A stretch of 64,000 nt of DNA, taken from assembly GCA_000388065.2 (NCBI GenBank), contig KB932202.1. The stretch is one strand, 5' to 3'. The notes under the pieces are model-generated. The model saw only the letters and a program-made list of their open reading frames with translations. It was not told where the DNA came from and did not search any database. Within the stretch, counting starts at the first letter, position 1, and each line of letters begins with the position of its first letter. The DNA is from Fonticula alba ATCC 38817 (taxonomy: Eukaryota; Protista; Nucleariida). Below, piece by piece: positions 1 through 64,000 of the stretch. The position numbers and the translations under genes were made by a program.

Positions 1-1853
1 GAGGCCGACGCCGCGGCCAAAGCCTGCCCCGCTTCGCCGGCCTGGGCCCCGGCCTCCAGCGCGGCCATCTCGTGGGTGGACAATTCATCCGACAGGTCGG
101 CGAGCTGGCGGCGGGCGGTTTCCAGCGCCGCCTCGGCCTCCTGGAGCTTGGACGCCTGCTCGGCGACGGCCTGATCCCGCGCCGAGACCAGACCCAAGCC
201 CAGCTCCAGCAGGTGCCCCATGCATCGAGTGACCATGTCCCTTGTGAGGGCCAGGTCGCCGGTCGACTCGGCCCCCGGCGTCCGGGCAGAGGCGTCTTCC
301 TCGTGCGTGGCCGCCGGGCCCGGGCCGGGATCCACCCCCGGGCCATCGCCCGACGCAAGGGCCCTCTGCTTGAGATGCTCCACCACCAGGGTCAGCTGCT
401 GCTGGGCATCGGTCCAGCCAGCCGGGATGGAGAAGGAGATGCCCCCGCCATTCGGCGAGCTCAGCGTCTCGGCCAGCCGGGCCAGGGAGGCACTCACCGA
501 GGCGGCCAAATCAAATGCCGCCCGCCGATCGGCCGCCGCCATGGTGGCGCGGCGATTGGCCGCGACGGTGGCGGTTTCCGCCTCCAACAGAGACGCCTTG
601 TTGGTGACCAGCTCGGCCTGAGCGGCCTCCAGCTGGCCGGCGGTCTTTTGGAGGGCCGCCCGCAGGGTGTCCACCTGCTCCAGCAGGTCGTTCTGCTCGC
701 GGGCGGTGGCGGCCAGCTTGGTGCTCAGGTCGGCGGCACGGGCCACCTCCGCCTCGAGTTCCGCCTGAGCCGCGGCCAATTGGGCGCGAAGCTGCTCCAT
801 GCCGATGGCTGCCTCGGCCGTCGCCTGTTCCAAGGCACGCTGGCCATCCTCGCGCGCCTTGCGCAGGGTGTCGCACGCGGCGCTGCTCAGGTCCAGCTGC
901 TCCTGCAGTTCGTCCAGCCGCGAGAGATTCTGAGTCAAGCGGTCGCGCAGGGCCTGGGCCTGTTCCTGAGACTCCTGGTACTTGGCCTCCATATCGGCGG
1001 CCTTGCGCACGGCGGCCTCCAAAACCGAGGCAAAGTTGTTGTGATCGGCGGCGGCGCCCTCGGCCGCACGCAGGGCCGCCAGGCGATCGGCATCCAGGGG
1101 CACGGCCCCGGGGGTATGGTGCAGCCCGGCCCCGACGGGGCCCCCGAGTCCGGCGTACACCGACGCCTCACCATCGATGTTCGGGTCCAGCATGGACCAG
1201 CCGTCATCCTGGCGCTCATCGAAGGGGCCCTGGTGGCTGTTGTCCGCCGAGTCGCCGGCCTGGTGGTGATGATGCTGGCCCATGCCCGGGAAGGCAGGGC
1301 CGCTGGACAGGAAGGACTCGCCCCCGGTCCCGGAGGCCGTGTTGGAGAAGAGCCCACCCGGGGGGGCGACGCCACCGGCGGCCGATCCGGGGTATGCCCC
1401 GGCCCCGGCGGCCATCGTCTGGCCCATTTGCGTCATCCGTCCGATGATTTCCTGAGACTCCTCGAGGTCGCGCTTGGTCTTAAGATGACAAGAGTAGAGG
1501 AGCTTGAGGTTGTGCTCAAGCACGGCAATGCGGTTCTCCTGGGGGCGTGTGCGTGTGCGTGCGTGTGTGTGTGTGCGCGAGAGAGAGAGAGAGAGTGTGA
1601 GGGTGTGCCGGGGCAGAGGGAGGTCAAGTGTGAGACCGAGCCACGCCAGAGGGCCCCGATGCCCGAAGGCCGGAGGACGTACGACTTCGGAGCTGGTGCG
1701 CCGTGGGGGGGCACCATGTTGTTGCTGTTGTTGTTGTTGTTGCTGCTGTTGCGGCTGAACTCCAGCAGCCGGGCGAGCTGGCGCCATGCCTGGGCTACCG
1801 TGGGCCTGATTCGGGCCGGTACCCGGGGCACCCGTGTTGGCAGCGGTGGCCAT
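1..1853 (-). CDS. Hypothetical coiled-coil protein with N-terminal polyQ (3' end runs off the left edge)
   Basis: Exon 1 is 1853-1683 (MATAANTG...Q11...RRTSSEV, donor GTACGT at 1682). Exon 2 starts at 1538 after CCCCCAG (ENRIAVLEHNLKLLY...) and stays open to base 1. Long E/Q/A/L/R heptad-rich tracts, e.g. QALRDRLTQNLSRLDELQEQLDL. The ORF track missed it because it has no stop inside the window. Confidence 0.75.
   Translation of the reverse strand, partial: MATAANTGAPGTGPNQAHGSPGMAPARPAAGVQPQQQQQQQQQQQHGAPPRRTSSEVVRPPAFGHRGPLAWLGLTLDLPLPRHTLTLSLSLSRTHTHARTRTRPQENRIAVLEHNLKLLYSCHLKTKRDLEESQEIIGRMTQMGQTMAAGAGAYPGSAAGGVAPPGGLFSNTASGTGGESFLSSGPAFPGMGQHHHHQAGDSADNSHQGPFDERQDDGWSMLDPNIDGEASVYAGLGGPVGAGLHHTPGAVPLDADRLAALRAAEGAAADHNNFASVLEAAVRKAADMEAKYQESQEQAQALRDRLTQNLSRLDELQEQLDLSSAACDTLRKAREDGQRALEQATAEAAIGMEQLRAQLAAAQAELEAEVARAADLSTKLAATAREQNDLLEQVDTLRAALQKTAGQLEAAQAELVTNKASLLEAETATVAANRRATMAAADRRAAFDLAASVSASLARLAETLSSPNGGGISFSIPAGWTDAQQQLTLVVEHLKQRALASGDGPGVDPGPGPAATHEEDASARTPGAESTGDLALTRDMVTRCMGHLLELGLGLVSARDQAVAEQASKLQEAEAALETARRQLADLSDELSTHEMAALEAGAQAGEAGQALAAASA
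1719..1751 (-). repeat. (CAA/CAG)11 polyglutamine tract
   Basis: 11 consecutive CAA/CAG codons on the minus strand, in exon 1 of the coiled-coil gene. Confidence 0.9.
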
Positions 1854-2305
1854 CGTCGTGCGTGCGTGAGGCTGGAGGGGGAGACCAAGAGGAAGAGGCC
1901 GGGCGGGTTCAGCAGGAGGGTGGGGCGCGGGGGAGAAGGGTGGGGGGAGGGGAGTGGGGATGTCGTGTGAGCAGTGGGCTAGATGATGGCCGGGAGTCGA
2001 GTGCGCACACGTGCGCGCGCGCACTCTTGCGGGAGGGATGATGCGGGCGAGTGAATGTAAAGGCGAGGAAGAGGGCGCGTACGGAAAGGGAGAAAGAGGG
2101 GAAGCGGAGAGGGGGGAAGCAGTAAAAAAGATGAGCAAAGGGAGAGTCCAGGGAGGAGGGGGGGGGGGGTAAGGGTGTTGTAGGGCTTGGGAAGGGCGTC
2201 CTCGCAAGGGGCGCCGGCAAAAAAAACACCCGCCAGCCTGCAAGATCGCTTTGGAAAGACCGGCCCAGGGACAGGACCTATCTGTCTCTCCCCCCCCGGG
2301 GGGGG

Positions 2306-3109
2306 NNNNNNNNNNNNNNNNNNNNNNNNNNNNNNNNNNNNNNNNNNNNNNNNNNNNNNNNNNNNNNNNNNNNNNNNNNNNNNNNNNNNNNNNNNNNNNN
2401 NNNNNNNNNNNNNNNNNNNNNNNNNNNNNNNNNNNNNNNNNNNNNNNNNNNNNNNNNNNNNNNNNNNNNNNNNNNNNNNNNNNNNNNNNNNNNNNNNNNN
2501 NNNNNNNNNNNNNNNNNNNNNNNNNNNNNNNNNNNNNNNNNNNNNNNNNNNNNNNNNNNNNNNNNNNNNNNNNNNNNNNNNNNNNNNNNNNNNNNNNNNN
2601 NNNNNNNNNNNNNNNNNNNNNNNNNNNNNNNNNNNNNNNNNNNNNNNNNNNNNNNNNNNNNNNNNNNNNNNNNNNNNNNNNNNNNNNNNNNNNNNNNNNN
2701 NNNNNNNNNNNNNNNNNNNNNNNNNNNNNNNNNNNNNNNNNNNNNNNNNNNNNNNNNNNNNNNNNNNNNNNNNNNNNNNNNNNNNNNNNNNNNNNNNNNN
2801 NNNNNNNNNNNNNNNNNNNNNNNNNNNNNNNNNNNNNNNNNNNNNNNNNNNNNNNNNNNNNNNNNNNNNNNNNNNNNNNNNNNNNNNNNNNNNNNNNNNN
2901 NNNNNNNNNNNNNNNNNNNNNNNNNNNNNNNNNNNNNNNNNNNNNNNNNNNNNNNNNNNNNNNNNNNNNNNNNNNNNNNNNNNNNNNNNNNNNNNNNNNN
3001 NNNNNNNNNNNNNNNNNNNNNNNNNNNNNNNNNNNNNNNNNNNNNNNNNNNNNNNNNNNNNNNNNNNNNNNNNNNNNNNNNNNNNNNNNNNNNNNNNNNN
3101 NNNNNNNNN
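2306..3109. other. Assembly gap (N); probably holds the last WDR70 exon
   Basis: Run of N flanked by G runs. The WDR70 donor GTACGT at 3166 points into it. Confidence 0.95.
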
Positions 3110-3166
3110 GGGGGGCACGGGCAAGATGAAAGTTTGCCAAAGAGCCAACCGGACAGATACACGTAC

Positions 3167-4437
3167 CTTCGGCTTCCTTCGCATGGCGAAGCAGCGCCTC
3201 GCGCGGGTCGTCGAAGTTGCCGGCATCCGGCTGGCCGGTCTGCAGGGACTGCGCCACGAAATGGGCAAAGTGCGTGTTGCTGATGGCGCCGGCTTGGCCA
3301 CCGCGCGCCCGGCCAAGGGCCTTCGGCGGCTTGGCCGGCTTGGCCTGGGCACGGGCGGCCGCGCGTGCTTGTTGCGAATGCTCATCGCGGAAGAGAGGGA
3401 GGGCATCCGGCGCGACGATGCGAGTGCGATCGATGGCCCCGGTGTCGGCAGATACAACGGCCTCCATGCGCCGCGGCCGGGCCGGTGTGCCGGTGTATGT
3501 CAGCGCCCCGCGCACCGAGCAGGAGGGATCAAAGAGGATGCCAGCGCGACCCGACTGGCACCCGGCAAAGATCTGGTTCAGGCGTTGGTGCCAAAGGACC
3601 GACACGACGGGCGACAGGTCCTCATCGATGGCTGTCAGGAGGAGAGGGCAGAGGGGGCGCCAGGTGAGACTTCGGCTTGCGCTTCGCGAGAGGGGCAGGT
3701 TGACGGGGGAGAAGGAGGAGAAGGGGGAGGGGGGGGAGGGGGGGGGGCCGGAGCAGGGGCAAGACATCGCATGGTGGACTCTCGCGGCGTCCAATGCCAC
3801 CACGCACCGGGGCTGGAGCCGAGAACTCGCAGATCGGGCACGGCCAGGACATCGACCGTCCCAGCCAGGCCGCCGGCAGCCAGCATGGTGTCGTTCGGGG
3901 AGAAGGCGATCGGGCAGTGGGCCAGGAATTTGACGGTGGCAGCGTATTCCGGTGTCGGGCGATCGGCCACCGGTTTGCTCGGATTACGGATATCCCACAC
4001 TACCACCGCAGCAGGATGATGGACGTGTTCGTGTGTCAGCGCCGAGAGGGTGGGACGTGCCTACCGAAGCAGGAAGGCAGCAGCGGGGCGTGAGACGTGG
4101 AGGGAACGCACGTTTGATGGAATCCATGCCGCGAGTGGCCAGATAGTGCTCGCCGGGGGCATTCGGCCAGGCGATGGCGGTGTGCTCATCGCCGAAGGTA
4201 TATGCATCCTCGAAGACCTGGGGGGGGGGGGGCGCCATCGCCAAGAAAGCAGGGCAGGGCCGAAGGAGGGACGAAGGGTAGAGAGTCAGAATAGTGGGGT
4301 GGCCCGGCGCGCACTGGGAGGCGGGGAGAGAGCACGAGGGAGAGAGCCACAGGCGAGCATACGCACGATGTCTGGCCGGTGGCCCTGTCCGGTAGCCGAG
4401 TAGATGCGAGCTTCGCCGAGATTGGTGGCTGGAAGAG

Positions 4438-4480
<43 letters not shown>

Positions 4481-4935
4481 AGGGGGTCAGTATCCGGTCT
4501 TCCATGGGACCTGCACACCTGGTATCCGGAGAAGGCAAAGGAAACACGAGTGTTGTCGAAAGCAAAGCACATACCGACGGCCAGGCGTGTGCCATCCACC
4601 GAGTAGCGGACTTGGTTGGCACGGATGGTATGAGCAGCTCCAGTGCTGGCCCGTAGGACAATCACTCGCTTCTGGGCCCGAGGGACCACCATAGACCATG
4701 TGCTGGGACAGGCCAGGACGCGCACACATGCGCACAGTGCGATATCCCGCGCAGGCGAGCATGTCAGTGATCGTTTTCTGGGGTGCCAAGCCCACGAGAC
4801 GGGAAGGCTGTGCCCGAACCGAAGAGAGGAGCAGACACGCACCGGACCGTGCCATCCTCGGAAGAGGTGACAAATTCCTCCCGGTTGATGGGATTCCACT
4901 GAATGGATGTGATGCTGGCAACATGGCCCCTATCG

Positions 4936-4966
<31 letters not shown>

Positions 4967-6008
4967 CGCGAAAGTGATGGCAAGCACATGCACAGCGCAC
5001 GCACCGGTTGTCCAGGTGTCAGCTGGGGAGAAAAAGAAGGCGGAAAGAGGAGTGGGACAACGTCGCACGCACTTGGTGTGGGCACGATCACGGATGTACA
5101 TGTCACCGCGAGGGGTCGTCCAGACGGCGCCCCGCTGGCGCACGTCGATGATGCGCGCTCGCACGGCCGCCGGGGCCACGGCCAGCAGCGCTCCATCCGG
5201 ACCAAGGTCCATATCCCGGATGGGGGCGGACTCCTCCCCAGCGCCGATGGCCAGCCGGTGGGAGCTCTCCACAGCCTGCAGGTCAAAGGGGTTCAGCACA
5301 TACCGGGGGGCCAATGACGGGGGGATCGGATCCAGCGGCCAGAATCGAATCTCCCGATCAAAGCCACCGGTCAGAGTCCGTGACCCAGGACCATCAGCCA
5401 CAATGCACTGGACCGACTGGGAAGACCGAGCGTAAGATCCACCCAGGGAGGGGGTTCCACAGACCGAGGGACAGCGGGGCCGGGAGAAGTGGAAGAGAGG
5501 CGCAGGGGCGTCAGCGAAGGCTGAAAGAAAAAGCACAGCAAGCACTTCGGCAGCTCCAGCCGGCAGGGGGGTGTACCTTGTCGCCGGCCGGCAGGGCCAG
5601 AACGTTGGCCAGGGGGAGGCGAACGGCGGGCGGCGCGTCGGAGCGGCGCTTGCGCCGGCGCTTGCCGGATTTCTCGTCTTTCGGAGGCTCCTCCGGAGGG
5701 CCGGGGCCTGGCTCCACGCTGGCACTCGGCCTGGCGGCAGTCGTGGTGAGCCCGCTCGGGATTGCTGGGCCGAAGAAATCCTCATCATCGTCGTCGCTCT
5801 TCTCGGCACCGGACGGCCCCGAAGCGTCGGCTGTCGGCCGGCCGCCGGAAAGGAAGCCCACGCTCCGGATGGAGGCAAGGGCCGCCTGGGCCGCCTGGGC
5901 TGCCTGGGCCGCAGGAGCAGGCCCCGGGGTAGAGCCTGGCGCCGGGGCCGGCACGTCGGTCTGTGACTCAGTCGACAGGACCCCGGAAAGATCCGGAAGC
6001 TTGAACAT
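3167..6008 (-). CDS. WDR70: WD40-repeat protein WDR70/Gad1 homologue (multi-exon; last exon probably in the gap)
   Basis: Exons give an acidic DDDDEDFFGPAIP N-terminus, then LTGGFDREIRFW, RGDMYIRDRAHTK|GHVASITSIQWNPINREEFVTSSEDGTVR, LATRGMDSIK, VVWDIR, VVSVLWHQRLNQIFAG, IVAPDALPLFRD and DDPREALLRHAKEAE. These match WDR70 family motifs in the expected order. Confidence 0.88.
4438..4477 (-). repeat. (CA)n microsatellite in a WDR70 intron (representative of many)
   Basis: About 20 GT units on the + strand. Similar tracts lie at about 4936, 10328 (GA), 33696, 37389, 44421, 46228 (CT), 51720-52090 (CT) and 63568. Confidence 0.9.
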
Positions 6009-6525
6009 GGCAGGGCACCGAGGTTTCGGGGGAGGGCGGCAAAGAGAGCGCGCAGCCAGAGGAGGAAGGGGAAGACAGGAAAAAGGCGGTGGCAGAGCAG
6101 ACGCAGAGAGGGAGGGAGGGAGGGAGGGAGGGAGGGAGGGAGGGAGGGAGGGAGGGAGGGGGGGGGGGGAGGGATTTACCTGGCCTGTGGGGACTGGGCG
6201 CCGCACAGCGTCGCTTGCCTTTGGGCGGGCGGCCGCTCGCCAGCGGATCCGGCAGGACCGGCGGCGATCTGGCGCAGGCATGGCGTGCGGGACCGTTGGC
6301 ACCTGTGGGCGCTTTTCCCATGCACCCGCCCGCAGGCCGGCTGGGATCATATTTCCGCCGGCACCCCGCCCTGGCCGAGGCCGACTTCGCTGTGCCAGCA
6401 ATGCTCCCCCCTCCCCCCTCCCGCTCCGCATTTTCCTGCCTCCGCCTTTGTCCTTTCTTCCCCCCCTCTCCTCCGCCTTCCCCCTCTTTAGCCCATTGTC
6501 CTTCCCGTCCCCCTCCCCCTAAACA
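6009..6525. promoter_or_regulatory. Putative bidirectional promoter between divergent WDR70 and SSL1, containing an (AGGG)n tract at 6109-6173
   Basis: ATGs at 6008 (-) and 6526 (+) are head-to-head with 517 bp between them. About 13 AGGG units followed by a G run. Confidence 0.55.
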
Positions 6526-9498
6526 ATGTCCGCCTCGGGGGATGACGTCTTTGTCGATGTCAGCCACGACGACGAGGGCGACACCAATGATGCCAGCAGC
6601 TCCGCCGCCCATGGCGAGGGGGGCAGTTACCAGAGAAAGCAGGCCTGGGAGGCCGTACGTTTTCTGCCATGCCGTCTCCTTCCCTCCTTTTTTTTTTTCC
6701 TGTTCTCCCCCTCCCCGGCGAGGCTCCCTCATTGGCACTGACTCGGGAATCCTCCCCCCCCCCGCCCCCCTCCCCCCGTGACCCGGTTTAGGATTACCAA
6801 AAAACCTGGGACGGCGGCAAGGAGAAGTCCGCCGAAACCGAGGCCCTCCTCAAGAAGCGCCAGCGCCAGCAGGCCCTGGTCAACAACCGGCTGACGCGAA
6901 TTCGCCTGTGTGTTTCCCCTCTTGCAGCTTGTGCCTCATGCGTTTGCTCGTCTGTCCATTTGCTCGCGCGCCATGCCTTCCCTGCTGACATTGGCTCCTC
7001 GGTCGCAGTTCCAATGAGGAGGTGCTCGCTTCGCGGAATCCAATTCGCCGGGCCCTGCTCCGGCGTGTTCTGCTAGTTGTGGACCTGTCCGAGTCGATGG
7101 CCATCCGGGATGCGCCGTCTCTGACCTCCGGCGCATCGGCCAGCAGCTCGGCCCACGCCGGCACCGGGTCCACGCGGCTGGGCTATGTGCTGCACGAGCT
7201 GGAGCGCTTCACGCGGGAATTCCGCGAGCGCAATCCCCTGGCCAGCATCGGCTTGGCGGTGGCCGGTGGCGGCGTGGGCGGCAATGCGGCGGCCGCCATC
7301 GCCGGTGGCAGTGGCGGCGCCAGTGCCGAAGTCCTGGTGTCGGTTGGCTCGCCGGCTGCCGATCTCATTTCCTCCCTCCGGTCGTTGCAGCCCTCGGCCT
7401 CGGCCCACAGCACCATGGCCTTCGCCTCCAGTGTCTATGCGCCGCAGGGGGAATTCTCGGCCGAGGCGGCCTTGCGCTTGGCGCTGCGCGAGCTGGCCCC
7501 CAACCAGGCCGGCGTGGAAATGCTCTGGCCCAATGGGGCGGGGGCGCCGCCGGATGCACACGCCCCGCCCCAGCATCGGGACTATGTCAGCCGCGAGGTC
7601 CTCTTTGTGGTGTCGTCCCTGTCCTCCTGCGATAGTGGCGATGTCTTCTCGGCGGCCGAGTCCCTGCGGAAGGCCGGGTGCGTTCTGGGATTTCTCTCTC
7701 CATCCCCCTCTTTGTTTCTCCATTCCCGTGTTTGTTTCTCCATCCCCCTCTTTGTTTCTCCATTCCCCTCTTTGTTTCTCCATTCCCTTCCCCCTCCTCC
7801 TCTCTCCCTCTCTCCCTCTCTCCCTCTCTCCCTCTTTCCCTCTCTCCCTCTCTCCCTCTTTCCCGCCTCTTCACCTTGGATATGCCCCGTGTGTCGATTG
7901 TCTTGGACCCCTCGCCCACCGACTCACCCTCCTCCTGCTCCTGCTCCACCTCCCTCTCCACCTCCCTCTCCCCCTCCCTCTCCCCCTCCTTCGGGACCCG
8001 ACAGCGTGCGCGTTTCGTTCGTCGCCCTGTCGGCCGAGACCCGGCTCTTCCGCTTCATTGCCGAACAAACGCGCGGCCAGCACTCGGTGGTGTCCAACTT
8101 TTCGGCCCCCCCCTCCTCATACCATGGGTCCGATGTGTCGCGCATGTACGCCCATCTGCCACCCAGCCTGGCGGTCCTCAATGAGGACGAAGCCGCGGCC
8201 GATGAGGATGGCGATGACGGGACCCTGGCCGCGCTGTTGATGGCCCACGTCGAGCCGCCGCCCTTCCTGGGACCGCCTGCCGGGACCACGCCCACGGCCC
8301 CGGGCAGCCCCACGGCCGCCACCTCCCCAGACACTCCCTCCGAGCAGGAAAGCGTTGTCCTGCCCGGGCGGGGCTTCCTCCCGGCCCTGCCGCTTGGGCA
8401 GCCGCCCGCTGCCCGGTCACCGGACGCCGAGGCCCTGGCCGCCGCGCTGGACCCGCTGCGGGAGTTTGTCGATGTCAATGACCTCTTCGGGCCGCTGATG
8501 GAGATCGGCTTCCCGCAAGAGCGCGCCACCCCGGCCGGCGCCATGTGTGTGTGGTACGCGGACGTTGGGCGCCCTGTCACAACTTTGGCCCTTTCCCCTC
8601 CTGCCCTCGGCCATTTGTTGACCTTGTGACATTCTTGTGGGGGCAACCTTTCCCGGATGGTGGTGGTGGTGATGGTGGGGATGGTGGTTGGGGGGGGGGC
8701 TCGGATCTACCAGCCACCAGCGCCCGGTTCCCGCGCCGGCTCCCAATCAAAAGGACTCGGTCGATCCGGTCACCGGCCACAATGGTTTCGATTGTCCCCG
8801 GTGCGGGGCTCTGCTGTGTGCCCTCGGTGCTGGGGCCCTGACTTCCAGCCTGGCGGCCACCGGAGCCACGTCCGATGCTGGGGGCGGCGGGGCTGCCAGT
8901 GCCCTTGGCACTGTTTCCGGCATCGCCCGGTGCCCGGTCTGCTGCCTCTCCTTGCTGGCCGCCGCGCCGCACCTGGCTCGGGCGTATCATCACCTTTTCC
9001 CGGCGTCGGCCACCTTCCGAGTGACCTGTGTCGAGTCGAGGTGCGCATTCCGGCGAACGGGCCGAGAGGCGGGTGCTCACTTCACCCTTGCGCCAACATT
9101 CCGTGTCTAATCCCCCTCGCTGCTGCCCATGTCGCCGCCACCGCCACCATCCTCGCTGTCGTGGCTTCCGTCCTGCGGCCTCTTCTCGTTGGCTGTGTAG
9201 CGATGAGCGCCTGTGCCGGTCCTGTCAGGCGCCGCTGGTGCCGGAGCAGCTGGCTCGGGCCATCACCGAGCAAATCTCGCGCGCGTCAACGTCCACGGAG
9301 AAGCTCCTGGCGGCCGAGGGCGCCGGTGGCGCTTCGGCCACGGCTACTGTCATCGCTGACGACATGGATCCGCTGGCTACCGACGAGAATGCCATTGAAG
9401 TGGCCCAGTGCCCCCGGTGCGAGGCCCTGCATTGCGCCGCATGCGCTCGGTATGTCCGATCGTCGCTGCACAATTGCGTCGGCTGCCTTGGGGGGTGA
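6526..9498 (+). CDS. SSL1: TFIIH subunit p44 (SSL1/GTF2H2), multi-exon
   Basis: QAWEA|..YQKTWD; vWA domain RRVLLVVDLSESM, FRERNPLASIG, SREVLFVVSSLSSCDSGD, VRVSFVALSAE, LMEIGFP; GFDCPRC...CPVC..AAPHLARAYHHLFP; C-terminal CRSC...CPRC..HCAAC..SLHNCVGC, stop at 9496-9498. Confidence 0.92.
7701..7790 (+). repeat. 20-bp intronic minisatellite, about 4.5 copies (CATYCCSTSTTTGTTTCTC-like), followed by a CT-rich tract to about 7860
   Basis: Units are directly visible at 7701, 7721, 7741, 7761 and (partial) 7781, inside an SSL1 intron. Confidence 0.9.
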
Positions 9499-9689
9499 TC
9501 CTTGCGCTCGGGCACGAGCATGCGAGGCACGAGCTCTGCTTGTACTGTCTGAATCCCCCCCCCCCTCCCCTCTGTCCACAGAGCGAATAGAGCAAAAAAA
9601 AAAGAAGAACGGACAAGGGGGCCGGATCTTCGGCGCGCCGGGCGCGGAGATCCCCGGCCCCTCCACCGGAGCACTTTATTGCGGCAGCC

Positions 9690-10326
9690 TCACAGCCGGC
9701 CGTGTGGTGGGTATGATGGGTGCTGGTGCTGGTGTTGCTGGGGATGCAGCAGCCCACCGTGTGCGGCCACCGGCGACGAGTAGCCCGTGCTCGAGTGCCC
9801 ATGGTACAGACCAAAGGTGACCGGTGTGGCGGTGCCGCTGGTCCGCGGAGACTCCTGTTGGCTGCCGGGCCCGGCGGCCGAGGTATATACACTGAAGGAT
9901 GCGGCCGAGGCGCCGCGCTGGTAGGCTGGCGGCTGCTGGGAGGCCGGCTGCCCGGGGTGAAAGAGGGCCGGGTAATGCGCAAACCCCGGCGAAGGGGCCA
10001 CCGGGGGGAAATCCCCGCCGAAAGAGGCAGACGGCGGCGGGCTAGCCAAGTCCGAGGGCTGGCTCGAGGAGGGGTCGGGGGGCGTGTGGGTCCAGGCACT
10101 TCCCGGCGCGCTGGGGCCCAGGACTGGGCCTGAGTGGCGACTGCGCCGCTGCCCTGCAGCCCGCTGCAGGAAGTGCTCGATAGCGGGCGACGCCTCGAGG
10201 TAGCTCCCATCATCGAGGAGGTTCTACAGCCCAGGAGTGACAAGTCGGCGACCGGGATGAGTTCGTGAGTGCGTGCGCGTGCGGGCACACATATGTGCAT
10301 GGCCATGTGTGTAGGAAGCGAGACAT

Positions 10327-10374
<48 letters not shown>

Positions 10375-12014
10375 GCATGTGCATGCATGTGCGATGGCCC
10401 ATGGACACACCAGCTGAATGAAAGCCAAGTCCGGGAAGATGTGTCCCAGGTGCTCAGCAGCATGCCGGGCCGGGGGGAGCCACACACGCCGGGCCAGGCC
10501 CCAAACCAGGGCCAGCAGGAAGGCCGAAACGAGTCGGGCCGCCGCGGCGAGAAGGGTGCCCGACGCGCCACCCAGCTCCGACAGCCGGTGCCGAAGCAGC
10601 ACCGCGCGCCGGGCCCCCCCAGGCGGGAGGTTCAGATGCGCCGGGGCCTCGGGGCCCGGGTGAAAGGCAACCCGCGCGCCGGGGGGTCCCGCGGGCGGGA
10701 AAGAGCGTGGCCCAACTGCCCCAGGGGAGGCGGCGTCATAAAGGCGGCCGGCCGCCTCGACCAGGTGCTTCCAGGCCAGCCCCACCGCCCGGGCGTGATG
10801 GTCCAGGGAGCTGGCCAGGCGCTGGGAATTGGCCCCCGAGAAGAGACCCCCCGAAGTGGGCGACCCCGGGGACCGGGGCCCCTGTGGCGAGCTTTGCGAC
10901 ACCCATGAGGGAGGCTCGATATCCGGGTCTCCGGAGAGAAATGGCCGCTGGTCGACCTTGGTACCAACGACAAGCACCGGCATCCGGAGAAATGAGCGCC
11001 CCAGGCCGGCACTCGCCGAGGGAGGCTGGCCGAAGTCTGGACGGCGGCGCGTGTCAGTGACCATGGCAAGGGGGGCCCCAGGGCATTTCCAGCGGCTGGG
11101 GGAAGTTGACGCACGCTGTCGCGAGGAAGACTCCAAGGTCTCGGCCAGCTCATTGACCCAGTTCCACAGGTTGCTGAAGGTGTGGGGATTGGAGACATCG
11201 TGCACCAGAATCAGGGCTTTTCAGGTGGGGAACGGGGAGGGAGGGGAGGCCGAGGCAAAGGGCAAAGAAAGGGCGCATGTGAGCGGGCGCTGTGCATATC
11301 GCGGGAAGGAGGGAGGCTGGGTGGGGGGGGGGGGCCCGGTAACTGAAAACGGGGGGGGGGGGGGACGAAAAGAAAAGCCGCGACCGGCGGGCGGGTGCCA
11401 CAAGGACAGGAAGTGAACGACGACGACGACGATGGCGACGACGATGATGAAAAGGAGCCGAGAAACGGTCGATGCCCGGCCAGGAGCAGATCGCACGCAC
11501 CATCGATCGAAGTGTCCAGGATGAAGACAGCCCGGTCGGCCGGGGAAAAGGACCCTCCGGCGCCGATGTCCATGAACTCCACAACGCCCATCTTTCCACC
11601 ACCACCAGCACCACCACCAGCACCACCAGCACCACCACCGCCGCCACCGCTCGGACCCAGTATCCCGGCCGGCAAAAGGCACACGTCCACATGGCAACCG
11701 ACCGTGGCTGGTCGGTGGGTCGGGAAGGGGCGCTGCAGGGCCTCCCCGGCCGAGGGAGACAAAGGCCGCAGGAGGTCTCCACCGTGGAACTGGCCGGGGG
11801 GAGCATCTGAGCGAATGGGCCCCGGAAAGCGGTGGTAGTGGCACACTCGATGGACAAGGGTGGTCTTGCCGGTACTTGAGTCCCCGAGCACCAGCACACG
11901 AAGGGGAGCGTCCTCCGATGCCAGGAGAGCTGGGCCGCCGGGCCCGGCAGGGGCAGCGACATTCTGGGATGCGGTGCTGTAGCCGGCATGCATGCCAGCC
12001 ACTGCCGGCGACAT
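9690..12014 (-). CDS. RABL3: Rab-like 3 (RABL3/LIP1-type) small GTPase with insertions and a low-complexity C-terminal tail
   Basis: G1 LRVLVLGDSSTGKTTLVH, G2 PATVGCHVDV, VEFMDIGAGGS, ILVHDVSNPHTFSNLWNWVNE, G4 MPVLVVGTKVD. The spliced tail FIQL|NLLDDGSYL... ends PPHGRL*. TVGCxVDV and the absence of a C-terminal Cys motif are RABL3 hallmarks. Confidence 0.8.
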
Positions 12015-12887
12015 GCTTGGAGGAGGAGCGTCGAAGGATGAGCGAGTGAAGAGGCAAGGAGGAGAAGCCAGGAGACCGGGGAGAGAGAGAGAGAGAGAGA
12101 GAAAGACAGGGAGGGTGGGGCGGGGCCAGGGGCGGGAGATGGGGATTCGGACAGGGGGCGGGCTGGGGACACTTGGGGGCCGACGGCTGTGCCTCGCACC
12201 TGGCCAGCGGGGCCCTTGTCCCTCTTTTCTTCGGCATCACGATCGGGATCTCGCTCGGGGGGGGGGGGGGGGGGGCCTGGCAAAATCGGCCCTCCCGTTT
12301 AGAAGGCACCATCCGGAGTGCCGACTGGCCAACGGAAGGGGCGACTGATCGAAAAACACTGGCGCGTGACGGCGGTTGAGCACGTGGCCGCGTTGTGGGG
12401 TACCTACTCCACCAAAGTGCTCCACGGCTGGGGCTTTTCCGCCTTGAAGGGGGAAGCCGAAGCGCGCGCGCGCGCGCAACAATCCACGGCCACTCCTCTC
12501 ACGCACCCGGAAGTGTGAAGTCAAAGAGTGACAATGGAGCTGGGGCGGAGCCAGAAGGAAGGATCAAATTCATCGGCTCGCGCTGGAGACTCAAAGGAAA
12601 CGGTGAGATGGAAGGGGGAATGGGGCCCAGTATTGAGATGCACTATGTCTGTGTGTGTGTGTGTGTCTGTGTGTGTGTGTATTTGCGTTGGTGTATGTGT
12701 GTATGTACATGTGTATGTACGTGCTTGTGCGCGCGTATCGGCATGAGCCCACGTACGTCGGCTCAGGGGCGGGCGAGGGCAGGGGAGAGGAGAGCCAGGG
12801 GAGGAGCACTGGCTCCTGGCGCGCATCCTCTCGGGCTAGCCTGGATTCCGAGGCGCCGGACCGGGGCGCACAACACCCGGGAGGCAC

Positions 12888-14291
12888 TTAGTAGCCAACG
12901 AGCGCCCGGTAGAGAAAACCCAAGGTGGTCAGTGCCAGGAGAATGGCCATGAAGGCTTGGGAGGCATTTTGCAGGCCCAGGCGTTGGGCCAGCTGATCGA
13001 GGGCACTTCCATGGCCGAAGCGCGATGCCCCGGAGGCGGAGGCAGAGGCGCTGCCGGCGGAAGCACCAGCAGCAGTCGACCGGCCGGCCGGGGCTCCAGA
13101 CCGGGAGGCACCGTCGGACATTGGCCGAGCCACCAGGCGGATTCGCGGCAGGAGCTCGGTGTCAGCCAGGAGGGTGTTGAGCGTCTGACCATGGTAGGTG
13201 CTGTCGGGGGCGGGGGAACAAAAAGACAGGGGAGAAGGAGGGAAAGCCGACGCGGTGCGGAGGAAGGCGTTAGAGGGGCGGGGGGCGAGGGCGCCATGGG
13301 GGGCAGGGGCCGAGAGCCAGGCGGTGCGAACACACCGGAGCGGCCGCGTGGATTGGAGGGACCAGTTGGCGGAGTTGCCGATGCCGTGCTCGCGCTCGAG
13401 CCAAGTCAACACATCGCGTAGAGTGTCACCCGCGGTGAAGGCGCGCTGCGGCCGGGACCCATCCGGCAGGTGGATGGCCACCGTGCAGGGAGTGGCTGGA
13501 TCAATCTCGGAAGAGCGGCTCGGCGAGGAGGTGGCCGAGTCGGAGGCGGCCGGCGCATCCTGCGGCAGCAATGGAGGAAGGCGCAAGAGCGGGGCAGGTA
13601 CGGCCGGACCGAGCAGCGACATGGACACGTCAGCAGGGGACAGCCTGGGCAGAGAGGGAGGGGGAGGGGGAGAGAGAGAGAGAGAGAGAAGGAGAATGGA
13701 AATGGGCGGGCGGAGGGGGGCCCGGAGCGCACCCCCAGGCGACGCCCGCGCTGTGAGGAGGCAAACACGCTCTCCGGGCAGTGGGTATTCAGCATGCGCG
13801 TAATGTCGGCCATATTGAGGCCGGTGACGCGGCCGAGGACACCGCCGTTCTTGTAGAAAATGATCGTCGGCAAGCCGGACACCTGCTCGCGGCTGGTGGA
13901 CTCGGTGAGGGTCTCGGTGTTGGCGCGGAAGAAGCCGGCATTCTGGTAGCGCTGGTTTCGGCTGAGCTGCTCGAAGAGCGGCTCCAGCGCGCGACAGGGG
14001 CCGCACCAGTTGGCGTAGAAGTCCACGACAACCTAGGCGGGGGGGGGGAGGGGAGCAGGGGCGACGACCGGGAGAAGGGGGAGTGGATGTCAGTGCCGAA
14101 GGGCAGGGAAACGGGGCAGCGGGGACGTCTGCCAACCAGGCGCCAACACGAGGAACAGGGAAGGCGGAAGACATTTCTTCGGGGGCGAAGGGACCAAAGG
14201 AGGAAGGGGGGAATCGTACCAGACGGCCGGTACGGTCGCTGACCACCTGGCGGGTGAAGTCCGCGTCGTCCTTCAGCTCAATGACGGCCAT
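12888..14291 (-). CDS. Thioredoxin (WCGPC) + UBX-like domain + C-terminal transmembrane helix, about 290 aa
   Basis: Four exons with GT-AG boundaries: 14291-14220, 14032-13769, 13559-13336, 13200-12888. They total 873 nt (290 aa + stop). Motifs: VVDFYANWCGPCRALEPLFEQLS...VSGLPTIIFYKNG; CTVAIHLPDGSRPQRAFTAGDTLRDVLTWL; tail AFMAILLALTTLGFLYRALVGY*. Confidence 0.85.
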   Translation of the reverse strand: MAVIELKDDADFTRQVVSDRTGRLVRFPPSSFGPFAPEEMSSAFPVPRVGAWLADVPAAPFPCPSALTSTPPSPGRRPCSPPPPRLGCRGLLRQLVRPLSRAGAALRAAQPKPALPECRLLPRQHRDPHRVHQPRAGVRLADDHFLQERRCPRPRHRPQYGRHYAHAEYPLPGERVCLLTARASPGGALRAPLRPPISILLLSLSLSPPPPPSLPRLSPADVSMSLLGPAVPAPLLRLPPLLPQDAPAASDSATSSPSRSSEIDPATPCTVAIHLPDGSRPQRAFTAGDTLRDVLTWLEREHGIGNSANWSLQSTRPLRCVRTAWLSAPAPHGALAPRPSNAFLRTASAFPPSPLSFCSPAPDSTYHGQTLNTLLADTELLPRIRLVARPMSDGASRSGAPAGRSTAAGASAGSASASASGASRFGHGSALDQLAQRLGLQNASQAFMAILLALTTLGFLYRALVGY

Positions 14292-15273
14292 GGCTACAGG
14301 TGGGGAGGGGGGGGGGCGGGGGCGGGGGGTGTACGAAAACGGAAGAGAGGAGGGGGGGGGGAGCGAAAGGGGAAGAGGTCGCGCAGAGGGAAGGGGGGGG
14401 GGGGGACGGAGGCTCTCAGGATGACCGGGCCCCGGAGCGTGGGCCAACGCCACATCCCCCACCCAAAAGGCCCACCTGCCTGCGCCTGCACCTGCACCTG
14501 CGCCCACGCCGGCGTCGGGCTCGCCAGCCTTCTGGCACGCGCATCCGCGCGCATCTGCACCCGAATCGTGGGGGTCGGGGGGGGCCGGAGGGGCCAATCC
14601 GACGAATATTCCGTCCCTCCCTGGTGAGAGAGCCCCGGTTCTTTTCGGCACACGGAGGTCTCCGCCCCGGCCCGAACGCGCCCACGGACACAGCATCTTT
14701 TCTCTCCGGCTCGCTCACCGAAAAAGACCCTCCCCCCCCCCCCCGGGTGTGTCCCCTGTCCGGGTGACGCCATGTCTTTTGGTATCCTTGCCGGGGCACC
14801 GTCGGCAGGTCCGGCGGGGTGGCGGGAAGAAAGGCAAGAAGCTGGAATAAAAATAGTCCATTTAATTGGCCCCAGGGTCCGGGCAGTGTGGGAGCAGAGC
14901 CATTCGCCGGGCCCGGCCGGGTGCCAATGGCCCTGTCCATGGGCAGCTGCTTCGTGTTGTTCGCCACACCATGGGCCCGATCGGCCTGCCGCTGGGCGTC
15001 GAGATCCCTCCCGGGGTTTCTCGCGCGCGCAGAATGCGGTGAGACAGTCCGCCCCCCCCCCGCCCCCCCCTTCCCGCGCCCCATGGTGCGCGGCGCGCCT
15101 CCCCTTTAAAACACCGCGGTCACCGCCCGAGCATGAGAGAGAGAAGGAGAAAGAGGGATGGGCAGCAGACCAAGGACCGTGGGGGTGGGGATGTTTCCAA
15201 AGAGGCCTACAGCATGTATTTTACTGGTGCGGGGCGAAAAATAGGCAGACAGAGAGAGAGAGAGGGCCCCATA

Positions 15274-18200
15274 TCAGGCCGAGTAGGAGGAGGCGCCGGA
15301 ATTGCTGGCAAGCTCGAACCACTGGCGCAGAGCACCAGCCAGGACAGACGGAAGCTGAGCCACATCGCGCACCAGGACATAGTACTCGAAGGGGAAGTCC
15401 TCCAGGTACCGGGTCATGGTCATGCGGCCATTGACATACTCCACCTGGCGCAGGTCGGACAGAGACTGCTCCCGGCGGTCGATGGCCAGCAGGACAACCA
15501 TGATGCGCTCGGCGGCGGCCAGGCGCGCATGGCGGGCCAGCTCCAGCCGGGCATCATCCAGCAGGGCACCATCGGACACGATGAGAGCCAGCTGCCAGGT
15601 GTCGCCGGCGCTGGCACCCTGGGCCGCGCGGGCCTCGGCCAGCATGACGCGCAGCTGGCCAAGCAGCGACGCCACATAGGTCTTGCCCTGGCGGAAGGTC
15701 AGCCGACCGACCACCTGGGCACCGGCCTCCGGGCCGAAGGGCTGCGACGAGCTGCCCAGCAGCCCGGCAATGCCCTGGTGCAGGATGTTGGTCTGCTCGC
15801 CGAAGCCGAGGATGCCGAGCCCGGCGATTTCCAGGCGCTGCAGGGCGTCCGCCAGCAGGGCCACCGTCTCGAGGGCGGTGCGCGCGGCACCCGCCTCACG
15901 CATGGACTGCGAGTCGTCCACCGCAATGACCACCTGGTAGGCCCGGCGCGCGGGGCGCGTGCGCCGGAGCCAGATCTTGTCCTGGCGGAACTGCGACGCG
16001 ATGTACGGGATGATCCGGCGCATGTTCAGCCGCTTGCCGGTGCGGTAGTCCCCGCGCAGCTTGGTGGCCAGCGTCGGCTCCAGGACCAGGCGCAATTGCT
16101 CGGTCAGGTCGGCCGACAGGTCCGCCACGCAGGCGGCCACATCCAGCCACAGCCGGCGCGCGGCGTCGGCATCGGCCTCCGGGCCGCCGGCCCCACCGGC
16201 ATGGAAAGCCTCCAGGGTCCGGTCCACCTCCAGGCGCAGGGCCTCCAGCTCCTCGGCGGTCTCCGGCCGGCGGATATACTCGTCGGCCAAGCCACGCCGG
16301 TGCTCGGTGTCGGCGTCGTCCATCTTCCGGTCGGCATCGTCACCCGAGTCGGAGTCAGTGCCCGAGGGGGCATCCTCACCGCCGATGGCGGTCTGCCGCC
16401 CGGCAAGGTGCTCCGGGGCCTGCTCCTCCGGGGCCAAATCCACGTCCATGGCGTCGTCGTCCTGCCCGTCCTCGGGGCCAGCGTCATCGGCCGAGGGCGG
16501 GGCCCCGGCCGCATTGTTGGTCGACGTGGGATCCGTGTCGGCGCCACCGGACTGCGACGATTGCTGCTGCGGCTGCTGCGAGGCCACCTGGACCGAGGGG
16601 TCCAGGCGCTCGAGCGGCGCCTCATCGGCCACCTCGGCCTCGGAGGGCGGCTGCTCGGCGGCGGCCGGATCCTCGGCCTCCATGCCGTGGGCGGCGTCCT
16701 CCTCCGGGGCGGTGGGGCTCTCATCATCGATGATGCCCATGGCGGCCGGCGGCGGGGCCGTCGGCGAGCCATCTTCGGACTCCGGCGCGGCCGGGGGCTG
16801 CTGCTGGCGCTGCTGGGCCAGCTGCTCGTCGGTCGCCGCGCCGAGGGCCGTGGTGTCGGCCTGCTCATCATCGCGAACGTGCTCCATCAGCTCCGGCGCC
16901 AGGTCCGGATCGAGGCGCTCGGCGTCGGCCTCCCGGCGGTCGGGCACCTCGGCCTCCTTGTCCCCGGGCGGGGCAAGGTCCGGCCGCTCCAGCTCATTCA
17001 GGCGCTTGGACCAGCGGTTCAGCGCGTCGGCCAGTGACCGGGCCGGGTTCGGCATGTCCGGCCGCTGGGGCTGGGACCCGTCATCCGGCTGCTGGGGCCC
17101 GGCATCCGGCGCGCCGGCGCCCTCCTCCGGGCGCAGCTGCTGCTGCTGAGCCACCTGCCGGCCATGGCGGTCCTGCTGGTGGCTGGCGCTCGGGGGCGCC
17201 GCATCGGGCGGCGCATCATCCGGCGGGGCCCCCGACAGCGGGGTATCCCGGGGCTCGGGCTCGGCCTGGTCGTCCTCCTCGGCGGCCCCGGCTCCGGTGC
17301 TGGAAACCTGGGCACCCTCCGGGCCACGCAGCGACGCCGGGTCCTGCGCATCCGAAGGCCGGCCCTTCGGCTGGTTGTCCGACTGGTCGAGATCCTCCTC
17401 CTGCGGCTGGTCATCACCGGCTTCGGCGTCCTCCTCCATCGGAGCGGGGGTCTCATCCTCCGGGCCGCCAGCCGCACCGTCCGGCTTGTTGGCAGGGTCG
17501 TCCTCATTGTCGGCATCCTGGCCCGGGTCGTCCTGCTCCATGGGGGTGTCGTCCTCGGCGGCGGTGCCCTTCTCCGGGTCGATGGCCTCGTCGTCCGGGC
17601 CATCGTCATCCGGATTGTCACCATGCTCCGGCGGCTGGCCCGACTCATCGTCACCGGCCAGGTCCTCGTCATCATCGCCGAGCTGCTCGCCGCCATCGAG
17701 ATTCAGGTCATCCGGCAGGTCCGGATCGCCGGCCGCCTCGTCGTCGGAGTTGTCCAGGCCGGGATCCGGCTCGCCACCGCGCGGGGCATTGTCATCCTCC
17801 AGGTCCTCGTAGTGCTTGGCTTCGGGGAAGTCCTCCGGCTCGGAGTCCGGGTCCGAGTCATCCTCGGCCTCGTCCTCCGGCGCCGGCCGGGGCTGGTCCT
17901 CATCCTCGCGGCGGTCCTCATCATTGCGGTCCTTGCTTTCCGGCTCGCGGCCCGACTCGTCGGCGACCACCTCGGACTCGCCCTCGGGCTGGCCCTGGCC
18001 GCCCTCGGCGTCGGACAGATCCCGCACATCGCGGTCGTCCTCCTGCTCGCCGAAGTTCTGCTTTTCCTCATCGATGTTCTCGATGTCACCGCTGGCCTCG
18101 CCCTCGCGATCTTCCATGTCCTGGTCGTCGTCCGACTCCTCGGACTGCGAGTCAATGTCGGACCCGGCCTCGGTGCGGTCCGGGCCATCATGCAGGCGCC

Positions 18201-21200
18201 CATCAAAGTCCTCGGTCATTTCGATGCCATGCTCTTCGTCCTCCAACTCGCGGTCCTGCTCGGCCGGGTCCTGCTTCTCCTCGTCGCCCTTCAGGCCTTC
18301 GACCTGGGATTCGTCTTGGATTTGCTCGGACACATCCTGCTGGCCCTGCTCGCCGTCGGCCATGCCAGTGCCATCCTCGACACTGAACTGGCCATCGCCA
18401 TCGCCACCGGCCTCGGCACCGTCGTTGTCGGTTTGCACCTCGGCCGGGGCACACAGGCCGCTGGCAATCAGCGTGGCAAACAGCCGGCCCAGCAGCAGCA
18501 GGGCCTTGGCCGTGCCGCGGTGGAAGAGCACAAAGTCCCCGAGCAGCGACAGCCCGGCGGCCGTCAGGGCCCCGGTCTGCCGGTGCAAGTCACCGAGCAT
18601 GGCCCCGGCCCGGTCGGCCGACAGCTGGCCCGAGAGCAGGGCCGCGCGCAGGCGCGGCACCAGGCCCAACAGGCGCGCCGGCAGCGAGGGGGACCCCACA
18701 GCCGACAGGGCTGCCGGGTCCTCCGTGTTGTCGTCATCCGCACCATCCTCGGCCGAGCCCGGCGGCACAGCGGCCAGGCGGAAGGCCGCCAGGTAGTGCG
18801 CATGCAGGGCAATGGCCGACTGGTCGGTCACATCCACCACCACCTCGCCGGGCACCACCGCCGCGGGGGTGGCGGCATCCTGCGAAAGGGCCGCATCGCC
18901 ATCGGTAGCCTCGTCGTCGTCGTCGTCGTCGGAGAGGGCCGCCAGCAGGGCGGCCGCTTCCTTGTCGTCAGCGTCGTCGTCCTCGTCACCGTCGTTGTCA
19001 GCCGCATGAGCGCCATGCTCCGGGGCCGCCGCCTCGGCATCGGCCATCAGGGCGTCGCCCGACGAAGCGGTCCAGGCAAGGGGATCCCGGGCCCAGCCCT
19101 CGGCCAGGGCCGCGGCCTCGGCCAGCAGGGCAGCGAAGTCGGCCTCCAGCGCGGCGTCGCCGGTGTCAAGATGGATGCCATCGGCCCCGGCCAAGAGGGA
19201 GGTGTCTTGCTGGGGGGGCTCGGCCGCGGTGGTGGCCAGGGCGGCGCGCAGGTCGCGCAGCTCCGGCCCCAGGCCGGGCAGCGTGTCGGCAGCCTCGGCA
19301 TACAGGCCAGCCACCTCGGTCAGGAGCCCATGCACCGGGCCCAGGGCAGCGGACAGGCGCACGCCGGACACCAGCCCCGCCGAGTGCAGGGACTCGGCAG
19401 TGGCATGGGCCGTCAGGCCGAAGTCCCGGCAAAGCTGGTTCAGGGCGGCCTGCTGCTCGGCCACGCGGGTGGCCAGGGCCGCGACCCGGTCGGCCAGGCA
19501 CAGGTCGGCCAGGCCGGCGCCGGCGGCCAGCAGCGGCGCAAAGCGCCCGGTGTCCCGGGTGGCCGCGGCCTCCAGAGCCGGCGGCGCCACCTCGGCCGGG
19601 CCGCCGACCGTGCGCAGCTCCGCCAGGAAGCGCTGCCACTCGGAGAGCGTGCGGCCGGCACGGTCAAGCTGGTGCTTGGCCGCCTGGGCCCGGGCGGCGG
19701 CCACCGGGTGGGGAACCGCCGCGGCCAGGCACTCGGCCGGCATGGCACCGGTGGCGGACTGCTGCTCGGCGGCCGAGGCGGCAACCGGAAGCAGCCCGGT
19801 CAAATTGTGCCACAAGTCAAGCAGACCACGCAGGGTGGGCTGCGCCGCGGCCAGCGCCGCGCGCTGCTCGGTGGCCAGGCGCAACAGCGCCTCGGTCAGG
19901 GCCAGCAGGCGCCCGGCCCGAGTGCGCATTTCCTCGCACGGGGCCTGGGCCGCCCGGCGGACGGCAATCACGCCGGACGCACCGCGGAAGTAGTACACCA
20001 CGGCATCCTGCCAGAGCCGGGCCAGGACACCGAGGGCAGCCCCGGCCCCCGGGGCCAGGGCCTCGGCGGCGTCCTGCGCCGTCCATGAAAGCAGGCCGCC
20101 GGTGTGGCCGTCCTCCGGGGCACCGACCGTGCCGGAGGCCCCGGCATCGAGGCCGCCCTCCAGCAGCTGGTCCAGCATGGGGACCGGCTGGCGGAAGAGG
20201 AAGCCCTCGGCCGCCTGCTCCGCCCGACGGTCAGCCCCGAGGGGCAGGACCCCGAGCGTGCGCAGCGACCGGAGCAGCTCAATCAGGCCCAGCTGCTTGG
20301 AGCGCTTCAGCTGGCGGAAGAGCCCATGGTGCTCGGCGACATTCGACCGGGAGTCCGACTCGCGTTGCAGGACCAGCGCCCGGTCCAGGGCCCCGGCCGC
20401 CAGGGAATCCAGCGTCAGCAGGTGCATGGCCAGGCGCCGAGTGGCCGGCGGGTCGGCCAGCTGGGCACGGCGATCGGCCCCGGCCCCGGAGGCCGGCAGC
20501 GCCGGCGCCAGGGCCCCGGCCACCGCGGCCCACAGCCGGACATGGAGATCGGCCGAAATGTCGGCCAAGGTGGCCGGCAGGGCAAGGACCGCGGCGTCTT
20601 CCACATCCTCCGACTGGTGGGAGGACGGCTCGCCGGTGGCCGGGGCCAGGGGCAGGCCCAGCTCCGTGGCCAGGGTCGTGGCCGTGGTCGGGCAGGCGCG
20701 ACCGCGGTCCAGGTCCGCGGCCGCCTGCTTGGACAGGGCCACCGCGGCCGCCTGCTCGGCTTGCAGGAGCTCATCCTCCGGCGAGGCCCGGGCCGCGGCC
20801 GTCAGCCGAGTGACATCGCGAGCGGCATCGCGCGAGCGGATTTGCAATGCCCGAACCGCGCGCCGGGCCAGACGGGCCTGGGCCCGAGCCGCGGCCTTTT
20901 CGGCCCGGGCCGCCCGGGCGGCCACCAGCCCGGCGGCCGCCGACCGGGCCCGCGAGCTGGAGGTCAGCAGCTCGGCGTCGGCCTTCTCGAAGTGCTCGCG
21001 CACCGGGCGATCCAGCAGGGCACCAAACTGGCGGACCATCTTGGCCAGCACCGCGTGGTTCTTGCGGGCGGCCTCGCGCAGGAGTGACACATCCTCCGCA
21101 TGGTGCCAGCGGGCCAGCTTGACCACCTCGCGCACGCGGCCCTCCAGGGCAGCCCGCTCGCGGGCCAGCTCCTCGCGCACCACCGCACGATACCGGCCGA

Positions 21201-24200
21201 AGAAGCCCAGCACATTGTGCAGGCGGGCCAGCAAGCGCTGGCGGAAGCGCCGCAGCCCCGGGGCCGGGGCTCCCTCCATGCCCGGAGCCAAGCCCACCGA
21301 GTATTGCAGATGCCCGGCGAAGGAGGCCAACAGACGCAGGCGCGCCTCGAATTGGCCCATTCGGCAGAGGGCCAGGAACTCCTTGATGGCTTGCAGCCGC
21401 TCGGCCAGGGGCCCGGCCAGATTCAGCCACCCCACCCGGCCGGCATCGAAGTCCGCCACCTCCACCGGCGTGGCCAGCAGCAAGTTGTTCAGGTGGAACC
21501 ACATGCGGCTCAGGTCATCGGCATGGATGACCTCCCGTGCGGCGAACAGGTGCGGCCAGCAGGTGATCTCCAGCTGGCGCCAGCGGACCACCAGCTTCAC
21601 CAGCGCCCGGTAGGTGTCGCCGATGGCGAAGCGCCCGCGCAGGTTGCGCCGCTCCCAGGGCTCGGCACGCTCGAGGACGAACTCCAGCCCGGCAAGAACC
21701 CGGGCCAGGGGGGCCGCAATCGGCAGGCGCAGGACGCGCTCGGCCGCCGCATCCACCTCGGCCAGCTCCTGGTCCCCGGGCCAGAGGCTCAGCAGGAAGG
21801 CCAGCCGGGCGCGCAGCTGCGACAGCCCGCGGAAGGCCCGGCGCGTCTCCGACACATTGGCGTCATGGTAGAAGTCGTAGTACCCGCCAAACTGGCTGGC
21901 ACAGGTGACCTGCGGCAGGAGCGGGCGCCATTGCAGCGAGTCCGCCACCTCCAGGGCCGTGTGCGAGAGCGTGGCGCTCGGGGCCACGCCGGCGGCTGCC
22001 TGATCGGCACTGGCCGCGGCCGAGGCCGCCACGCCGGCCGGGTCGTAGTACGCCAACAGGCGCAGGGCCGGCGGCACGCCGGCCCCGGTGGGCGACGTCC
22101 GCCCGGTGATCAGCAAATCCGCCAGATGCTCGAACTCCGCGGCCTCCTCGCCCGACAGGCTGGTGTCCTTGATGAGGGGGCCCGAGTCGGGGCTGCTGGT
22201 GCCGGCCGCCTTGGAGGCCGCCTTCAGCAGGAGGTCATAGCGCGACCGCGCCCGGCGGGAGGCCCCGCCACGGCGCTGCTCCCGCTGGACCAGGCGCCCA
22301 TCGAGCGTGCGGAAGGCCGGGGTGTTGACACTGCGACTGCTTTCCAGCTGGGCCAGATGCTCGGCGGCCACCAGCAGGTGGGCCGGCCGAGCCAGGGCGT
22401 CCAGGTCACGCGGCAGGGCCGCGGCAAAGGCCCCATCCTCGGCCCCGGGGTCGGCCATGGCCGTCCGGTCGGCCGAAGCCAGCGAGTCTTCCAGCAGCAC
22501 GGTGCGGGCCAGGTCGTACGAGGCGCGCAGGGCGACGCCGCGCTCGGCCGCCGCCGCGGCTCCCTGCTGGAGAACCGCCCCGGTGGCCGGCAGCCCGGTG
22601 GCCGCGAAGCCGAACACCGCGCTGTAGATGGCCCGGATGAGGCGCTGCTGCTGCACGGTCAGGGCGAAGGTCACCCCCCGGCCCGGGGCCGTGGCCTTGG
22701 CCGGGGCGGCGGAGTCGGCAGCGGCGCCGGCAGCGGCGCCAGCGGCCACCGCGGCCGCCGCATACTCATCCGCCCCGGCCAGGCCGGCCATCATGTCGGC
22801 CACATCGGCCGAGAAGGAGGGGAAGTGCCGGTGCAGGTGGGCCGCCTCCTCCTCGGCGTCCGTGGCGTACTGGTGGTCCTGCGCGCGGTAGCGGAAGGCC
22901 GCCGCGTCGAGGGCCTCCTGCTCCAGGCGGCGCTGCTCCTCGGCATTCCAGCACCCGGCCAGCACGTCGAGCAGGGCCTCGAGGGTGGCGAAGCGCTCCG
23001 GCGTCAGCAGCAGCCCGGCATCCACGATGTCCGTGTACAGGCGCTGCAGCAGGACCACCGCCCGATCGGCGATGCGCTTGTGCTGCGGCGTGCCGGAGCG
23101 CGACCCGGCCCGGGAGAAGACCGCCTGGGCACGGCGGGCCAGCTCCGCGGCCGAGACCGCCGCCACGCCGGCCTCCGACAGGTCGGCATCCAGCAGCAGC
23201 AGCAGCCGCACGGCATTGGTCGACGCCGCCGGCATGGCCGGCAGCGAGAGGAGCCACCGCGAGGCGCCAAAGCGCCCGATGGCACGCGGGGCCGCCAGAG
23301 CCCGGGCAAAGTTCCCGGCCACCAGGCCATGAGCCGCCAACAGGGCACCGGCCATGATCGGCTCCACCAGGTCCCGGTAGCCGGCAAAGCGCGAGCCCAG
23401 GCGCCCGGCGAAGACCACCAAATTGGCGGCCAGGCGCCGAGCGGTGGCCGGATCGCCGGACCCGCCGGCCACACAGGCCAGCGCCTGGTCCAGCGCACCG
23501 GCCAGGCGATCGGTCTCGGCCGTGAGGGCAGCCACTTGCGACCGGCCGGGGCGCACCACGCGCAGGCGCTCCAGCCGGGCGATCTCGGCCCCGAGCAGCC
23601 GAGCCGCTCGAGCGGCCAGCCGGCCAGCCGGGCTCGGGAGTTCCGGCGAACTGCCCGACAGCCCGGCATCGAAGGACTGCCGGACCCGGTCGGCGGCCTG
23701 GACCCCGGCCAGGGCGTCCGACGCCCGGGCCAGGGCCAGCTCCGAGGCGCTGGCCGGGTCCACCGCCAACGGCAGGACATACGACCGGGCCAGGGCCGAC
23801 CCGGCGTCCACCAGCCCGGCGGCCATCAGCCGCACCGCCTCGGCCAGGGCAATGGCCGTGGCCGTGGCCCCGGCATCAACCGAGTCCGTCGGGGCCAGCG
23901 GCCGGGCTGCCGCCTCGGCCAGCGCCGCGTCCAGGGCATCCAGGCGGGCCGGATCGAAGGCACCGGCCCCGGCCCCGGGCCGGGTCCCGGTGGCCGCATG
24001 GTGCCGGTCACTGAGGACCCGGGCCAGGCGCACCAGCCCGGCCAGCAGGGCAACAACCACCTGCTGCACCTGCCCGGCCGTGGGGGGCCGCTGCCGGGCG
24101 AAGAACTCCCGCAGGCGGGCCAGCTGGGCCACCCGCGAGGGGGCCTCATGGATGCCGGTGTCCTCGAGCGAGGCATTGATGGACAGGGCGGCCGTGGTGG

Positions 24201-27200
24201 AGGCCGAGCTCAGCAGCGCGGCCAGGCCGTGCGACTGACCAAGCAGGCCGGTTTGCCCGGCCATCGAGCCGGCCGTGGCGGCCATGGCCTCCAGGGCCGC
24301 CGCCGCACGCTGGTCACTGTCATCCGCCAGGTCCATTGCCCCGGAGCCGGGGCCGGAGCCGGAGCCCAAAGTGCTTCCGCCCTCCAGCAGCAGGGGCCCC
24401 AGGCCATCGGGGCCGGCCACCGAGGACAGGTCCCGCGGCAGGCCGAGCGACCCGGCGCTGGCATACGCCCGCGAGGCCCAGCCAGCCAGCAGGCTCGGCA
24501 GCAGGCCCAGCAGCTCGGACAGCAGGTGTGCCGCGCGCGACCGGCCAGCCGCCAGCGGGGCACCCCCCTCGCCGGCCAGCGGGGCCAAATCCAGCAGCCA
24601 GAGGAAACGCTGCGAAGTGACCGCATCAGCCGGCGACCGGGAGGACCCGGTAGACCCGCCGGCCGCGGCCTCCAGCCCGCGAAGCCGGCCGACCACCTCC
24701 ACCAGGGCCAGGCGCCGGGCCTCCAGGGCGCGGAGCTCAAGGGCAGCGGCCTCCGAATCGAGCCCCGGCAGCAGGGCCAGGTCGCCGGCCAGCCGGAAGC
24801 CCAGCGACACGATGGCCAACTCGCAAGTCAGCAGGCCGACATCCGACAGCGGCATGAATGGCAGCTGCACCCGGGCATCGAGGGCATCCTTCGGCAGGTA
24901 GACCGGGCTCTCGGAGAGCATGGCCTCCACCACCTCGGTGTCCACCGAGTCCGGCAGCAATTCCGCCGAGGACAGCAGGTGCCGGGTGCGCAGACGCCCG
25001 GCCAGCTCGGCCGGAGCCGCATGCAGCCGAGCCAGGCGCTCGTCCACCGAGTCGGCCAGGGTGACCATGGCGTCGGCCAGGGAGGCCGCCGGCCCGGCCA
25101 GCGGCTGCCCATTGAGGATGAGCACCGTGGCCAGGCCCTCCGACACATCGGCATACAGGTCCCGCAGCCAGGCCGACCGCTGGGTGGCAGACACCCGGCG
25201 AGCCCGGCGAATGCGCGAGTCCGCCTCCGACAGGACAAGCGATGCCCGGAAGGCATCCGGCCGGAAGGCATTGTCATCGCCGTCGCTGTGGTCGCCGGAC
25301 CGGGCCCCGGGCCCGGGGGCCGGGGGCTGGTCCTCCACCGCCATCGGGGCCATGTCGGCCGGATCGGCACTGGCCGCATCCAAGGCATCCAGCCTCAGCA
25401 GGGCATCCACATGGCGGTGCACGCGCAGGAAGGCAAACCACCAGGGGGTGTTTTGGTCCAGGGCCAGGCCCGGCCCGGCGGCCGCCGCCGCCTGGGCACC
25501 CATGTGCGACCCGACCGACCGGCCACTGAAGATGTCCAGCCGGCTGGCCGCGAGGGCCAGCCGGTCGGCCAGCCGCGCGAGCCCGACATCGGCGAAGGTC
25601 GCCGGGCGCAGGCCCTCCCGGTAGAGCGGGCCCCAGCACTCCAGGGCGAAGACCGGCACGGTTTCCAGCAGCTGGCCCAGGGCGGCGGTGGCCTGCTGGC
25701 GCATGGCACCGGCCGCCGGGTCCGCCCCGGTCGGCAAGGCCCCCCCCTGGGCCGAGAGCAGATGCTCCACCGCCGGCCGCAGCGGCCGCAGCAGGAACAC
25801 CAGCGCCTCCAGCGACACGCCGCCGGAGCAGCGCGAGTCCAGCAGGAAGCGCGCGAAGTCCGCGAAGACGGTCCACGACCAGCCGGCCCCGGAGAGGACC
25901 GGCCGCACGGCGCCCGACAGCAGGCGCATGGAAGCCCGGGCCGAGTCCGGCACGTCGGCCGGCTCGCCGGTCAGCGGCGACAAGTCGCCACTGGCCACCG
26001 CCGTGCGCAGCAGCCACTCCATCACCCCGGACACCAGGGGGAAGAGACAGGCCAAGCTCGGGACCGAGAGGGCGGCCGCCGAGCAGCCGGTCGACGGCTG
26101 CGAGTCGCCGGACCCGGCGGCCTCGCCGCCGGCCATGGTGACGACGCTCGGCCGGAGCAGGGCCGACGCCGTGGCCCGGTCAATCTGCGCATGGAACAGG
26201 GCCGCCGACACTTGCAGCGCCGAGGACCGGGCCCCGGGGCCGGTGGCGGCCACGGCGGCCACCTGCGCCGCGATGCGCTCGCCCAGCAGGGCAAACTCAT
26301 CGAGGGCCGACAGCTGGCCGGCCAGCACCGGGGTCAGGGCCAGGCCACCGGCCACCTGCCGGCGGAGGGCCTCCTCCCCGGGCCCGGCGGCCGTCGTGGT
26401 CAGGGCCGCCAAGGCCAGGGCCGCCTGCTCGTCGGCCTGCTCGTCGCCCCGGCCCAGGGCCGACGCCGCGGCCACACTGGCAAAGCTGGCCTCCGGGAAG
26501 CAGGCCAGATCGATCGGGGCGCCGGATTGGCGCTGCCCCGGGGGCAGGCTCATGCACACCTGCTGGCGCAGGCGCAGGGCCGCCGCCGCGCCGGCCAGTG
26601 CCACATCCACCTCGGCGCACCGGGTGTCGACATCGGCCAGCTGGGCAAGGCGCCCGCGGAGGAGCTCCAGCCACCGCCCGGCCAGGGCCCAGGCAGCCGG
26701 CGACACCTCCCGCAGGAAGCGCCGCAGCAGCGGCAGCAGGTCCGCCTCGACCGCCCCCTCCGACAGGGGAGCCGCCCGGCCGGCGAAGGCCAGGACCTGG
26801 TGCGCCAGCCGGACAAACCCGCCCAGGAGCGCATCATCCCGGAGCAGGGCCAAGCTCGGCTGGGCCGAAGCCTGGAGCCGGGCCAGAGCCCCCAGCGGAG
26901 CCGCCACCGGCGGCGGCAGGGCACCGGCCGCCGTAGCCGCCGTCGCCCCGAGCGCGGCCAGCAGCGAAGACTCGGCATCCGTCAGCAGGGCCCGACCGAA
27001 GCGACCATACACGAGGGCCAGCCCGGCACGCGCGGCCCGCGGTGCCGGCCACCCACGCAGCAACAGGGCACGCGCAAAGCGAGCCAGGGTGCCGAGATCA
27101 CGCAGGTTCGGCCAAGCGGCCCGGCCATAGCGCCCGGACTCGAGGATCGCCGCCCGGGCCCGGCGGTGGAAGTCCACCAGGGCCCCGGCCAGGCACGGGT

Positions 27201-30200
27201 CGGCCACGCCGCCGGCCGCCACCACACGCAGGCAATCCTCCCGCTGGAGGGCCAGCGCCGGGGCCGAGGCAATGCCCCCGGCGCCATGGCGCAGGGCAGC
27301 CCCACCGGCCGGCAGGGTGCCCGCCCCGCCGATGGCCGAAGCACACTCGGCCTCGGGGGAGGCCCCCGTCACAATGCTCTCCCCGGCCAGGGTCAACTCC
27401 AGCAGGTCATTGTCATCATCCAGCAGGGCAATCTCCACACCGCGGTTGCGCATGGCGCGCGAGATTTCCCCATGTCGCGGGTCCATGGCCAGGATCAGGC
27501 GGAAGTCCGGGTGCGGGCGGATGGTCCGCACCCCGCCATCGACCACACCATGCTCGGTGACGGCCATGACACCGCCCGGCTCCAGCAGCGGATTCAGCCG
27601 ATCCAGCACCGAGGCCGAGCAGAAGTTCACATTGTCAATGAGAACCCACCCGCCATGCTCGATGGCCCGCAGGAGCACGCCATCCACCCACTCAAAGCGC
27701 CCGGTCAAAGACACCTGAGACAGGCGCTGGACCGTGGCCAGCCGGGCCAGAAGCTGACGCGCGGTGGCCAGGAACCCGGCCAGCACGGCATCCGACGCCG
27801 GGGCAACCAGCAACCCCTCGGCCAGCTCGGCAAAGGACCCGAGCAGGTCGACGGCCGCCTGGTCCGGCCGGCCGGCCGCCAGGTAGGCCGCATGGCCCTG
27901 GAGCAGAGCCCGCACCACGGGGGCCGCATCGCCACGCAGCAGGAAGTGCTCGGCCGCCGCCTGGACCAGGACCCGGAGGTCCCCGGCCACGGCCTGGCGC
28001 TCGCGCTCCAGGTCCACCTGCTCGAAGCCACCCAGCAGCTCGGTGGTGTCCACGCTGCTGGTCATCGAAAATTCGAACAGCCGGCGATTGGCCAGGGCCG
28101 CGGCCGACCGGACCAGCCACGTCTTGCCGGAGGCAGTGGGCCCGGTCAGCAGCACCATCCACCCCATGTCCAGGGAGAAGAGCATGGACTCGAGGGCGCG
28201 CGCATGGCGGCCCAACAGCAGGGGAGCCCCATCGCCGCTGGTCCCCGGCCCGGCGAGACCCAGGGCATTGGCCCGGGCCCCGCCATGGGCATTGAGGACA
28301 TCGCGCGCGATGGCCGCCCGACCGACGGTCACCTGCCGGGCGGACACATCCACGCGCGGCCGCCGGCCCATCAGCCACTGGACCACGGCCCGGCCGGCGG
28401 CCAGGTCCGCCGGGTAGAACACCTCGGCAAAGGCCCGGGCAATGACCAGCCGGTCCTCGGCCGTGCGCAGCCGCTGCAAGTACAGCATGTCCACGAAGTC
28501 GGCCGGATCGGCGCCCCGATCGGCCCCAGCCGCGCGGACCAAACTCAACCACCGGAGCACATCACGCAGGTTCACCTCCCACGGGGCGCCGGCCCGAGCG
28601 AAGGGACCCTGAGGGGCCACCAGCTCATGGACGCGGGCATTGAACCGGACCATGCGCCGGCGCAGGGGCTCCCCGACATCCGGATAGAGGGCCGCACACA
28701 CGGCCAGCAGGTCGGCATCGGTGAAGGCCTCCACATGGACCTCGGTGAAGCGGTTGAGGAAGGACCGGGGGAGGCCCTTCCGGCCGCCGCCCTGACGCAC
28801 GGGATTCTGAGCGGCAAAGATGCGCGAGTCGCGCGAAATGGCGAACGACCGGTTCAACTCCGGCAGGAAGATCTCCCCCCGGTGGTCGAGACAGGCATTC
28901 AGCCCCTCGAGCACCGACTGCGAGGCCAGGTTCAGCTCGTCCAGGAGAACCCACTGGCCGGCCTTGATGGCCGCCAGGAGCGGCCCATCGCGCCAGGCAA
29001 AGCGGACATCGGCCGCGTCGGTCCGACCGCCGCCATTGGCGCAAGAGGAGCCGCCCCCCTCGGCCCCGAGGTCGGCGTCCGATTCCACCGGCAAATCCGA
29101 CCCGAAGAGATCCGCCAAGTCGGTCTGCTCGCTGAGGTTAATCCGGAGCAGCGGGTGGCCGGACTCCTCGGCCAGCGCCTGGACCAGGGTCGTCTTGCCG
29201 ACCCCGGGCGGCCCCTCCAGCAGGATGGGCTTGGCCAGCTGCAGGGCACGAAGGAGACGCAGCAGGTTGGACCGCGTGGTGGGCACATCCAGCGACAGCT
29301 GCTGGCGTCGGCGATGGGCATCCATGTCCGGCGGGCTAGCCGCCCCATGGGTCGGGCCCACGGCCAGCGGGGCCACCGGGCCCACCGGGATCCAGAAGGG
29401 CTCGGCGCCATAGCGCTTGGCATCCGGGCTGAGGCCGATGCCGGCCGGCCCGGCCTGAGCCGCAGCCAAGCACCCGTACACCTCGGCCGCCGAGGTGACC
29501 TCCCGACCGTCGGCCGTGGAAAGGGCCACCGGCAGCAGGTCGGCCTCCTGCATCAGCGGCAGGAGGAACCGATGAGCCTCGGCCACGGCATCCGGCGACA
29601 GGGCATCCAGGAAGACCAGCTGACAGCCCTGGACAAAGCCCACGGCCGCCGGCAGCCCCAGCGCCTGGGTGCAATGGCACAGGAACCCGGCCCACGCGAG
29701 CAGGTCACGCAGCGACACCGCCCGATGGGCCATCAACTGCCGGTGCCCGCGGAACCACTCGCAAAAGGCCACCATCGGCCCGGCGAAGGGGGCCAGCTCG
29801 GCCGGCAGGCGGTCCGCCGCGATCATGCGCAGGTCCGCCGGATCCGTCACCGCCGGCACCCACACCTCGGTGAAGCGATTGCGCAGGGCCGGCGACAGTT
29901 CCTTCTTGCCATGGTCGCCACCCGGGTTCATGGTGGCCATGAAGCTGAAGCGCCGGGTGGCCACCAGGGTCTCGGCGGCGATGTCCACCGGGCCACCGGT
30001 GGCCATGGTCTTGGCCGCGGCCGCCGCCATCGCGAGGGCCTGCTCCACCGTGGCATCGCCATCGGCCGAGCCGGCCGGCTTCTCGGCGATCACCAGCGTC
30101 CGGCCGGGCTCCAGGACGGAGTTGATCCGCTCCAGGACCGAATCATCGGCCAGAGAAATCTCATCCATCAGGAACACATGGCCAGCGCGCATGGACTTCA

Positions 30201-33200
30201 CCAGGGCACCATCGTACCAGGCAAAGAGAGCCGACGCCTGGGCCAGGTGGAAGCGACCGCGCTGGAGCAGCTCCTCGGCCGGGGCCGAGTGGCTGCCGAG
30301 CTCCGGCGCGCCAGCCAGCAAAGCCTGCAACCGCGCAAACGCAGCACCAGCCCCGAGGTCCGAGCTCAGGGCATCGGCCGCCAGCTGGCCGGCCGCCAGA
30401 CCGGCCTGCCGTGCCTCGGCCTCCAGCTGCGCCAGGACCTCCTGGCTCAGGACAATGGCCGGCGACTCGGCACCAGCGACGGCCATGTCGTCGGAGGCCG
30501 ATTGCTTGTCCTGCTCGATGTCCATCTGGGCGACATCCTCGGCGCTGGCGCCCTCTTCGGCGCCGGCGGTCTCGGCGGCAGCCGCAGCCGCAGCCGCAGC
30601 CGCGGCCACAGCGGAGGCCTCCTCGGCCGCGGCGGCCAGTGCAGCCGCGGTCAGCTCGGCCAGAGCGGCGCGCTCGGTCGCCGCCGCGGCCACCGCAAAC
30701 TCCGCCCCACGGAGCAGGGCCACCAAATCCCGACGGGCCTGGTCCCGGTCACGCACCGGGCGCAGGCCACCAATGAAGTCCGCGGTCTCGGTGTGCTCGT
30801 GGCAATTGAGCGTCTCCAGATGCTGGCCCATGGCCCGGGCCAGGAGCTCCACAATGGTGGTCTTGCCACAGCCAGTGTCGCCCACCAGGAGCACGGGCTC
30901 CTGGTGACGAGCCGCACGGGCAGTCAGCACAAACAGCCGGCACATGGCCGCCGTCCAGACCACCCCGCCGGAAGACCCGCCAGCCGACCGGGACAAGTCG
31001 GCCAGACGCGGGGCCACAGCACCGGCGGCCAGGCCCGCCTCGCCGGCCGACGCCGCAAACAGCGCATCGAACTCGGCCTGGGCCGACTCCAGCGAATAGA
31101 GCGTCGCCAGGTCGACCGGCGCGCGGACATGCTTCTCCACCACCGCTCGCACGGTCTCACGCTCCTCGACGCTGCGCACGCGCTCCGCCAGCAGCATGTA
31201 CCCGTCCTCGGCCAGGCGCCGATCATCGGTCCCGGTATACTGGGCAAAGCGCCCGCCCCAGCGGAAGAGATCACGCAGGGTGATGTACCCATCACGACCG
31301 GCAAAGACATTGGTGGCCTGCCGGCGCTCCTGCAGGTCGCGGTACACGGCCACCAGGCGCTCGGCACGCGAGGGCGGCATGGCACAGCGGTTTTCCACGA
31401 TCTCCTGGAGTTCGCCAACCGGGATGTCATCGAAGTGGATCTCCAGGAACCGATTGCGGAAGGCCCGTGACAGGACCTTCCGACCGCCATACAACCGCGG
31501 GGGGTTCTGCGTGGCGAAGAGCATGAAGTCCGGATGCGGGCGCACGGTTTCCTGCGTCTCCGGCAGGTAGAGCTCGCGATTGTCATCCAGCAGACGGTTC
31601 AGAGCCTCCAGCACATCGGTCGGGGCCAGGTTCAACTCGTCCAGCACAATCCAATGCCCATGGCGCAGGGCCTCCACCAGGACACCCTCACGGAAGGCCA
31701 GGCGCCCCTGGTCATCGGCCACATACGACCCGAGGTACTCCTGCAAATCGGTGTGCTCATGGTTGTTGATGCGCACAAACCGGTGCCCCGTCCGCGCGGC
31801 CAGGTACTCCACCATACTGGTCTTACCGGCCGACGTGGGGCCCTGGATCAGCACCGGATAGGTGTTGGCCACAACCACACGCGCCAAGGACCGGAGATTG
31901 GTCTGAACACTGGACGTCAGGACATACCGGTGGCCGGGATCCCCACGAGGATGGGCCCCACAGCGGATCCAAAACCCGGACACCAGCTCGAAATCCCCGG
32001 GAGCCCCGCCCGACGGAACCCCAGGAGCCCGGCGCAGCATGGCATCCAGGTTGGCCGCATTGCCGGCCGCCAGGTCGGTGATCTGCCGGTGCAACATGCT
32101 TCGCGAGGTGGGCGCCAGCTGCGTCAAGAAGGACATGCTCAGCCCCTCATAGAGAGACCGACGCAGGCCGTAGGTCGGCGCCACCAGCGCCGTGTAGCCC
32201 AAGGCCCGGGTCAATGTCCGGAGGGAGTAGTGCGGACGCTGGCCCTCGCCGTCGGCCAGCTGACCGCCGGCCGCCAGGCGCTTGACCCCGAGGAACCACT
32301 CAACCAGCAGCCGAACGATGGCCCCCTCGCCGGGGGCCGCGGCCGCCGGCTGCAGGTACGCCCGGACCAGGGAGGCCAGATCCTCCGGGTCCTCCAGCTC
32401 CCCGATGTAGAGCTCGGTCATGCGCGACCGGACCCCCGGCGGCAGATCCCGCTTGCCGACATCCGTGGCCGGGTTCATGCAGGCGAAAATCCGGAAATCC
32501 GGATGCCGGTGCACCACCACATCATCGCCCGGGCGCTCGGTCAGCACCAGCGACCCGGTCGGCGATTCCAGCAGCACGACGCTCTTCCGATCTCTCCAGC
32601 TCCCCGATGTAGAGCTCGGTCATGCGCGACCGGACCCCCGGCGGCAGATCCCGCTTGCCGACATCCGTGGCCGGGTTCATGCAGGCGAAAATCCGGAAAT
32701 CCGGATGCCGGTGCACCACCACATCATCGCCCGGGCGCTCGGTCAGCACCAGCGACCCGGTCGGCGATTCCAGCAGCCCGGACAGGCACTCCAGGGTCTC
32801 GGTGGTGGCCAGGTTGATCTCATCAAGCAGGACCCAATGCCCGGCCTGGACCGCCTTCACCAGGACGCCCTCCACAAAGGCAAAGAGGAAGCTGCTCTCC
32901 AGCTGCTGCTTTTGCGAGGAGAAACGCCGGACATCCGCCTCGAAGGCGGCCCACCGGGCACGCAGCCGCGTGACCTCCGAGGCCGAGGGCGCCAGCAGCT
33001 TGGCCTGCTTGGCCGGCGGCGGGCTGCCCTCCTCCACCGGGCCGGTCGAGCCACCGGGCGCCGGGAGGGGCGCCCCCTCGGCGCCGATCTTCTTCCAGGC
33101 CATCTTCACCGCACTGGCGAAGAGAACCAACAGCCGGGACCAGCGCTGGTCCCGGTAGGCCTTCTGCACGCTGTCCAGGAAGCGCTGGTTCGCTCGCCGG

Positions 33201-33709
33201 GAGAAGGTGGCCCCGAAGAGCTCGGTGAAGGTGTCCAGCAGGGGAGCACACAGATTGCGCGCGTTCTCCGGCTTGAAGCCGCCCAGCAGATCGGTCGACT
33301 CGCTCTGCTGGCTCATGTTGACCACGGTCAGCGGCCGGCCAAGCTGGCTGGCCAGCTGCTGGACGATGGTGGTCTTGCCGGTACCGGTCTCACCGACCAG
33401 CAGCAGGGCCTCATTCATTTGCGCGGCCGCGGCGATGCGCTCCATATTGCGCAGCGCCGCCCCGGTCCAGGCGAAGGGAGCGCCGCCGAGGGGCTCCGGC
33501 CGGACGGTCGGCAACGACGCCCGGCCGATGGTGAAGACCTTCTCCGAGCGCATGCGCACCGGTCGATAGGAGTGCGCGCTGGCGTCGAGGGCCGCCTCGT
33601 CATGCGGCAGGCCGAGCACGGCCGCAATGCCGGCCAGAGCATGCCGGCGCCGGGGGCCATCTGGCAGCACCCCAAGGAAGCAATCCTGGGCCTCCTGTGT
33701 GTGTGTGCG

Positions 33710-33750
<41 letters not shown>

Positions 33751-36604
33751 GGATGTGCGCGTGTGCGGGTGGGGGCATTCGAAGAAGAGAGGAGGAGGAT
33801 GCAGCAAAGGAAAGCACGGTCAGTAGGGAGACCACATGCGAGGTCACAGATCGGGGCAGGGCAAATGGACACAGGGGGGGGAGGCCGGGGGCACCCAGGC
33901 GGACAACAAAAGAGCGGATCGACGCACGCGGAACAGCAGCTCGCGAGTGGCCTGGGTCAGGTTCGCGGAGCCGGTGCTATAGCGCTCCAGGCGCGAGCAC
34001 CACTTGAAGAGGTCGCGGGCCGAGAGAATGCGCGCACCGCCGGCCGCCGGGCTGCTCAAAGCACCGGAAGTGTTCAGCAGCCCATGCCGGGCCACATTGA
34101 ACACCTCCATGCCCGGGGACGGGAAGAACCCCCGGCACTGGGGGAACCGTGCCTCGATGATCTGAGCCAGGTCCTTCTGCGTCAGGGGATCCACACGGAC
34201 ATGGAGCCAGAGATTTTCCGGGATCTCAGCGGTCCCCGGCAGGGAGCCCTGAGCACCGGCATCCTCGCTGCCAAAGAGGTCATCGCCCTCACAGGGCAAG
34301 GCGCCGGCGGTGGCACCCGCCGAGGGGGCATCCTCCTCCTCCGAGCCAGGCGCCCCGCCGGTGCTGTCGGCCTCCATCTCGGAAGACAGAGACGAAGCAT
34401 CGGCGACGGTGGCCGGCGCATCGCCGCGCACACCACCGACGCCCCCGACGCTGGTCACCGTGGCAAACAGCTGGAAGTTCGGGCTAGCCACAACGCGCTC
34501 ATTGCGCGCCGGCAGGAAGAGCGTGCGCGTCTCCAGGAGCGGAACCAGCACCGACACCACGTCCATCGGGGCCAGATTGATGTCCTCGATCAAGACCCAC
34601 AGGCCCTCGGACACGGCGCGCGTCAGGACACCGGCCTGCCAGCGGAACTCCCCGGGCACATCGGTGCACACATAGGTCCCGAGCAGGGCCTTGCCATCGG
34701 TCTGGTCGCCGAGGTGGATGACGTGTGCTCTTCCGATCTGACACCACGTCCATCGGGGCCAGATTGATGTCCTCGATCAAGACCCACAGGCCCTCGGACA
34801 CGGCGCGCGTCAGGACACCGGCCTGCCAGCGGAACTCCCCGGGCACATCGGTGCACACATAGGTCCCGAGCAGGGCCTTGCCATCGGTCTGGTCGCCGAG
34901 GTGGATCTTCAGGAGCTCCGGCTGCCCGGTGGCCCGGGCCAGCTCCTCCACCAGGGAGGTCTTGCCGGCGCCAGCCGGGCCATGCAGCAGCACCGGCGCA
35001 CTCAGGGAATAGGCGAACCCCAAACGGCGGAGGTTCTGCACGGTCGTGTCGATGGGCACCAGGCCGGGCTTACGGCCGAGGGAGGACGGCGCATCGGCGC
35101 GCACCAGCCCGCTCCCCGGGGTGGAGTGGATCGAAAAGCGAGATCGGAAGAGCACACGCGCCAGCCGGGCCATGCAGCAGCACCGGCGCACTCAGGGAAT
35201 AGGCGAACCCCAAACGGCGGAGGTTCTGCACGGTCGTGTCGATGGGCACCAGGCCGGGCTTACGGCCGAGGGAGGACGGCGCATCGGCGCGCACCAGCCC
35301 GCTCCCCGGGGTGGAGTGGATCGAAAAGCGATTCAGCAGCAGGCCACTGACATCGCACACGGCCGGGCCCAGGTGCCCGGCCGTGACCACAAGATCGCTG
35401 AGATCCAGGCGTCCGGCACGGCCGCCAGGGGCCGCCGCATGCCCGGACGCCAGCAGCGACCGCGCAAACAGTCCATACGTGTAGGGGTCCAGGACGGTGC
35501 TCTCGTAGCTGGGGCGTTTCCGGCCGCACCGGCGGCGCATGATTGGCGTGTGAGAATTGGCGACGCGCACCGACACGCAAGCCGGCGGGAAAGGAAAAAA
35601 AAAAAAAAACCCAGGCGCCGACCAGGGAGGGAACGAGCAGGCAAGGAGGGAGAAAGGGGAGGGGGGGGGAGGCGGAAAGAAGGACAGTCACAGACACACC
35701 TGGTCAGCAGGTAGGAGAACTTCGAGGGGGCCGGGCCATGCTCGGCCGACTGCAGGCTCGCACGCTTGCTGGCCGCCGCGTCCAGCAGCGCCTGCCGGGT
35801 GAAGTCGCTGGCATTCAGCAGGCGGGCCGTGATCTCGGCCGCCAGGAAGGCCAACACGGCCAGGGACTCCGACTGCTCGGGCGACTCGGCCACAAGGCGC
35901 CGGGCGCTGGTGTCCAGCAGCGGCACGAAGCCGGACCAGTCCCAGCGGGACCCGAAGAAATCCCCGGCATGGCTGAGCAGGACGAAGCAGGCGCGCGCGA
36001 GGCGCACGAAGGCGCGCAGCTGGTTCGACGGCATGGCCACCGGCTGCTCGCTGGTCGGCAGGCGCCGGAGGATCCCCTCGAAGAGGGCCGGGGCGCCGGC
36101 GAAGAAGCCGAGGATCGGCCTGTTTGGTGCGACACAGGAGGAAGGGAGTCAGAAAGAGCGAGGAGAGCCAGGGAGAAGGCACAAAAGGGCGGGGGGGGGG
36201 GGGGCGCGCGCGCGCGCGCGCGTACTGGAGGAGGTGCTCCGAGGAGGGCAGCACGCAGGCCAGCGCGATGGCCACCTGCTCATAGATGTCCAGCAGCTTG
36301 TCCGTGTCAACCAGGCCCGGAGGCAGGGCAGCCAGGGCAGCGGCATGCCAGGGATGCTGGGCAGGGACAAAGTCCCGCGCGGTGGCGCGGCTCACCAGCT
36401 CCGGCAGAAGCGGCCGGAAGTGGCTGGCCACCAGGGGGGTCAGCGGGCCGAGCACCAGCAGCGAGGTCAGCCCGGCGAGGGCATCCTCCACGGAGCTGGC
36501 AGGCGCGAAGCCCGGCTCCAGGCCGGAGGCATCACCACCGCACAGCCGGGCGAAGTCCTCGGTGAACCCCTGCGCCGGGGCATCCAGCGCGAAGGAGAAG
36601 GAAG
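15274..36604 (-). CDS. MDN1: Midasin (MDN1/Rea1) AAA+ ATPase with MIDAS domain; first exon not located (probably in or beyond gap 36660-36914)
   Basis: Six Walker A motifs (GPAGAGKT, GETGTGKT, GPTSAGKT, GDTGCGKT, GPPGVGKT, GPTASGKT), long linker, D/E-rich tail, KLRGDYRTGKRLNMRRIIPYIASQFRQDKIWLRR, and MIDAS DDSQS. Exons 36604-36226, 36119-35700, 35508-33928 and 33694-15274 are in phase once the adapter artifacts are removed. Confidence 0.97.
32575..32777. other. Assembly artifact: Illumina adapter CACGACGCTCTTCCGATCT (32575-32593) plus a 184-bp duplicate of 32392-32575
   Basis: Exact 19-nt match to the 3' end of the TruSeq read-1 primer/adapter, followed by a direct repeat of the preceding sequence. 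Confidence 0.95.
34720..34906. other. Assembly artifact: Illumina adapter GACGTGTGCTCTTCCGATCT (34720-34739) plus a 167-bp duplicate of 34553-34719
   Basis: Exact 20-nt match to the 3' end of the TruSeq read-2 primer, between two direct repeats. Confidence 0.95.
34968..35158. other. Assembly artifact: 173-bp duplicate (34968-35140 = 35158-35330) followed by adapter AGATCGGAAGAGCACACG (35141-35158)
   Basis: Classic TruSeq read-through sequence between two direct repeats. Confidence 0.95.
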
Positions 36605-36659
36605 CTGCATTCGGGGATCAAGATAGTCGGGAGAGTGAGTGGCGGGCGGGGGAGGGGGG

Positions 36660-36914
36660 NNNNNNNNNNNNNNNNNNNNNNNNNNNNNNNNNNNNNNNNN
36701 NNNNNNNNNNNNNNNNNNNNNNNNNNNNNNNNNNNNNNNNNNNNNNNNNNNNNNNNNNNNNNNNNNNNNNNNNNNNNNNNNNNNNNNNNNNNNNNNNNNN
36801 NNNNNNNNNNNNNNNNNNNNNNNNNNNNNNNNNNNNNNNNNNNNNNNNNNNNNNNNNNNNNNNNNNNNNNNNNNNNNNNNNNNNNNNNNNNNNNNNNNNN
36901 NNNNNNNNNNNNNN
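36660..36914. other. Assembly gap (N)
   Basis: N run flanked by G-rich sequence. Further N gaps occur at 41607-41727, 51793-51945, 54573-54638 and 62980-62989. Confidence 0.95.
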
Positions 36915-37273
36915 GGGGAAGGGAAGGGGAAGGGAAAGGGGGGAAACGAAAGGTTCGCGTCCCGTCGGATGGGGATGATCTGCGTCTAGGGAAGGGGAAT
37001 AAACATAGGGCGAGCTGCGGGGGGAGGGAGGGGCAAAGGTGCAAGGGGAGAAGGGGAAGTGAGCCGCGCGCTCTCAGTAGGTGTTCTGATCGGGCCGGCC
37101 GGCATGGCCTCCCGGGGTGACGCAACGGATCCTGGAAAAGCCCGGCCCCGCACGCCACGAGGGACGCCCAGCCGCAGGATTGACGGCGTTGCCCAGGTGG
37201 GGCCGCAGGAGGGCAGGGAGATCCTGCGCCCCATGCTCTGTGTCCCCGCCCCTGGATGGGCCCGAGGAGAGCA

Positions 37274-37305
<32 letters not shown>

Positions 37306-37386
37306 CGGGGGGCGGTAGGTAGAACACACATGGCACATCTCCGCCCCCCGCGCTGCCCCCGCCCCCAGCACACCAGTGCGCGTTCG

Positions 37387-37436
<50 letters not shown>

Positions 37437-37968
37437 CCCATGTGTCAGGCTGCGCGAGACGCGCCCAGTCCGTGCGGGGACCCACCCATGGCCCACGCTG
37501 CACGCCCTTGCCGGGCACATGCGCGCCTCCGCCAGGACACCCAAAAGAGCCCGGTTTCTCCGCCACCCAGGGCGGGGGGGGGGGTCACACTCGCACGCCC
37601 CTCCATGCCGCCGCCTGCCCATGGTTGCGGTACCTTCCTTGACCCGGCCTTTACCCTTGCTCGCTCGGTTTTTTTGACCGCATTTCTCGCCTCCACATGG
37701 TTGCCCCCCTCGCCCGCCCGCCCGCCCGCGTGTACATGCCAGCACTCCCCAATGCACAGCAAGATGGAAGGCGAGTCCAGCAGTGAGCCGGGGTCCCGAA
37801 GCTCCTCCGCCCCCCCCCCCCCCCATTTGGCCCTCGCTCCAGAATAATGGCGCGCATGCGACCTCAGGGTGGAATCCTAGAACCCCTCCAGAACAGCAGT
37901 CCCCCAAGGTCCCACGCCCAGGGGCGGTCCCCTACATGATCCCCAAACAGCATTCTATAAGGACGTGA

Positions 37969-40900
37969 TCAGAGGAGGCTGGTGGTGCATGCCAACGCAA
38001 TGGCCACCACCGGTGCGGCCACAAGGAAGGCCAAGCCGAAATTCCGCTCCTCGGTCGAATGGGCCGGGATGCCGCGCGAGATGGCCACCGCCGCATTCAG
38101 CAGGATCTCGTCGGCGGTCAAAGGAGCATGCGGGGGGGCCCGCGCAGTGGCCGCGGCCGCGGCAGCGGCGGTGGCCATCGCCGTCGCGGCACACGACTCC
38201 GCCATGCCTCCCGGCAGCGGGGGACAGGGGCCCGCCGGCCCCGGGCGGTGGGAGGGCATCCGGCCGCAGCCGGGCCCCGGGCCAGACCCGGACCCGGACC
38301 CGGGGCCGGCCTCGCCCGGCTGCCGGGGCTGCTCCTTGCCGGGCTCGGCCCCGGGGGCCGCGGGCTCGGCGGCCGCCAGTGAGAAGGGACTGTCAAGACG
38401 CCCCTCGATGGCGGGCTGGTGGTTGAAGATGACCGGCACCCCGGGGCCGCCGGCAACCGAGCCGATAGCCACTCCGGCACTGGCGAGATCCGCCGGTGAC
38501 GCCTGGCAAATGACCACCCGGCCCATGGGCTCGCCCGGGGCGCCATTGACCAGACGCAATTCGCAGCGTGCGTGGTCCACCAGGACCTGAGACACCCCGG
38601 ACCCGGCACGCACCAGGACCCCGGCCCGGAAGCGCCGCGGGCAGAAGGCCACATCCAGGACGCCCTGCCGGCCGCCGCACTCGGCGGCGAAGAGGGCACT
38701 GCCGGACTTCGAGCCTCCGGCCAGATCCCGGTCAGGCCGATCGGCCGGCCCCCAATCGGAGTGCGCCCGGAGCCGGCCGTCTCCGCCGTCGGCCGGGGCC
38801 ACTGGCGCCCCGAACCGCGCCAAGTGCTCGATCACCCGGGTCACAGCGCGCGGCGCATCCTGCGCCACACGCTGGGCAATGGCCCGCGGCAACTTGCCAC
38901 CGGGGTCAATTTCCACCATGTACGTGATCCCCAGTCCAAGCAGGGCCCCGGACTCCGGGTGCCGGAATTCATCCAGCCGCCAGGCCGCCAGGGCCATCCG
39001 TCCACGGACAAGCCCCGGCCGCGGCGGCGCCCGGGCCGGATCGTCCACCGACGTGCCCACATGCAGCAGTGTCCGATCCAGGCGCGATCCCGCCGGGCCA
39101 GCACCGAAGGGAGACTCCCCGACCGTGGAGGGGGAGGTCTGCTCGCCAGCCGGATGGTCGATGCACCACCGCCGCGAGGCCAGGACAAACTCCCGCCCAC
39201 TGACCAGCATCATGGATTGGCTGGAGCCCGAAGCCAAAACGGTGCGCTGGTCAAGCTCCGGCGGGAGGATGGCCCCCGAAGCAAAGAGCCCGGCATCCCA
39301 GACCCCGCGCTCGGTGGAATGCTCGGCGGCTGTCAGGAACTGGGCGGCCCCCGGCGGGGCGGCCCCGAGAGCCAGGCGACCGGCACGCGCCAATGCCTCG
39401 GACCAGGGCCCGCCGGTCAATTGGTCGGCCTGAGAGGCGCCAGGCATTCGGCTGGGGGTTTCCAGCAAAATACTCGACCGGAAGAGCCCCAGCGAGGCCG
39501 GGCCCACCGGGCCCGTGAATCGGCTCACCCGCAGGCCCTGGAAGGTGTCCACCAGTGCCCAGGACCCGGTCTGAGCACCGGGCCCATCGGGCTCCGGCTC
39601 GCGCAGCAAGTCCAAAAACCGCTGGCAGGCATCCGCACAGAGCCGCGCATGGGGATGGGCGCCGACCGGCACGTCATGGACCGGGTCAAACACCGGGGCC
39701 GGAGCCCGGGCCGGGGCACCGGCGTCATGGGCTCCGGCCTGGGGGGGCTTGACCTTGGCCTCGGTCTCGGCGGCGGCCTTCGCCTTGGCCGCCGCTCGGG
39801 CTTCGGCCCTGACAGCCGCCTCGACCGATGGCCGGAGCAGTGGCCAAAAGCAGGACCCCCGAGCGGCCAGATGGATGGCCTCCGGCCCGGCGCCCAGACG
39901 CGATGGAACTGGCGGCTCGGCGCCCGGGCCCTGGCCGAGGATGGCCACTTGCCGGTCATTGAAGAAGACCACCGGATGTGGGGGCCGAGCATGGGGATTG
40001 GCCGGCCGAGCGGCCGGCTCCACGGTCAGGATCCACTCCGGTCGGGACGTGCCGGCAGGCAGCCCCTGCAGCGGAGGCGTGGTCACCGGCCAGGCAAGCG
40101 GCAAGAGCAGCACCAAGGCCCCGCCCTGGTCCAGGCGCACCCTCGGCCGGCCCTGGGGCCCGGCGTCGGCCGGCCAGCGAACGCTCGAACGCAGGGTGAT
40201 GCGCACGCCATGCTGGTAGCGTCGCCGAGGACACCACACCCGGAGCTCGCCGGCCGAATACCCATCCAGCAGGGACCACCGGCCAGACAGACGACCAGTG
40301 GGCTCGTCAAAGTCGATGGCCGAACGGCCAAGGACCGGCTGCGAGGAGATCAGCCCCCGGATGCCGACCACAGCCGCCGGGGCTCCCGGCCCGGCGGCGC
40401 AATACCAAGCCAGCCCGGAGGCCGCCACCGGCATGCTGGCCACCGCCAGGGAGGCCACCCGATCGGGCAGGTAGCCGCCCAGGGTGCTGATGTCCATCAG
40501 CAGGGTAATCCGCGCCCCGGCCAAGTGCGTCACCGGGCACACGCCACCCGAGGTGCCATCGGCCGGGGGCAGGGGGCCAGGGGTGTCACCATCGGCGCGC
40601 TCCCCGTCGGGCTGCTGGAAGACCGGCTCAAAGTGCCAGCCAAACACCCGAGCCGTGGCGCGGACATTCTTCGATGCGGAATCGGCCGCGGTTGTGTTCA
40701 GCGACGCGGCCGACGACAGGAGCGACGCTCCCTGGAAGCGCGAGCCAATCGACAGGATGAAGTCCCGGACGGCCACCAACCGGATGGGGGCCGTGCTGGC
40801 GTACACCAGCAACACCGGCAGGGTGCCATTTGTTTCACACACCGGCCGCGGGGCATTCAACAGGGACAGGACATTGCCGGAGCCAAAGAGCCCGTCCCCT

Positions 40901-41583
40901 GTGACACACAAGGCGAGAGGGGGGGGAGGTGGATTGGGCATGGGGGTCAGAAAGGCGGATCGGGGAGGGCCGGGGGGAGAGAGCGCGCGCGGAACGAGGC
41001 GACACAGGCAGCCCCAATTCCTGAGCCCCATCGGAAAAGGCGGTCCCGGGCAGGCGGAGGCCGCCTGCTGGCAGGGGCACGCACACATCTCCCGGCATTC
41101 CGGCGTGATGGAGGAAGCCCAGAGGGCCATCGGCGACACGTCCCCCGGGTCAAAGTCAAAGCCAGCGGTGGATGTGATCTCGCAGAAGCCCCGGATGACA
41201 CCCAGTGGCGAGGTCTGGCCATTGAGCCCGGTGGTCATGGACACCTGGACCCAGGGGCGCCCGGAGGAGCGCTTCTTTCGCCGGCGCTGGTCCTGGTCGA
41301 CGGTCACCCAGTCGCTGGACGGCCGGCTGAGGTGGGTCTGGAGGATGTTCACCGCATCGACGCCGGTGTTGACCACCTCCGAGAAGGGAGCCCCCAGGAG
41401 ATCGATCGAGGAGGAGCTGGACGAGGCAGACGAGGCATGCGGGGTTGCCGGCGATATGAGATGCCCATCGCCCAGGCTGGAGTCGCTATCCGAGCTGCAG
41501 GACGGCGCTGCCGGGTCCGGCGAGAGGGCAAACCCGGCGCTGCGGCCGCCAGCTGGCCAGTCGGACACCGCCGCGGATGACAT
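37969..41583 (-). CDS. Tandem START-domain (lipid transfer) protein with a C-terminal hydrophobic helix
   Basis: START1 (about 41315-40400): DWVTVD..VIRGFCEI..DGLFGSGNVL..VRDFIL..ITLLMDISTLGGYLP. START2 (about 39565-38810): WALVD..LFRSSI..VWDAGLFASG..SGREFVL..GLVRG..ITYMVEIDPGGKLP. Tail NFGLAFLVAAPVVAIALACTTSLL*. One CT-rich intron near 41090-40905. The start (41583) lies just below a gap, so the 5' end is uncertain. Confidence 0.75.
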   Translation of the reverse strand: MSSAAVSDWPAGGRSAGFALSPDPAAPSCSSDSDSSLGDGHLISPATPHASSASSSSSSIDLLGAPFSEVVNTGVDAVNILQTHLSRPSSDWVTVDQDQRRRKKRSSGRPWVQVSMTTGLNGQTSPLGVIRGFCEITSTAGFDFDPGDVSPMALWASSITPECREMCACPCQQAASACPGPPFPMGLRNWGCLCRLVPRALSPPGPPRSAFLTPMPNPPPPPLALCVTGDGLFGSGNVLSLLNAPRPVCETNGTLPVLLVYASTAPIRLVAVRDFILSIGSRFQGASLLSSAASLNTTAADSASKNVRATARVFGWHFEPVFQQPDGERADGDTPGPLPPADGTSGGVCPVTHLAGARITLLMDISTLGGYLPDRVASLAVASMPVAASGLAWYCAAGPGAPAAVVGIRGLISSQPVLGRSAIDFDEPTGRLSGRWSLLDGYSAGELRVWCPRRRYQHGVRITLRSSVRWPADAGPQGRPRVRLDQGGALVLLLPLAWPVTTPPLQGLPAGTSRPEWILTVEPAARPANPHARPPHPVVFFNDRQVAILGQGPGAEPPVPSRLGAGPEAIHLAARGSCFWPLLRPSVEAAVRAEARAAAKAKAAAETEAKVKPPQAGAHDAGAPARAPAPVFDPVHDVPVGAHPHARLCADACQRFLDLLREPEPDGPGAQTGSWALVDTFQGLRVSRFTGPVGPASLGLFRSSILLETPSRMPGASQADQLTGGPWSEALARAGRLALGAAPPGAAQFLTAAEHSTERGVWDAGLFASGAILPPELDQRTVLASGSSQSMMLVSGREFVLASRRWCIDHPAGEQTSPSTVGESPFGAGPAGSRLDRTLLHVGTSVDDPARAPPRPGLVRGRMALAAWRLDEFRHPESGALLGLGITYMVEIDPGGKLPRAIAQRVAQDAPRAVTRVIEHLARFGAPVAPADGGDGRLRAHSDWGPADRPDRDLAGGSKSGSALFAAECGGRQGVLDVAFCPRRFRAGVLVRAGSGVSQVLVDHARCELRLVNGAPGEPMGRVVICQASPADLASAGVAIGSVAGGPGVPVIFNHQPAIEGRLDSPFSLAAAEPAAPGAEPGKEQPRQPGEAGPGSGSGSGPGPGCGRMPSHRPGPAGPCPPLPGGMAESCAATAMATAAAAAAATARAPPHAPLTADEILLNAAVAISRGIPAHSTEERNFGLAFLVAAPVVAIALACTTSLL

Positions 41584-42961
41584 TCGATGTATGATGCGCC
41601 AGGGGGNNNNNNNNNNNNNNNNNNNNNNNNNNNNNNNNNNNNNNNNNNNNNNNNNNNNNNNNNNNNNNNNNNNNNNNNNNNNNNNNNNNNNNNNNNNNNN
41701 NNNNNNNNNNNNNNNNNNNNNNNNNNNAATAGAGGGGGGAAACGCAGGGAGGAAGGGGGCTTGATTGCGCCCTGGGTGAGGGAGGGCCGGACTTTGGCGG
41801 CGGCCGAAAAATGGCCACGAAGGCGTTGGCCGATGGCGGCCCGGAAACAGGGGGCATCTAATGGCCCGGGGGATGTCGGCTGTCGGCGTCCACTGCCCTT
41901 GGCCGTGGTCAAGCATGTGCGGGATCCAGCCAGGCAGGGGTCCCTGCCCGCCCTGGTGACCGGCGAACGAACAAACGCCCTCGATCGATCGTGTCGCCCC
42001 CCCCCCCCCCCCTGGCCCGTACCCCGGGAAAAAATGGCCGGCGCCCTCTTTGCAAGGCTTTCGGTAAGATTGGCTCCCGGGGCAGGCAAGGCTGGGGATA
42101 AAAAGCTGTCAAAAAGCGCTCATTTTTAAATGAAATGTGTTCTTCCGAGGCCCCTTTCCTTGCTGTCCCCCTGCGGCCCCTTGTGTGCAATCGACGTCGT
42201 GCGGCGCACGGCGCCTGTGTGTGTGTGTGTGTGGGGGGGGGGGGGGGTGGCTGGCTCGGAGGGCACCGAAAGCGGCAGAGGCGCGGGTCCGGGGGGGGGG
42301 GGAAAGAGGCAGGCATCAGCACGGCCATCGCCACGAACGACACCAAAATGCTCCCACAGTCTCGGACTGACTTCTTTCACAACACGGCGACGGGGATTCA
42401 TTTTGAACTCTCACGAGCCCGCCGGCCTCCAACGTGATGGGCGTCCATCGGGGCACGTCCACGTGCACAGCCACACCATCCCGGTGTCACGCCGGGGGAT
42501 GTTTTCATTTCGCTCGGCACATTCGGCCTGGCCATCCTTCCTTCCCCACTGGCCCTCGCCCCTGTGTACGCGCAGTGGTGGGCCCCCAGCCCCCGTGCCT
42601 GGGACTTGTCGCAGGGATTGCCCTCCAGAAGGGGGAGGGGGGGGGGGGGGCGGGGGAGCGGCAGCCATTTACATCGGGCATGTTGGCTTGCGGGGCATGC
42701 GGGGGGTTGGCCTGGCGCGGTGTGACGCTCCGGTGATGGCCTCGCACGGAGCAACACCCCCCCCCCCCCCCGGGCCGGGCCGGGCCGGGCCGGGCCGGGC
42801 TTCCCCTGCCGGACGTGCGGGCGGAGGGCGGCCCGGCTTGTGCCGAAGAGGTGCCAGCCCCCCTGCCCAGGGGACAGAGCCACCGCGTTACCCCTCTCCG
42901 GAACCTGCCACGTTCCCTCCCCTTCTTCCCCTCCTCCCCCTCTCTTTCTCGCTCCCTCACC

Positions 42962-44199
42962 ATGGTATTTCCTTACTCCTTGTTCCCCCTCTCTGGCCCT
43001 CCCCTCTCTCTCCCCCCCCACTCGCCTCGCTTCCTTGTCTTCCTTTTTTTTTCCTCCGCCCCCTTCTCTCCCCTCTTCCCTCGCCCTCCGCTCGCCTCCC
43101 TGTTCCTTTTTCCTGTCACGCCTGCTCGCCCTCGAACTCACCACATGCCCCCGGCCGGCGCCTTCCCGCCCTGCCCGCGTGCCTGTGTGTCGGTATGTGC
43201 ATACTCAACCCCCGGTAGTATGTCCTCCTGATCGGCGACCTGCACATCCCTCACCGCAGCCTCGACCTGCCGGCTCGCTTTAAGAGCCTCCTGGTGCGTG
43301 GCCCACACACATGCGCACACACGCACACACGTACCGGCGTATAGGTGCATGGGTGTATAGGTGTACCGATGCACACGCACACATACATGCGGGTGTTCCT
43401 CCTTTTACATCGGCCGGCCTGGTGGATTCTAATGTCTCGTCCCCCCCCCCCCCGCCCCTTTCCTCCTCCTTTTGTACTTCCCCTTCACCATCACCACATT
43501 CTCAGCTCCCCGGCAAGATCGACATGGTCCTGTGCACCGGCAACCTGAACACTCGCGAGAGTCTGGAGTACCTGCGTACCATCGCCAACGATGTGCACGT
43601 TGTGCGCGGTGATTTCGATGATCCTGTGCGTCGGCTCTCTGCAATGTTTGCTTCTCTCCTGCCCCCCCCCATCAAGCACTCTGACCATCTGCATCACAGA
43701 CTCTCTCCCTGCCCGAGAGCAAGGTCATCCGTGTGGGTAAGTACAAGTTTGGCCTCTGCCACGGCCACCAGGTACGCCAAGCGGCCCACACCCACGCTTC
43801 CCCATCCCGGCGCCGGGTCTGTGCCTCTTCGTTCATCGCTCTCATCAACTCACCACTCCGCTCCCCCGCCTCCGCTCCCCCATCTCCGCTCCCCCTCACT
43901 CCCTTCCGACGCAGGTTATCCCCTGGGGCGATGCCAACGCTCTGGCGGCCCTGCAGCGCGAGCTCGACGTCGATGTTTTGGTGACCGGTCACACGCACGC
44001 CCTCTCCGTCGAGAAGACCGTCGACGGGAAGCTCCTGCTGAACCCCGGCACCGCCACCGGCGCTTTCTCCCCCTGCACCCTGAACAACCTGACCCCCTCG
44101 TTCATTCTTCTGAATGTCGAGGATGAGTCGATCGCCCTCTTCTCCTACACCCTGGGCGACGATGGTGTCCCCGTCATTGATCGCCAGAGCTTCCCCTAA
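42962..44199 (+). CDS. VPS29: Retromer subunit VPS29 (5 exons; first exon inferred to be ATG only)
   Basis: M|[25 protein letters not shown] (exon from 43219)|[24 protein letters not shown]|..FGLCHGHQ|[33 protein letters not shown], stop TAA at 44197-44199. Confidence 0.95.
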
Positions 44200-44416
44200 A
44201 GGGAATCGACGGTCTTCTTCTCTGTCTTCCCCCCCTCTCTTTCCCTCCGTTCTTATCCCCTGTAGGCTGTGCCTCCGGGTCCGCCACCCTGTGCATGTCG
44301 CGCGGTGTTCGCTAGTCCTGTGCATGTACATGGCGTCCCCCCCCCCCCCTGCCCTTCTGCTATCCTCTTTCGCAGCATAGTCTTCACCCCTCTTCCCTGC
44401 AAAAAATACAAATCCC

Positions 44417-44466
<50 letters not shown>

Positions 44467-45002
44467 CTTCGCGCCCACACCGCCCTATTCTATTTATACA
44501 TGGCCATGTATGCACTTTCCCCCCGCCCGCTTGCAGCCCGATCATCGCCCCTTTCCCCCGTCCAGCCGGGCTCCCGGGCGACCGCAAGCCGGCCAGAGAC
44601 AGCCGGGGGCGCTCTCGGCAAGGATGGCAGCTTCTTGCACCCCGGAAAAACGGCATTCTCGCCTCGATGATCGCGCCTCCATTGGCACCTCATGCGCCAA
44701 CGGTTGCATCCGCAGGTGCCAGGGCCACACTGCCCGGGGGGGGGGGGGGGCCAGTTCCGCCCGAGACCCAGCCCCGCCGCACCGGCCCATTTCCGATCAC
44801 TCGCCACCTGCCTACGGGCGCTTAAGCGCCCCTCCTCTCTCGTGTGAGATCCTTCTCCCCTCCCTCTCCTCTCCCCTCGCTCCCTTTCCCACCCCTTGCC
44901 CCTGCATCCCCCCTGCTCCATTTCCCGCCCCCTTCCCTATCCCCATCTCTCTCTCTCCCTCTCTCTGTCTCGCACCACCCCCTGCCCTCGCAGTCGAGAA
45001 CA

Positions 45003-46224
45003 ATGCTCTTTGCCCCGGAGCTCGCCCCCCTGGACCCGGCCACCTCGCCCTACGGCCTGGCCACGCCGGCACACCTGGCCCTCCTTCGAAAATTCGGTCT
45101 CGGCTTCCTCCCCACCGGGCAAATGGTCCATCCCCATCCGGATTCCATCCCTGCCTGGCTTTTGGAAGAGTGCCCAGGCCTGCGGGACCCGGTGGCTTTG
45201 TCGAAGTCCATGCCTAAGGTGGACTTGGAGGCCCTGGCCCCGGTGGCTGCCCCGGGCCCGGATGCCCCGCCATTGGCGAGCCTGACGCTGGAATTGGGCA
45301 GCCCCTTCACTTTCGATGTGTTCGGGGGCCGGCATGGCGAAAACCAAGCGCGCTACGAGCAGATCGGCGATGTGGTGGCCCTGCACGTGGAGTGGCTCCT
45401 GATGCTGCCGCCCTTCGGCCTGACCCTGGGCACGGTCCCCCTGCCGGGGAAGGTCCCGGTGTCGGCCTTTTTGGATGCCTCCCCTCGGGAACTGGAGCTC
45501 CTCCGGTCGCGCATCTACTTTTCCCCGAACTACGCCACCTGCGAGCGACTGGTGGTTCTCATCCAGGGAAAGGGGGCAGTGCGTCCGGGCCAGTGGGCTC
45601 GGAGCCTGATCATGAACGACAACATGGAGGCCGGTGCCATTTTCCCGTATTTGCGGGAAATCTTCGCGCGGGGTCTGGGCGTGATCGTTCTCAACCCCAA
45701 CAACAACCATGTCGAGTTCCCCGGCGCCAAGCGCCTGGTATGTGTTGACTTTCGCCTTTGCGCCATCTGGCGATCCCCAGCTCACCTGAGACTCCACCCT
45801 GCTCCCTTCAACCCACTAGCCGATCCCCGGCAGCGAGAATGCCATCGCCCACACGCTCTATGTGTGGGAGAACTTCATCCGGTGCGCGCGCCCCCCCCCC
45901 CCTCCCTGTCCTTGCCCCTTGCTCCCCACATCCTGTCCTTCCCTGTCCTGGCTGTTTTTCGCCGGTAACTTCCTCTGACACACGCACACGCACCCCGTCT
46001 CCCTTGTATGCTACTCAGTCCCGCTGCCTGCTCGTCCATCGACTTTGTTGTGCATAGCTTTGGCGGTGTGTGCGCCGTGGAGCTTCTCGCCAAGATCGAG
46101 CACCGCCGTGACTTCAAGCGCATCAACCAGGTTCTGTTCACAGACTCCTTCCACGATGATGATGTCCTGCCCCGGTCCACCCGGGTGTGGCTTTCCAAGG
46201 TGCGTGAATATTCCTCCTCCTCCT

Positions 46225-46265
<41 letters not shown>

Positions 46266-46512
46266 CACCTCTCCCCGCTGCGCCCATCCCCCACTCACAC
46301 ACAATGTAACCCCCACCGCACGACAGAACTCGGTCAACTTTGCCGCCTCTACTCTCCCGGCCGGGACCAAAATCGGCCGCCCCAGCGAAGGGGCACTCCA
46401 GGTGTCCGCCGGCCATCCCCGCCATGAGTACTCTTCCTGCAAGGCCATGTCCATGGTCATGGCCTGCCTCATGGACAAGGCCCAGTTCCGCCAGCAGTTC
46501 GAGCGGCGCTAG
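45003..46512 (+). CDS. FAM172A: FAM172A/ARB2-family alpha/beta-hydrolase-fold protein (Argonaute-associated co-regulator family), 4 exons
   Basis: NQARYEQIGD; RLVVLIQGKGAVRPGQWARSLIMND..GAIFPYL..GLGVIVLNPN; PGSENAIAHTLYVWENFI; FVVHSFGGVCAVEL; VLFTDSFH; QVSAGHPRHEYSS. All are FAM172A/Arb2 motifs. Confidence 0.9.
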
Positions 46513-46999
46513 TTCCTTCTCCCCGCCTGATGGCAGGGGACTAGCCAGCGGGTCAAAGCCACTTTCTTCTCCCCGTGTTCCTCCCCATCCGGATGGAGGT
46601 GGGTGTATGAATAGTACTGCCTTTTCCATTCCCAAAACGAGTCTCCCCCCCCCCCCCCCTCCCCCACATACACACAAACACACACACACACACACACACA
46701 CAGTGACCGGATGATGTCTCTTTCTTCGGTGCTGTCTCCTTGCGTCCTGCCTTCCGCGCCTTGGGGCCGGCCGATGGTGCGGGGCGCCGCCCCCGTCTGC
46801 GATCCCCCTGCCTGGGGCAGGGTCGTTGGCTGTGTGCTGGGAAATGCCATGTAGATCACGTGCCAGAAGGGAGTCATGGGCAGAGGCGCCACCGCCACGC
46901 CTGCGATCGGCCCGATCTGCGATCTGCTCGAAGGGCCCCCCGGCCTGGTGTGCCCGGGCGCCAGGAGGCACACTGCCCGGGGGTGGTGGCGATGAAGGT

Positions 47000-47063
<64 letters not shown>
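47000..47063 (+). repeat. 64-nt poly-G homopolymer
   Basis: Directly visible. Lies about 155 bp upstream of the putative XPC ATG at 47219. Confidence 0.9.
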
Positions 47064-47065
<2 letters not shown>

Positions 47066-47218
47066 GTAAAAAGATGACAAGCCCCAGGCGATCTTTCAGC
47101 ATATTCCCAGCCCCTGGCCCCCCCCCCCTCTATTGCATGTCCTGCCTGACTCCCCTCTTCCTGCATTCTCACCAAACCACCGATCTTCAACTCGCTCTCC
47201 CTCCGTTTCGCCTGTTCG

Positions 47219-50200
47219 ATGCCCCCGCGGACGAGACGCTCTGTGACGGCGGCGGCGACGGCGGCGGCGACGACGGCCGCGGCCGAACAGGGTTCCGATG
47301 CGTCATCCGCTCCCGCTGCCCCTGCCACCCCATCCACCACAGTGGTGGAGCTCCTCTCCGATCCAGCTTGGATGTCGGACAGTGAGTTCGGGGGTGGACA
47401 TGCCTTCCACGCGGAAAAGGGCTTCAGCATCCTGGCTAGCCCCCAGCGTGCCCCCACCGGTCGAGTCCTGCGTCCCCGGCGGGCGAACCCCCCCACCGAG
47501 GTGATCAGTTTGCTGACCCCGCGGACTTCCCTGCCCCCTCGGCACCAGCAGCCCCCGCCTGGGCCGCCCCCACCGTGCGCATACCCTCGACCACTTGCTT
47601 GCTCGGCCTTCCATCGTGGGGATCCCCCTTGTCTCACGCGTGCCTCTGTTGGCTTTCTCTTCAGATCTACGGCGCTCCCCATGGCCGAGGCCAGCCACCT
47701 TGGCAGTGGCAGCGATGGGGATGACGACGAATTCGAGGACGTCGATGTCATATCGCCGGCGGCAGCCCCGGCCGAGCCGACCCTGTCGCAGCATCTTCGC
47801 GGGATCTTCGACGGGGCGCACCTCGATGATCTGGCCGCGGTCCTTGGGCATGTGTCGGCTCCGGATCCCCCTGTTGAGGCCAGGCCCGAGGATGGGCCCG
47901 CGACGCCGGTGGCCCCGGGTCCGGCTGCTCCGCGGCATGTTGCCATGCCCTTCTCGCTGCCGGGGCTTCTGACGCCGGTCCGGCCTCAAGCCGGGCTTGA
48001 CCCCGCCGCGGCGGTGACCCCGCTTGTGTCGCAGCCCTCTGACGAGAGCCAGAGCCAGCTCTTTTCCCCGACTCCCGGGGGGAACATCCTTTTCCAGGGC
48101 TCTTCGCAAACTGAAATCACCCACCCGACCTGTGCGGACGAGGGCGCACAGCATGTTCGCCTTGTCGGTGCTCTGGTGTTTCTGACGCGTGGCATCCTCC
48201 GCACCAGGGCCGCTGGCGCTCTGCAGGTGTGTCTCCCCTCGGACGTTGGTGCCGCTTGCTTTTCGCCATCGGTCTGACGCCCATGCCCCCCCCCCCCCCC
48301 TGCCCCGGGACTCTTGCCGATGCACCGAGCAGACGCGAATGGCCCACCGGCTGTACCTCCTCTGTCGGGCGCAGCTCGGGCTCTCCTTGCCGGTGGTAGC
48401 CACCCGACTGGGGGCCCTGTCGGATGTCGAGGCTTTGTCGATGGAGTTGCCATGGCGCCGCGCGTCGCACTCGGGCGTCCCCGAGGCCCCCGGCATTGCC
48501 AGTCAGGTTGGGCCCTTGTTGTTTGTCTTCCATCGCTTGATGGAGTCCTTGCAGGCCTGTGCCTCATGGAAGACCTGGTCCTGCCCAGCATGTGCCCTGG
48601 ATCCGAATCCCGCCAACAAACTCCTCGGCACCCCGGTGCCTGGGTCGCCGGCCGCGTCGCACGATGCCGCCCTCCTTGCTGCTGACTTGGGCTGGCATTG
48701 GCCCGCGCCCGGGGCCAGCGAATGCTGCCGCTCCCGGTCGGGGCAAAGCGCCCCCCCTCCCGGTGTGCACCGCCTCTTTGAGGCCGATCCCGATGCGGCC
48801 TTCCTCCGGGCACTGGTTCGTGTCCCTTCACCCTGGTATATGGTTGTCTTTCCAGTCTATTGACGGCTCTCGCTTGACTTGCTTCTCGCCCTCCCTTCCG
48901 CCTCTGTCTCGCCCTCCCCCAACCACAGTTGTTTGCCAGCCTGGTCGTCTCGCTGCCGGGCGTGCGGGCGCGCACGGTGCTTGCCTTGCCGGGGCTTGAG
49001 GATGATGCACCTCTGCCTCAGGCAGGCTTTAGTTTCCCCTCGTCTGTTTGGACCCCCTCAGGCGCCCTGCACGCTGAGCCGCCATCGAAGTGCGACCCTC
49101 TCTCCCTATTTCTCTCTCGCCCTCGCCCTCGCCCTCGCCCTCGCCCTCGCCCTCGCCCTCGCCCTCGCCCTCGCCCTCGCCCTCGCCCTCGATGCTTGCC
49201 CAGCTCATCGCTTACTCGCATATCCCCTTTTCGGCTTGCTCAAGTCAACCCGATCCGCAGGCGAGTGCCGGCCTAGCTGCAGCTCTGGCGCGTGGTGTAC
49301 CCACCGTTTGGGTGGAAATGTGGTGCCCTGACACCCACGTGTGGATTTGTGCGTCCGCATTACCCATGGCCCCCTTGGCTATTTTCCCCTGCTGACCTGA
49401 CCTCACCTGTCACCCCTCTCTCGGACCCAGTGGCCGATGTCGATCGCGGGGTGGCTGGCTTGACGGAGCGCAGTATGCTCATTCCCCCAGACCCATCCTC
49501 CCCGGCGCGCTCGCCGACCAAGCGCCCGAGAGGTTCCAAGTCGCCGAGCCTCAAGCCGGTCGACGCCCCGACCCGGCCGGTGGTGTGGCTTGCCTTCGAG
49601 GCGACCTCCTCCGGGGCTGTTCGCTTGCTGGACCTGACCCATCTTTGCCGGCAAACGGCCGAGCAGTTGTACCACACCTTCGAGACTGACGGCACTCCGA
49701 TGCCGGGTGAGGGGGACGCACGCCGGGCATGGTTCGGTGCCCCTGTCCGGCCACATGATCCGGCCGACATCCTGCGCCTTCCCCTGCCCCCATGGTATGT
49801 GGTGGCCGAGCGGGCCCTGGCCGAGGGGGAGCCAGTGTCGGCCGACCGGCCGTATCCCCCCTTCGTGGTGACGCCCGCCCGGGCGGCGGCCATTTGCCAT
49901 CGTCTTCCGGGATTCTACACGGCCTTTTCGCAGCGCGTGAGCCCGACTCTCCCGGCTTGGGTGGAGATCGACCATGCGCGAGCCTTCTCCTCGAACCAGC
50001 CGACGGCTGCGCCCTGCCGCGGGCCATGCGGCACCCTGGCCGCCATCGGGCCGGTCCCCATCGAGCAAGACGAGTCGGACCTTCGTCGTCACACCTTCTC
50101 TGGGCTGGCATTGACGGCCGGGCACCTGGTGGCCGGGGTCCCGGCCGCGCGTGGGCTTTTGGCCGCCATGACGGTCGTCGATCGGCGTTTGGTGCTTGAT

Positions 50201-51737
50201 GATTTGGCCCGGGCCCTGGAGGCCGAGGCCGCTCGCAGGCACCCCCTCTCGGCCTTGGACTCCCTGCTGGCGGATCTTGCCCGCGGGGGTCTGTCCTGCG
50301 GAGGGCCGCTCATCAGCCGGCTGGATGTGCACGTGCGTGCGCGCAGCGTCCTGCCATGCCCTTTTGTGTGCCTTTTCCTTTCCTCGTTCCCCATTCTGAC
50401 GCAGAGATGGTGGTGCTCCCGCATCAGGGCCCCGATGCATTGGACTTGGCCCTGCCTCCGGGCTTCGTGCTGCGGCTCCTCCGCCGGACGTCGCTGCACC
50501 CGCCGCCGACCACCGTGTCCAAGCTCCGGAATCACCCCCAGTACGTGCCTCATCCCCCGGGCCCCTCCTTTGCCTTTGTCCTGACATGTGTCCCCTCATC
50601 CTGCGCTGTGCCGCAGCTATTCAGTTCGCTATCAGATGCGCAAATACGAGGAGCTGTGCCCCGGGGCTCGGCCCGTCGGCCGGGTGGAGCTTCGACTTTC
50701 CGGGCAAGCCGTGGAGCTGGCCCTTTCCGGTCGGGCTGGCCCCTCGGACGCCGCGACCACCGATGCCCTGACCGCTGCCTTCCCCGATGGAGCCCACTCG
50801 CCAGGCAGTCCATCTTCCTCTCGGTCAGCCAAGTCTCGCCTGTTTGACTCGGTTTCCCTGCCCAAGGCGGCGGCGTCCAGCTCGAAGGGCTCGGCGCCGG
50901 TGAGACGCCCGTCCGCCAAATCCCCCCCCTCGCAGCCCTCGCGCCCTCGACGCAAGCGAGCCGCCACTCGGTCCCTCCGTGAGCTGGATTCCGAGGAGTC
51001 CGAAGAGGACGACGGGCAGTCTCGATCGCCGGAGCGCCCGCCCTCGCGCACCATCAGCGCCTCCCCGGCCTCCGGGTCGCAGCTCGGCCTGCCTTTCTTC
51101 CAAACGTCGCCCAGCTCGTCACCTGCCTCGATCACCCAGGCCGGCAAGACGACCACCGTTTTGCTGGATGTCTACCGGCGGAGTGATGTGGTTTTGGTCC
51201 GTCATCTTCCCCCCAAGCGTCCCGTTACTTCGAATATGTTCCCGCCCCTTTGGTTGGCTCTCGCCCCCCACTCTCGATCTTGCCTTCCCTCTCCCCCTTC
51301 GCCTCTCTTTCTCCTGTCTCCTCCATGGGTCCCCCACTCACGCCCCGAACCGACGTAGCTCAATACCCGCGCCGGCTGGCACAAGCAGGGGCGCCAGGTG
51401 CGCCCTGGCGAGCGGTCATACAAACTTGTCCGGGCGGTGGGTGCCGGCAGCCCGGACCGGCCGGCAGCCGAGACGCCTCCACGTCGGCGCCCCCGTCTTG
51501 GGGATCCTGCCTCGCCGTCGGATGTTGGACCGCTCGGCTTGCACAATCCGGACCCCTTGATCCCGGGGATGGTTGCCCTTTTTGGGGAATGGCAGACCGA
51601 GCCCTTCAGCCTGCCGCGTGTGGCCACCACCGAAGAGGGCAAGGTTCGTGCATGAAAGCAGCCTGCGCGCCCTGCCTGTCCATGTCCACTAACATTGGGT
51701 CTTCCCTTGTACCTCCCTTCTCTCTCGCTCTCGCTCG

Positions 51738-51791
<54 letters not shown>

Positions 51792-51945
51792 CNNNNNNNN
51801 NNNNNNNNNNNNNNNNNNNNNNNNNNNNNNNNNNNNNNNNNNNNNNNNNNNNNNNNNNNNNNNNNNNNNNNNNNNNNNNNNNNNNNNNNNNNNNNNNNNN
51901 NNNNNNNNNNNNNNNNNNNNNNNNNNNNNNNNNNNNNNNNNNNNN

Positions 51946-51976
<31 letters not shown>

Positions 51977-52982
51977 GCTCTCTCGCTCGCTCTCCCTCTC
52001 TCTCTCTCTCGCTCGCTCTCCCTCCCTCTCTCTCTCTCTCGCTCGCTCTCCCTCTCTCTCTCTCTCTCGCTCGCTCGCTCGCTCTCTCTCTTCCTTCCAC
52101 TTCCCCACTTCAGCTGATTGTCCCGCGGAATGCCTTCGGCAATGTGGATCTCTTCCGGCCATGCATGCTCCCGATTGGGTGCCTGTGGATCCGCGGTGCG
52201 TGGTAAATGCGCTCTTCCGTCCGGCCCTGGAGCAAATTCCTGGGCTTCCAGTCCTGCTGCACTCGCTGATCCTCCCCATCCCCTCCCTTGCATGCAGATG
52301 TCTCGGCTGCTCGCATCGCGCGAGACATGGAGGTCGACTTCGTTGAGGCGGTGGTGCGTTGTCTCAGCGCATGATGTCCACACCATCCCCACTGGGTCGA
52401 TGGGGGAACTAACCATTTGGGGCCCCCTGTGCGGCCTCTCCTCGTCTCGCATCCACAGGTGGACTTCTCTTTCCGTGGCCGGACCTCCTTCCCGGTGACA
52501 CGCGGGATCATTGTCGCCGAGTCCCACGCCGAGCGCCTGATCGATGTGCGTCTGCCTCCTCCCGCAATCCGACCCGCGCCTCGACCCGCGCTCTGACCCG
52601 CGTCTCGCCCTCTTCCCTGCGCCCTTCCAATCCCACGTCAAAGGCCATCATCCAGTCCCGGGCGCGACGTGCTCAGCGCGAGCAGGCCCGCACCGCCACC
52701 CAGAGTACCCGCCAGTGGGGAGAATTTCTGCAACGCGTGGTGCAGCTCCACCGGCGAGTTCGTCTGCTCGGCCTTGGCCCGGAGTTTTACACCCTCAACC
52801 CGATTGTCATCGGAATGCGGTACAGTCACGTCCAGCCCGATCTGTCCCTGACGGCGGCGGCTCTGGCCGGCGGGCGAGCGGCTCTGGCCGAGCATGCCGG
52901 CAACCCGGCCGCCGTGTGGGACCAAGAGGAGGACGCACCGCTGGGCGGTGGCGCCGCCGAGGACGACTGGGGTCTCTTCTGA
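47219..52982 (+). CDS. XPC: Nucleotide excision repair damage sensor XPC/RAD4 (many exons; start codon tentative)
   Basis: Transglutaminase-like region: LFASLVVSLPGVRARTVLAL and PTVWVEMWC..VW. BHD1-3 region: KLRNHPQY..QMRKYEEL, DVYRRSDV|LNTRAGWHKQGRQVRPGERSYKLV, LFGEWQTEPF, VPRNAFGNVDLF..MLPIGC, DFSFRGRTSFPVTRGIIV, and a final helix RQWGEFLQRV. Confidence 0.9.
49116..49191 (+). repeat. (CTCGCC)n hexanucleotide microsatellite, about 12.5 copies, in an XPC intron
   Basis: Directly visible perfect repeat. Confidence 0.92.
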
Positions 52983-53900
52983 CTGCCGATCCTCGCCTCC
53001 TTCCATGTGTAATATACGCGGCTGTTGCCTGCCCGATCTCCTTCGTGCCGATGCCGAACACCCGACTTCGCCCACAACGAGTCACGTGCCCGGGCCGATC
53101 GAGGGTCTTTGACCTGGGCACGGGCCGGGGCGCGGAGGACGTCCCCCGCTGGGCCTGGGTCTTGGGCGGCCCTCGAGAATGGCCGCCTGCCCGCCCGGCC
53201 CTGGGGCCATCGTCGCCCGACATGGAGAGTCCCAAAAATGCCGGCTCCCGGGCAAGGGGACACGCGCCGGAGGCAATGACCCGCTGTAGGCTGCCAGCCA
53301 GGCTACACCTCACTGGGCGTCCAGACGTCCAGCAAGATGGGGCGAAGGGGAGGACCACCCCCTGGAAAGAAGGGGGCCGGGTTGGATAAAGCTCAAGTGC
53401 CGGCGGCGACCGGAGATCGCCCCCCCCAGCGCCAAAGGCCAGCATGCACAGAGAAGGTTGAAAGTGAATCGACCCTCCGAGCATCTGCCATCCCCTTCGA
53501 GCCTCCGCCGCGCGGGGGGCCAGGCGCCCCGGCTTATGGGGGATGGCACTGCGAAGACAAGTGCGGGTGTCTTTGCGGAGGTGGCGCTTCCCGTCGTTCT
53601 GTGACGCCTCCCCAATCCAGAATTAAAGATCAAGCTCTCGAGTATCATCTGCGTGATCACCTGCTCGACAGGGATTCTGGTGATGATGTCCCCCCCCCCC
53701 CGCCAACAAGGGGGAATCTGCACGGGCGTGAGTCTGCCCTTCTCAGGCACCTTGAAGGGAGCCTGCGTTGAAAGCGCGCCCACTGTCTGAGTATTCTCAC
53801 CCAAGAACTCATCCTCCCTCCCCTGTGTCACCCACGCTTGCTCCCCCCTCCCATCCTCGTCCATCCTTCCCATTCCCCTTTCCCACCTACGAACACATCC

Positions 53901-54857
53901 ATGCTCCGCCGCCTCGCCGCCCTCGTGCCTGGGAAGGCCCTGCCACCCGGCACGACTCCCGCCTCTGGCGGGAATGTCTTTTCTCGTTCGGCTCAGTCCG
54001 CCCTCACGGCCCTGAAGGAAATGGTCGACGGCAAGGTATGCCTTCTCCCTCCCTCTCTCCCTCCCTCCCTCTCTCTCTCTCCCTCTCTCTCTCTCCCTCT
54101 CCCCCTCTCGCTCTCCCTCTCTCGCTCTCCCTCTCTCGCTCTCTCTCCCTCCCTCTCTCCCTGTCTCTCCCTCTCGCCCTTCCTCTTTCTGACATGCACA
54201 CGCGCCTCATTGCCAGGACACCCACTTGGTGGGCACCGACCAGTATGGCAATGAGTACTACGAGTCGCCGCCGCCAAACCCCCCGGGCCGGCCCCGACGC
54301 AAGGTGGTCCCCAAGGGGATGAACCCGCGCGATGTGTACCTCTACGAGTCTGGGTCCCTGCCGGTCCAGTGGCACTCGTGGCTGACGCACCGGCGGGCGG
54401 TTCCCCCTACCCTGGAGGAGATCGCCCGCGACGAGCAGCGCCGACTCGATATCCAGGAGCGAGCGCGCCTGATCGACCAGCACTGGCGCGAGGTCAAGGC
54501 TCAGGGTACGATCTCTTTGGGCTTGTCCTGCTTCCCGCTCCCCTGTCCTCCTCGCCTGCTGTCCCCCCCCCCNNNNNNNNNNNNNNNNNNNNNNNNNNNN
54601 NNNNNNNNNNNNNNNNNNNNNNNNNNNNNNNNNNNNNNCCCGCCCCCTACCTCCCGCCGATGTCTCCTGGGGTGGGCAGCACTCCGGAGGCTGTGGCCGC
54701 GCGCGAGGCCCGTGCCCAGGCGGCCGCCCCGCCCCCCGTCTCCAGCCCCGAGTATGATCCCATCCTGCCGGTGAAGGAGCTGGTCACCTCGCAGTCTCTG
54801 CCGAGCGAGACCTACCAGCCGGAAGCCTGGACCCCGGGGAAGCCCAACAAGCAGTAG
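53901..54857 (+). CDS. NDUFAF2: NDUFA12-family protein, most like complex I assembly factor NDUFAF2/mimitin (3 exons; one intron contains a gap)
   Basis: HLVGTDQYGNEYYE, LPVQWHSWLTHRRAVPPTLEEI..DEQRR, and C-terminal ETYQPEAWTPG. The PPTxEEI motif and the terminal xQPxxWxP motif favour NDUFAF2 over NDUFA12. Arg-rich N-terminus (MLRRLAALV) looks like a mitochondrial presequence. Confidence 0.82.
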
Positions 54858-55631
54858 AGCCGCGCGCGCGCGTTCCTGCGAGCATCTGCCCTGGCGCTTC
54901 GTCAGCTTCTCCTTTTCGTCCTTCTCCTCGTCCCGACTGGGGGGTCTCTGCCCGTCCCCGTTGCCAGCTTGGGTGTGCCCCTTCCTGCCCCGGCTCCGAT
55001 CAAAATACACATACCTTTAGACCAAAACCCGGGCATGCGAGAGGAGCGTCTCCCACCGTCTGGCCAAGGGAAAGATTCAGGGGGGGGGGGGGAGGCGCGG
55101 ACGCGCGGTTCGACAAACACGTTCGCAATCTGGCCCCCGAAAGTGCTCGCAGACGTGGATCGCGCTCCGGCAGGGCACAGGGGGCCTCGGTCGGGGTGTG
55201 CTGCCAACGCAGACACACGCTGAACACCAGATCGCCGGCCAATCGGCCCGGCAGCTCGTCCCGGGGTGATAGCTCTTGGCGCAGGGCGGGGCGTGGATCA
55301 CGGCCGAATGTCATGTGAGGTCATTCTGTGGGAATCTTAGCCACAAGGTGGACTAGTCCCCCCCCCCCCGGCCCCCCCCGCCCCCTGTTTGCACTTGGCA
55401 GCCTGGGGTCTTCTTCTCCCCTTCACGTTTGCTTGGTCGCCGGGTCCCTGTCGAGACAAGCTCGCGAGGATGAGGCCCGCGATCGCGTGAGCAACGGCAT
55501 GTCGCTCTTCAGGATGCGTGTCGCCGCCTTTGTGGGGATTCGACTCCCCATGCCTCCCTCTCTCTCCCCCCCCCCTCTCCCTTTCTTGTCACCCTCCTGC
55601 ACTCTGCTTGCCCCTGCCTAGCTCCGTGCCC

Positions 55632-56237
55632 ATGGTTCTTCCGTACAAGCGCGCGCCGCGCCTCGCCACCCTTCTCGTGGCCTGGCCGTGGCCTGGCTGG
55701 CCTCGTTGCTGGTCCTGCCGGCGCTGGGACTCGCTGGTGACCCGGTTTACTTTGTGGCCAAGATTGTGCGCCCCCTCCCGCATGGTGCATGCCCTGCCAC
55801 TTGTCGGTACACTAACCATGTCTGTGTGGTGTCACGGCCTTGACACGCGACACGCGGCACGCACAGTTCCCCCTCTGGCTGGTTGTCACGTTCGGCGCCT
55901 ACTCGGGGATTTCCATCGGCTGGGCCCTCTTCATGCTGGAGGATTGCCCCAAGGCCTATGTCCACACCCTCAATGTTCGTGTCCTTCCGGGCAAATGCCC
56001 CGCCCTCTTGTCCTCTTTTCTCTGATGCAGCGGTCGCTCCCCCGAGATGTCCCTCTCTTTCACACACACACACACACACACACCCTCTGCCTGCTGTTGC
56101 CTGACTTGCTCCTTCTCACAACGCCATGCTTCCCCTTTCCGTTCCTCGCGCAGGACATCCTGGCCGCCCGGTCGGATTTGGCCAAGATGGGTGTCAATCT
56201 GGATGCCGGGAAGGTGCCCACCGAGGCCACCGAGTAG
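55632..56237 (+). CDS. DPM3: Dolichol-phosphate mannosyltransferase subunit 3 (5' structure ambiguous; see finding)
   Basis: VAWLASLLVLPALGLAGDPVYFVAKI|FPLWLVVTFGAYSGISIGWALFMLEDCPKAYVHTLN|DILAARSDLAKMGV. Two TM helices followed by the DCP..EI..AR.DL..G coiled coil typical of DPM3. Confidence 0.82.
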   Translation: MVLPYKRAPRLATLLVAWPWPGWPRCWSCRRWDSLVTRFTLWPRLCAPSRMVHALPLVGTLTMSVWCHGLDTRHAARTVPPLAGCHVRRLLGDFHRLGPLHAGGLPQGLCPHPQCSCPSGQMPRPLVLFSLMQRSLPRDVPLFHTHTHTHTLCLLLPDLLLLTTPCFPFPFLAQDILAARSDLAKMGVNLDAGKVPTEATE

Positions 56238-57402
56238 AGGCCACCTCCTTGCCCTGGCCCCTGCACATGTGCGCGATCCTCACATCAAATACACCTTTAC
56301 ACATCCTGCGAGGGTGTTTTTTTCTGCCCCCCTGCTCGCTGGCAGTCGTGTAGGGCAAGTATAAAGATGCAGGCGGCAGGTGGAAGCGGAGACAGACAGC
56401 GGGGCAGACAAGGGAGAGGAGGCGTAGTTATCAGTGTATTTTTGTCTTTTTTGTTTGTTTGTTTGTTTTTTCCCTTTTCGCCCACATCCAGGAGCGCCTT
56501 GTCAGCAGGCGAGCCGGCGCATGGCGGAACGCGAGGGTGTGCCGTGCGCTCCCTCAAATGAGGCAGATGTAGCGGACCAGCTCCAGCGGGAGCCGCGAGA
56601 TGGGGCCCTCGCGGGAGATGGAAGCCGCAGTGAAGAACAGCTGCCGGTACGTGTGGTAGAGGTGCTGGGAAAGCCGACAGCCGAGCAAGGAGAGGTCAGA
56701 GTGGGGACAGGGGAGCAGGACTCACGCGAGCGAGGGCGTACGTTGCGCGCAAGGCGGCGGTGGATGATGTGATGGATGTTGCCCTCCATTGTCACACAGG
56801 GCAGGCGGGCGGAGGAGGACGAGGCAAGAAACGAGAGGGCGAGCTGGCCCAAGGGCGACTTGCAAGGGAGGAGCACGAAACGCAGGGAAGGGAGGGGGGG
56901 GGGGGAGGAGGGCGGGGATGGCTGGAACTGCGCATCAGGTCACTGGTACCATCCTTTCTGATCACCCACTGGCAAAAGGGCACCTCCTCGGGGCAGCTCC
57001 AAAGCAGGAGCAACAGCAGCAGCAGCAGCAAGGCCCCATCTCACTTACACACACGCACAAGCCCAATCGATGATCCTCCATGCCCCATCGGAAGGCGGGC
57101 GGGGGAAAATGGAACGGGACGGGGAGACGTCCGAACGAGGATCACACGCCTCTTCGAGGCATGCCGGCATCCGCGTGGCGTGATCAGTCATGCAATTCTT
57201 GCAGCTACCAACGCTTGGCGCCTGCCCCGACACCCGACACTCCAGGCCCCGGGCCTGGGCCATACACACCCCCGAAGCTGCGGCGCCGGCGTCGTTTGTT
57301 TATTCCCTCTTCTTGGAGGGGGGGGGAACACGACAGCCGGCTCGCACATTGTCGGATCCTGCCCGAGAATCACATCGCTGCATTTCAGCTACCCCACAAT
57401 GC

Positions 57403-60400
57403 CTAGATGTGGTATTCCAGCTGTTGGCCGTCCCTATGCGCCGCAGTCACCAGGGGGGAGGGGCGGGGGAAATCCGACGTGGAGCAGTCAAGAGGCGGAG
57501 ATGGGTCAGAGATACAGAGAGAAAGGGATTGAGGGAGCGGGGGGCGGGGGGGGGGGAGTGAGAGTAAATGGGTCATGTGCATGCCACCCCCGTGAGTGGG
57601 AAGAGCACGCGAACGGCAGAGAGCCGGGAAAACGGGAAATGGGCCAGGATGAGGGGATGGGAATGCGCACTTGCTCCACGCCGCGTAGCCCAGATCCACG
57701 ATGCTGGCCATGGCGGCTTGGCACTCGGAGAGCAGGTCACAGGGGGCCTGCACAGGGCTGCCACTCTGGTTCGGGTGCGCGAGCTCAAAGGCCGCCAACG
57801 CCTCGGCGGCCGGGATCGAAGGCGAGGCCCGGCAGAAGGACCCCATCGCGGACCAGTATCGGCGGTTGGCACGCAGGGCAAAGGCCAGGGAGCTGGGACA
57901 GCCGGGCCGCCGCTCGAGGCGTCCCTGGAGCTCCTCCGCCCATGCGCCCATGGCCAGGACCAGCGACCGGTCGGCGAAGGGGATGGACGACGACGGGCTC
58001 GCCGGGCCAGCAGCACCCAAGGCCCCCCGGAGGCAGGCCAAACGCAGGAGCTCCCGGCCCCCGGCCGGGGGGGGATCCAGTGCGGCCACCTCCTCCGCGG
58101 AGGCCTCCTCCAGTCCCAAGCAGACTAGGGTCGCGCGCGACCGGGAAAGCTGGCGCTCGGCCTTCAGGCGCCGGCACAAGCGCGACTCCATCCAGAAGCG
58201 CCGGTCACGCGTGGCCTCGGCCCGCGACAAACGGGCGAGATTACATCCGCCCTGCTCGGCCGGGGCCCCGGTCGCCGGCGCCAGCACCCCATCCGACAGC
58301 ACAGGCGCCAGCCAGCCCAAGAGATGGTGATCCACTTCCGAAGGGCCCACAGCGGGGGACAACTCGGGGGGGGGCTCCCTCCGGAGAGCCACGCGCGAGG
58401 GGCCCACCATTGTGGCCAGGCCCCGAGCCAGCAGCGGGCCAAGTCGAAGGCGGAGGTCGGCCTCGGACAGGCGCATCGTGTGGGAGAGTTCCTGCGGAGA
58501 GGGCCGCGCCGGCCGCAAGTCAGTGAGGGCCGATGGAAGGGGCAGCAGGAGAAAGGGGCTCGCACGGTCAACGTGCAGCCGGAAAGGCAACCGCCCCCGC
58601 GCTGCACATCCTCCAGCTCGACAAAGGGCCACTCAGCCAGGGAGAAGAGCACCGCCGCCGAGGCCAATGGGAGGGCGAAGTCCACGGGCGGCTGGCCACC
58701 GGGAGCCACCCGTCGGACCACGACCGACCCCTGGGGAAGAGGGGCCCGGGGTCCCGTCGCCCGGATGGTTAGTAACAGTCGAGACAAGGGCAGGGGGCTT
58801 GGCCAAGCTCGGCCCCTGGTAGCATGTGCTGCTGTGGGGCCGTCATACCAGGCGCGTGAATTGGAGGCGCCGGCCGGCGCGGGCCTGGCCCGTCGGGTCC
58901 GGCTCTCGGTCCCCGCCGCCGGCCCCGGCGAGGTCGTCCAGCCAGCGTGCCGTCTGTCGGAGGAGCTCGCACTGGGCGGCCCAGCCTGCCGAGCCGGCCA
59001 GGCCAAGGAACGGCCCTTCGGCCAGCGGGCTGAAGCTGAGCAGCGGCGAGTCCCGCTTGGACGGAATCAGCAGCACGGATGCCGGGAGCGTCTGGCCGGG
59101 GTCCCGGGCGGCCAGGAACATTCCGGCCCCGCGCCCGAGAAGCTGGCACAGAGCGGCCGGCGCCTCGGAGTGCTGAGGCGTCAGCTGACCCACGAACGGG
59201 GGACAAAGCAATCCGGAAGTTAGCAACATGCGCGAGGACCTGCATGGGGGGGGGGGCGGGGGGGGGGAGGCAAGAGCATCGGGGCCTTTCCTTGCTGTCT
59301 CCCACCAGGAGCCCAGCACGACATACATGCAAGCTGGCCAGGGCCAGTTGCGCGGCATCCGGGAAGCAGCCAGCCCAGCCGGCATGGTCCAAGGCCGTGA
59401 GGGGGGGGGCCGCTTCGGAGGCCGCCTGGCTGCTGCACTCGAGCGAGGGGCCGGAATCCCCGACGCCCGGTGGGAGGACACACCGGCGACAAGCAACCCC
59501 GGCCAGGACCGCACAAAAGAGGGCTCCGGACATCAGGGCGTCCAGCGAAAGCCCCGGGCCAGCTTGTCCCGGGGCCGTGGCCACCGAGCAGGCTCGCAGC
59601 ACGGACACCAGCCAGGCGGACGTGGCTTCCAAATAGACAGCCGTGCCATTGTGCACAGACACCCGGGCCCGCAGCGCGCGCCCGGTCAGTGACTCCCCCG
59701 CGGCTGGCGCCTGTCCAGGGAGAAGCTGCTGCCCGCATGCGCACAAACGCTCGGCCCAAGGGCGCGGCCGGGCACCGGGGATGTCCAGCGACTGGAACAA
59801 GCGCACCAGCCCGGCAGTGAGGGCCTCAAGGCATTCGACGTAGTACGGCTGAAGGGAGGGCATCATGGCCTGGTGCCGGAATGCACGCGTGTGCGTGTGC
59901 GTGCGCGTCATCCATTGTAATCGGGTCAGTGGACTGCGGTAGGACAGCTCCGCTGGTCGAGGGGGCCCGTTCGAAGCACAGCCGGGCCCCCTGTTCCAAG
60001 GCGTACCTCTACCAGCTGGCCACGCGCCCAGTCAGCCACCTGGCGCATTTCCTGGCCGGTGCGTGGCTGTTGAAGGAACTGCTCGAAGTCCGAATAGGAT
60101 ACCGGTGCAAAAAAGGCCCCAATCGGGCCAAGCGACAGCAGGACTACCGCCGCGTGCAGACGCCCGGCACGCTCATTCAGCTGGACTGCACCCAGAGACG
60201 CACACACAGGGCGGGGTGCCAGGTAAGTTTGGAGGACCGCACATGCGCGCGCGAGTGAGACACACACAGAGAGCGAGCGAGCGAGCGAGCGAGCGAGCGA
60301 GAAGGAGAGAGGCCTTCATGAAGAAGGGACCCCGGACCAAAAACCGCCCCAGCCAGTCGGCAAACGCACCCAAACTTTCCAGGTCGGTCGCATGCGCGAA

Positions 60401-62856
60401 GTCCAGCTCCCGGCAGGCGTCCACCAGGCAGCCGGCCAGAAGCTGCACCAGAGGCCGGGCAAGGGGCCGTCGGAAGTGCGGGAAGGCGCCCGCCGGCGAG
60501 CCGGGCTCCTCTTCCCGCGGCGTCAGGACCTGCAAACCCAGGAGCAGGCCCCGACAGCAGATCTCCAGACGCCTGAGGGCCGCCCCGCATTCCGGACTCC
60601 CGGCGATGATCTGACGCAGGCCGCGCATTAGCCTGCCCGTGTCGTACAGCCGCCCGGCCGGGGCGCCGAGATGGGTGGTCTCACGCCGGAGATCCGCGGC
60701 CCAGGTGGACACAGGGGTGGTCGGGGCTTCCAGGACAGCCGCCAGCAGGGCACGGATTTCGCCACGGGCGGCCTGCGACAGATGTCAGGGCGGAGCGGGG
60801 AAAAAAAAAATCAAAAAAGGCAGGCCGCGGGGCTGACATGGAAACAGGCCGGAAGGGGGAAGCGAAAGGGAAAGAGCGGGAAAGGGGAAAAGCTCGGAGG
60901 AGGAGAACGGAACCCCTACCTGAAGAAGACTGGCCACATGGCCGGAGAGGGCATTTTCCAGCAGGGCCTGAGCCGGGTCCGCTCCGACATCGGCCCCGGG
61001 TGACTGAAGTGCCGCGCAAAGACGGGCAACGCGTTCCCGACGCGCGAGGCCGTCCAGCAGCTGCTCCCACAAAGACGGTCAGGGGTCCCGGAAGGGGAGC
61101 ACGGAATTCGCGCAGGGCACTGAGCAAAGCACGCACACTGGTCGGGTCATCCAGCAGGCCAGCCACATCCGGCGGGGCATCTGCCGGGCCTTTGAGCAGC
61201 TCGCGGTTGAGGGCGGCACCGGCGGCAGCCAAGATGACCTGCACCGATGGAAGGGCGATCCCCTGCACTCCGCCGGCCGCTTCGGTGGGGGCACCGGCCT
61301 GGGCCTGACATAGAGCCTGGAAGAGGCCCTCCAAAGGGGGCTCGCCATGCGGGCCGAGCTCGACGAAAAGCGCCACACGCTGGGCAAGGTGCCGGCCTAG
61401 CTGGGTGCCGGTGCTGTCGAGGCAGCGCGGCCACAGGCCCTCATCGCGCAGTGCCAGCCCCAAAAGCAGGCTGGAAGTCCAAGCCCCCGAAAGGAGCGCC
61501 GGCCAGTCTGCACGCCGGGGCAGAGACTGCCATGTGCCAGCAGGCCGTCGGCCAGTCAGTCAGTCAGTCGGTCGGCCGGTCGATGGGGTGGCCGTAGCAA
61601 TTCAAGACAAACACACCGATTCCAGGGCCACCACGAGGATCTCGGCGCCGGGGACACCGGACTCAATCAACTGGAACAGCCCCGGCAGGGGGCGAGGGGC
61701 TATGGGTCAGACACTCGGACGGGCAGGCAATCTCCGCATATGCCGGGTATCGGGCGTACGCGCTCCACAGCGGGCAGGCTGTGCTGGCCGAGCAGCTGAG
61801 CCGAGACGGCCAAAAGGGCCAGCAGGAGCGACGGCACAATGGCCTGTGTGTTGCCGGCCTGCAGCAGATGGGCCAGATAGCTGCGGCCAGCAAGCAGAGG
61901 GCGAGGGCGGGGCATTGCTGCGGGGTAAGGAAGAGCACGCGAAAGCCGGCTGAGAGGGGCGACCGGCGGAGAGGGCGAAGGAAGGGGAGCATACCCGCGA
62001 AGGAACTCGAATGCCGGGCCGCGGAAATGCTCATCCCCCGCCGGGTCGGCGGACACAGCAAACACCGGCAGGCTGGCCAAGATCTCGGCCACATTGGCAT
62101 CGGGCTCCGAACTGGTGGGACCGGCGTCAGCAACAGAGCCAGAGCGGGTGCGACGGTGGCCCGTCTCCTGCGAGCCCCTGGTCGCGGTCTGCACAGGAGC
62201 CGAGTCGGCCAGCCAGACATTTAGCCACAGAAGAAGCGCCAGGTCGCGATCTGGCGCAAAGGGGCCGGCCTGCGCGTGCCAGGCAGCCGGGCAAGGTGAG
62301 TCAAGCACATGCGGCAGGGTGTGGCTGTCAGTGCTGGGCAAAGGGCAAAAGAAATCCCGCCCAGAGTCGTGGCTGCCTTGTGCCGGGGGAAACGCACACC
62401 AAGCCCGGCAACCTGCGCCACCGCTGACGCCACACTCAAGAAGGCCCCATCCAAGTTGGGCCGCGCATGGGGCCGGCCATCGCGCAGCGAGCCGGGTCCC
62501 GGCTCCCGGGAGCTCGCGAGGGGAACAAGATCGCCCGGGCGCAGGAGCAGCGTCCCGGCCACCGGCGACGGGAAAGGGTAGGACAGGCGCCCGGTGGCCT
62601 GATCAAAGACCAGCGGCGCCCCGCCGGCCGCCCGGGATAGCAGCCCGTATAGCGACTTCCCCGGCCGGAGAAGGGTGTCCACACCACGGAGATCGGACAG
62701 CCGGGCTGGACGCCCGGCTTCGGCCGAAGCAGCCGCCGCACCAGCAGCAGCCGTCCCCCAGATATGGCGACCGGCATCCCCGGCGGCCAGGAAGCCCAGC
62801 ACATGTCCGGCGTCGATCGGGCCCGCTGGCTGGGGGTCGGGGTCATGGGGGGGCAT
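57403..62856 (-). CDS. Divergent cullin-family protein (cullin-homology C-terminus plus winged-helix/neddylation-type domain), multi-exon
   Basis: Spliced GRRLQFTRL|GSVVVRR..FALPLASAAVLFSLAEWPFVELED|ELSHTMRLSEADLRLRLGPLLARG, then DRRFWMESRLCRRLKAERQLS..LVCLGLEE and CQAAMASIVDLGYAAWSK|LEYHI*. A perfect TACTAAC branch point at 58774-58768 supports the key splice. N-terminal exons from ATG 62856 are Ala/Leu-rich and I could not assign them. Confidence 0.68.
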
Positions 62857-63604
62857 TCACGGCAGGAGAGCGGCGCGCCAGACAGGGCAAGGATGAAGGA
62901 CTGAGACAACCGGCGTGCGGGTGGAAGAAGGGCGCCGAGAGGAGGCGGGGGGGGGGGGGGGGGAAGAGAGAAAGGGGGGNNNNNNNNNNGGCTGGGGCAT
63001 GCAGGGGCCGCGGGAAGCCGCCTGGAGACCGATGGGTGCAAAAAAGCACCCAGGGTGTCCGGATTGGGGGGACACCGCTCGCGCCCGCGCCCGCGCCCAC
63101 GCCCGCGATGTGGAGGACCTCCTGCGGCTCGGAGCTGAATCCAGGCGTATCCGAGAAAAAAAACCCCACTGAACGCGTGTTCGCACGGAGAGAGACAAAG
63201 GCCGCAATCAAAATCAGGAACATGGACACGATCGACCCCGGACGAGACGAGTCACATGACACGTGGTCGGGACATCCCGCCGGACGTGCCGACCTCGAGG
63301 AAAAAAAAACAACAAAAAACGCCGCAATCAAGGCAATAAAAAAGGCACAATACCCGGCAGGCAGGAAACGCCCAAGGGGCGGGGAGGGTGGGCGGCGAGA
63401 AAAAGCGAGGCATACCGCGAGTGCCACGAGTAAATGTATGTATATTCTGGGCAGGGGGGAGGGGGGGGGGAACAAACCGAAAGTAGGAAGGGGCGGAGAA
63501 AAGAGCCCCCGCAAAAGGGCCGGAGCCAGCTGGCCGGCGGGGAACCCAGCCGTCGTCGTGTGCAGTGCATACACACACACACACACACACACACATCGGC
63601 ACCA

Positions 63605-64000
63605 TTAGGCCTTGCGGAAACCACGACGGAAGGGGGTCGGGCCGAAGATGGCCACAGAGGAGACCTCCAGCGCGGTGGCGATGTCGTTAAGCTCCTTGGC
63701 AATGGGGTCCGAGTGGATCTGAGCCAGGGAGAGGAAGGAGTTGGCACGGACGCCGAGCTTGTTGCGGACAATATGATCCAGCACAATACGGATGTACGTG
63801 ACAAAGCGATCAACCGCCGGGTGGAGCACGAACTCGGCCAGACCATAGTGCGCGTAGAAGGACTGCAGGGAGAGGCGCCGGGTGATGGCAATCAGGTAGT
63901 TGCTGACCGGGTTGGCGTATTCCACATAGGGAATGGACAGGGAGTCCATCAGGCGGCTGTGGTTGGTCTCGTGGAGGATCTGCTCCGGGTGGGTGAAGGC
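63605..64000 (-). CDS. 3' end of an unidentified protein (gene continues past the right edge)
   Basis: The frame is open from 64000 to the TAA at 63607-63605 (AFTHPEQILHETNHSRLMDSL...FGPTPFRRGFRKA*), with strong C/G third-position bias and normal globular composition. Confidence 0.75.
   Translation of the reverse strand, partial: AFTHPEQILHETNHSRLMDSLSIPYVEYANPVSNYLIAITRRLSLQSFYAHYGLAEFVLHPAVDRFVTYIRIVLDHIVRNKLGVRANSFLSLAQIHSDPIAKELNDIATALEVSSVAIFGPTPFRRGFRKA

What the first reader, a model, noticed from the sequence alone, without database searches (positions are those of the whole stretch)
57403..62856. Divergent cullin whose C-terminus resembles animal CUL7/CUL9
Seen in sequence: the spliced C-terminus has a cullin-homology layout followed by a winged-helix domain with a Lys in RRLKAER (codon 58164-58162). 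This matches the neddylation-site position (cullin consensus IVRIMKxR). Recalled comparison, needing verification: RRLQFTRLG, LSEADLRLRLGPL and LVCLGLEEA resemble human CUL7/CUL9 RRLQWTWLG, LSADMLNQAIGPL and LVCLVLEAW more than CUL1-5. CUL7/9 are generally described as animal-restricted. The large N-terminal part shows no recognisable CPH, DOC or RBR domain. Inference: either an unrecognised CUL7/9-type ubiquitin-ligase scaffold outside animals or a lineage-specific cullin with a novel substrate-recruiting N-terminus. APC2 is the main alternative.
Basis: partly seen in the sequence, partly recalled or inferred. Interest (0 to 1): 0.72.

Follow-up and report, generated by a model that had tools for sequence, protein, structure and literature searches.

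The report
Orphan divergent cullin of Fonticula
A transcribed 12-exon gene of the amoeba Fonticula alba encodes a 1,343-residue orphan protein whose tail looks like a very divergent cullin (ubiquitin-ligase scaffold) domain with an unusually expanded last winged-helix domain. The proposed kinship with animal CUL7/CUL9 is not supported.

Summary
The gene is real. Spliced transcript contigs confirm 11 GT-AG introns and one 1,343-aa ORF on the minus strand (62856..57403), including the 58.5-58.9 kb splices. The genome is Fonticula alba, and the public model is hypothetical protein H696_01191.

Pfam, PDB sequences, two word searches and an exhaustive HMMER search (of the last large exon only) find no relative. 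Three lines still point to a cullin C-terminal domain:
- Protein-language-model neighbours are all cullin/APC2 clusters.
- The Lys-bearing helix and the extreme C-terminus match the Nedd8-type winged-helix (WHB) domains of Fonticula's four ordinary cullins (hhalign P 7e-4 and 0.04; no shuffle comes close).
- A small-alignment AlphaFold model of that region superposes best on Cdc53/CUL1/CUL5 WHB (Z 9-10), above CUL7 (8.3) and APC2 (6.7). The alignment biases this model.

The WHB region is about 190 aa instead of about 75. It is either split by a helical insertion or present as two tandem copies, the second with Arg at the Lys position.

No CPH, DOC or RBR domain and no CUL7/9-specific similarity was found. 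The "CUL7-like" motifs also occur in Fonticula's own cullins. The best reading is a lineage-specific fifth cullin. APC2 remains a serious alternative.

The parts
57403..62856 (-). Coding region, 12 exons, 1,343 codons plus stop (stop at 57403-57405). The public model H696_01191 (P0001, 1,279 aa) covers the same gene.
   Evidence: Spliced contigs of run X1; GT..AG check and single ORF; P0001 is 100% identical over exon 11.
62398..62856 (-). Exon 1 (aa 1-153), starting at the ATG at 62856.
   Evidence: The joint to exon 2 is seen in one contig (depth 4) and resolves to GT..AG intron 62270-62397. The public model has the same junction.
61760..62269 (-). Exon 2 (aa 154-323).
   Evidence: The public model removes 61877-61990 as an extra intron, for which no joint is listed.
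61617..61670 (-). Exon 3 (18 aa).
   Evidence: Joints 61670/61760 and 61526/61617 in X1 contigs.
61137..61526 (-). Exon 4 (aa 342-471).
60920..61060 (-). Exon 5 (aa 472-518).
   Evidence: Joint 61060/61137 in a contig. The public model starts this exon 57 nt later.
60370..60772 (-). Exon 6 (aa 519-653).
60007..60185 (-). Exon 7.
59327..59869 (-). Exon 8 (aa 713-893).
   Evidence: The 2,288-nt contig record 1 spans exons 8-12. The public model starts this exon 21 nt later.
58849..59184 (-). Exon 9 (aa 894-1005), ending in RRLQFTRL.
58566..58730 (-). Exon 10 (aa 1006-1060).
57671..58491 (-). Exon 11 (aa 1061-1334). It holds the WHA-like end, the Lys-bearing helix and most of the expanded WHB region.
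57403..57433 (-). Exon 12: the last 10 codons (the wing end, ...LEYHI) and the stop. The 3' UTR reaches at least 57286.
   Evidence: Joint 57432/57670 in contig record 1, which continues to 57286.
59537..62856 (-). N-terminal ~820 aa, Ala/Leu/Gly/Pro-rich, with no recognisable domain. Presumed helical scaffold or substrate-recruiting arm.
   Evidence: No Pfam hit at E<=1 to 10. Whole-protein language-model neighbours are full-length cullin/APC2 clusters. Function is inferred.
57955..59536 (-). Cullin-like C-terminal domain as tested by the language model (P0001 760-1175; introns included in these coordinates).
   Evidence: All ten best named Atlas neighbours are Cullin_AB/Cullin/Cullin_Nedd8 or APC2 clusters; best score 0.92, 207 of 256 features shared.
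58399..58875 (-). WHA-like stretch (aa 997-1091; introns included). It holds RRLQFTRLG, the helix VDFALPLASAAVLF and the helix LRLGPLLARGL.
   Evidence: Layout only. hhalign is not significant (P 0.24 at the expected place; P 0.63 for the first half). A 17-aa match to cullin C1a lies at the homologous helix.
57964..58209 (-). WHB unit 1 (aa 1155-1236 = P0001 1091-1172): Lys-bearing helix, short strand and second helix.
   Evidence: hhalign against the four Fonticula WHB exons: P 7e-4 within the whole C-terminal domain and 6e-5 for the unit alone. 159 shuffles reach at most 20.6 against 28.6 observed. AF2 pLDDT is 86-93.
58162..58164 (-). Lys codon (AAG): K1170 of the 1,343-aa model, K1106 of P0001. 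Candidate neddylation site.
   Evidence: It is invariant in alignment A2.
57865..57963 (-). Helical linker between the two WHB-like units. In the split-domain model it is part of the ~120-aa insertion (57748-58107).
   Evidence: AF2 predicts helices with pLDDT 41-78.
57406..57864 (-). WHB unit 2 (aa 1270-1343 = P0001 1206-1279; includes intron 57434-57670). It ends in the canonical cullin C-terminal helix and wing, with the stop codon directly after.
   Evidence: Smith-Waterman aligns it end to end with the whole WHB of cullins C1a and C1b (P 3e-4 and 1.4e-4; 0 of 1,000 shuffles). hhalign matches columns 43-69 (P 0.006-0.037). AF2 pLDDT is 89-95.
57829..57831 (-). Arg codon (aa 1281 = P0001 R1217). 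It sits at the Lys position if unit 2 is read as a complete WHB.
   Evidence: Pairwise alignment to C1a; coordinates.

Best explanation
The gene encodes a fast-evolving fifth cullin specific to the Fonticula lineage. It is neither an orthologue of CUL7/CUL9 nor, on balance, APC2.

Inferred mechanism:
- The C-terminal ~520 residues form a cullin C-terminal domain (alpha/beta region, WHA-like part, Nedd8-type WHB). This domain would hold a RING-H2 partner, most likely RBX1, by taking up its N-terminal strand.
- The ~820-residue helical N-terminus would recruit adaptors or substrates.
- Lys1170, in a canonical helix context (R at -3, hydrophobic residues at -1, -4, -5, -9), is the candidate NEDD8 acceptor.

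The WHB region is expanded from about 75 to about 190 residues, in one of two ways:
- one WHB split between helix 2 and helix 3 by a ~120-residue helical insertion; or
- two tandem WHB copies, the first with Lys and the second with Arg at that position.

Shown: transcription and splicing, the ORF, the statistical similarity of the WHB parts to Fonticula's own cullins, and the absence of detectable relatives elsewhere. Inferred: the alpha/beta domain (language model only), RING binding, neddylation, and the role of the N-terminus.

I put about 0.8 on 'cullin-superfamily C-terminal domain' and about 0.5 on this specific reading.
For: - Gene model: spliced contigs with 11 GT-AG introns and one 1,343-aa ORF.
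- Language model: neighbours of the whole protein (0.91) and of residues 760-1175 (0.92, 207/256 features, 10 of 10 in the same clan) are cullin/APC2 clusters.
- tblastn against the four Fonticula cullin loci: the best hit of the whole protein is the neddylation helix of cullin C1b, 12 of 22 residues identical, including the unusual C and AER residues. Further collinear hits lie at the WHA third helix and the WHB third helix of C1a.
- hhalign against the four-paralogue WHB alignment: 1091-1114 matches columns 1-24 (score 28.6, P 7e-4, Lys on Lys) and 1251-1277 matches columns 43-69 (P 0.037).
- Controls for that comparison: 159 shuffles have mean 11.6, SD 2.1, maximum 20.6. The N-terminal 759 aa and reversed sequences score 9.8-13.3.
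- Smith-Waterman with shuffles: P 0.002-0.0001.
- AF2 on alignment A2: pLDDT 86-95 for the WHB core.
- VIA-align: the top hits are all neddylatable cullin WHBs. Cdc53 scores 10.3, CUL1 10.0 (rmsd 2.0 A over 76 aa), CUL5 9.3 and CUL4A 8.2, against APC2 at 6.5-6.8.
- The protein ends directly after the wing, like all four paralogues.
- It is single-copy in the genome.
- No relative of the last large exon was found in 1.84 billion cluster representatives. That fits a young, fast-evolving duplicate.
Against: - No Pfam Cullin, Cullin_Nedd8 or other profile hit, even on short pieces.
- No match to any solved cullin sequence.
- The 4HB, alpha/beta and first WHA blocks show no significant similarity to the paralogues.
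- A crude six-block chain score was not significant (p ~0.06).
- The AF2 model and its fold matches depend on an alignment made with the paralogues, so they lean towards a canonical WHB.
- The single-sequence AF2 model was useless (pLDDT 38).
- Position -2 from the Lys is Arg rather than Ile/Val. In the tandem reading, the terminal WHB has Arg at the Lys position.
- Fonticula already has four Nedd8-type cullins while its APC2 is unaccounted for.
Confidence: 0.5

Rival explanations
1. It is Fonticula's APC2. On this reading it is the cullin-like subunit of the anaphase-promoting complex, binds APC11 through its alpha/beta domain, and is so divergent that APC2 profiles no longer see it. The Lys would be incidental.
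For: - APC10 and an APC11-like RING-H2 gene exist.
- No ANAPC2 or TPR_ANAPC2 match exists anywhere in the genome. The only Pfam Cullin loci are the four that also carry Cullin_Nedd8.
- 12 of the 30 best whole-protein language-model neighbours are APC2 clusters.
- Other APC/C scaffold subunits are also at or beyond Pfam's reach here: ANAPC5 gives no hit and ANAPC4 only 19 bits. A very divergent APC2 is therefore expected.
Against: - The only significant sequence similarity is to Nedd8-type WHB domains, with Lys on Lys and residues shared with one particular paralogue.
- The WHB model fits Cdc53/CUL1/CUL5 (Z 9-10) better than APC2 WHB (Z 6.5-6.8), although the model is biased.
- At 1,343 aa it is well above the 612-654 aa of the APC2 clusters listed.
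- The genome is a draft with many N runs, and the six-frame Pfam search is insensitive here. The missing APC2 may simply be unseen.
Confidence: 0.28
2. It is a CUL7/CUL9-type scaffold outside animals. That would mean an ancient opisthokont origin of that family.
For: - The Lys-bearing WHB and an N-terminus lacking a recognisable first cullin repeat (CR1) resemble CUL7's general plan (PMC9507964).
- The CUL7 WHB is among the structural matches (7z8b_C, Z 8.3, 16% identity).
Against: - No CPH or DOC profile hit in the protein, and the only DOC-type hit in the genome is elsewhere. There is no RBR domain.
- No sequence match to any PDB cullin chain, for the whole protein or for three C-terminal-domain segments.
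- Canonical WHBs score higher than CUL7.
- The same 'GPL' helix and Lys helix occur in Fonticula's own cullins.
- CUL7/PARC is chordate-restricted, derives from Cul-alpha and is easily aligned with canonical cullins (PMC2785787). It is described as vertebrate-specific in PMC9507964 and PMC11257990.
Confidence: 0.03
3. It is not a working cullin. Either the similarity is chance on a biased, helix-rich orphan protein, or it is a decayed cullin duplicate that no longer binds a RING protein and serves another role, or none.
For: - No profile hit and no relatives anywhere.
- Only about 50 residues carry significant similarity.
- The language-model calibration allows 4-10% of shuffled proteins to reach 0.9.
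- The composition is extreme, at about 70% GC.
Against:
- The hits are collinear, lie at homologous positions, and the last one ends exactly at the stop codon.
- The gene is transcribed, correctly spliced and keeps a 4-kb ORF across 12 exons.
Confidence: 0.12

Closest known systems
Canonical neddylated cullins (Cdc53/CUL1, CUL3, CUL4, CUL5), and specifically Fonticula's own cullins at C1:3724.6-3726.6k ('C1b') and C1:2260.8-2262.4k ('C1a')
   Same: - Lys-bearing WHB helix: 12 of 22 residues identical to C1b.
- Terminal helix and wing ending at the stop codon.
- Fold match Z 9-10, rmsd ~2 A over ~75 residues.
- Language-model neighbours carry Cullin_AB/Cullin/Cullin_Nedd8.

   Different: - No Pfam Cullin or Cullin_Nedd8 hit.
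- 1,343 aa with an unrecognisable ~820-aa N-terminus.
- WHB region ~190 aa instead of ~75 (split or duplicated).
- Arg at -2 from the Lys.
- No detectable orthologue in any other organism.
APC2 (ANAPC2), the cullin-like subunit of the anaphase-promoting complex
   Same: - It belongs to the cullin superfamily and is too divergent from canonical cullins for easy alignment (PMC2785787).
- Many language-model neighbours are APC2 clusters.
- The genome otherwise lacks a recognisable APC2.
   Different: - No ANAPC2 or TPR_ANAPC2 profile hit.
- The WHB resembles the Nedd8 type and keeps the Lys.
- Weaker structural fit to APC2 WHB (Z 6.5-6.8).
- Much longer than the APC2 clusters listed (612-654 aa).
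CUL7 / CUL9 (PARC)
   Same: - Large atypical cullins whose N-terminus is not a standard CR1 arm.
- The WHB displays a Lys at the CUL1 K720 position (PMC9507964).
- WHB fold match Z 8.3.
   Different: - CUL7/9 are defined by ARM repeats, a CPH domain, a DOC domain inserted in CR2 and, for CUL9, an ARIH-RBR module (PMC11257990, PMC9507964). None of these is detectable here.
- They are chordate or vertebrate-specific and easily aligned with cullins. This protein is not.
Highly divergent lineage-specific cullins of protists, microsporidia and giant viruses
   Same: The nearest language-model clusters come from Euglenozoa, Microsporidia and Nucleocytoviricota, with only partial Pfam coverage. As here, they are cullin-like proteins that standard profiles barely recognise.
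   Different: Those clusters still carry Cullin_AB or Cullin_Nedd8 hits in a share of their members. This protein carries none and has the expanded WHB.

Membership tests
Cullin family (canonical, neddylated) | Match to the Cullin / Cullin_Nedd8 sequence profiles | tested here: not met
   hmmscan at E<=10 on raw ORFs, exons, the whole public protein and short pieces gives no cullin family. The six-frame PF00888 and PF10557 searches hit four other loci but not this one.
Cullin family (canonical, neddylated) | C-terminal WHB winged helix with a Lys at the neddylation position, ending at the C-terminus | tested here: met
   - hhalign against four Fonticula WHBs: P 7e-4 and 0.037, with Lys aligned.
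- Shuffle and real-sequence controls.
- AF2 core pLDDT 86-95.
- VIA-align Z 10.0-10.3 to CUL1/Cdc53 WHB.
- Caveats: the model leans on the paralogue alignment, and a tandem register puts Arg at the Lys position of the terminal copy.
Cullin family (canonical, neddylated) | 4HB plus alpha/beta domain that takes up the RBX1 N-terminal strand | tested here: inconclusive
   Language-model neighbours of residues 760-1175 are Cullin_AB clusters (0.92). There is no significant sequence similarity to the paralogues' 4HB or alpha/beta exons and no usable structure. RBX1 binding was not tested.
Cullin family (canonical, neddylated) | N-terminal cullin repeats (CR1-CR3) that bind an adaptor | not testable with these tools
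CUL7/CUL9 | CPH domain and a DOC (APC10-like) domain inserted in the cullin repeats; ARIH-RBR module in CUL9 | tested here: not met
   No Pfam family at all on the protein at E<=10. The only ANAPC10/DOC hit in the genome is on contig 14.
CUL7/CUL9 | Sequence similarity of the cullin region to CUL7/CUL9 above that to CUL1-5 | tested here: not met
   phmmer of the whole protein and of segments 925-1030, 1080-1135 and 1230-1279 against all PDB chain sequences finds no cullin. The CUL7 WHB is structurally below Cdc53/CUL1/CUL5.
APC2 | ANAPC2 C-terminal WHB profile and TPR_ANAPC2 N-terminal profile | tested here: not met
   No hit on the protein or anywhere in the genome. The control note says these searches rang nowhere, so sensitivity is uncertain.
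APC2 | Being the genome's APC2 orthologue (phylogenetic placement; sole candidate) | tested here: inconclusive
   No other candidate was found. However, ANAPC5 is also undetected and ANAPC4 is marginal, and the assembly has many N runs. No APC2 sequences could be fetched for a tree.
APC2 | Binds APC11 and sits in the APC/C platform | not tested
   The APC11-like gene was located (L012). No complex prediction was run, because neither partner has an alignment and the exon limits of APC11 and RBX1 are unverified.

The most novel reading that the evidence does not exclude
The protein is a new architectural variant of the cullin scaffold. Its neddylation module is rebuilt in one of two ways: a WHB split by a ~120-residue helical domain inserted next to the acceptor Lys, or two tandem WHB domains, one keeping the Lys and one carrying Arg, which could act as a built-in decoy or autoregulatory copy. 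This module is coupled to an ~820-residue N-terminal arm unrelated to known adaptor-binding repeats. A sub-case is that this is Fonticula's APC2 and has kept a Nedd8-type WHB.
Probability: 0.25. Interest if true: 0.55.

Novelty: new variant of a known kind. Interest (0 to 1): 0.36.

Why it matters
Cullins are the scaffolds of the largest family of ubiquitin ligases, and their C-terminal WHB domain is the switch that NEDD8, CAND1, DCN1 and the COP9 signalosome act on. A transcribed cullin-like protein invisible to every standard profile shows how far this scaffold can drift in a close relative of fungi. An expanded or duplicated WHB would be a natural experiment on that switch.

It also bears on annotation. 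Fonticula's APC2 is unaccounted for, and this gene is the only extra cullin-like candidate.

The headline claim, CUL7/CUL9 outside animals, would have been a surprise for cullin evolution. The evidence here is against it, so the finding is of moderate interest only.

Tried and rejected
- RNA-seq raw reads of three runs with the same species label (X6, X12, X13) gave only poly-G artefact reads at 59246-59267 and 62944-62964. They say nothing about this gene.
- Pfam on ORFs, exons, the whole protein and short pieces: nothing.
- PDB sequences with the whole protein, two exons and three segments: no cullin.
- Word search with exon 11 and with the whole public protein: only the protein itself.
- Exhaustive HMMER of exon 11 against 1.84 billion representatives: only itself. 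E-values are scaled to that library, so a weak relative of about 30-40 bits would not be listed.
- The last word search, meant to collect a deep cullin alignment from the WHB of cullin C1a, found 11 candidates and no hit. No deep cullin, APC2 or CUL7 alignment could be built, so no tree was made.
- AF2 on residues 640-1279 without an alignment: pLDDT 38, unusable.
- Mini-HMMs of four paralogues: WHB ranks the gene first of 881 decoys, but at only 6-8 bits; WHA fails.
- A six-block ungapped PSSM chain: p ~0.06.
- hhalign for the first half of WHA: not significant.
- Smith-Waterman of the 4HB and alpha/beta exons: not significant.
- Foldseek on the WHB model: Cdc53 WHB ranks first, but at E 0.55.
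- An internal repeat between the two WHB-like units: not supported (P 0.38).
- Complex prediction was not used. Neither chain has an alignment, and the exon limits of RBX1 and APC11 are unverified.
- The joined 1,343-aa spliced model was not sent to any search tool. Exons were searched by reference, and the public 1,279-aa model P0001 stood in for the whole protein.

Full report
**Bottom line.** The specific link to animal CUL7/CUL9 is not supported. The most likely reading is a fast-evolving fifth cullin specific to the Fonticula lineage, with an expanded WHB region. APC2 remains the main alternative.

**Gene model.**
- The region is about 66-73% G+C and full of long chance ORFs in all frames, so outside evidence was needed.
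- One search for sequencing runs found four small 2012 runs that hold the stretch.
- Laying run X1 on 57030-62979 gave contigs with eleven joints whose skipped parts read GT..AG on the minus strand. The eleventh (62270-62397) resolves to GT..AG after a one-base shift.
- A single 2,288-nt contig crosses exons 8 to 12 and runs into the 3' UTR as far as 57286.
- Removing the eleven introns gives one ORF of 1,343 codons, from the ATG at 62856 to the stop at 57403-57405.
- Three RNA-seq runs carrying the same species label gave only poly-G artefact reads and are uninformative.

**Organism and public model.**
- Earlier notes of this scan name the genome Fonticula alba.
- The exhaustive protein search returned the database entry for this gene, P0001, named by NCBI 'hypothetical protein H696_01191 [Fonticula alba]'.
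- P0001 has 1,279 aa. It differs from the transcript-based model at three places: 61877-61990 is removed as an extra intron, and later acceptors are used at 61004 and 59849.
- Following the operators' rule, I searched the spliced model exon by exon, by reference, and did not send the joined 1,343-aa sequence to any search tool. P0001 served as the whole-protein reference.

**Relatives elsewhere: none detectable.**
- Pfam finds nothing on ORFs, exons, the whole protein or short pieces at E<=10.
- phmmer against all PDB chain sequences finds no cullin for the whole protein, two exons or three C-terminal segments.
- Two word searches and an exhaustive HMMER search of exon 11 against 1.84 billion representatives return only the protein itself. 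The last E-value is scaled to the whole library, so weak relatives could be missed.
- The gene is single-copy in the genome.
- No paper mentions the locus tag.

**Evidence that it is nevertheless cullin-like.**

1. Language model. The neighbours of the whole protein are cullin or APC2 clusters (best 0.91). Those of residues 760-1175 are all Cullin_AB/Cullin/Cullin_Nedd8 or APC2 clusters (0.92, 207 of 256 features). A score of 0.9 alone occurs in 4-10% of shuffled proteins.

2. Fonticula's own cullins. The genome has four Pfam-detectable cullins, each with a Cullin_Nedd8 hit. I read their WHA and WHB exons from the genome.
   - In a tblastn of P0001 against these four loci, the best hit of the whole protein is the neddylation helix of cullin C1b (12 of 22 identical).
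   - Further hits lie at the third WHA helix and the third WHB helix of cullin C1a, all collinear and in the correct frames.

3. hhalign of residues 760-1279 against the four-row WHB alignment gives two local alignments.
   - Residues 1091-1114 match columns 1-24 (score 28.6, P 7e-4), with Lys on Lys.
   - Residues 1251-1277 match columns 43-69 (score 18.7, P 0.037), ending at the protein's last residues, as in every cullin.
   - 159 composition-preserving shuffles gave best scores of 11.6 +/- 2.1, maximum 20.6.
   - The protein's own N-terminal 759 residues and reversed sequences score 9.8-13.3.

4. Structure. AlphaFold2 on a five-row alignment (P0001 1085-1279 plus the four WHB exons; A2) gave mean pLDDT 71, with 86-95 over residues 1-40 and 170-195.
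   - VIA-align against 48,161 PDB representatives ranks six cullin WHB domains first: CUL1 Z 10.0 (rmsd 2.0 A over 76 of 79 residues), CUL5 9.3 and 8.6, Cdc53 9.2, CUL7 8.3, CUL1 8.3. Generic winged helices follow at Z<=8.1, with APC2 WHB at 6.7-6.8.
   - The second look gives Cdc53 10.3, CUL1 10.0-9.4, CUL5 8.8-8.6, CUL4A 8.2 and APC2 6.5-6.8.
   - This model leans on the paralogue alignment, so it is corroboration rather than independent proof.

**What is not supported.**
- The RRLQFTRLG block and the first half of WHA (hhalign P 0.63).
- The 4HB and alpha/beta regions at the sequence level.
- A crude six-block chain score (p ~0.06).
- The single-sequence AF2 model of 640-1279, which was useless (pLDDT 38).

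The alpha/beta domain therefore rests on the language model alone.

**An expanded WHB.** The Lys-bearing helix and the terminal wing are about 135 residues apart, so the WHB region is about 190 residues instead of about 75. Two registers fit the data.
- Split domain. In the AF2 model, helices 1-2 (P0001 1085-1124) pack with helix 3 and the wing (1245-1279), around a ~120-residue helical insertion of lower confidence.
- Tandem domains. The last 72 residues (1206-1277) align end to end with the complete WHB of C1a and C1b (Smith-Waterman P 3e-4 and 1.4e-4; 0 of 1,000 shuffles). Arg (codon 57831-57829) then stands at the Lys position. Unit 1 (1091-1172) aligns globally with the WHB profile at P 0.0017.
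- The two units are not detectably similar to each other (P 0.38).

I could not resolve this. It matters because, in the tandem reading, the terminal WHB is a natural Lys-to-Arg form, and the Lys1170 helix belongs to an extra, internal copy.

**CUL7/CUL9.**
- The family is defined by ARM repeats, a CPH domain, a DOC domain inserted in CR2 and, for CUL9, an ARIH-RBR module (PMC9507964, PMC11257990). None is detectable here, and the genome's only DOC-type hit lies on another contig.
- CUL7/PARC is restricted to chordates, derives from the Cul-alpha lineage and was 'easily detected and aligned' with canonical cullins (PMC2785787). This protein matches no cullin sequence in the PDB.
The Lys helix shares 12 of 22 residues with C1b, and the 'GPL' helix shares 8 of 17 with C1a.
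- Structurally, the CUL7 WHB ranks below Cdc53, CUL1 and CUL5.
- I could not fetch CUL7/9 sequences for a direct alignment, so the recalled strings themselves remain unverified.

**APC2.**
- For: Fonticula has APC10 and an APC11-like RING-H2 gene as well as RBX1, so it must have an APC2. No ANAPC2, TPR_ANAPC2 or additional Cullin match exists in the genome. Many language-model neighbours are APC2 clusters.
- Weakening that argument: ANAPC5 is also undetected and ANAPC4 reaches only 19 bits. Non-detection of an APC/C scaffold subunit is therefore normal here. The assembly also has many N runs.
- Against: the only significant similarity is to Nedd8-type WHBs, including residues peculiar to one paralogue, and the fold fit to APC2 WHB is lower.
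- I put APC2 at about 0.28.

**Mechanism (inferred).** As a cullin-type scaffold, the C-terminal domain would bind a RING-H2 protein (RBX1; APC11 if it is APC2) by strand insertion into the alpha/beta domain. The long helical N-terminus would recruit adaptors or substrates. Lys1170 would accept NEDD8, if the helix that carries it is positioned as in canonical cullins. The inserted or duplicated WHB material lies where RBX1's RING, DCN1, CAND1 and the signalosome act on ordinary cullins, so regulation is likely to differ. None of these steps was tested.

**Novelty and score.** No paper mentions the gene, and no relative is detectable. Very divergent lineage-specific cullins are known from other protists, and the most surprising claim (CUL7/9 outside animals) fails. 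The expanded WHB is, as far as I know, unusual. I rate the finding a new variant of a known kind, interest 0.36.

Noticed in passing
window 59246-59267 and 62944-62964: Raw RNA-seq reads of three runs with the same species label (X6, X12, X13) touch the stretch only at two short G-rich spots. They continue as long poly-G tails and give false 'joints' of about 3.7 kb. They look like two-colour sequencer poly-G artefacts, and the runs seem not to contain this organism's transcripts for this locus.
   Followed up: partly
window 61877-61990, 61004-61060, 59849-59869: The public protein model H696_01191 (1,279 aa) lacks 38, 19 and 7 residues that the transcript contigs of run X1 keep or support. 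It has one extra predicted intron and two later acceptor sites. These could be annotation errors or alternative splicing.
   Followed up: partly
window 57434-57670: The last intron (237 nt) is in frame and has no stop codon. Intron retention would add 79 residues inside the terminal WHB helix-wing region without truncating the protein.
   Followed up: no
L018 (G000:C1:2258500-2265500), about 2290-3261 minus strand: One of Fonticula's Nedd8-type cullins (C1a) appears to carry an in-frame Ala/Ser/Gly/Pro-rich stretch of about 250 residues between its WHA and WHB, in a 324-aa open frame. Large insertions in cullin C-terminal domains may be a habit of this lineage. It may be the 'divergent cullin catalytic module' noted elsewhere in this scan.
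   Followed up: partly
L019 (G000:C1:3722000-3728500), 4420-4626 plus strand: Cullin C1b has an unusual neddylation helix (…LLCRIMKAERTLS…) that is the closest match to the Lys helix of the gene studied here. Its WHA exon also holds long Ala/Gly-rich insertions.
   Followed up: partly
L012 (G000:C2:3193829-3196954) and L013 (G000:C1:4135172-4138270): L012 encodes an APC11-like RING-H2 protein with an insertion of about 25 residues between the N-terminal strand (…VAAWYW…) and the first zinc ligands. L013 encodes RBX1 (…WNAVALWSW… and …CPLDNREW…), split into at least three exons.
   Followed up: partly
G000 whole genome: Six-frame Pfam searches find no ANAPC5, no ANAPC2, no TPR_ANAPC2 and only a 19-bit ANAPC4 match (C3:1625160-1625429), although APC10 and APC11 are clear. 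The platform subunits of Fonticula's APC/C seem to be unusually divergent.
   Followed up: partly
L020 (G000:C2:1049000-1054500), 1-2750: The upstream half of the fourth cullin locus reads entirely as N (an assembly gap or a withheld stretch), so that cullin's N-terminal repeats cannot be read. The window itself has six N runs (2306-3109, 36660-36914, 41607-41727, 51793-51945, 54573-54638, 62980-62989).
   Followed up: no
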